Positions 1-64,000 of a stretch of DNA of 64,000 nucleotides are shown piece by piece. Source of the stretch: the human T2T-CHM13v2.0 reference genome, Homo sapiens. How positions within the stretch are numbered: the stretch's first letter is position 1; each line of letters starts with the position of its first letter. Where the stretch lies: NCBI RefSeq assembly GCF_009914755.1, contig NC_060939.1. One strand, 5' to 3'. A program made the translations under genes and the position numbers. A model generated the notes under the pieces. It had not been told where the DNA came from and made no database searches. It worked only from the letters and a program-made list of their open reading frames with translations.

Positions 1-575
1 CGTGTATCTGTTTGGAAAATTTTTTGCCGATCTCTGCTAAAGCCGAATACGCCCTATGACTTAACAATTCCACTCCCAGGTATATATCTGACAGAAACAC
101 ATACACGTCCACATCCAAATGTCCAGAGTAGCACTAAATAGCCAAAAGGCAAACAACTCAAATTTTCATTAACAGTAGAATGGATAAACAAATTGTGTAT
201 GGATACATGGTGTAATATTTTAGAGTACTGAGGATGAACCAACGGCTGCTCCTCCAAACAACATGGCCGTAGCAACATTGTGTCTCTCAGAAATAGTGTT
301 ATGAGACAAAAAAAAAGACTAAAAATGCACATTCTGTATAACTTCATTTATATGCAGTTAAAAACAGGCAAAAGCAACTAATTATGATATCAGAAAGCTT
401 CTGTTCACTTTCAGGGGTGTGCAATGAAGATGGGGGATGAGGAGGATTTGGGGCAGCGCTGATAACTAATTCTGGAACTGGGTAGTGGTCACATGGGCCT
501 GTTCACTTGGCGAAAATTCATCACATGATTATTTTTCTGTATGTGTGTTACACTTCAGTAAATATTTAACTTAAA
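1..575 (+). mobile_element. Old L1 (L1ME-type) 3' fragment
   Basis: Degenerate L1M 3' motifs: caattccactcccaggtatata, gaatggataaacaaattgtg, ttctgtataacttcatttata, aaaacaggcaaaa, ttttctgtatgtgtgttacacttcagtaaa. Confidence 0.75.
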
Positions 576-633
576 GAAGTCACAATGGGCTTGAAGGAAC
601 ATTCCGGTCTAAGTAAGAAGCTAACATAAATTA

Positions 634-1190
634 CAAAGAGTGGGAATAAATAAGTTCTTCTTTAGATGGATAGGTTTAAATGCTGAAAATTCCTAAGGAT
701 CAAAGCCAAGGCATGTTTATAAATGATCTAGATGAGGGAGTATCTAATAAAATCCTCATACTTGCAGACAATACTGATATCTTTTAGGTTATAGAAAACC
801 CAGTCAATGGGGATAAAATGCAGGAAGATTTAAAAGGCTTTCAAAGTGAGCAGAATACTAGTAAATGTGTTTCTCTGTGGTCAGCTAAATAGTAATGCAG
901 GGAATAAAAAGAATATAAAGATGTCTTATTCATCCTTATATATGCATCAGGACTTATAGTATATTTATATACAGTCAGTACTAAAAATCATCGTTGATAA
1001 ATGAAGGATTAAATGAATGAATAAATAATGGACTTGGACTAAGCTATCAGTTACAATTTAGGAAACCATCAGGGCTAGGAGTTATTGTAGACTATTTCCT
1101 GAAGAAACAGACCAAATGTGCTAGTGAATTTGGGGTAATATTCCCAACAGCAATAAGAACGCTAAATGCAAAAGAGAAAACATTCAACAA
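634..1190 (+). mobile_element. CR1/L3-family LINE fossil, RT C-terminal region, interrupted by an L2 3' end (~921-1030)
   Basis: Translation from 634 gives QRVGINKFFFRW. From 716 it gives FINDLDEGVSNKILILADNTDIF*...MQEDLK, and ~1075 gives LGVIVD. These match CR1 ORF2 motifs QRVxING, FINDLD, KFADDT, LQxDL, DLGVxVD, with stops and frameshifts. Confidence 0.75.
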
Positions 1191-1333
1191 GAGTTCTTAA
1201 AATATGTGAGCAGGACCTCCAAGAGGAGAGTGGGAGGAAAGACCGGGCCTGTAAAGATGAAGGTGAGACAGGAACATAACTGAGGGCTGTAGAACTATCA
1301 CACTATAAACTATTTGAACGTGGATATTAATGC

Positions 1334-1719
1334 TTATGGTAGTTTTATGTATTAACTTGTCTAGGCTCTAGTACCCAGTAATGTAATCAAACACTAATCT
1401 AGGTGATGCTATAAAAAGTATGTTGTAGGTGTGGTTAATATTCACAATCAGTTGACTTTAAGAAAAGGAGATTGCTCTTGGTAATGTGAATGGGCCTCAT
1501 CCAATCTGCTGGAAGACCTGAAAAGCAAAACTGAGGTTTCCTGGAGAACTTCTGCCTAAAAACTGCAATGTCCACTCCTGTCAAGTTGCTAACCTACCAG
1601 CTTGTCCTACAAACTTCAAACTTGCAAGCCTCTACAATTACATAAGCTAATTTCCTTAAAATGTGTGTGGATGGTCGGGGAGAGGGGGTCTGTTTCTCTG
1701 GAGAACCCTGACTGATATA
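1334..1719 (+). mobile_element. ERVL solo LTR, MLT2 family (MLT2D-like)
   Basis: Start tatggtagttttatgtattaacttg; internal caatcagttgactttaag and gggcctcatccaatc; end tctgtttctctggagaaccctgactgatata. Confidence 0.8.
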
Positions 1720-4248
1720 GCACCCAAAGTATATCAGTTGCTTCCTGATAAGCAAAGAAGGATCGCTCAACAAAACAGTAGACTGTAAGACAGTCCATTG
1801 TCTTAAGAATATTTTTCTCAAACTAGTTCATTTCCCCTTTAGCTGACCTACAGTTCTGTCACAGAGAAATCCTCCTGACCATTCTTCTCCCTGGTCCTCT
1901 GGCCTTCCACCCTGTTTTAGGGATCTGCTTTCTAACACAGAGTTCTCTCCCATATTTTTCTCCCCCTGAGTCCCAGAACCCACAAACTCCTGTCACCACA
2001 CCCACCAAAAGAAATCCCAAATTTCTTCATTGAAAAAAATCTCTTGCAAGAACCATGAGACCACCCTTCAAATTTTTTAACAGAAGCCAACATCCCATTC
2101 TGAAGGCCTTTCCATTTTTTTCAACAATGTCAACAACAGTCAATATCAAGTTTATGAATGAGAGCTTTCTGGCTAAAATGAGAGAGTTCTTCAAAACTAC
2201 CTCTTGCAGAACCAAGAGAACATCTTCCCCAAAGTTGAATTTCTGCCCGGCTCTTAGAGCCATGGGAAGCCAGTTTCTGGAGTTTGGGAATAGCTGTTTC
2301 ACCACCTCTGCTAGCCATCAGAGGTTTAGGAATAGTCAGATGATGCCTGACCATTAATCAGTCCTTAAAAAAAGAAACAACTGGCCAGAAATCATAAAGA
2401 TGAGCTGCAATCATGCAGTTGTTCCCCACCCCCTCAAACCCTATACATGCAAAATTATGCTTTAACTGAACCCATGACAGCTTTTAACACAAAAATAAGG
2501 AGAGTAGTTTAGGACCTTTCAAAGGACTGAATCAGGGAGGTCCTGATACTAGAAATGTGGGTGTATTACTACTGCTGAAGGAAGGAAAGGACAAAAAACA
2601 AACCCTCTCACAATTATGGGGGAATTTTTTCCCATCTCTCCTCAGGTCCTCCCACAATTATTCAAGGTTTGAGCCACCAGGATACATTAATTTTTTGGCA
2701 ACTGATAAATAGTTTGAGTAATGGCTGCATGTTGTTAATGGCTAAAGTGAAATTTATGAGTCAATCTTTCAAAAATACAATATGACAAACAAATTCATCC
2801 CATGCTGCTTTCCTAGTGTTGCCCCATGTCATGTTTTGCTGTGGCCACAACCCAAAATTAAATAGCTTCCCTCCAGCAGTAGTCTTCATATTTCACTCTC
2901 CATCTCCAGGTCCAGGCAGATGCATCAATGGGTAATTCAGTACCAGAAATATCACCTACTGTCCCCACTCTAGGCAGAAGAGGCAAGTGAGAAATTTATT
3001 TGTATTATGAAGCAGGCAACAAAACATGCATGAGAGATATAACGTGGATGTATATGAGAAAGAGATTGAATACTCCCTTGGAAAAATATTTGCAAACAAA
3101 AAATGAATAGACAGTGGTTCAATTACATGGAAATCTCTCTAAATAAGGGACTCTATTCATCAGTCAATCAAGAAACATTCCTACACAACCCATTATGTTT
3201 TCAGTGGATTGCGTCATATGTTGTGAGGATAGAAAACCAATTTGAAAGAGTTTAGATATGAAATAACTGTTCAATTATGTAGCTAACTATAAGTCTAATG
3301 AGATTTCCGAGGGAATAAAATGGATGTGGTTTCTTTCAGCTATGTCCCTTTAATTACCTGGCCCTGGCCCTGGCCCACCATTAGTGCTGGCCATATGTAA
3401 AATGTTCCAGAAACCTGTTAACTTGCACATATTTTTCTCCAGAAGTATACTGCTTCACCCTCTTATTAGGTGCTGGTCTCAGCCTACCTATTACTGTTGA
3501 TCATTCTCCAAGCCCTCTGCTGCGCAGATCTTCCAGCTTGTTTACACTAACCTGCTTCTAATCTTTATCTCAATTTTTGGATCCTGATTCTACTCTCTCC
3601 TCTTCTGGGCATTCCCTTGGACAGATAAGTCAGTAGAGAGCCCAAGTGGCCCCCATTTCTTCTAACTCCTGCATTTTTTCTTGTGCATTCTGATTATAAC
3701 TCAATCCCACAGTTGGGAACTAGATTTTACCCCATCAGCCCATCATCCTTGAGGCACATGAAAATAATGGAATGTAAAAGCATGTGAGTGTGCTGAATGT
3801 TCTAGTTCTCAGGAATGCGATGAGAACTTTTCATTCATTGATGAGAGATGACCTCTTCGTAGTGAAAACAGATCCCTCTCGAGACACCTGGGGAACACCT
3901 TGGTGAGGTTGACTGCTGTAAGTACACATGACTTAACCTTGCCAACAAGGTACAGTGCCACATCTGGCCATACCTCCAATAAGTACACCTAAACAATTTT
4001 TAGAAAACTAGGATGGGCTGCCTCAATTTCTAATTTATTTGGCCAGTTTCACAAGCTGCTCAGTTCCTAGTTAAGTCAAGATAAGAAGTATTTCTGATCT
4101 TCTGAACATGCCCTAAATGTAATGAAGTGCTTGATGCATGCCTGGCACTCCAAAGAATCAACCTTCCACAGTGGCTCCAAGGGGCTGGGCCTTAATGAAG
4201 CTGTGCCTCCAGGGAGCATAACATATACCCTTGTAGGAGGGCAATGAA

Positions 4249-4305
4249 TGCAAGATTAAATAATGCTTGAACCCTTTGCAAGACTAAATAATGCTTGAAC
4301 TCATT
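4249..4305. repeat. 28-bp tandem duplication (2 copies)
   Basis: tgcaagattaaataatgcttgaaccctt followed by tgcaagactaaataatgcttgaactcatt. Confidence 0.9.
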
Positions 4306-4997
4306 GGTTATATTCAGACTTTTAGCTCCTCCAATGTCTAAACAGTGCCATGGTACCTAATGAAGAACAGCTTTCACAACATCTTGCAGAGGGGTGGTGA
4401 GGAGTAAGACATAGTTCCTGGATCTTAGTTTTATATCCATATATTCATTCATACTCTGCCTTTTGTACATATGGGCCTGAATCAATAGTAGTATCTTATC
4501 CTGGTGTAAAATCAAATTATTACATTTTTGAGTGATCCAAAGGTGTGTTCTTGGGCTATAGTCTTTTTCCCTTAGGAGATATGGATGATGCCAACAGACT
4601 GAGGCTAGATTACCTTCCCAAATACAACCCACTTGTTAGCCCTCAGGTAACAAAGAGTTGTGGTTCTGCTCTATCCACTTCCAGTGAGAGGCGATAGGGC
4701 CAGAGAATTCTCTAGTGCAGGTCCCTGCAACTCAAAGAGTAGCCAGAACTCTAAAGAAATCTAAATATTTTGAATTATGGAACAAATAGGCTAGTGATTG
4801 ATGGGAGCAGAAGTTGAGGAAAAATCAGACACATTAAATGGCCCCACATTGCCAGCTGAAGTTTAATGGAACATATAGAAAAGAGAAAATATATGCAGAT
4901 TACCGAAAATAATAAGGATTTTAAAGTTTGCCAGAAAGACACATACCAAAGTCAAGTTTAGTCACATTGGTGATGGAGCACTAAAGACCATGTGCCC

Positions 4998-6281
<1,284 letters not shown>

Positions 6282-6526
6282 TACCGTGCAACCTATTGCT
6301 GGAAGTCTACAGCTTCCTTGAAGACAGGACCACATCCATAAGGTCCTTTATTCTTGTGTTTCCATGGGATATCTGTTCTTTACATCCCGACAACCTAACA
6401 TATAGGCTGTTTTAAGTGATGGCTCCCTAAACTATTATGTATCTCCATTAGTTTCATACTTCAGAAGTTTCTTATATCTATTTCTCATATGGGTTGTAAA
6501 TATGGCCCTTCTGCTGACCACCCACC

Positions 6527-6918
6527 TGTATTAATCTGCTAGGGGTGCCATAACAAAATACTACATATTGGTGGGGCTTAAACAACATAAATGTATTTTA
6601 TCATAGTTATGGTGAAAATAACTATGGTTGGAAGTCCAAGATCAAGGGGTCAGCACATTCAGTTTCTATGAGATCTCTCTCCTTAGCTTGCAAACAGCCA
6701 CCTTCTATTCTCAAACATGGCCTTTTCTCCTCTGTACTCACATATCCTTGGTGATTCTACCTCTTCTTATAGGGATACCAGTCCAATTGAAATAGGCTTA
6801 CACCGTTATGCCCTCACTTAACCTTATTCACTTCTTTAAAGGTCATGTCTCCACAGTCACATTAGAGGTAGATCTCTTCAACCTATGGATTTAGTGGGAC
6901 AAAATTCAGTCCACAACA
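6527..6918 (-). mobile_element. MaLR solo LTR (MLT1A/A0-like) with intact 5-bp TSD
   Basis: tgtattaatctgctaggggtgccataacaaaatac ... aattcagtccacaaca; CCACC at 6522-6526 and 6919-6923. Confidence 0.88.
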
Positions 6919-8810
6919 CCACCTAACGGAAGATCCTAGATTCAACTGGATCCCAGGAATGGCAGGTGTATTTAAGCCAAAAGTGCTATTCACCTTTAAT
7001 CCAGCCCAAATGCTCCAATATCTGAAGTCAATTTATAGTAGACTTATGCCTCCAATGTTAGCGTGGCAACTGTTTAAACCAGGAAACTCCCAGACAAGGA
7101 GTTTTATCATGCTATATTTTCACAAGTTGCCCCTAGAAGAGTTAAACTATCTAGAATGGGGGGAAAATCTATCATAAGGCACAGAAGTGATTCTAGAAGT
7201 CTAAAGTCATCATCTAGAGATTTTCTGGTCAAACTTTGGAACCTAAGCATCTTCAGGCTTCCTAGGTAGTTTGGTGGGCCTGTATGTTCACAACTTGGCT
7301 GAGAGCTCGTGTGTATTCTAGGGATCCAGAACCATTGTTTCAACCCCACCTTGTCCACAAGGCCCAGCTCTGAAGGCCACAGTCCCTGTAGGATCCTCTA
7401 CCTAGAGAATGTCACATGCATGTCAGCCCAGCCAGACCTATGAAGTCTCAATCACATGTACTAGACAGTATTCTGACGGCTACAATTGGCACTGGTTGGC
7501 AGAGCTTCAGGACAGCACATGGCATATTGTAAGCCCTTAGAACATTCTTGAATGAATAAAAAAGCAAATAAACCTAATCCATTTGGATGTCTGGTGGCAT
7601 CCAATCTAATTAAAGATGTATTTGAGCCAACCAGCTGAAGCCCCATCCGCAAACACTTTTATGCAGGGCTGATAATCAATCAGAACAGCTGTATCAGTTG
7701 TTTATAGATGGTGTCTATTTTGAGTGGTCAGACATCCATTCTAATTGGAAGGACTCAGGGTCTAAAAGTTGGTAAATACTTCTAATATCACTTCTGACTA
7801 TTCCTGGAGAAAATGTAGGGGTGTCTATGGTGAGTTCAGGGATTTCAGGACTGATTAAGGAAAAGACAGAACTACAAGATGTCAGTACTGAACAGTAAGT
7901 TTTATTGGCCAGTATTGGGACACAGTCGCATGAGAGAAGAAGCTCCTTTTCCTTCCAGGATGAGTAGAAGACCTGACAGAAATAGCAGCATGGGATTAAC
8001 ACCCAGAAGGCAAAAGAGGGCAAGAGAACTTCCAGGGGAGCAAGGAATCAGAGATGGGGCTTATGTGTCTAGCAGTCGCTGGGCTAGAGACCTATGAAAA
8101 GCAGCCGTGATTTGAGGTCATTTATAGCTATAACGGTTATCTTATCTATGGATGGCAGGTATTAGGTATAGTTTTGTGGTGTAGGTAAAGAAGACAGACT
8201 CTAAATGGCTTAAAACATGCTTATTTGGAATATATTTAAAGCAACTGGGTATGTAAGGATTGAGTTTGGCACCATGGGGTTTAAGCTAATAGTCCTCGCC
8301 TGCTGTGAAGAAGTAACAACCTAGGAGCTATATACAGAGCCCACCTTTAGTCCATTTGTATATCAATGTCCTGTGAAACTTAGAAAAGAGAGAGAGAGAT
8401 CCATTCCTGACTCTACAAAGGAAGACAGGGTTTCTCTACAAGCTAGAAGAGATAAGCCCTTGTGACCACGTGGAGATAGTGAGGGACTTCTGATGGCTAC
8501 AGTGGAGGAAATTCAGGCTCTTTGGATTCTCCCATGCCTGTATGAAATTTACTGCTCCTACGGTCAGCTTTAACTAGGAAGCCCTGTTTATATCCCAGTT
8601 TGGGCGAGCACTTCAGAACAAGAACCACTCCTTTCTTGCACACCACGAATCCCAGATCAATACCAGAGGACAAGTGTAAACTGTGCATTGCAAAAGCATC
8701 TCAGATGCAGCTTTCTTCCTTCTCACAAGTACCTCCTCAAATCAAAGTTGTCTTAATCCAACTAATCATGGCTCCACTTAAAATACACCATTTTATTGAA
8801 ATCATGGATA

Positions 8811-8852
8811 TCACACACACATAACATACACACACACATGCACACACGCACA
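8811..8852. repeat. Imperfect (CA)n
   Basis: tcacacacacataacatacacacacacatgcacacacgcaca. Confidence 0.85.
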
Positions 8853-9299
8853 GGTTTCCTGCTCTCATCCACCACCCTCATTTTAAATCCAGAACACATG
8901 GAAAAGCCACAGTCTACACAACAGGACTGGGCAGGTTTTCTTCTGGTGAGTCCTGTGGATTTCAGGTTTACATCTAGCAAGCTTCACATGCTAGGGGAAG
9001 TCATTCGGACAATAGCCTGTCACATTTACACCACTAGAGCTCATCAACTTGAACATGAGTTTCTGAGCCAGGGAATTTATCTGCTCCAGCATCTTCCTTC
9101 CCTATACACTTTCCGCCCATTCATCCCTGAATCCTAGCACTCCCTGCTGTACCCAGCCTGGAAGAGAACATTTTTGTACACTATAGCTCTAGGTTCTGTC
9201 CTAGTGATTAGAGAGGGGAAGCCAGAACATTTGTTGTGGGACATACTGTGCTTTTGATTTAGTGGAAATGTATTGGTATGTTCACAACAGAACCTTCCT

Positions 9300-9414
9300 T
9301 CTTTTGAAAAATTAGCCACAGGAATCCTTTGTTTCATGAGCCAATAAATTCCCATTTGTTTAAATTAGTTTGGGTTGTGTTTCTGTTACTCGCAACTAAG
9401 AATCCTGACTAATT
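9300..9414 (+). mobile_element. MaLR MLT1 (I/J/K-type) LTR 3' end
   Basis: catgagccaataaattccc...tttctgttactcgcaactaagaatcctgactaat. Confidence 0.65.
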
Positions 9415-9760
9415 TCCTCAGCAACAGAGAGGCCTATTGTTTGTGGAATGGGTGATACCTACACTATGGCAGAACATATGGAAGCCTTCCACCCATTCTA
9501 ACTATATTCTCAACTAATGGCAACATAGCTTTTCATTGCAAAGAGAACCTAAGAAAACCTTAGTCTGGCCTTATTAGAGGGAGTTAGAAACTTGGTCAAC
9601 AGTCTCTTGAGATGCTCACTTTTAGTTCCATGAGGGAGGCTAAACTACAAGGAAAAGGAACATCCCAGCAGACACTGAGCAATAAGGAAATTAGCCCCAT
9701 TATGCCCATATATAACTGTTTTTTGGTTTATTCATTATCAACTCTCACTCAAAAACACTC

Positions 9761-10173
9761 AAAAATGGTTTGAATCTGTGTCCCCACACAAATCTCATGT
9801 TCAATTGCAATCCTCAAGATGGGGCCTGGTGGGAACTGAATTGGATCATGGGGGAAGATTTCTTATCAATGATTAGTACCATCCCCTTGGTACTGTCCTT
9901 GCAACAGTGAGTTCTCACAAGAGATCTGGTTGTTTAAAAGTTTGTGGCACCTCCCCACTCTCTCTGTTGCTCCTGCTCTGGCCATGTGACCTGCCCACTC
10001 CCCCTTTGCCTTCCATCCTGATTGTAAGTTTCCTGAGGCCTCCCCAGAAACCAAAATGATGTCAGTAACATGCTTCCTGTACAACCTGCAGAAATGTGAA
10101 ACAATTAAACCTCCTTTCTTTATAAATTAGCCCATAACAGGTATTTGCAGCCAGGCAATAACGGACTGATACA
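9761..10173 (+). mobile_element. MaLR solo LTR (MSTA-like)
   Basis: atggtttgaatctgtgtccccacacaaatctcatg; gagatctggttgtttaaaagt; gattgtaagtttcctgaggcctccccag; end cggactgataca. Confidence 0.9.
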
Positions 10174-10595
10174 CTCATTTTCTTGTGTCTTCTCCTTCCT
10201 GACTGATCGGTCATCCCTCAGTTTTCATATGGGTCCATTTCCTGGACCCATATGTAAACAATTTTTCCATCTCCACCCCCATCCTTTGGACCACCCACAT
10301 GTAATTTATTATTTATTGGATAACATATTTAAGGCATAATTCAGTACCAAGGGCAGCTGCTAGAAATTTGTTGCCTTTAGTAATAAAAGAAGCTTAGTGG
10401 AAGAGTTAGGCTTGGAGCTAGCTCTTAAAGAATGGATAATTCATAGACAGGAGTGAAGGAAGAAGAAAGATAATTCCAAGTTACTAAACAATATGAACAA
10501 AGGCTCTAAGATCAGAATGAGCTCGTCAAGTAGATCACAGAATGTATCTAATGAAAGCAGTTTGCACAGAGAAAGACTATATTATAGAAAAACGT

Positions 10596-10897
10596 GGCTA
10601 GGCATGGTGGCTCATGCCTATAATCCCAGCAATTTGGGAGGCCAAGGCCAGCAGATCATGAGGTCAGGAGATCGAGACCATCCTGGCTAACACAGTGAAA
10701 CCCCGTCTCTACTAAAAATACAAAAATTAGCCCGGTATGGTGGCGGGCGTCTGTAGTCCCAGCTACTCAGGAGGCCGAGGCAGGAGAATGGCATGAACCT
10801 GGGAGGCGGAGCTTGCAGTGAGCCAAGATTGCGCCACTGCACTCCAGCCTGGGCAACAGAGTGAGACTCCATCTCAAAAAAAAAAAAAAGAAAAAAA
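10596..10897 (+). mobile_element. AluY
   Basis: Y-diagnostic gagatcgagaccatcctggctaacac and gagaatggcatgaacc...ggcggagcttgcag; A-tail; imperfect TSD agaaaaacgt / agaaaagcgc; flanked by L2-like sequence. Confidence 0.95.
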
Positions 10898-11736
10898 GAA
10901 AAGCGCAGAGACAAAGGGTTTTAGATTTAATTCAGGAGTCACTGAAAGCTTTTATTCTAGGGATATTCAAATGTCATTTGGTCATGAGACCATTCTAGGG
11001 AATACCATGTAAATCAAGATTATACCCAGGTAAATACACACACATAAACATACAAAAGCCTGGGTCACAAATAAAAACAGGCCTTTTCTTGACTTATGTA
11101 AGTTGCTTAGGAATATATTATCCCTGAGAGAGTATTACCCCCTAGGAGGAATTTAAACTTGGGAAAGTTTGAGCTATCCTTTGTATCGCATCAGCCAATT
11201 TTATAAGCTCTTAAAGTTAGTGCAACTTCAGTGCCAGAAATTCAGATATTTGGAAAATTATATTTAGGGCCCAGCAATTCCTAGACTACTTCTCAGATGC
11301 ATTCAAATTAAAGATCAATTAAAAACCACAGTCATGCATTCCAAATTTCAGTGACCTAATGGGCCACGGATAAAGCAATATGTCTTTATTTTTACAGGGG
11401 TATAAAAGAAATACACATTTTGAAATCTTTTCATTTTCTTCTTTTTTGAACCCTTTCTCCAGAATTGGACATTTGTAAATCCCACAATTGCCAGGACATC
11501 TTTTCTTCAAATAAATGGAAGAAATATTGGGATTTAACATTTTTTTGCACGTGTCAGCACTTCCTGGTTTTTGTTATTACACTCAGGGAGATGTCAAGTT
11601 TAGGCAATATATAAGAATGTTACTAAAAAAAAATCATTGAGGGCAGAAGAAAAAAACGCACACGTTATATGAATTTGGATACTCAGAGACCCCATATAAG
11701 AGGGCAACGGTTAGAATGAAGGGTCAAGATGGGAAC

Positions 11737-11818
11737 AATAAAATGTACTGTATTTTCATGAATATAAAATTCTGAATAAATGTACTGTATTTTCATTGAA
11801 TATCAAATTCTGAATAAA
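11737..11818. repeat. 38-bp tandem duplication
   Basis: aataaaatgtactgtattttcatgaatataaaattctg then aataaatgtactgtattttcattgaatatcaaattctg then aataaa. Confidence 0.9.
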
Positions 11819-11834
11819 GAGTCACCCTTAATCT

Positions 11835-12180
11835 ATTTTAGTCAAAATAAACTAGATTATCCTGTGGTAACAAACAATTCCAAAACCTCAAATATTTAAT
11901 CAAATAAAAATTAATGTGTTGCTAATGGAAAGTCTACTGCAGGCATGTGTGCCTTTTCAGGGCATCTCCTCATGGTCAGCTTCAAAGTTTTAGTCCTATC
12001 ATCACTGCTAAGGCCCCTCTTCAATTGCCATGGTAATAGAAGAAGCAGCTAGAGGGGTGCAGGAGGGCTTCTCAGGTCTTTAACCCGGAAGTGACATACT
12101 TCCTTTCTATCCACATTCCAGTAGCCAGAAATAGTCATAAACTCTGCCCAACTCCAAGGAGGCCGGGAAATACAGGGCAC
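11835..12180 (-). mobile_element. MaLR MLT1 (J/I-type) LTR
   Basis: ttagtcaaaataaactagattatcctgtggtaacaaacaattccaaaacctc ... ccggaagtgacatac...cacattccagtagccagaaatagtcat. Confidence 0.65.
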
Positions 12181-12482
12181 AAACATTATCCAAATAAGCA
12201 AAAGGTCTATAGACAGCCAAAGAAGAAGAGGAAATAAAGGAAAAATGGGGAAGGGGAGATGAAAAGTATAGATGGAGGAGGAGGAAAAGAAATGAATGTA
12301 ATTCAACCGCAGATGTAGAAACAAGAATCTCTAAATTTTGAATTCTAATCTCAACTCTACCCCAGGATTGTACAAGCCTTAGGATTCTTAGCCAAGTAAA
12401 GAGAATTTCTTGAGATAGATATGAAAAAGCAGCTTGGAAAAATAACTATTCTAGAGAATAAAGTTTTCTAAAAAGGGGAATT

Positions 12483-12487
12483 AAAAA

Positions 12488-12518
<31 letters not shown>

Positions 12519-12521
12519 TAT
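12483..12521. repeat. poly(A) plus (TA)n microsatellite
   Basis: A run followed by about 12 TA units. Confidence 0.95.
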
Positions 12522-13067
12522 GCCAGAAACATAAGAAGTATAAGCAAAAAGCTCACAAAAATAGAGAATACTCTGTATTTTATGTATAAAGTATGAAGAC
12601 ACTTGGGAATACCAGGTACATTTCCACCTATAGGCACCAAAACATTCAACTAAACTTTCAAAAGAACTTATCTGCTTAAGAAACCACAGATTTGACATAG
12701 ATATTCTGGTGGAGAAGGAGCCAGGAGCCAATATTAGGACTCACATGTGAAAATGTGATAGTAACCAAGCCTTATCAACAATTTTGACAGCTCTATAACT
12801 CAAATTCTTATGTGTAAAGTAGAACTAGTACCAGCATCACCTACCTACAATAAAAAAATATTTTAAAAGGCTCACAGTGCTCTATAAAAGAAGCGCTAAC
12901 CAGAAAACTGCCATATACACAAGATGGCAGTGGCACCTAGAGGTTCCTTCAAAGAGTACTTTTGCATCCAGGAGAATTCCTTCAGTCACATGGTCACAAA
13001 GCCATTTACATTTTTGGTATTATTTCCTAAGTGGGAACAATCTGATATTAGTCATTGTCTATTAAAA

Positions 13068-13216
13068 ACACATTTCAGAATTACAGTGGTTCAGGTTAGA
13101 TTTTTCAACTTTAAGATGAGTTTTTGGGGTTATTAAATGCATTTTCTACTTAAAATGTTTTCAACATACCACGGACTTTCCGGGATGTAATCCCATCGTA
13201 AGTCAAGGAGCGTATA
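13068..13216 (-). mobile_element. Short internally deleted MER47/Tigger5-family DNA transposon
   Basis: tattaaatgcattttctacttaaaatgttttcaac...gggatgtaatcccatcgtaagtcaaggagc is the reverse complement of the left end of the MER47A-like element at 42889. Confidence 0.7.
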
Positions 13217-15162
13217 TTATCTTCGAAGAGCATTTTTATTTTTCTGAAGTCAAATGTTATCTTGCTTAAAGAATATATATATACATTATACATGTTTGTG
13301 TACATGCTTGAGGAGATATCATTATGTATTTGTGTGCATACATACAAACATTTATGGTTGGTGTGTGTGCTCATGTGTGTGCTTATGTATATGTTCTTTT
13401 CTCTGTGACTCGTGTGTCTCTTTGCTAGAATCTGTAATAGGAGGAATGCAAAATGGACACAAGCCATATGAATTCAGCAGCCTCATGGATGTGGATGCTC
13501 AAAAGCAGCAGTCATCTATCAAAGGAAGTGTATTGGACTAAATGGAGAGATTTTTAATAAGAGGCAAGGGGGTGCACTTTACCTAATAAAAAGAGCATAG
13601 AAAGACCCTGGCTGTGGCTAATGTGCATAAAAAATTCAGCCTGTCAGATCCTCACTTTTCTAATTCAGTAATCTAAATAATTTATTTGACATTTTAGCTC
13701 AAGATGACCTTTCTTAGGAAAAAATTACTGTTTTAAACTTTTAGCAAGTGCAACCTCAGCCACAGAATCCCTATTGAAGTCTGCATTTTCCCAAATGAGC
13801 AAAGGTTAATCTCATAGTGCTCAAACACATTGCTGACCCTTTTAAACAGTTCGCAAAATGTCATTTAATTTTTTAATCTAATTTCAATTATGTTGTAACA
13901 TTTGAGTTGCGTATTTGGGGGTGGGGGTAGTGATGTGAGATTCCAGTCAGGTCCTGCTTAGAGAAATTTAGGCAAATGATTCTTTTTAAATAAAACAGAT
14001 TAATAGATAATGTCATTCATTTCCCCTATGGTTTGAATATACATATAATCATGAACAAAATATAATAAAATCATGCACACTTCCCCTGAAGGATTAACAA
14101 ATGGGGATTAAGGTGGTTAGTTCTTGAGAGAAACAATACTGGAATCCAAGGTTCTCAAAGGTGCTGTGTGATTGAGGATATTAGCTTTTAAGCCAAGGAT
14201 ACTCAAAGGAAACCCATGCTCTAAGCTATATAGGGTCCACCTTCTCCTCTCATTCTAGGGCAGGTCTGAATCCACCCAAGAGATAAGGAGGGTGACAGAT
14301 GTTGTAGATAGATTATTATCTCAGCCATTCCATCAGCCATTAATGAAATTTCAACTTTTTCTCTCAAAAGCTATTCTCTTAGCTTGCTAGCAGATCAGAA
14401 AAACAGAAGAAGGTAGAATTGTTACTATGAAGATAATTGGATCTTCCTCTCTGCAGAATAAGCTATCATTTCATCATTGCATCCTAGAAAGCTTATTTAG
14501 GAGATTCAGAGATGTTGTAACACTTTGTTAACCAGGATTTCCTCCTACCCCCACCAAAGGATGATAGAATTTGGTACTCTAATTTGACAAACATCCCATT
14601 TTCTCACTGTCATTTTTTAAGCAATGTCCCCTTGGGAACATTTGGGTGGCTTAAGGTTCTCTGTTATTTGCAAATCCAAAATATTATCACTGGTGGTTGT
14701 ACCAATGATCTGAGTAGAATGAGCTGATGTGAATATCAAACCAAGATATGAATGCTCAGCTCCATTACTTTCCTCTCATTATCACCTCTCTTGATATAGC
14801 TTTCCCCAGAGAGTCTAGTGTTCCTTATTTGCCTTACCCTGAAATATCATATTTCCCTAAATCAAAAGTACCTATAAGCCACACTCGCAGAAGTTGCCTC
14901 AATAAAGGGAGTTTTATACATACAACCTACAGGCAGGTGAATCAGCATCTTGCCTGTTCTTCTCACTTTGCCACTTTACCAAATTTGCCTCCAAAGGATT
15001 TAGAATATGAGACACAGATACAAATAAAGATGTCTGATCATCATTTTTACTTTAAAATGCACATTTTTCACTATCATCAATGAGAACTGTGTGAGGTCTA
15101 GCATACCATGTTGTTTCATAAATGAAAAATAGTCTATTTCTGCTATTTTCATTATATCCATC

Positions 15163-15345
15163 CCAAGGGTTCTCGGCTCAAGGTGTACATTAGAATCACC
15201 CAGGGGTCACTGCAAAAACACAAACTTAGGAGGCCCTCTTAAATCTTACTGAATCAGAATCTGTGCGTATGGGGCAAGTGTCATATATTTGTACATAGCT
15301 GTGTAGAATTGTGTATGCTTACCTACCCCTGGTTAAGAATCACTA
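15163..15345. mobile_element. MER5-family hAT-Charlie MITE
   Basis: ggttctc...acattagaatcacc...tactgaatcagaatct...ttaagaatcact. Confidence 0.7.
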
Positions 15346-16265
15346 ATTGGGTAAGTTTTCACATGGGCTATCTAGTGTAACTGGAATAGTGAATGAAAGT
15401 GTGCTCTGAAGAAGAGAATTCCCATCATGCCTAGGCTAAAGGATAATCATTCAGAACACCTGAAAGATTTGGAATGTGCAGAAGACAAAAGTCCTTGTAA
15501 AAATATCTCCAAACAACACTTTATGACTTATTTTAGATATTTTGATAAAATATATCATATCCCTTGCACTGATCATTGTTTGGAGTATTTGCTATAGCAT
15601 TTGCCATTGCCAGAAATTGCTGGCATTCGTTTAAGAAAAACACACAGCCAGTCAGTCTTTGGTATAAAAACTACACAGTACTGTATTGCCCTACCACTCA
15701 TAGAGGAATAACATGAGGAATTTTGCCTGGGAGTTACTGGAATTCCCACATTCCAATTTTCCTGGTTCTGATTAAAGTGCAAATGGAATCAATTGGAATC
15801 ATATTAGAAAGCATGAAACACCAAAAGCTAGTTCCTAAAAATGTCTCAATCTTTTTCTTTTCTCACTCTAGAAGATTCTACAGGACTCTTTCCACTTCAA
15901 TATCTCAGGTCCCAAAAGTCCAAGCTGCCCCACATTTTCCTGGAAACAATTTCCCAAAGTTTGATCCATGATACACAATTTCTGCAACAATTCTGAAGGA
16001 AAGTATGTCTTTCACATTTTCATATTTTACAGGGTCAAATAAGTTTGAAAGATCCAAATGCATGTTAGCATAGTCAGTCTTGGGGAAGCTATATTACTAT
16101 AGAAATGAAACATGATTAGTCAGGCTTTCCCAAACTATGAAATAACTATCCTTATTGTATGTGATACATTAACATCCAATGAGAAGCTGTTCCAAAAAAC
16201 ACACTTTGATAACCACAATGACAGCTGTGAATCAGCCAAGACAGCTGTCTCTTCTACCTCTGTGA

Positions 16266-16565
16266 TTTTTTTTTCTTTGAGACAAAGTGTCACTCCGTCA
16301 CCCAGACCAGAATGCAGTGACACAATCACAGTACACTGTAAACTTGACCTCCTGGACTCAAACAATCCTCCCACCTCAGCCCTCAGCCTCCAAGTTGCTG
16401 GAACTACAGGTTGGCACCACCACATCCAGCTTATTTTTTTATTTTTTTGTAAAGATGGGATCTCACTATGCTGCCCAGCGTAGTCTCAACTCCCAGGCTC
16501 AAGTAGTCCTCCCACCTTATCTCCCAAAGTGCTGGGATTACAGGCATGAGTCAGTGTATCTGGAC
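16266..16565 (-). mobile_element. AluJ
   Basis: T-tract, diverged dimer (ctcctggactcaaacaatcctcccacctcagcc), TSD ctctgtga(a)tttt on both sides. Confidence 0.9.
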
Positions 16566-16754
16566 CTCTGTGAAATTTTTAGAATTCAGTAGAATTGAAA
16601 TAAGTAGCAAAGTAAACAGTTGATAGATGTATCTGTTATCTTCCTTTAGAATGACAAATAACTGCCTGAAGACAGAATAAAATTGGGGTAAGAAGAAACT
16701 GGGGAAGAGTAAGTGTCTGAACAAGATATGCTACAGATTGAGTGTACAGATTAG

Positions 16755-17084
<330 letters not shown>

Positions 17085-19319
17085 TCAGCAGCATTCTGAT
17101 GGAATTAACTGTTGCTCCTCTCTTTTTAACTTTGAGTAAACTTGCTTACTACGCCTAAGTGTATGATGGAAAACAATTTAATTAAATTGCAATGCCTGAG
17201 TTCCCCTAACCTATAACATAAATGTAGCCATTAATATTAATATTCTAATCTCAATATCTCCAAGCTCCATTCACTCAGGTCCCACTCTCAAATTCAATAA
17301 GTTCAATAACTTGCCTCAGTACTTGGAAGAATTTTGATTGGAATTCAGGACTGTGTGGCTTTTAAATACTCCATTCCATCGCTTGAGAAGCATAAATACT
17401 TGCTCTCAGTGTTTTCTTAAATTGGTCCCAGCCAACCAAACTTGGAGACCTGCCTGGAATACTGAGAGCTGGCACTGCATCACCAGCCCCTCCAATAAAG
17501 CTGCCAGGGTCACCACCAAAGCAGCCACCATAAACTCTATGTGGGCTCCTGCCCAGTGGCCAACGATGCTTTTGCAAAACAAAAGCCCTCCTTCCCCCCT
17601 TGCTTCTGTGTAATGGTGACTTTGAGTGTCATCAGAGCCCCAGAGAAGGTTTCAGATCTCTGTGAGACAGATTTTCTCTCAGACAAGCTTTGTCATTCCC
17701 ACCAGAAGTCCAACTATGACTGCCACCCGTCAAGCTAAATTACTGTACACTCTATGCCTATCAAAGGACAGAGGAGAAATAGCACCACTGTACCTTTTGT
17801 GCTAGTTAAAAAGGAGGGAGAATGAAGACAACTTCCCTAGACCTATATATGGATAGCTCCACAAGGGGGCTAAGTGGCTTAGTCCAAAATATTCTGGTAT
17901 TTTGAGAAAGGGATATTTCAATGAGCAGGCACGCCTCTTTCATCCTTGGGTTACAGAAATTCCATGAGAGCTGCAACATCATTCCCAAGATTGCATTTAG
18001 CCCTGAGGACCTGCCACTGAGTTAGCCTTCCTTTGCCAGATTCCATCTTCCATTATGGGCAGGTAGCGTTTTCTTTTCTCTCACCTTTCCCCTAAAATAT
18101 GACTTCCATTCAGCCCCTCTCCTCATCCCTACCTTCTACCATCAGAAAGTATGTCCCCTGTAATAAGACTTCCAAATACTCCCTTCCCCATTTTATCACC
18201 AGACTCTACAATTCCGGTCCCCCCCAGGTCCCTTCCAGGAAGCTCCACACATCTTCAGATAAATCATGGGCTACAAAGAAAGACAGTTTGAGGAAAAGAT
18301 GTTGTGCTATTCACATGTCCAACGAGGCTGAGTTGTTACTAAGCCAGCCTGACCACAAGTGCCCTTGATTCCAACTCTTCCTAACCCCGGGATTTTGCTT
18401 CATTGTCTCCAGCCTTGCCCCCTTTTCCAGCTCCTTCCCCTTGGCCTACAGAGGGCCTAATGGACCTCAATTCCTTATCTCTGGCCTTCCTTTCATTTTC
18501 TAATTTTGTTCTCTATTTTTCCTCTTAAGCATTCATTCACTTATGCAGCTCCTACAAACAGACTTCTAAAATTGTTCGTATTCCAATCCCCATTCTTAAT
18601 AGTTGGTATACCTAATGGCTACTTTTCAGTCCTTAATTTTTCTGACCTCTGAGCAACACCACTGACAACACTCTTATTAACACCCTTCCTTTTGTTCCTT
18701 CTACGTCATAAGTCTTTCTCTTTGGGTTATTTTCTTGCTTCTCTGTAAACGCCCTCTATCTCTGGTTTGTTTTCAGGCTTCTGGTATACTGTCCAACCCT
18801 GAAGCATTCTTATCATCCCTGTCTTATCATTCTATACACTCTTCTTCAAAAGATCTCTATTTCAAAGTTTCCCTTACCATCAATGTACTCACATCTTCAT
18901 CTTCTCCACTCAGTTGCATCCCTGGAGCTCCAGACCCTTATTTCCCACAGTCAGTTAGACAGATGCACCTGGGTGTCTAACAGACACTCAAAATATAATT
19001 ACCTTATCAATTTACTCTGCTACAACATATTTCTCATTTCGGTTTAAATCTACCTAGCCACCCAAGAAAGAAATGTAGGAAGCCCTCTTTGTCTTCTCCC
19101 ATGTCACCTGGTCCTGTCATTCTCATCATCTCTCTCTCAAATTTGTCTTCTCCCCACTATTCTTACTGCTGCAGTTCAGTCAGAATTTCCTACCTGGCCC
19201 CTACTTCATGCTTTCACAGCATTCAACTGCAAGTATGGTCCAATATATTTATACCGAGCTGAATTCAGTTCCTCAGTGCATCATTTTCTTGAATAGTTTT
19301 ATGATTTCATGCATTCTAT

Positions 19320-20167
19320 TGAGAGTTGAAGCCAGCTGGGCTTCTGGGTAGGGTGGGGACTTGGAGAACTTTTCTGTCTAGCCAAAGGATCATAAACACA
19401 CCAATCAGCACTCTGTGTCTAGCTAAAGGTTTGTAAACGCACCAATCAGCACTCTGTAAAAATGCACCAATCAACGCTCTGTGTCTAGCTAAAGGTTTGT
19501 AAACGCACCAATCAGCACTCTGTAAAAACACACCAATCAGCGCTCTGTGTCTAGCTAAAGGTTTGTAAATGCACCAATCAGCACTCTGTAAAAACACACC
19601 AATCAGCGCTCTGTGTCTAGCTAAAGGTTTGTGAACACACCAATCCGCACTCTGTAAAAAGGCACCAATCAGCACTCTGTGTCTTTCTAAAGGTTTATAA
19701 ATGCACCAATCAGCACTCTGTAAAATGGACCAATCAGTGCTGTGTAAAATGGACCAATCAGCAGGACGTGGGTGGGGCAAAATAAGGGAATAAAAGCTGG
19801 CCAAAATAAGGGAATGAAAGCTGGCCACAGGAGCCAGCAGCGACAACCTGCTTGGGTCCCCTTCCGTGCTGTGGAAGCTTTGTTCTTTCACTCTTCACAG
19901 TAAATCTTGCTGCTGCTCACTCTTTGGGTCCACACTGCCTTTAAGAGCTGTAACACTCACTGCAAAGGTCTGAGGCTTTACTCCTGAAGTCAGCAAGACC
20001 ACGAACTCACCAGAAGGAAGAAACTCTGGACACATCTGAACACCTGAAGGAAAAAACTCTGGACACACCATCTTTAAGAACTGTAACACTCACTGTGAGG
20101 GTCCGTGGCATCATTCTTGAAGTCAGTGAGACCAAGAACCTACTGGAAGCAACCAATTCTGAACACA
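19320..20167 (+). mobile_element. ERV9 solo LTR (LTR12 family) with 4-bp TSD
   Basis: Starts TGAGAGTTGAAGCCAGCTGGGCTTCTGGG, ends CCAATTCTGAACACA; CTAT at 19316-19319 and 20168-20171; tandem CCAAT array; U5 repeats (ctgtaacactcactg). Confidence 0.96.
19398..19762 (+). promoter_or_regulatory. LTR12 U3 tandem array with 12 CCAAT (NF-Y) boxes
   Basis: CCAATC recurs with mostly alternating 41/25-bp spacing (66-bp unit); counted by eye. Confidence 0.85.
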
Positions 20168-20532
20168 CTATCCTTCCATTCAAAATGTCTTCCTTCTCCT
20201 TGTTCACATGGTAAGAACTTCAAATGTCAAATGTGAGTTCCTCCATGAAGTGATTCCTGACTTTATCATGAAGAGATGTCTTCCTCCTTTGTGCTGTCAC
20301 AGCACACTGGATACAAACCTCCATTCACAGCACTGTTCTTAGTGGTTTGCAACTCTGTCTCTACACCTTGCCCCCTGTGGACAGTAAGTGTTCCAAGGGT
20401 AGGGAGAAACTATGTTCTATTCATCTTCACATCGCCGAAATTTAACATCGTGGTGGGCTTTTAAAGATTGCTGAACAAATTGATTTGTCTAATGTACATT
20501 AAAAGAAGTGACAGAAATTAATGTTAAGAGAG

Positions 20533-20612
20533 AGGCAGGGATTTCTACTTGGGGGAGGCACAGGGATTTCTAGTTGGGGGAGGGGTGGAGATTTCTAGTT
20601 GAGGGGGGCGGG
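20533..20612 (+). repeat. G-rich ~25-bp tandem repeat, 3 imperfect copies
   Basis: gggatttctacttggggg / gggatttctagttggggg / gagatttctagttgagggggg. Confidence 0.85.
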
Positions 20613-20654
20613 AAAATATACTTGCTTTCAGGGAAAGAATTCTGGACAGTCTTG

Positions 20655-21070
20655 CACCTGGGTTCTCTTACCCAAGCTCTGCCATTGGCTGTGTAACCTA
20701 GATTAAGTCATTCACTGTCTCAGAGCCTCAGTTTAATCATCTGAAAGCAAAAAAAAAAAAAAAAGCTACACAACTCAGTTACCACCAAGATCCCTCTCAT
20801 CTCAAAGACTTTAAGTACAAGAGTTAGCCAGAAAATAAGGGGAACTGACAAACAGTCTAACATAACATGCAGGCCTGGGTTCAAAGCCTGACTCTACCAA
20901 TTACCAGATATAACCAGAGTATCTAACTTCTCTAAGCATCAGTTTCCTTGTCTAAAATGCATGCATAAATAATAAATGTTTTCCCATCATAGACTCATGT
21001 AAGAATTAAATCAGTGGATACACATATAGCACTTAGAACAGTAGCTGATACAGATGGGCAAAGCACTTAC
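20655..21070 (+). mobile_element. Two adjacent MIR SINEs (~20655-20810 and ~20865-21070)
   Basis: MIR cores: gctgtgtaacctagattaagtca...gagcctcagtttaatcatctg and cctgggttcaaagcctgactctacc...tcagtttccttgtctaaaatg...agcacttagaacagt. Confidence 0.7.
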
Positions 21071-21158
21071 CAAATAGAAGACAGTCTGACCATGAATGAA
21101 CCTAAATTTGACTTCGTAGCTTTTCACTTTAATGCTGACTAGTTGTATTCCTGACTGA

Positions 21159-21477
21159 AATCACTTCATGGAGAAACTCACATTTGAGGTTTGAAGTTTT
21201 TACCATGTGAACAAGAAGGAAAACATTTTGAATGGAAGGATAGAATGAGTGAAATCATAAAAATGTTGAAGAAAATCATTTATTGAGGAACTGAATTCAG
21301 TTCAGTATAAATATATTGGACCATACTTGCAGTTGGATGCTGTGAAAGTGTGAAGTAAGGACCAGATTGGAAATTCTCAGTGTCTGAACTGCGGCAGTGA
21401 GAATAGCAGGGAAAAGATAAATTTGAGAGAGAGAAGATGAAAATGACAAGACCTGGTGAACTTAGGACCTCCTACAT
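21159..21477 (-). repeat. Inverted duplicate of 19073-19319 plus 20168-20255 (L2-derived)
   Basis: Reverse complement aligns: 15 mismatches in 121 nt ungapped for 19199-19319 vs 21240-21360; 5 mismatches plus a 3-nt indel for 20168-20255 vs 21159-21243 (manual counts). Confidence 0.95.
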
Positions 21478-22655
21478 ACATAAGTCAGTAAGCCATTGAG
21501 TACCAAGATAGTCTATATGTTTTGTCTCAGGTCTACTGTTTCTGCCAGAAGAACCATCCATTCTTCCACACTGTTGATACTAAGAAATTTAGCATGCATG
21601 GAATTGGCAAGCAGGATATTGAGGTTTCAGAAGTCTATCTTGGCATCTATCTTCCACCAACGCCCCCAGGGCCCTGGAACAATTCATGATCAGTTTTCCC
21701 TTAATTCTGGGGAAAGGAGTGAGATGATCAGAGGGCACTGGGGGAAAGGAGTTGATTTCTTCTGAACTCTTCCCAGAAAGAAGCCCATCAGCCTGCTTCT
21801 TACTAGATAGAAGTCAAAAGAAAGGTGTAACTCTGAAAAAAAAAATTACTTCGAGACCATTGTTTTGACTACTGAGACCATTCTTTTTCTCAGACTCCTT
21901 CCTTTTCTCCCAAGCTGATTTCTTTTAGTGAGTTTTCCAAGAAGGACCTTCACCTCCAACTTCAACCTTAGTCTTAACAGACCAACAGGTAATAAAATTG
22001 AAAAGACAGGCAACTTTTATTTCCCTCTGGCTGGATCCACACTCAGGTGGTGAGGCTTAGTAATAGGAAGCCTCTCACCTCCAACAAAGGCTAAGTGGAC
22101 TCTCAGCAAGACTATATTAAAAGTATCCAGCATGTCTCATGCACTAGACAGATTCTATATTTAACCCCTCCATTTGCTGAGTAGCACAATAGGTAAAGGA
22201 GAAGCCCAGCATTGTGTTCAGGATGTCTTGAGAACAAATCATGCAGGCTGGCAATGGGATCCCATAACCATTGCTAGGAAAAAGGACTGGTGGGGCCCTT
22301 GATATGTGTGAGCCCTGGCTTCGTTATTACAGCCACTTGGAAGAAAAGGCGGGATAGCAGATTTGGGCTACGGGTTTCCACTTATCTGAATTAGTAATAA
22401 AGATCTTGAAAGACACAGGAGCAATGCCATTAGTCCCAGCTGCCTTCATTATTTTTAATATGCCTTTGTTCACCTCCATTTCCCTTTAAGATTGGAGAAA
22501 GTCCATGTAAGAATTCATGATTTTCTATCCCAATCTTCCTATTTATAAAGTGGTGCACTTGAAATGGCATGTAGCAGACCCCTGCCAGGTGGGCTGCCTC
22601 CCAAAGTTCAACAGGAACAGTGTGAGTGGGCTAAGAGATGGATGGCGGCCCTTAC

Positions 22656-22674
22656 CTGACCACGATGGGAAAAC
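22656..22674 (-). other. Candidate 19-nt microexon (or 3' end of a 163-nt exon starting at 22818)
   Basis: Minus strand: ctgcttgcttgtccttttaaag|GTTTTCCCATCGTGGTCAG|gtaagg. Confidence 0.3.
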
Positions 22675-25429
22675 CTTTAAAAGGACAAGCAAGCAGCCTA
22701 ATTTCTTTTATTCCTCAAGGCAATGGTGGGGCGTTTTGATCTTTCCTGGGTTTGTTTCTCAGCCAGCTCTAGTCCTTTGTCTTGCCCCTTTCAATGAGGT
22801 TCTGCAGTTTTATTTTATCTAAACCAGAAAACGTCGCGTGATTCTGTAAATGTTTTCTTGCTGTTGTACTTTTCAGACTATTTTCTTCCTTGTTTTTTGG
22901 AGGCCTGAATCTGCCTTTGGTCACACTATTTGCTCCTCTATGGTCACCTCGGAGAAGATTAACCCTTTCATTAAAAAAGCCTGGCCAGGGTCAAACTACC
23001 GCCTGGCTAGGGACTCTTACATCCCTTTGATCTCCCAGCTATGGAGAAATTATTAGCAAATTCTAAGCCTTCCCATGTGATTTGTTTTTGTAAATTTGTA
23101 GAAATTATTCCTAATCCTATTACGTGGCCTAGGGCAAACCTGCATTAAATATAGGAGACTTTTTGTTATGTGGCAGATGGATAATAAAGGAATGCTGAAT
23201 GCAGCTCCATTCCAAGTTATGGGAATCTGGACACTTCATCAGCATTCACTTAATCCTCTGCCATAGCTCCGCCTTTGATGAATGCTCTCATTTATGACCA
23301 CTGATGCCGCTCACTTAATTTCAGAGAAGAAAAATAATACCTAGCTGTTAATGTGAATATTTGAGTTTATGGCTGTACAATGAATAATTGTGACATTATC
23401 AAAGGAACATCTCCTTATACATTATTCAGTTGTATAGACCACATTAACCAGAGATTGGAAACTTGCAATTTTGCATCTTCCATCTTCTTTGGAACGGAGA
23501 CACCATGCAGACAAAAGTCAGTGTCTCAAACCAAATTCTACCTGACAATGCGTATCAGCCCGCACTATATTTTGCTCATTGTGGTGCCAATCTCCTATCT
23601 TACCAATGACATTTTTTCAAAGAAAGAGGGGATTTCCTAGAGACTCGACCCCATGCAACTTCCATAGCTTATTATTGAATAGGAAAATGTAGTTTTGGTT
23701 TCTGCTTTAAAACTGATGCCATGGAGGATGTCTTGAGGGTTAGACTGAAAATTAAGACAGCACACCTTTGCTGCTTATACTTTATATATAAACTGAGGGC
23801 CTTTTTCAATGTAAGTTTTCACTTAGACAGCAGGAGAGAATGGAAGTCACCCATGAATTACCAAGCCTTTGCTGGGTTCAGCCAGGCAGAGATCCGTGCT
23901 GGTACCATTAAGGACAGTCATGCAAAATCACTCACTTCTCTGTTACAGAATAGATATGCCTCAGCTGCTTCAGCATTGTATGCCTTTGTTTCTGGGGAAG
24001 TAGGGGATGAGGTGCCAGAAAAGGCATGTAAAGAGTAGGATGGAACATTTTCATTGTAAAACCTCATTGGATAGTGTTTTTAACTAAGATATGTGCAGAT
24101 GTTATGCACAGGCATGTTGTCTGAAAATGCCAGGAATACTTTATAAAATAGCAAACTTATTTAATAAGACAGCAAATACCGGTATCAGACTATGAATGGC
24201 ACCACTGAGCTATTGATTTTTAAAGTATCCTTCCATTTTAGTTTAATTTCAATATTGCTTGGTAAATACACTTTGAGGTTAAGATCAGATTTCTCTAAAG
24301 ATGTTTTCCTGAGTTGCTGTTTGAGTAATCCTCATGAGATCAGTTATATTCATGATGGCAAAATGCCCGCAAATAGATCTTTGAGACTTGGGAGGTGCAC
24401 TAAGGTAAATGAAATCAGCAATATGTGTCATTTTTCCAGTTTTAGTAAGCCATAAGCCAAACATTTTCATATTCTGCTAGCTTCCACACTACAGTCAATT
24501 TATTGGCATGAACCACTAACTGAAAGACTGTAGAAAAAAAGTATTTTAGCCTATATCCAGAAAATTCATTATGGAAGTTCATTTATGATTGTTCAATGCC
24601 CAGAAGCAAGGGTAAACAAGGCATACATAGTTCTACTCAAACTCCACATGATTTAGTAATGCATGGTGAAAGCAATAAACAAGACTTCTAGATGGTTAAA
24701 AGAGAGGTTCTGGTCACTGTTCATTTTCCTATTATATGAAATTAATAAACTGAATAGCAAATTTGGAGTTAGACAAATAAGGCTTTCTCACCTTTGCCTC
24801 CTGAGGCTGATAGTGATGGCACTGGGAATCAGGTATAGACTCTTGGAACCACTGAGAATGATGCTCAACTAAACAAATACTCTCAGCTGAAGAAATCGCC
24901 AAGTTACGTCTGTGATGGGTGACTAAATAAGCACCCTCAACCATTTTGCTTATGGTGGTTGTTCTCCTCGACAGACAAAATGGCTCTAAAAACAATTCTA
25001 ACAGTCACTCTACCAGCATTTATCAGTGGCCATCTGGATTATCTGTCCCAGAAAAATAGATGCAAAAATATTACAAATGGAAACTTAGATGAAAGAGCCT
25101 ATCAGCTATACTAAAGACCAATAGGTACTGAATCTAGTGCCAACTTAACACAAATGTCTTCTGTCTTCAGAATTGTCTTATTCTTTGTCTTATTTATCAA
25201 ATACTTGATTTCCATTCCTGAAAACTAATTTAGTAGACTTAGGGTGGGAAACTGGCATGGAATTTTTTGAAACAGCACAGGTGATGCTGATGCCCAGAAT
25301 TAACGGTCACAGGCATAGCTTGTCAAGGAATGAAAATCAAGCATTTGAACTTTTTTCAAGTTTTGCAGGAGGTTATTTTGATTCGCAGCCCTATTTGAGA
25401 ACCGCTCCTCTGCAATTTGCCCTTACTTT

Positions 25430-25650
25430 AGAGGCATTGTGGAAGAGGGAAAAGAACCATGGTTTTGAAGCCAGACAACCTTACGTTGAAAACCTGGCAT
25501 GTCTGTCACTGGCGGTGTGCTCTCAGACAAGTCATTTTAGCTCTATAAGTCTCTGTCTCCCACTCTGTAAAATGGGAATAATCCACTTACCTCACAGAGC
25601 TACTGTAAAGTTACTACTCCAGTGTCTGGAACATAATAGACACTCAATCA
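25430..25650 (+). mobile_element. MIR SINE, preceded by MER5-like fragments at ~25200-25410
   Basis: ggttttgaagccagacaacct...gacaagtca...ctgtaaaatgggaataat...acctcacagagct. Confidence 0.75.
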
Positions 25651-26149
25651 CTGTGACTTTCCTGTGAAACTAACTTAATTCCCCATAGTACAGGGAGAAA
25701 AAGAGGAGGAGGAGGAGAAGAAAAGGAGGGGAGAGAGATTAGTTTTCCTAAGCCTTCCTTTACTGAAAACAAACAGGCTTTACTGTCCAAATAATTCGCT
25801 GTTAACTTGTATTCTGAAAACAAAACCCCTTTTCAAAATAGTTCCAACTCTTTTTTTCTTCCAAAATGACAGCAAAAAAAAAAACAAAAAAAAAACACCT
25901 AGCTAAAGTAAAATTTGTTTTCATTGTCACTTAAAGCAGGCAGAGAAAAGACAAGAAATCACCCTAACTCTTTTTCCATGACCTTTACCTCCCTTTGAGG
26001 AAAATTTAAAAGAATAAAGCAAAGCCAAATGAGCCATCAGGGTGAAGGCTGTATATATTTTTTTCATGTAGAAAATGCAAAAAGAAAATACCATGCAAAG
26101 TGGAATTGGGGTTGCATACCACAGCCAGAGGAAGCTGCCTGGGCAAAAA

Positions 26150-26218
26150 TACATACATACACACATACATATATACATATACACATAAATACATACATGC
26201 ATGCATACATATACACAT
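26150..26218. repeat. (TACA/TA/CA)n low-complexity tract
   Basis: acatacatacacacatacatatatacatatacacata... Confidence 0.9.
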
Positions 26219-26655
26219 GGCATATTAATAGAGAAAAAATTACAGTCTTCCCCCTGACCATGCTAGCATTTTTATTACTTGGAACCCCAACATCAAGTAA
26301 AGCCAGTCTCTTGGTCCCACTGGTGGTTTTATAAAGGCAAAGCAACCACTTCAGGGCTCCAGACCCATAGACTGAAATTTTCTACTTTGCTCTAATACGC
26401 CTAATGTCAGCTTTCTTCTGTGCAAACAGGTCTACAGCAAATGGGTTGGGAAGCTCACCATCTATATCATGTGTAATAAATTATACTTTGCTGAAATGTT
26501 GCCTTGCTAAAATATGCTAAGAAAGCTGTGAACAATATTTACAAATAGTTCAGGTGTCACAACAAAACACCCACCACTCATGCATTCTTACATTTCGCTA
26601 TAATGAGCATGGTAATAGAGGATACCGCTCTTAAACATTAGAAAAGTATTCTTAC

Positions 26656-26830
26656 CGAGACATAATTGGGAGAAATTCTTTAAATTTATAGAAAAAATTC
26701 TTTTTTTCTTCCTTCTTGAAGAGTCTGCTCTCTCAACTGTCAAGACAGCAGCCTCAATTTCACTCGCTTCCAGCATCTCATCACACAGCAGGCTGTTAGT
26801 ACTTATTTTTATTTTGCTACATTGTTAATT
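26656..26830 (-). other. Candidate (alternative first) exon ending at a strong 5' splice site; upper boundary uncertain
   Basis: Minus strand ...CAATTATGTCTCG|gtaagaat; unique sequence; no clear upstream acceptor; TATAAT-like element at ~26862-26868. Confidence 0.35.
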
Positions 26831-29483
26831 TCTTGACAAAGCAAAAAACTTTGCTTACTGCTATTATATGCTACTGACATTTTAAAAAACTGATGCAAAC
26901 TAACAAACGCTGTATCATTTCAGGCAAGGAGAAAAGAGTTGCCTTCCATGGAAGCCAAACGACCTGATTGTGTTTCAACCTGGGAGGCACGTGGCAAGGC
27001 AGGGCAGGTGTTGCTACTTCCACTGGTCATTGAAAAAGGCTGGGTACAGGAGAGTCAAGCATGCCTAAAGGCCTATAATGAGTAAAGAGAAGGGCCTGTA
27101 TCATAACTGTTTGCCTGCCTCTAAAGCTCATATTATTTCAAGATGAGAAAAACATGAGAAGGAGTTTTCAAGGTAAAATGCAGCATACTGATGTGAGATG
27201 ATATTTGGGGAAAAAAAAAAGCAGAAACAATTTACCATAGAAGATGTGTCAAACATAAGATATTTGAATATCAGGCATTTTTACAGTGAAAGAGCTCTTC
27301 CTAGGGTATATCTAAGAGAGATCAGCAAAAAGTGCTACACTAAAGGAATATAAAAGTTTTCCAATTTAATTATTCTTGATTTTGTTCATAAATCAACACT
27401 GAATTTCGATATTGTGGTGCTCACAACATTTTGTAGTCCAGCAGCTTAGACTGTTTTTCTCTACAATAAGAATCAGTCCCATGTGATGTTAGTATTTTTT
27501 AATAAAAAATGATTTTCTCATAAACATGTAAAATCACTTTTTTCATCAAGAAATCAAATATTTTTAAAATAAAGCCTTTGGTTCACTTGAAGCTGCTTTC
27601 CTTTTTTTAAGAACAAAATCCTCTCTTCTTTGGTCTTGGGTCTGTTTTCTAAACTCCAACATTGGACGTTTTGTCACTTAATTAAATTAACCCTATATTC
27701 TCGTTCTAAAGGTAGTGCTGTGAAAGAAACTCTGAGTTTTTAATTCCCCCTCATGCAAGCACCATTCTCTCAGCTGCCTTTTTGGCAGCGTGAGTACAGA
27801 AAACAGAATCAGGTGAAAAATAAATGTGTTTACCTACCATCAAAACACCTTTCAAGTCCAATACACATTTTTGTTCTATTAATGCCAACACGAATATGCA
27901 GGCACTGTGGCAAGAGGTGCTTTAAAATACAGCTAGACAGACCGATTAAAACGCGCTGCTTTCTCTCTGCCAAATTCCTGCCTATGGGGAGCAATTAACT
28001 GTGCCTTCCACGCATTCAAATACTGAATAAGAAGTGAATCTTGTATCTCTGCCACTTAGACAAGTATAATTCCAATGGAAAGATTTATCAACAACTCACA
28101 GGCAGTTTGGGGTTTGGTTTTGTTTGTCAAACAGCACAAGCCCTCACGCTGCATCTGGACTCTGTTACAAAGTCACGCGGGGGACAGGAACCCCAGGAGA
28201 AGGGCGCTCATTTTGGCCGATGAACAAGCAAATAAACCCAAACATCAAGGAAGCAGCTTTGAGCAAATAAACTACTCTGTGCTAGACTGAACACACATAA
28301 CATTATCCAGGAATATAACCCAACAGCAGAAGAGCTACTTTATTGTGGCTTCTTTGCAGTTAGAGAAGTCAGTGTCAAATGTAATTGCAGAAGCCCATAA
28401 TTGAAATTTTTAAAATGTGAATTTATTCTACCGATACCATATGAAGTCACCAAAGGTTTCCTGTATGATGAAAAATCCCAGCATTTAAGGATATTTGAAC
28501 GCAATAACAGGATTACAAATTAGTCCAGAAAAAAAAAAAAAAAGAGATTCATGAAGATTTGGTGCTGACATTTTTATTTTTAGGTTTTAAATTTTTTTCT
28601 GCTCCATCAATTATTTCATATGTGTAGTTTTGTGATTGCTTGAGAGATAAATGGTTGACGGCTGTTATTACACTGCCCCAGTTCTGACATTTCCACCCCG
28701 ACTGCCTGGCTTCAATGATCTTTTGGGTATGACATTTTAGCTTTGGCCTTGGTCCCCATCAGCCTCTGAGGCAGAATCCAGGCAATGATCTTTCCGGGAC
28801 CTGACTAAATGCCTAGTTAACTACAAGGTTACTCACACTGGAGCAGGTCACAAGGAAACATTCAGGCCCCCAGATGTCTTTCTTCTTGTCTCAAACAAAG
28901 CAGATGTCTTAGATTTTGCAAGGCTGTGTGTAATCTACTTTGGCTTTGCAATTAAGAAACTATATATTTACCATGTCTTTGGACATTTTGTACTTGTTGT
29001 TTCAAGGGGAATATGTCTTTTAAGTGCATATAAGTCAAATATTTGAAACTTTGCAAGTAACAATGCTCCTTCATATGGATTTAGGATAAAATGTGGGAGG
29101 GAAAACTGTTTTTTAATATACTAATCAGTATATTCATATCATAACTATCTCAAGATTATTATGCATTGCATTTTTAATAAAAGGTAACTCCGTTAATGGT
29201 ACTGAAACCATTACTGAGTATTTCTATTTTGATATCTACTTTCAAGTCTTACAAGCAGATGAATTCACACTAGGCTGAGAACTGGCAGACAAATTAATAT
29301 GCCAGAGCTTTGTTCTTAATGAATTTCAATGTTTCTGTTTCAACATATAAAAACATTTTCACATGATCTTAAGAGGAAGATATTAAATTTCCTGGAAATA
29401 AAAAATAAACAATAAATAGATGAGTACTTTAATTGACATTAAGAATATCTGAATAAAACTCAATAGTTTCATAGGCTTTATGT

Positions 29484-29521
29484 ATACACACGCACACACA
29501 CACACGCTCACACACACACAC
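29484..29521. repeat. Imperfect (CA)n
   Basis: atacacacgcacacacacacacgctcacacacacacac. Confidence 0.9.
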
Positions 29522-32500
29522 GAAACAAAGGTAAATATGAGTATCAAATTTTAAAAGCTGTTCCATCAATTCAAGTAATTTGGCACATATCTTCACAGAA
29601 TCTATCCAAAACCCACTCGGAAGTTTTTCTAAGTATGTTTTTTTCATGTCATTCTTTATTGGTCCCAAACATCACTGCCTAGCTGGTAAGTAACCACTAT
29701 CTCTAAAGCATTATAAATATTCATTTTTAGACAATAAAGTCTTTTAAAATCCTCTCAAAAAATTTCAGGCTATTGCAAATGGATAAATCACTGCACACCT
29801 AAGTCCGTATTTGCATGGCTAAATTATATATTGTAACTATGGAGTCTTTTACTTCTATTATACCAAGGCGCACACTGGTATGTTTCCATGAATCTTTCCT
29901 TTAGCGGCTGCAGCATTATCATAATAAAGTCAAATATCCCATATTCTACGATAGGTGCTCCATTTTCACCTGAAAGGGACTCAGGCAAAAAAAGCAAAAT
30001 GTACCAGCCCCAGAGTCTGAATTCCTTTGATATTGGCTGCTTATATCATCTTCTTTGTAGTAACTGAATTGCTCTTTTTCTGTGCATTAATTTTAGCAGA
30101 TTTTTTCTTATTTGTATAAAGGCAAAATTTAAAGCACTTTTGAAATAAACAAAATATATTATGTTACCATCTCATTTTAGCTTTGTTTCTCTTTTTTTCT
30201 GTAAAAGTGCACAGAAGTACTATGAAGCTTTTTCAAGACTATAAGTTATGGGATAAAGTTTTAATAAAGAGAAGTGATGCCACCCTGATGTGTCAGCCAC
30301 ACTGGCTACAGTCATTCTTCTTTAAACTTAAAACACTGCCTAAAATGCAAGCTTATTAGAAGTTAAGACTTCAGCCAGATTTTGTGAATTCATGTTTATT
30401 TATGAGATTTGCTTTTTGGGGTGGGGTTATCTTTAATTTGATGTAATCACTAAAAACATCAACTGGGGGTTTTGGTTGTCTCCATAAATGTCTAACATCA
30501 CAATAGGCTGTTGGCAGAAACAAGATCTCCACCTAAAGAAAACTTCATTTGTATAAAATTTAAGTGTCTAAAATACAAAATAATCCACAGAACATAGTTG
30601 TTCTTTAATATACTATATCTAAATTTTTGTTAAATTAATGGTAGGAAAGCTTTTTATTCTTTTGTTTTTGTATGTATTACCTTTTTTTGTTTGTTTGTTT
30701 GTTTTTTGGTTTTGTTTTTACAAAAAGTAAATGCATGAAGAGGAATTTTGTGTTTTGCATGACTGCAAACCTGATTTTTACTTCTGGTGCTCTAAGAAAT
30801 CAAAGGCTATTTAGAGTAACATAAAGAATAAAAATGTAATCAGTGGAATAAAGTATTTCTGTGAAGTCTGACAAAGTAGAAATTTGAATTGCAGCCCCAA
30901 ATATTTAAATAAGCTATTACAAAAGGAGTGCTAGAAACCATTATATTGTGTGATTTCTTTTGAATAATGGAAATGCTCTCTATCAGGTATTTTTGTTTAA
31001 ATGGAATAAATGTTTGAGAGAGATGGTATTCAGTCATTGTAACCTTCCATGCCACAAGTATTAGAACTGTTATAACTTCATCTTTTGAAAAGGGGACATA
31101 CACTAAAAAGAAATTCACAGAGTTATGAAAAGAAGTGCAATTTAAGCCTATCCTCCATCTCCATCATTTGCAGATAGATCATTTCTCCAAAAGGACACTG
31201 ATGAAGACTTTCAAGCATCCTTTCCCTGAGAATTCTCCTGTCAAAGCTAAACAACATTATAGCACTCTTTGGATAATACATCTCCTCCAATTCCAAATGC
31301 CATGGTTTGACAGTGCTCTCAGAAGTTCTTAAAGAAATTAAAGATAGACTTCCTATAAATAGATTGCCAATGCCTTTATATTAATTGAATTTGCCATCTC
31401 CCAAAGATTCTTTGGTGTGGCTAGCTGAAAGGTAATACAATTTGACCATTATCCACTTAAAGCAATTGAAATAAAATCTGTGTTGCATAGAATTAAAATC
31501 ATATTTGGTGGCAATATTCATCAATAAGGATCATACCTAATCATACTGGAATGCTCTGAATTTCCCATGTGTAAATAACATTTCCAACTAGAGGCTGGAG
31601 GCTGGAGAAGACATTTTGGGTATTTCTCTGTTGTAGTCTGTATTACCATGGTAGCAGAAGGAGCACCAGACGGAGAGTTAGAGGACTGGGTAGAAGTCCT
31701 GGCATGACCACCATGTGTGTCCAGATGAATCCTGTCCTGTCTATGGACCTGAGTCGCTATTGATCTAAAATGTGACCAGATGATCTAGAAACCTCTCTCC
31801 TCCTCTGCAATGGTATGCCTCATCTGAGTAAACACGAACAGGAAGACAATGTGAGATGTTGCTGAGAGAATGTTATTACACCTTGGGTCTTCAGAAATCG
31901 GGTTTTTCCCAAAGTTACTGTGTCTCAGCCAGAGCCCCGCAGCATTTTGCTATCATATAAAAGACTAAATATGGAAAATGCTTGTCTGCTAAAGTGAATA
32001 GGAAAATGCAAAAATTTTTAAGTCATTTAAATATTTAACCAGAGCATAACAATTTATAATTTATAATTTATTATATTTTAAATAACTTTCAGAAAGAAAT
32101 TCTGCACAGTTGCTCAGATTGCTTGAGAGTGAAGATTGCCCTCAAGAAAACAAAGCACAACAAAAAAAGTCTTTTGTTGTTGTTATTATTGCTGCTATCC
32201 TAGCATTTTAGGTCTAAAATAAATTCTCCTCCAATTAATATTGACAGGCCTCCTTTCTGAAGATCATAGTTCTGATACAAATAACTTTTCCATGGGTGTT
32301 TTTTATTTGGCTCTGTGGTGGTAAAATGCTAGCTACTGTTTACAGAGAATTTATGTGAACATTCCTGGGATATGAATTATCAGAGAGAAGCAGTGAATGC
32401 ATTATATGAGAGAAGTATTAAATTCCTCTTCTCACTTGCTAAAGAAATACCTGATTTCTGGTAACTTATTCTCTATTCTCTATACCTGAGAAACCCGAGT

Positions 32501-35500
32501 GTGAGAATGAAAACAGCCCCCCGACCCTGTTCACGAAAGGATCACTGTGGCCACAATGTCAGTGCACAGTCTTGACTTCACCCCCATCCCCCGGTCTGTT
32601 CCACTTTTCCTTTTTCGTTCTCCAGTTATTGCCATGAACCAGAAACTTCCCACAGCATCTCACGGTGTTTTCTTGAAAATAACAATGCTATTAGAACACA
32701 ACAAATACATAAACAAATCAATGACAGCAAAATGACAGAGTTTTGAATCATCGTGTCTAGGTGGCAGAAAAATTTCTCCTCATCCTCAAAAATATATAAA
32801 ACTATTGGAAGTTTGCAGGAAATTTTTTCAATTATGTTCTTTAAAACTCTTCTCTTCAAGTAAAATTCTCTCTTAACAATGAAATTTATGAGAGATACTC
32901 ACACATTTAGAGTAGACGAATGTGAAACTGGTAGGTCTTCATCATAGTTTGTCTTTACATCTGTGCATGTTTACATCTCATACCTAAATACCGATTTAAA
33001 TTTTTTAACAAACATAACACTTAAATTCCATTTATTATTTCTTGTAAATCTCAATATATAAACCAAATATAAGATGCACCCAGTTTATCTCTCATTTCTC
33101 TAATTACATATGCAATGGTGCCTATTTACCAGGCAGTGCCTGCTTGATCCGAACTTTCCAGTGGATTTTAGATGACTCTGTCAGTTACACAACCAGGTTA
33201 GTTCAAAGACAGCGAAAAGCACTTGCATCCAAATGAAATCTATATTTGGTAATTCTTAAAATATCATTTTTCCATGGCTTTGTAGGGCATATTGCTTACT
33301 CAGATAATGTGCATGCCTTTCCAGTGAGGCAGTTTTTTGAAATGTGATCTTGGGTCACTTTATGTTAAACTTACTTACTCCACACATAGGATGAGTAATG
33401 CCAGATAAAGTACTGTCATTAAAAGCATTTTTATTAAGGGGCTAGTAGAGAAAACCTTTAAGCAATGTTATCAAGCTCTTTGTTGAACCAGGTGGGACAT
33501 CTATATGAATAGGATCTCTTCAGACCTAGACCTCAGCCACAGCACACCTGGCCTATGTTTGGAAAAGAAAGTCTCTCTTGTTTGGCTACATAGTCGGTTA
33601 CAAAGAGCCAAGACAACTTTAATTTATCCGTTAAGAATGGAGGCCCATATTTAAGAGTCATCAGCAATAAAGGAAAATACACTGGATCATTTCAAGTGCA
33701 TGCTAATCATTTAATGTAATAAATGGAGCAACTCTAATTATCTCCTGAGGAAATGATTTCACACTAAAACAATGGGAATGAAGAGGTTACTTCAGGAGCA
33801 TAATACCCAGCTGAAAGTTACTCATGTGAATCTGGAGATTTCTCTTGCATTTCAGGGGGGAGGGACTTTTTCCCCCACAGCCCTAATTCAGTTGCCTCCT
33901 TAACGGGGTTAAAGATATTTAGCACTGACCCTGCCGTGTGCTTGTTTTGTAACCCCAAGCAAAGCTCTCACCAAGCTCAAGATCGGTGTCCTTCCTGACT
34001 GCTTTGAAAGCTGCTCCCTAATAAGAGGGTATCTGACTTCAATGCAGCAAAACAAATAAATTAGTCTAGAGATCACTGTAACCTCCTCACTTCCTATTCC
34101 TTGCCTCCCCCAAAATGATCAATCTGCCACCTACGCTAGCCATTGCAAAAGAATTTCCAGTGAAATGCTTGAAATAATTTTTTAAATGTTTCAATCTGTC
34201 GTGACCAATATTTTTAAAAATTTTAAGTGTAGTTTTTTAAAGCTATTTTTGTTTACTTGTTGGCATCACAAAATTAAGGTTAAGAAATATAATGGAGGAT
34301 TTGGGGAAGAATAAAATGTTTTAATGATTTGGTTGCTTCTCTTGCAAAAGACAGATTTCACCATAAGCTTAAAATGGTTTGCTAAATTCTATATTTCTGT
34401 TGCCTCATTGTTCTGTTTCTTTTGATGAAACACATAAAATGAACACTGTCTGTTTAGGCATTTTAAAAAACATATTCACATTAAATAGAATAACTACAGT
34501 GGATGGGTACACAACCCTGAAAACTAGGTAGCAGAATGATTTTGACTTTTTCAAATCCTTCAAGTAAATCCAAATCTAAACAAACAGACAGACAATATAG
34601 ACTTGATTTTTGAACAGTTCTTCCCCCAATTTCTCATTGCTCTGGTTTTGGGAATAAGGAACACATTAGAAAAACCTTTCTCTTCAGAAATAACAAAGAA
34701 TCAGGAAATTGTGTCTGTTTAACTTCTACATATAAGCTAAGACATTCTAAGTACATATTTTTCATTATGAAAATAATAAATGTAAATAAATTCATAACTC
34801 TGTTTCTGTTTTGGTCATATTCAAAGGTATGTTGAATAAGGAATCAAATCCTCTTTAGATTGAAATTGATAAACACATTAGAGAACATGAAAAAATTACA
34901 TAAAATAGAAAACAACCCAATGCAAGACTGATTAATTCTCCAATTAGTGTAAAAACCATAAGCGGAAATCACAATTTTGAGGGAGAAGATTTGCATTTAT
35001 TTAAAGCCCACATCCATATTTTATAAAAGGGAATGCTTTGACTTTCTTTTTACCTTAGTATCCCTGCTGTCTGTGTACATGAAAACAGCCAATATCAGAC
35101 ATGAAGTTAATTGGAATCAACTGCGCCCATCTTTACAGGAACACACCGGAATGTGTACCATTCAGGCTCAGCTTACCATAATATTCTCTACGGAATAGTT
35201 GACCACAGGATTCTCATTCACAAACAGCCAGGTTAAACAGTTAAATGCTAGCAAATCCTGCATAGCCCTGTGGGAAATTTCACTTTAATCCCGAACTTAT
35301 AAGAGGACAATCAAAGCCCAAAGCCTGGGTAACAAATCTGATCCTCTGTTGCAATCTGTGTCCTCATGGGAAGGAGAGAGGTGCTCTCCGTACAAGCCCT
35401 AGATGGATAAATACCTAAATGATGAGATAGATGGGGAATGCAGAAGAGGCGTCTGGCCTTAGCCATTCGCTTCCAATTCCATATTACACTGTGAGAGGCA

Positions 35501-38500
35501 ATTCTTGTGCAGCTCAGGAGCAGCCAGTCCTGATTACTAGAAGTTGAAGTGTGGCTTAAGGAATGATTAATGACAGTGTCGGGAGGAAAACAAAGCACAA
35601 TGAGAGTTATCTCTAATCCACCTGCTTGCAGATGCTATAGTAAGGGAATGAAAATGGCCCCGGTGAGCCCTGATGATAAAAAAATCAAACGAGAAAGGTG
35701 CAAAGCTGTAGATATGTATTAATCTGATATATAAAAACTAGGTCTTACTTGAATAAAGCATTAGGCATGAATGGAGCCCCATAGGTGATAGATACTAGGC
35801 CATAGTGGACTTCACATTGTCTGTATTTTTTAAATCAAACAGAACTGTTCCCTTCAGTATTGCCTTTGACATTAATAGGTTGGTATTTGAAAAGTCACAG
35901 TTCACTAGATGAGCAGGCTTGTGAGTGCAAGCTCATTAAACAAACCCCCTTTTCTTGTTGTTCTTAAAAAATACGATGACACCATACCACCACCTTGTGG
36001 TTTTGCTGTGCACGTACACACTACCCCCGGAGACGTCTAAAATTCAATCACATTTTCCAAACGTAGAAATCCAGGTGGAATGTAATTATAAGATCGATGG
36101 TGTACTTTATAAGCAAGTATGTTTATGAGTGGCTTTCACCTAAGACAACACAATGCCAATAAGATCATTGAAGTTTCATAATGTATTTTTGGATGCAATA
36201 TGAGGTCTCAGCCTGGTCATTCCAATTATCTATTTTAATTTCAGGCCACCAATGCAACGAGATCAGAAGACATCAAATATCCATCTATGTGAAGAGAATG
36301 AACAAAAGTGTTTCACACACCTGTTCCCTGGCAAGTAGTCACTGACTTCCAATATCCAACAAAGCTAAGTAACAACACTTTGAGCTTTTCATAATTTTTC
36401 TATGTGTGGAAAAGATTGTGAAGCAGTGAAATGTGTATGTGCTTTCTTCTAAAACAAAGAACATTTTACTCATGTCTCCACATCTATAGACAGAACTCTA
36501 AGCACTTTTAAGAGCTAAATTTTTATGTTTGGGCATTTTGTTGATTTGTTGACTCGCTACGCATTTGCCTTTTGATATGATCTTGATTCGATGGAAGCAA
36601 TAGCATTCCATAATTTCACCTGGTTAGCAATCATTCCTGCTAGGAGGTAGTGATGGACAATGATGCAGGCAGCCTCAGGATATTCACTTATTCCCAGGTT
36701 TGGGAAAGCTGCTTCTGCTTTTGTCCACAGTGCTAAGTGCCTATTGCATTCTCTCCCCTTTAATCTAGCTAGCAACAAGTTAGATGTTAATTCATATTTC
36801 ATGCAAGATTTTTAATACTGAAAGTCTAATGAAGATTTAGCGTTCCGTTTTTAACAAGGCTGATGTTACTGTTGAAAGAAAGCACATACATTATTTTAAT
36901 TAATATCAATTCATAAGTGCTCTTGATTTATATATTAAACAAAGAGAGAAAGTGTCTTGTCATACATGACAATTGATTCTGTATTCACCCATCATTTACT
37001 CAGAGCCCATTTCCCCCCTTCTTGCGTGGGAAATGCATGATGGAAGCTGCCATGTAGAATTGTGTGTCTCTCACATGCTGTTAATGCTGTGCTGTGATCA
37101 CCTCACCCCTTATTTCCTTATGACGAGCTTCAAGTCAGTTCCAGCCAACTGTGCTAGTCTCCACCTGACATCTTCTCCTATCAAATAAGCAGCCTCTATT
37201 GTTTTAAGCTTAATGCCTTTGTGTATGGCACAGCCTTCCAATAATCGCAGAGGGCCTGACAACTCATGTGTTATAAAGGCATAATGTTAGGCCAAAGGAG
37301 GTAATTAATAATAGCAGTTTAATGCAGCTGGGAGCAAGAATTGCCTTACAAACCAAAACATCTTCAGCCATTTAGCCAAGTACAGAATTAGCAAGATGGC
37401 AAGGACCTGAATGGAGAAACAAATGCCCTGCCTTATGTGTTATGACACAGTAGGCAGTTAAGAAAATTCCAGAATTTTAGAAGATGCTCTGATCACACCA
37501 GACCATTATTAAATTGAATATTAGCTATTAATTAAGTTCTGGGGAATTTTCTTCTTTCTCCATTTCATTCTTTCAGTGGCAGCAAATTGTCTTCTTTTGA
37601 AGTCAATGCCATGATTTCCTCATGTGAAACCTCTACACCAAAGGAGGCAGTGTTCTGGTCCTGCTTCCCTACCTCTCTCCTCACGCCCACCCCCACATAC
37701 ATACACGCTGTCAAGTAACTTATGTCAATTTCCAACAACAGCAAAAAAGTAGACACTAGAGCACTTCACATTCTGTGCTTTAAATAAAAAATTTTTTCTC
37801 TGAGATTTGTTGCTACATTCCTACCCCAGAAAGACCCTAGAGATACAGGCAGAGCCCAGAAAGATCCTGTGAGTGGGCCAGTGGGAAGGGGAGGAGCTGC
37901 AGTACTTATGTAGAATGTTTTTAAGCCAAAGAAAGGATTTTATTTCTTCTTAATTGTTAGGCTGTGTACAAGTTAGTAATTATTTTGTCGTCCTCCAGTA
38001 CCATGACAAACACACACACACATACACAACACACACACAGGCACACTTAATGCTTCATGCTGGAATCACTCCAACCAATAATGCTGACTGGCCACTATTT
38101 GTGGGGAGAAAACATTCCAAAGCCCCAAGTCAAGATATTAATCCCACCCTATTTTTAAGAGAAAAATAAATCATTTGCCAAGAGCAAGACAATTGAGACC
38201 ATGAGAGAGGACCTGACCTGGAAAGCCAGCCAGATTCCTCTCCAGTCTAACCCAGTCTCTTCATTCCATCGGTTTAAATCTAAAGGTATATTTGTCTTTC
38301 AGACTGTCTTTCTGGACTATATGGAGGCTCCATCCCCAGCAGTGGATGTGGCTTCCTCCTCCAACCTCCTGAGAAGTAGAAATGGCATGAGTGTTTTATG
38401 CACACTTTAATACTCTGCAGGGTCAGCTCGGACTTGGAAAGATGCTTCGGAAATCAACATGCGAAGGAACACTCCACGCCAATAGGAATGAGAGTTACAT

Positions 38501-52149: not shown

Positions 52150-52677
52150 ACAATGGAGTACTATTCAGCCATAAAAAGAATGAGATCCTGTCATTTGCAA
52201 GAACGTGGATGGAACTGGAGGTCATTATGTTAAGTGAAATAAGCCAAGCACAGAAAAACAGACTTTGCCTGTTTTCACTTATTTTCAGGAGCTAGAAATT
52301 AAAACAATTGAACTTATGGAGATAGGGAACAGAATGATGGTTGCCAGGGGCTGGGAAGGGTAGTGGGTGGGGTGGGGGGGAAGGAAGTGGAGATGGTTAA
52401 TGGGTACAAAAAAATAGTTAGAAAGAATGAATAAGATCTAGTATGTGATAGCACAACAGGGTGACTATAGTCAATAATAATTTAATTGTACATTTAAAAA
52501 TAACTAAAGGAGTAGAATTGGATTGTTTATAGCAGAGAGGGTAAATGTTTGAGGCAATGGATACCCCCATTTACCCTGATGTGATCCTTATGTATTGTAT
52601 GCCTGTATCAAAATATCTTATGTACCCCATAAGTATATACACATACTATGTATGCATAAAAATTAAAAATAAAAAAA
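52150..52677 (+). mobile_element. L1MA-type (L1MA2/3-like) 3' UTR
   Basis: caatggagtactattcagccataaaaagaatgagatcctgtcatttgca...gatagcacaacagggtgactatagtcaataataatttaattgtaca...A-tail. Confidence 0.92.
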
Positions 52678-52869
52678 TGGAAAAATAAACAATATGGTAA
52701 ATAATATGTGACAGGAAGAACTGGGACAATCTTGAGCTTGAAGGTGAAAGATACAAATGAAAAAGCTATAAAGAGTTGAAGAAGGCAAAAGAAGCAATGT
52801 GGAGGCAGAAGATAGAGAAAGGATGAAGAAAAAAGGAGAAGCTGACATGTCTCTCTGATGTCTCCCATC

Positions 52870-53645
52870 ATCACTGTGATTCTTTCATTTCCTCAGACCA
52901 AAAGCCTTGGAGTCATCCCTAATTATTTCTTACCACCTAATCAGCAAATCTTGTTGGCTCTACCCTTAACATCCATTCAAATTTGACCATCTCTCACCAT
53001 CCCCACAATCATCTCTTAACTAAATTTTTGCAATATCTACCTAAATTATATGCAATTTTGTCTTTGCAATCTATTCTTATAGTAATTAAGATAACCTATT
53101 AAATGTTTGTGAGATCACGTAATTTCTCTGTTCAAAGCTCTCCAATGGCTCTCCATCGGCGTCAAGGTAAGTCAATGTCCCTTTAACTCTCCAATCTCAA
53201 CTCCTACTATCATGCTCACTCACTCTATTCCAGCCACATTGGCCTCCTCTCTATCCTCTCTAATCCAGATCCACTACTACCTCTAGTCCTTTGAATTTTC
53301 TCTTTCGAGGCAAGGAAGAGCCTGGCTGATTCCATATGGCTATTTCAAAATTCTAGTTCTCAGTATGATCTTCCCTGGCCACATACCTAGATTGAACGCC
53401 CCTTCTCATGATTCATCTGCCTGCCCATGCTTTCTTTTTTCTCCTTAGGTTTTGGCACTAAATAATTTACTCAGTTATCTTGTGCATAGTCTGATGCTCA
53501 AGTAAAATGTTAGCTTAATGAGAGATTTTTGCCTTTTCCATTTTTTTTTTTTTTGGATCACTGATACATCCCCAGTGCCTGGAACACTGACTGATATGCA
53601 GTAGGTGCTGAACAAATATTTGTTGAATAAGTTAATGAATAAATG
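52870..53645 (+). mobile_element. L2a 3' part
   Basis: ccttggagtcatccct...cagcaaatcttgttggctctacc...ccccagtgcctggaaca...gtaggtgctgaacaaatatttgttgaat. Confidence 0.85.
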
Positions 53646-54834
53646 TGCAAATCATGTTCTGTTTCCAAGGCCACCACCGAAATTTCTGTCAACACCTTTG
53701 TCCTTAGGGGCACTAATTTCTACCACCACATCTTCAAGTGGCCTTGCGCACTCTGTTTTATGGATTTCTCCAATGCATATCCACCTACAGAGTGGTGAGA
53801 TCATCAGACCAAGGGAAATATGATGCTTTCTACAAATAACAAGTCTTTTCTTGACATATTCTTACTCATATCCTTGATATATTCTTACAGAGTGATTCCC
53901 AATGTTACATAGAGAAGTGCAGAGAAGCCCAGATTACCTGGTTGTCACCTGTCTCCATATGACTGTTTGGATAGGAACAGAATAAGGATGTGTTAGGGGG
54001 AAACTCTCCATCTCTCTCCAGAACCACACACTTCACCTAGAGTTGGCCTCTCTTCCTGGACTAAGAGGAATTTCATTTTTGTAAAAATTTTATAAAATAG
54101 GTAAGATAATAAATTCATTGAAATAGTGATAACTAAACAGAATAATCTCATTAAGATTATGGGATTGAACTAAAGATGAGAATTCACAATTGAAAATCAG
54201 AAACAGCCTCTCATAAGGAAGACATATTAAGCCTTGCTCTTAGATAAAGGAAAACTATACCCACACTCTAAACCCATTTAATACCAAGCAAATTCTCCAA
54301 AGGATAGTTGCAATTTTTTTTTTTTAGAGATAGATTAGACAACTTTCTACTGACTAAAGAACTACCTACTTGGTCAGCGGAATTTATCAAGCATACCAAA
54401 TTGCCAGATTATGCATAAAAAGAAGTATATGTGCAAGGAAAAGGGACCAGAGTCACATATTTTGACTCTGAGAGAGGCCACTGTTCTCCAGACCGAAAGA
54501 TTGCTAAAGCCATGATTGGCAGGTACCAAATCCTTTGACTACCAAGAAACCAGAATAAAGGGTTTGGCCAAAACTGGAGAATAAACTAAGAAAATCTCCA
54601 GAAAGGACAGAAACTACATCTAGAAGTCAAAAGTCATTCTTTTAAGCCTTTGGAACTTTCTGTATTTTACCTTTCCCCTAGTCTTTACTGCTTACTTTGT
54701 CAGTATTTTCCATGATCATGAATTTTATTCATTTTGTCTATTTTATTATACAAATTCATACAGTTTTAAATCATATGTGGAATAAAGCAAAAAAGCTGGC
54801 TAGCTAAATATAGTAGATGTACATGTATAAAGAC

Positions 54835-54935
54835 ATATTATTCATATTTTACAGATGAGGAAACTGAAACTCAGAGAATTCAAATGAATATGTCCAAGGT
54901 AACATATCTCACGAAATTCTGGAGCTGAGACACAT
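54835..54935 (-). mobile_element. MIR
   Basis: attttacagatgaggaaactgaaactcagaga...tgtccaaggtaaca. Confidence 0.8.
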
Positions 54936-55559
54936 ATGAGGATCATTCAACCCATGTCCCCTCTACCAAACCACACTTCCTTTCTGTGATATGCCATCAA
55001 ACAAGTGTAATGCTTTGTCCAAAATGCTGATATAGTATAAAACATATTACCTTGTATTGTGTTTGCTTGCACAAGGCTGTTCCCCCAGCTATGGTACGAA
55101 CTCTTCAAGTTTTCGTATGTAAACATGGAGTGATCAGTCAGATTTGCGTGTCTGCACACAGCCCTGTGATAAGCCCAGTGCCAGCAAAGCAATATTCATC
55201 CTGGCTAGAAGCACGGTCATGTGAGTGCACACACATTCACGTGAGCCTCAGTCTCTCCTAGTGCTCTGCCCTCTACCCATTTCTGGCTCTCATCCAAGGT
55301 CGTTAATGTGCACACCAGGCTATTGTCCAAAGTAGTGTGTTGGACATGAATGTAGGATTTGGGGCTGACTCTCTTGTCATGGTGCAGTACCAATCATATA
55401 GTAGATTTTTAGTACGAGAAGTTGAATTACTTAAAATGATTACAATGTTAAAATGAGGGATCAATGAGTTGTACATGGACATTTATATTATATTCATTTT
55501 TGTTCTGGCCATAGTAACATTCTTAGCAACATTTAATCTATAATGACTTTGTGAACTCT

Positions 55560-56290
55560 CTTTAGAATCCATTTGCCTCAGGAGGTTTCCCACCACAACC
55601 ATTCAAGACAAGTGAGGGAGGCTTCAAGAAACCCGCTCAGAGACCTCAACATGCAACCCCTAGAATTTGGAGGGCACAGAGCCTGGAGACTGACTGCAGT
55701 CTGGAAAGAGTCCAAATGTGCAAGGCTTGCAGGAGTTATTGCCTTTTATGGTCGAGGAGAAGAAAGGGCTATGGTGAGAGCAGACAGCACTGCCAGAGTT
55801 TATGGGACAAAAGAGCCAAATGGTTCCTTTTAGTCAGAATGGATGCCAGGGAAAGTAGCAGAACTCGAGTTGCCATCAAAGGGCCATGCCCGAGTGGCCA
55901 TCCTTCAGAGTATGATGACTCCAACAGAAAGAATCAGGTCCTCGGATCAGCCAGAGGGTGCATCTCCTCTGCCAGGGAACGAGACTATAATAGGGGTCTC
56001 CAAGGAGCCCCCAAAGTATCTCATTTGCCACCCAGAAGGCTATGATATCATATGAATGACTACTACTAATTAAGACTATTACTCCTCCTTCCCCTTCTCT
56101 CCCTCACCTCATCCTGAGCTTGAAAAGTACGCAAAACAGTAAACACAGAAAGCAAAGACAGACTGCACATCCTTTTTCCCCACTGCAGGTTTCTGAAACT
56201 GAGTGGAGCTGTGAGTCATGGGGCAGAGATAGGGAGAAGATCTAAACTGAATGAGAGGTTAAATATTTAACATTCCAGACACTGGCCTTC
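55560..56290 (+). mobile_element. Possible ancient mammalian Gypsy-type LTR (MamGypLTR-like)
   Basis: GA-rich block ending gggagaagatctaaactgaatgagaggttaaatatttaa; recalled similarity only. Confidence 0.35.
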
Positions 56291-56379
56291 CAAGTTGTAT
56301 ACTCTTTCTGCACATTGTGCTTACTCACAGCAGCTTCCTGTTTTTATAAATACCTATTATACAGTATATATGTCAGACC

Positions 56380-56545
56380 ACATAGGATAGAGCTTAGGAG
56401 CTCTGGCTTATGGAAACAGAGACCCAAACAAGTTACTTAACCTCTCTAAACCCCAGTTTCCTCACATGCAGAAAAAGAATAACAATAACAGTACTTGATC
56501 AGGTTATTGTGAAAAATGAATGTGATAATATATGAGATGCAGTAA
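56380..56545 (+). mobile_element. MIR
   Basis: caagttacttaacctctctaaaccccagtttcctcacatg...ggttattgtgaaaaatgaatgtgataat. Confidence 0.75.
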
Positions 56546-56577
56546 ACAATTCATGCATTTAATTGATATTTATGGAC

Positions 56578-57004
56578 TACATTAGTTTCCCAGGGCTGCT
56601 ATCACAAGTACCATAAGCTCGGTGGCTTAGAACAACAGCAATTTATTGTGTCATTGTTCTGGAGGTCAAAAGTCTGAAATCAAGGTATTGGCAGGGCCAT
56701 GCTCCCTCTGAAGGTGATAGGGAAGGATGTGTCAAAAACTTCTTCCTAGCTCCTTACAGTTTCTTGGCTTGGGGTGGCATAGCTCCCATCTTCACATGGC
56801 GCCCTCCCTGTGTGTCTCTATCTTCACTTGGCCATCCTCTTATCCAGTCACACTGGATTAGGAGCCCATCCTACTCCAGTATGACTTCACCTTCACTAAT
56901 TACATCTGCAACAACCCTATTTCCAAATGAGGTCACACTCTGAGGTACTAGGGATTAGGACCTCAATATATAAATTTTGGGGCTACGTAATTCAGCCCAT
57001 AACA
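56578..57004 (-). mobile_element. MaLR solo LTR (MLT1B/C-like) nested in a minus-strand L2 3' end
   Basis: attagtttcccagggctgct...ggtggcttagaacaacag...ccctatttccaaatgaggtcacactctgaggtactaggg...aattcagcccataaca. Confidence 0.88.
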
Positions 57005-57175
57005 CCTATTAGGCGTTAAACACTTCTAGTTACTGGCAGAACAGCAGTGAACAAACTGTACTTGGGGCATCTGTGTTCTAGTTGGGAAACTCACACAGTA
57101 AATGCACACATAAACCAATAAGATAATTTCAGAAATAGATAAGAACACTGAAGAAAGTAACATAATGGATTAGAC

Positions 57176-57540
57176 CAGTGGTTCTGAAACTTTTTGGTCT
57201 CAGGATCCATTTACCTCTTGGACCCCAGGTTTGTGGCTATGTATAAAATGGTCAATATTTACCACTTTAGAAATATACCCCATTTTATTCATTGTTTCAA
57301 ATTTTAAAATTTGTGGCACATGTTTAATGCTTTGCGTGGAAACACCAAGTTTAATACCAAAAAAGCTAAATAAATGTATGCTCATAAAAATCAAAAATTT
57401 TAGTGTGAACAGCTATAATTCAAAAAACATTTTTATACTGTTACAGAATGTTGGTTCCAGTGCTCACTCAAAAATCATGCTAGTCAAACCACACCTAGCT
57501 GAATACCTAAGCACTGTGTACATACTGGTAAATAATTTAT
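57176..57540. mobile_element. hAT-Charlie (Charlie1-like) fragment, followed by MER5-like pieces to ~57790
   Basis: cagtggttctgaaactttttggtctcaggatccattta terminus. Confidence 0.6.
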
Positions 57541-58359
57541 TGCCACTTACCTCTAAATTTGTAGTTCTCAGGCTAGCTGCACCTTAGAATCACCTGGGCA
57601 GCTTAAACAAACTTGATGACCAGGCACCACCCCAAACCATTTAAATATTTGATCAGAGTTCTGCTGAGTATTAGTGTTACTTTTTTTATTTCATGATAGA
57701 TATTTAAGCTACAATAGCTAGGAAGAATCAAAATCAAATGGACACAACTATTATACAGGTAGGTGACTCTAAGCCAGGACTGAGAACTACTGGTCTAGTT
57801 AAGATGAATATGAGCTCAGAGGCAGAGATTAGTAAAAATCAACCTCTCTCTCAAATATTTTAAGAGTCCTCAGCCTGACCTTGCTTTACTCCAGGTCCAT
57901 CGAATCATTTGGATCCAACATAAATAGGATCAAGAATGCGTACATTACATTAATTCCACCTGTATATAGATGGCCAAGTAATTTCAATGCTGGAAGGAAA
58001 AGTTCAGCTCTTGCTACCTTGAAAAATGCCCAACAATCTGTCCTGCAAAAAGGTTGAAATGTCAAATTACGTTGCTTCCTACAAAAGCGAATTAGAGTGT
58101 GACCTCAAATGTTAATAGATTCAGATCTTTCTTCTACCCTCAGAAGGTCAAGTATTCACAACAGCCATAAAATCTGCACGAATCTACCCTCTCAGGATTT
58201 CTGAGTCTGTAGTAACAAATTATAAAACTAAAGAAAAAGAAATCCCCTATTGAAGGAAACTTATAGTCTAAGAAAAAGTAAGATTTTATGAAGATGCAGC
58301 TAACCAGAGAAAGATGTCATCAATAACAAATTAATACCAATTAATAAGTAACAATAGTT

Positions 58360-58560
58360 ATATCAAGCTTTACAATTTATAAAACACTTTTGCACTTGTC
58401 ACCTGATTCAATCCTTGTAATAGTTGTATTTGGTGACTATTACTTATATTTTCATTTTCTATAAAGGGAAATAGAGATTATAAGAGTTTAAGTGACTCAT
58501 CCAATGTTAATGGCATAGCTAAGACCCAAACTCGGGTCTTTTTCAGGAAATCTTGAGTCT
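58360..58560 (-). mobile_element. MIR
   Basis: aagctttacaatttataaaacacttttgcac...agggaaatagag...gtttaagtgactcatccaatgt. Confidence 0.6.
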
Positions 58561-60908
58561 TTCAACTGCCTTTTCCTATATGTGGGAATGTGTCAGTGTT
58601 TCTTGAACATGTTTTCCTGTTAGATATTACTAGGTAAGAAAGAAAAACTTTCTTACCACACTAAGTAAATGCAAAAATCTATTTTAAATTTTATCAATAC
58701 ATTATACCACTTATAAATCAGAAAGATTTAATTCATTCACTAAAAGAGTGTTTTTCACCAGAGATTACTGGGCATTTTCTATTCTTCGTTATTATTAACA
58801 ACAGTTAAAAACCAATAGTTACACAACTGAATCAGTTTGGGACAGAGTCCTTAAATACTAGATAGAATTCTTTTAAAACTTTTTTTTTGTTTCAATATTC
58901 TCTAAAGCAAGTCAAATACGCTGTAATAACTCTGACAACTAACCAAATAGACATGAATGCAATCATCTCCAGGAGGCAGTTCTAACTTAAGTAAAGAAAC
59001 ACAAGGCTAAAATAAAGAGCTCTCCAGCTTTTCACCTAAAAATCCAATCTAGCAAAGAATGTAGTAATGGTAACTCACATAAAAGGCAAAAGTTTAAGTA
59101 ATAGTGATGAATATGAGACCCAGTCCATGTCTCATTTTAAATAACATCTGTGGCTCTTTGTAATCAATAAAAATAATAGTATGATTCTCTTTACTCTGTG
59201 TTATTGTTTAGAAGCTAAAGGAGAAATAGCTGTCAGCATAACAAGGTACCAGGGAGACTGTCCTCAGATTTTACAAAATCAAACAGCCAAAGCAAGGCTG
59301 GACGGAACAAGAGGCCAGAGGCCACAGAAAAACAGATGCCTTGGCATGAAGGCAGCCTATGAATGTTGGTTTCCCAGGATTTTGATAGCGGGAGTGTTTA
59401 TCTTATTGAAAGCAGAGTCTAATTGAATAAAAGAGTTTTTTTAAATAGTGAGCCATTAATTAGGCGGCATGGGGTAAAGCACAGGCTTTAGTAATGTACA
59501 AGGCTTCTGGGAGCCACAGACTATGCTCATCGATTCTGTCAGAGCGCCAGAGGAATAAGAGAGCCGAATGTTTTGCCTCTTCTGGAAACCTACCTGATAC
59601 ATTTGGAAGTGGCTTCCTCATGCATTGCCTCTCTTCAAATCATCCCATAATTACTCTGGCACTGTAAGCTGCGAACTTGGCGGGCTCTGAGAGATATCAG
59701 ATGTTTTTCTCATGCTTGCTAAACCTCTCTCAGACAAATTTTGCATTGTTTTTTGTGTCAGTTTTATCGTGGAACATCGTGTTGCCATCTGGGAAGAAAA
59801 ACAACATGGCAGAGGAGCAGCTGGTGAATGGCAATGGCCAAATAAACATTGGCAGGCGCCTGCCATTAGGTGAGATAAGAGGGATGGGCAGCCGCCAACG
59901 CCAACGAGCCCTCACCATTGGAACATCTCTCACTGTCCTCTTCTCTTATCTTCATTCAAATTCATGGCAATTTTTTATTCTGAGGCTTAAGCTCTCCAAG
60001 TGTCAGGTGTCGGGCCTTCCCTCCTCTGTCCTGGAGGAAGAGGATAGATCTGTAAAATCCTGGCTGATTGAATTTCTCTCCCTGGGCAGGACAATGGGCA
60101 AGGGGAAGCATCTGATACCTTAACAGAAGGACTCCCTTTTGGGATGAGAAGATACCAAACCTTTACCAAGCTTTCCAACCAATTTGTTGATCTTTTTCTT
60201 TTCTCCCTCATACCTAACACCATCAGTATTCATGGATTTTAAACTCTTAAATCTTTTAAGGACTCCACGTGTTAAACAAATAAAAATAATATAAACTTGC
60301 CATTGATAGCAGGGCAACAAGAGAAGGTAAATTACATCAGATTAACAAAATTATACCCCATACTTCTTTGTTTCTAAGATATAATTTTTCCGTCGTAACA
60401 TTTCTAAAAGTGAGTTGCACAGAATAGATGTCTAAAAAAAATTTGACAACATTCAGACAGCGGAATGAATTGTGAAGTGCCAACAGTCCTCACTGCCTGC
60501 ACACGTGCAAACTAGTGAACACTTAAAGGTGAACATTTGTTCAACTACTTCCGTTGCATTATTTCTATTGGTGGAGCCAACATAGTTGAGTTTTTAACTT
60601 AAGTTTGGATCCCAAGTTTTGTCTTAAAATATCAAAAAAGATTACATTGTGATATAGTATTAATTCCTTTAAATTGTTCAGTTTATAGAAATTTGCTTCA
60701 TAAAAGGCCATGTAATCAAAGGCAATAAGAATTGTGGAATCAATCAAAATAATTCAAAACTTTCTATGTTAGTAGGCATTGGCATGATGAGTACATGTGT
60801 CCTGGAGACTGACCCTCGACATAAAACATCTGTCTGACAAAGCCTTCCAACTGATTTTCAACATATAATTCAATTAAGGGGAAAATTCTCTCTCCCTGCC
60901 CCACTGCC

Positions 60909-60980
60909 TGTGTGTGCGTGTATGTGTGTGTGTGCACCTGTGCGTGTATGTGTGTGTGTGTGCATGTGTGTGTGTGTGTG
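60909..60980. repeat. Imperfect (TG)n, ~70 bp
   Basis: tgtgtgtgcgtgtatgtgtgtgtgtgcacctgtgcgtgtatgtgtg... Confidence 0.95.
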
Positions 60981-62009
60981 AATTTAACCAAAAAAGAAAT
61001 GGAAAAAAATGAAGTTACAGGCAAGAGGAGCAGTACTGTACACCACCATGTCATTTATAAAGGCCAGTGGCTGAGAACCTTTGAATGCTAAAGTGTAAAA
61101 AGCTTAAACAAATATTTGGATTATGATCATTACAAAAATGACATCAAATTATATGCATTATTAGTTATTTTTTAAATGCACAAAACTGATGTACAGATAA
61201 TAGATTGTTTCTTTCATGACCAAAAAAATCATTGATGATGTTACAGGAATTATGCTAACTTTCAGAATGGTTGAGAATCATCTAATTCATCCCTTTATTT
61301 TAAAAACTAAGAAATCTGGTCCTAAGATTCCACACCTCATTTGGGGCAGAACTCAAACAGAATTTATCAGCAAAGCAAGGGGACTTCTGAAAAAGGAGAA
61401 TGTGAAATCATAAAATTGAATGCCTTGTCTCAGGGACAGGTCAAATTAGGACCAGGCAGTAACTCTCCTTAAACAACATTAGAACAAATTCTCCAAAAAA
61501 AAATCCCTGGAACTAAATTAATCCTCCTTTATACATCTATGATTAAACACAATCAAGATGATTGTTGAGGAAAATCTAAGAGAAAATAAATCATAAAGAA
61601 ACTTTTTAAAAGCCTTTTTAGATTCATTTCAACATTACTCATGAAAAAGTCAATCACTCTGAATGTTTCAATAAATTATAATTAATGTGCAGCGAACTTC
61701 TTTCAACAATATTCTATTCATTCTTTTGACATCTGTCAGGTAAGTGCATGACAATGGTTCTTACTTTGATTTGATCTCCAGTGAGATTAATCGTATTAGT
61801 CTCTTGTTATACTTTTAATTTAGAAAATTTGAGATTATAATCCATTAGTCTATGGTCCATAATCTCTCAATTTAATAAGGTTTTACCTATAGACCAGTCT
61901 TAATCAACATTTATAAGACATTTTGTTCTAAAGTAGCAGGAAAATATTTTCCAAAATAAACCCATAATTGTCACAAAGAAGCTACAAGCCTTTTCTTTTC
62001 TAAGCTCGA

Positions 62010-62203
62010 GCATTTATTATGTATGTAAACACCAGATAGACTCTGTTGTGTAATGATGCCAAGAAAGGTGAGTCTTGGCCCCATTTTACTGATGAAGAAA
62101 GAAATTGAAGTCCAGAAATGGTAAATAGCTTCCCCAAGGTCAAGCAGCTCAAAAACTTGGAGAATCTGACCCATAGGCCTGTGACTTTAACCACTATGCT
62201 GTA
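62010..62203 (-). mobile_element. MIR
   Basis: ccccattttactgatgaagaaa...cccaaggtcaagcagct...ctttaaccactatgctgta. Confidence 0.7.
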
Positions 62204-62946
62204 ATAGAAGGTGTTAAATAATCACCAAATTAGCAGACTATAACTAGATATTGTAACTTTTAAGTCAGTTACAGTAATCAGTTAGGCTTCCTGGAAGAGC
62301 TTGAAAATGATATAAGCTTGAAGGATAAATAAACTTGGTAAAGGTAGATGTTGTCAAAGTAAATAAATAAATAAATACAACTGAAAAGAAACTAAAAATA
62401 AAAGGACAACAAGGAAGGGAAACTCAGAAGGGAATAGTTGAAATTTTGCAGAAGGCCTTCAAGAGAAAAAATTTGAGTTAGAATTAAATGCTGGCCAAGG
62501 CAGTGCAAATTAATTTGTAAACGATGGATGTCCCAGTTGGAAGGCTTCCAGAGAGACACAGCAGTATGGGCAGGAAGTAGCCTCCCTGTGATGAGTAAGT
62601 CACCACCTTCCTGTGAAGGGTAATAGCCTCACCTCTCAGTGGGGCTCAGATGACAAAATGCAAGAAGGTGACAAAGCTAATATGATCATTGCATGATGAA
62701 TTAGAACATATAATAACATGGAGATTTTTCACCCCCAAAGATAACATCTTTTCACTTAATAGAATCAATGAAGAAAGAAGCATATCTTTTCACCATTGCA
62801 AATCACCCAGAGCAGCTTCGCCTCTGCAGTGTTGAGATGAGGTGATTTTGAGATAATTACAAGTTAGTCTTCTGATCAAGCAGAAAGTCCCTGTTAGCAA
62901 CAACAGTTCATAAAAATAGAATAAAATATAACCATTAAATAGTAAA

Positions 62947-63345
62947 TGTCTTAGTCTGTTTGTGTAGCGATAACAAAATACCTAAGATTAGGCAATTTTC
63001 AAACAATAGAAATTTGTTTCTCACAGTTCTAGAGGCTACAAGTACAAAATCAAGGTGCTAGCAGGTTCAGTGTCTGGTTATAACTGGGTCTCTGCCTCCA
63101 AGATGGTGTTTTGAATGCTGTGTTCTCTGGAAGGGATGGTTGTTGTGTTTTCACATGGCAGAAGAGATGGAAAGACAAAAAACGGCCTAGCTGTTACAGT
63201 TATCTTCAGCCCTTTTATCAGGCGCTTTTCCCATCCATGAAGTTGGCACCATCGTGGCCTTAAGGCCCTGCCTTTTAATACTGTTGCTTTGCGGATTAAG
63301 TTTCAACATGAATTGTGGAGGGACACAAACATTCAAACCATAACA
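62947..63345 (-). mobile_element. MaLR solo LTR (MSTC/MSTD-like)
   Basis: tgtcttagtctgtttgtgtagcgataacaaaatacc...tctgcctccaagatgg...aagtttcaacatgaattgtggagggacacaaacattcaaaccataaca. Confidence 0.88.
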
Positions 63346-64000
63346 CCAAACATTCCAAGAATTTAACAATAGGGCTATGTAAGTTAAAGTCCAGGCTTTG
63401 AAGGGCCCAGATTCAAGATTCTGAGGCAGGAAAATCTTGTCATATTAACATCGGCAAAAAGGGCACATGGAGTTTGAAAATATAAGCAAAGTATCGAGAG
63501 TAGAAATCAAAAACGATTCTAACATTGCCTACTTTCAAATAGCCAGGCCTGGGATAAGGGGAAGCAGGTATTGAGGGTGTGAGTTCCTGCCAGTGAGTGT
63601 GCATAGATGGGAACCCTGAAGCCTACAGGGTCTGTATAAATATGGAAGGCAATTTATTATGACCTCTAAATGGAGTGCTGGCATGCAATGTCAAGTGCAT
63701 GAGACCCTCCAAGTGGGAATCCTTTGGGAAAGCAAGTGCTAGGAGCTAAGAAGTTCAACCTGACAATGAACTCCTTAAAAAAATGAGATGATATCTTCTT
63801 TATATTAAAATCCTTAGAAGCAAGCACAATTCTCAGTACATATTAAGAGTTCAATAAACATTTGATAAATAAACAGAGGCATGATGTCCCTTCTATGATG
63901 CTGTGAGCTGTAGTAGACACAGAAGCAACCTTGCACAGGGATAAAATAGGATCACTTAGGAGATGTTATCTGAGAAGCACAGGAGTCTCCTTCTTTCGCT

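What the first reader, a model, noticed from the sequence alone, without database searches (positions are those of the whole stretch)
19073..21477. Local inverted duplication whose second arm preserves the empty LTR12 integration site
Seen: 21159-21477 is the reverse complement of 19073-19319 joined to 20168-20255, at ~88% identity over the manually aligned blocks, with a ~900-bp spacer. This is much closer than independent L2 copies normally are. The left arm reads cattCTAT[LTR12]CTATccttcc. The right arm (reverse complement) reads cattCTATccttcc with one CTAT (21240-21243), so the filled and empty sites sit side by side. The left arm is colinear with a longer L2, so the right arm is the derived copy. 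A 10-bp direct repeat, attcctgact, lies at both inner junctions (20253-20262 and 21147-21156). Inference: the order was L2 insertion, then template-switch-type inverted copy, then ERV9 insertion and solo-LTR formation. Repeat masking would likely hide this as two unrelated L2 hits.
Basis: partly seen in the sequence, partly recalled or inferred. Interest (0 to 1): 0.7.

Follow-up and report, generated by a model that had tools for sequence, protein, structure and literature searches.

The report
Inverted duplicate preserving LTR12 empty site
About 320 bases of non-coding human DNA were copied backwards some 900 bases away tens of millions of years ago, and a lone end of an ERV9 retrovirus (an LTR12) later landed in one copy, so the other copy still shows the untouched landing site: a tidy but ordinary genomic fossil.

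Summary
19073-19319 plus 20168-20255 is the reverse complement of 21159-21477. Of 317 aligned sites, 276 are identical (87.1%, K2P 0.144).

A whole-genome search finds no third copy, so these are not two members of a young repeat family.

Between the two left pieces lies an 848-nt solo LTR (19320-20167). It has TG..CA ends and CTAT on both sides; the right arm carries a single CTAT. Its U3 region has 12 CCAAT motifs in repeats spaced 41 and 25 nt apart. The genome search gave 4314 first-look relatives. It lacks the roughly 600-nt 5' extension of LTR12C/D/E. It is therefore ERV9/LTR12 of the older, short type.

Order of events: duplication first, at about 33-48 Myr under assumed rates; LTR insertion afterwards, at roughly 20-40 Myr.

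Not verified:
- The 'L2' label. No repeat library was available, and pairwise searches lack the power to see ancient repeats.
- The template-switch mechanism.
- That the left arm is the parent copy. This rests on base composition only.

The 10-nt direct repeat is real and unlikely to be chance, but it is not explained. This is a new instance of known kinds, of low interest.

The parts
19073..19319 (+). Left arm, piece A (outer part of the duplicated stretch). It is pyrimidine-rich, like the 1 kb upstream of it.
   Evidence: Inverted match to 21240-21477. 200 of 236 sites identical over 19071-19319 against 21240-21479. Composition.
19316..19319 (.). Target-site duplication CTAT, left copy
   Evidence: Read; flanks printed.
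19320..20167 (+). Solo LTR of the ERV9/LTR12 family, 848 nt, oriented U3 to U5 on the + strand. Short type, without the 5' extension of LTR12C/D/E.
   Evidence: TGAGAG...AACACA ends. Genome matches reach query positions 1 and 848, with 4314 first-look candidates. The flanks have no family matches. The arm homology breaks exactly at both ends.
19394..19763 (+). U3 tandem repeats with CCAAT boxes. Sub-units are spaced 41 and 25 nt apart, giving a 66-nt period.
   Evidence: families D1-D3. 12 CCAAT between 19401 and 19754. Four copies of the printed GATA-type motif with one mismatch. Description in print from PMC11853044.
19775..19822 (+). 24-nt tandem duplication inside the LTR, private to this copy
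   Evidence: D9. Most relatives span this block in 196-197 nt instead of 221.
20168..20171 (.). Target-site duplication CTAT, right copy
20168..20255 (+). Left arm, piece B (inner part of the duplicated stretch)
   Evidence: Inverted match to 21159-21243. 80 of 85 sites identical.
20253..20262 (+). 10-nt word ATTCCTGACT, first copy: the last 3 nt of the left arm plus 7 nt beyond it
   Evidence: Chance tests.
20256..21158 (.). Spacer of 903 nt, single-copy between the arms. It holds a 25-nt x3 repeat at 20536-20610, an A-run, and MIR-like stretches (that label is recalled, not tested).
   Evidence: I3: 903 nt between the arms; D6. No inverted partner found.
21147..21156 (+). 10-nt word ATTCCTGACT, second copy, in direct orientation, 2 nt before the right arm
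21159..21477 (-). Right arm: an uninterrupted inverted copy. It is a compositional island in neutral flanks.
   Evidence: Composition.
21240..21243 (-). Unfilled integration site: a single CTAT (ATAG on the + strand)

Best explanation
A unique, pyrimidine-rich non-coding stretch of about 335 nt was copied once, in reverse orientation, to a spot 0.9 kb downstream. The stretch may be part of an ancient L2, but that was not tested. The copying was most likely a replication or repair error with more than one template jump, in an anthropoid or early catarrhine ancestor. Later an ERV9 provirus integrated into the original (left) copy and duplicated the 4 nt CTAT. Recombination between its two LTRs then left a solo LTR12-type LTR of 848 nt. 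The right copy never received the virus, so it keeps the site as it was.

Shown:
- the inverted pair, and that it is the only such pair in the genome
- the exact edges of the LTR
- the target duplication and the unfilled site
- membership of the LTR12 family
- the order of events, copy first and LTR second

Inferred:
- the copying mechanism
- which arm is the parent
- the provirus stage
- the absolute ages
For: Arms:
- Searches give 276 of 317 sites identical, K2P 0.144 +- 0.023.
- Whole-genome searches with the right arm, with 20168-20520 and with 17800-19319 return only the query itself and the other arm.
- The same tool finds thousands of LTR relatives at 78-86% identity. A repeat family of that similarity would therefore have been seen.
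- nhmmer and relaxed blastn over the window plus 200 kb of flanks find nothing else. The best other blastn hit for either arm is E = 0.006 over 30 nt.

LTR:
- It has TG..CA ends, CTAT on both sides, 12 CCAAT in U3 repeats and 4314 first-look relatives.
- This matches the printed description of 5-17 repeats of about 41 nt with NF-Y CCAAT sites (PMC11853044, passages).
- All 11 relatives fetched with flanks start TGAGAG. Of the 7 with host DNA on both sides, 2 have an exact 4-nt duplication and 3 match at 3 of 4.

Order and age:
- The single CTAT in the right arm fixes the order.
- Half the arm distance is 0.072. The LTR terminal branch is 0.059 on non-CpG columns.
- The LTR block 19799-19960 is 90-91% identical to its best relatives.
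- In print, the earliest ERV9 insertions date to about 30 Mya in the human-macaque ancestor. The 5' appendage of LTR12C/D/E came about 10 Myr later (PMC8767690, passages).

Left arm as parent: the arm is 0.60-0.65 pyrimidine, like 18000-19070 at 0.64. The sequence outside the right arm is 0.49.
Against: - The L2 label and the claim that the left arm runs on into an L2 3' end could not be tested with any tool.
- The 10-nt repeat is direct while the arms are inverted. A single strand switch or a fold-back primed by inverted microhomology does not predict this. Read one way, with the right arm as source, the junction needs no filler bases. Read the other way, it needs two.
- Piece B (94%) is closer than piece A (85%), Fisher p = 0.035. 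Gene conversion or uneven rates may therefore distort the age.
- The LTR terminal branch on all columns (0.087) exceeds half the arm distance (0.072). Only the CpG-masked figure fits the order, and misaligned U3 repeats inflate the LTR figures.
- Only 40 of 4314 LTR candidates were scored, and matches in closed regions of the reference are not shown.
Confidence: 0.75

Rival explanations
1. The arms are two independent insertions of one interspersed repeat family (L2 or another) that happen to lie head to head. The 'empty site' would then be simply what any other family member looks like.
For: Pairwise searches have little power for ancient repeats: a MIR-like control found only 1 hit in 264 kb.
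Against: No third copy was found in the whole genome or in 264 kb with sensitive settings. The same genome tool reports relatives at 78-86% identity for the LTR. A family young enough to give 87% between two members would leave many such copies. A family as old as L2 would not give 87% between independent copies (general knowledge, not tested here). The right arm also begins and ends exactly where the homology ends and carries no further family sequence.
Confidence: 0.03
2. The right arm is the original and the left arm is the inverted copy. The LTR would then have landed in the derived copy.
For: With the right locus as source, the sequence ATTCCTGACT-GA-arm is native there. The left junction (the arm followed by CCTGACT) then reads as a 7-nt templated tract reached through the 3-nt ATT/AAT inverted match, with no filler bases needed (read).
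Against: The left arm's pyrimidine richness and negative GC skew continue for more than 1 kb upstream: 0.64 pyrimidine and GC skew -0.40. The right arm is an island in neutral flanks: 0.49 and +0.04. By my unaided recognition only, 20256-20515 looks like the natural 3' continuation of the left arm.
Confidence: 0.12
3. The pair is the by-product of a small inversion with staggered breaks. The 903-nt spacer was flipped, and the stretch between the staggered nicks was filled in on both sides, leaving inverted duplicates that flank the inverted segment.
For: The geometry fits: two inverted copies bracket a single-copy segment. The model is known from inversion breakpoints in flies and primates (recalled, not read here).
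Against: It predicts that the native continuation of the arm lies next to the right arm in reverse. Nothing there resembles the left arm's continuation. It also gives no reason for the direct 10-nt repeat. By recall only, the sequence after the left arm looks like the same element running on.
Confidence: 0.08
4. The duplication is much older than 50 Myr, and the arms were kept similar by gene conversion, so the divergence clock understates its age.
For: The identity is uneven: piece B has 5 differences in 85 sites and piece A has 36 in 236, Fisher p = 0.035.
Against: The p value is marginal and was computed after looking at the data. Differences in piece A are spread over the whole arm: 5, 9, 7, 2, 7 and 2 per 40 columns after the gapped first bin. 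Arms of 88-250 nt at 85-94% identity are poor conversion substrates (general knowledge).
Confidence: 0.1

Closest known systems
ERV9 / LTR12 solo LTRs (short forms LTR12, LTR12_, LTR12B, as opposed to LTR12C/D/E)
   Same: TG..CA ends and a 4-nt target duplication. U3 tandem repeats of about 41 nt with CCAAT boxes and a GATA-type motif. A variable repeat block at the 3' end. Thousands of genomic relatives (PMC11853044 passages). Solo form, which print says is the fate of about 90% of HERV insertions (PMC11007075 passages).
   Different: It lacks the roughly 600-nt 5' extension that marks LTR12C/D/E (PMC8767690 passages). It carries a private 24-nt duplication. It has the longest terminal branch of the 21 copies compared. 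The exact subfamily name cannot be given without a reference library.
Replication-based template switching (MMBIR/FoSTeS at large scale; short-range template switches in great-ape genomes)
   Same: An inverted copy of nearby sequence is placed close to its source, and the junction carries a short extra templated tract. The models are in PMC2621351 (search listing and abstract) and PMC7954356 (abstract).
   Different: The size is in between: a copy of about 335 nt placed 0.9 kb away. That is larger than the mutation-cluster events of PMC7954356 and far smaller than clinical rearrangements. No clear inverted microhomology lies at the switch point.
Fold-back inverted duplications with a single-copy spacer (PMC3907307)
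   Same: Two inverted copies separated by a normal-copy spacer. The 903-nt spacer lies within the published range of 766-70,466 bp (passages).
   Different: Those events are megabase duplications next to terminal deletions, and 13 of the 21 sequenced junctions carry 2-8 bp of inverted microhomology. Here the copy is interstitial and about 335 nt long. The junction shows a direct 10-nt repeat and no inverted match of 2 nt or more at the junction itself.
Intergenic inverted duplicates catalogued genome-wide (PMC5398296)
   Same: It belongs to the class that survey counted: 4,315,271 in human. Most have spacers of up to 1,000 nt (passages).
   Different: Arms of about 320 nt fall in the survey's longest arm-length class, which runs from 36 nt (the 80th percentile) up to 10,000 nt. 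The present-day pair is also split by a later LTR.
Paralogous or 'related' empty sites used to prove transposable-element insertions
   Same: A duplicated copy of the target without the insert shows the exact insert edges and the single copy of the target duplication. The term is in routine use in transposon papers (search listing only).
   Different: Here the filled and the empty site lie 1.1 kb apart in one inverted pair, rather than at distant paralogous loci.

Membership tests
ERV9 / LTR12 LTR | LTR ends TG...CA | tested here: met
   The LTR starts TGAGAG and ends AACACA. All 11 relatives fetched with flanks start TGAGAG, and 10 of the 11 end GACACA.
ERV9 / LTR12 LTR | Short target-site duplication flanking the element (4 nt in this family) | tested here: met
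   CTAT lies on both sides and once in the right arm. Among the 7 relatives with host DNA on both sides, 2 are exact at 4 nt, 3 match at 3 of 4, and 2 do not match. One provirus pair has the same 4 nt on both outer sides, allowing a 2-nt offset at its 3' end. That 4 nt is the rule for this virus group is recalled, not read in print.
ERV9 / LTR12 LTR | U3 with 5-17 tandem repeats of about 41 nt carrying CCAAT (NF-Y) sites (PMC11853044) | tested here: met
   11 repeat units spaced 41 and 25 nt apart (D2/D3). 12 CCAAT in 19401-19754, which is 15.3 per kb against 1.17 per kb in the whole window.
ERV9 / LTR12 LTR | GATA-type motif in the U3 repeats (as printed in PMC11853044) | tested here: met
   Four copies with one mismatch at 19412, 19478, 19544 and 19610. 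The window total is 6 against 1.87 expected.
ERV9 / LTR12 LTR | Sequence similarity to the several thousand genomic LTR12 copies | tested here: met
   4314 first-look candidates, 40 scored, full-length matches at 78-86% identity. Print gives 4,000-6,000 copies.
ERV9 / LTR12 LTR | Match to a curated LTR12 reference sequence (Dfam/Repbase), needed to name the subfamily | not testable with these tools
   No repeat library was on hand.
LTR12C / LTR12D / LTR12E | About 600-nt 5' extension ahead of the U3 repeats (PMC8767690, PMC11853044) | tested here: not met
   The U3 repeats start 75 nt from the LTR's first base and the whole LTR is 848 nt. It is not filed under C/D/E.
Solo LTR | No internal proviral sequence next to the LTR; the same target duplication on both sides | tested here: met
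   Both flanks are the two halves of the host arm, as shown by the uninterrupted right arm. The flanks have no family matches.
LINE-2 (L2) | Similarity to an L2 reference or to other L2 copies | not testable with these tools
   No library was available. Genome search, nhmmer and relaxed blastn found no other copy. A MIR-like control found only 1 hit in 264 kb, so a blank says little.
LINE-2 (L2) | Remnants of the reverse-transcriptase reading frame upstream of the 3' region | tested here: inconclusive
   Ten + strand reading frames between 16112 and 19047 gave no relevant Pfam match. The one chance-level hit was below its cut-off. Decay could explain the blank.
Template-switch inverted duplication | An inverted copy of nearby sequence with no third copy elsewhere | tested here: met
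Template-switch inverted duplication | Microhomology at the switch points | tested here: inconclusive
   Inner junction: a 10-nt direct repeat, not inverted. Outer junction: ACAT twice in tandem at 21474-21481. Neither has the classical form.
Template-switch inverted duplication | Ancestral state without the copy in an outgroup | not testable with these tools
Fold-back inverted duplication (PMC3907307) | Inverted microhomology of 2-8 bp between the spacer end and the end of the duplicated region | tested here: not met
   The last bases of the spacer (GA) have no inverted match to the bases after 20255. The nearest inverted match, ATT/AAT, lies 9 nt inside the spacer.

The most novel reading that the evidence does not exclude
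The LTR points (U3 to U5) into piece B, the spacer and the right arm. Any transcript started in this LTR12 would therefore carry 20168-20255 and its inverted partner 21159-21243. In the predicted RNA fold these pair as one stem of about 85 bp at 94% identity. The locus could then be an LTR-driven source of long double-stranded RNA, a possible substrate for editing or small-RNA processing. RefSeq already lists the LTR as an enhancer element. The pair is also a datable fossil of a mid-sized template switch, between the short-range and the kilobase classes.
Probability: 0.07. Interest if true: 0.5.

Novelty: new member of a known kind. Interest (0 to 1): 0.2.

Why it matters
The locus dates itself. 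The unfilled right arm proves the LTR's edges and its 4-nt target duplication to the base without needing another species. It also fixes the order of two events. It adds one clear, old, short-type ERV9 insertion to the record, and one clean example of a roughly 335-nt inverted copy made 0.9 kb from its source. Neither is new in kind. No gene is annotated in the window, and the nearest, TMCO5A, is 71 kb away. The only hints of function are the RefSeq enhancer label on the LTR and a VISTA enhancer 1.1 kb away.

Tried and rejected
1. Naming the arms as L2. All of the following came back empty:
- whole-genome DNA search
- nhmmer against the window and against the window plus 200 kb of flanks
- relaxed blastn, word size 7
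- Pfam on ten upstream reading frames
- Rfam at E up to 1, which gave only two chance-level hits

A control with a MIR-like part of the spacer found only 1 hit in 264 kb. These blanks therefore rule out a young family but not an ancient one. My own recognition of an L2-like 3' end at 20256-20515 is recall only.

2. TIRs of a DNA transposon: rejected. No other copy exists in the genome.

3. A larger inverted duplication reaching beyond the arms: rejected. 18000-19072, the spacer and 21478-22550 have no inverted partner.

4. LTR block distance. My K2P of 0.22-0.35 for 19764-19930 was an alignment artefact caused by the private 24-nt duplication. One search gives 90-91% identity over 19799-19960. 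I do not use the block figure.

5. Source paper for the RefSeq enhancer label: not found in the library. What I remember of it is not used.

6. I did not look for this locus in print by coordinates. The searches I ran were about families and mechanisms. I therefore make no claim that the locus is unpublished.

7. Substitution rates of 1.0, 1.5 and 2.2e-9 per site per year are recalled, not taken from a call.


Full report
**What is in the sequence.** I read 18900-21700 and ran the repeat finder on 18000-22500. It returned four colinear inverted blocks:
- 19104-19182 with 21381-21459 (86%)
- 19177-19319 with 21240-21382 (86%)
- 20168-20197 with 21214-21243 (97%)
- 20196-20255 with 21159-21218 (92%, 903 nt between the inner ends)

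I aligned the two left pieces to the right arm separately; they were never joined. The similarity reaches out to 19073/21477 after a 13-nt gap, and it stops after 20255/21159. Counts: piece A has 200 of 236 sites identical and piece B has 80 of 85. Summed, 276 of 317 are identical (87.1%), with 27 transitions (2 in CpG context), 14 transversions and three gap events. K2P is 0.144 +- 0.023.

**More than chance, and not a repeat family.** Whole-genome searches of the reference returned only the query itself and the other arm. The queries were the right arm (E = 2.2e-63 and 1.9e-25 for the two left pieces), 20168-20520 and 17800-19319. The same tool, given the LTR, listed 4314 first-look candidates and matches at 78-86% identity, so it can see families of that closeness. 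Matches in closed regions are not shown, which is a caveat.

I added 200 kb of flanking sequence. nhmmer and blastn with word size 7 and +1/-1 scoring found nothing else. The best other hit for either arm was E = 0.006 over 30 nt.

A control shows the limit of these blanks. A MIR-like piece of the spacer (that label is recalled) found only one hit at E = 0.0016 in the same 264 kb. Pairwise searches barely see ancient repeats.

**The 'L2' label.** No tool here names repeats. Ten + strand reading frames upstream gave no relevant Pfam match. Rfam gave only two chance-level hits. RefSeq's soft-masking list has no masked stretch of 100 nt or more on either arm. In the span I listed (window 15000-25000) the masked stretches are three inside the LTR and two further left, at 16341-16480 and 16775-17086. 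To my eye 20256-20515 resembles the 3' end of L2. That is recall and I give it no weight. The label stays untested. I built no family profile or consensus, as the rules require.

**The insertion is real, and its edges are exact.** 19320-20167 (848 nt) starts TGAGAG and ends AACACA. CTAT lies on both sides (19316-19319 and 20168-20171). The right arm reads through the same place with one CTAT (21240-21243). Family matches reach query positions 1 and 848, and the flanks have no family matches. Three independent lines thus put the edges at the same bases.

**Family.** The U3 part holds 11 repeat units spaced 41 and 25 nt apart, giving a 66-nt period. It has 12 CCAAT between 19401 and 19754, which is 15.3 per kb against 1.17 per kb in the window. 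It has four copies of the printed GATA-type motif with one mismatch. The 3' part holds a 104-nt repeat at 133-nt spacing. Relatives carry one more or one fewer copy of the last 230 nt.

This matches passages of PMC11853044: U3 with 5-17 repeats of about 41 nt carrying NF-Y CCAAT sites, GATA-type and G-rich motifs; U5 of variable length; 4,000-6,000 copies; lengths from about 500 to more than 1,300 bp. Passages of PMC8767690 and PMC11853044 say that LTR12C/D/E carry a 5' extension of about 600 nt that spread in hominoids. Here the repeats start 75 nt from the first base, so this is a short, older-type LTR12, not C/D/E. A finer name needs a reference library.

All 11 relatives fetched with short flanks start TGAGAG. 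Four of them sit next to inner proviral sequence. Of the other 7, 2 have an exact 4-nt duplication (one of them also CTAT), 3 match at 3 of 4, and 2 do not match.

**Solo status.** Both flanks are host DNA, the two halves of the arm, so this is a solo LTR. That it passed through a full provirus and lost it by LTR-LTR recombination is inferred from what is known of the class (PMC11007075 passages).

**Age of the duplication.** With recalled rates of 2.2, 1.5 and 1.0e-9 per site per year, K2P 0.144 gives 33, 48 and 72 Myr. The 2-SE ranges are 22-43, 32-64 and 48-95 Myr.

**Age of the LTR.** I compared whole LTRs as they stand with 20 relatives.
- K2P to the relatives has median 0.169 and minimum 0.144.
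- The neighbour-joining terminal branch is 0.087 on all columns and 0.059 with CpG-context columns masked. It is the longest of the 21 copies.
- These are upper bounds. Only 40 of 4314 candidates were scored, and the repeats misalign.
- My block figure of 0.22-0.35 was an artefact of a private 24-nt duplication. One search shows 90-91% identity over 19799-19960.
- One relative pair (L026/L027) proved to be the two LTRs of one provirus, with the same 4 nt outside both. They differ by K2P 0.105, or 0.058 on non-CpG columns.

The window LTR is thus older than that provirus. It is roughly 20-40 Myr old, early in ERV9's history. Print puts that history from about 30 Mya (PMC8767690, PMC11853044) to about 6 Mya.

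**Does the clock fit the order?** Half the arm distance (0.072) exceeds the CpG-masked LTR branch (0.059) but not the all-column branch (0.087). The clock agrees with the order only after masking. The order itself rests on the unfilled site, not on the clock.

**Which arm is the parent.** The arm is pyrimidine-rich (0.60-0.65) with GC skew of -0.27 to -0.35. So is 18000-19070, just upstream of the left arm (0.64; -0.40). The corresponding side of the right arm is neutral (0.49; +0.04). The left arm lies in a longer domain of its own kind and the right arm is an island. I therefore take the left arm as the parent. This is the only tool-based evidence for polarity.

**Mechanism.** ATTCCTGACT lies at 20253-20262, which is the last 3 nt of the left arm plus 7 nt beyond it. 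It also lies at 21147-21156, 2 nt before the right arm. The two copies are in direct orientation. The word occurs three times in the window against 0.30 expected. A shared word of 10 nt or more between the two junction neighbourhoods arose in 24 of 20000 shuffles and in 71 of 20000 real pairs. It is therefore probably a trace of the event.

It is not the inverted microhomology that a single strand switch or a fold-back would use. PMC3907307 reports 2-8 bp of inverted microhomology and spacers of 766-70,466 bp. The 903-nt spacer fits that range, but the junction does not. An event with several jumps and a short templated tract, as in MMBIR (PMC2621351, listing and abstract), fits best. Read that way, either arm could be the source. 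At the outer end ACAT occurs twice in tandem (21474-21481), which is weak evidence. I hold 'template switching' as the most likely mechanism at about even odds. A staggered-break inversion and a reversed polarity are the rivals.

**Context and novelty.** No gene is annotated in the window, and TMCO5A is 71 kb away. RefSeq lists an enhancer element over the LTR (19234-20433) and VISTA enhancer hs830 at 22553-24053.

Inverted duplicates are very common in the human genome. PMC5398296 counted 4,315,271, with an 80th percentile of arm length of 36 nt (passages). Using a paralogous empty site to prove an insertion is routine in transposon work (listing only). This is therefore a clean new instance of known kinds.

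The boldest reading the evidence leaves open is that the LTR drives a transcript carrying the stem of about 85 bp formed by 20168-20255 and 21159-21243. There is no evidence of such a transcript.

Noticed in passing
window 19234-20433: RefSeq lists a functional element named 'BRD4-independent group 4 enhancer' that covers the whole solo LTR and parts of both left-arm pieces. I could not find the source paper in the library.
   Followed up: partly
window 22553-24053: VISTA enhancer hs830 (a RefSeq element) lies 1.1 kb to the right of the right arm.
   Followed up: no
window 20536-20610: A G-rich 25-nt unit repeated three times in tandem inside the spacer (family D6).
   Followed up: no
window 19775-19822: A 24-nt tandem duplication in the LTR that most relatives lack: they span the same block in 196-197 nt instead of 221. 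It spoiled one of my distance estimates.
   Followed up: yes
window 20620-21110: Two stretches that I recognise by eye as MIR-like, with a run of about 16 A between them at about 20749-20765. One of them found a single weak relative in the flanks (L004, E = 0.0016). The label is recalled.
   Followed up: partly
window 21474-21481: ACAT twice in tandem at the outer end of the right arm: the last 4 nt of the arm and the first 4 nt of the flank. This is possibly a junction microhomology.
   Followed up: no
window 20150-21260: In the predicted RNA fold, 20168-20255 pairs with 21159-21243 as one long stem, in both the minimum-energy and the centroid structure. The LTR's sense direction points into it.
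   Followed up: partly
G000 C24:17166709-17167559 and C24:17230879-17231729: Two LTR relatives on the Y chromosome with identical scores, on opposite strands and 64 kb apart. This is probably a Y palindrome pair.
   Followed up: no
L044 (C5) and L050/L051 (C11): A solo relative on chromosome 5 and a provirus on chromosome 11 share the same 4-nt target duplication. They also share about 9 nt of the 3' host flank. The 5' flanks agree at only 7 of 15, and the LTRs are not especially close (K2P 0.134-0.148). This could be coincidence or a target preference.
   Followed up: partly
window 8403-8412: A third exact copy of the 10-nt word ATTCCTGACT, far from the finding. I take it as chance.
   Followed up: no
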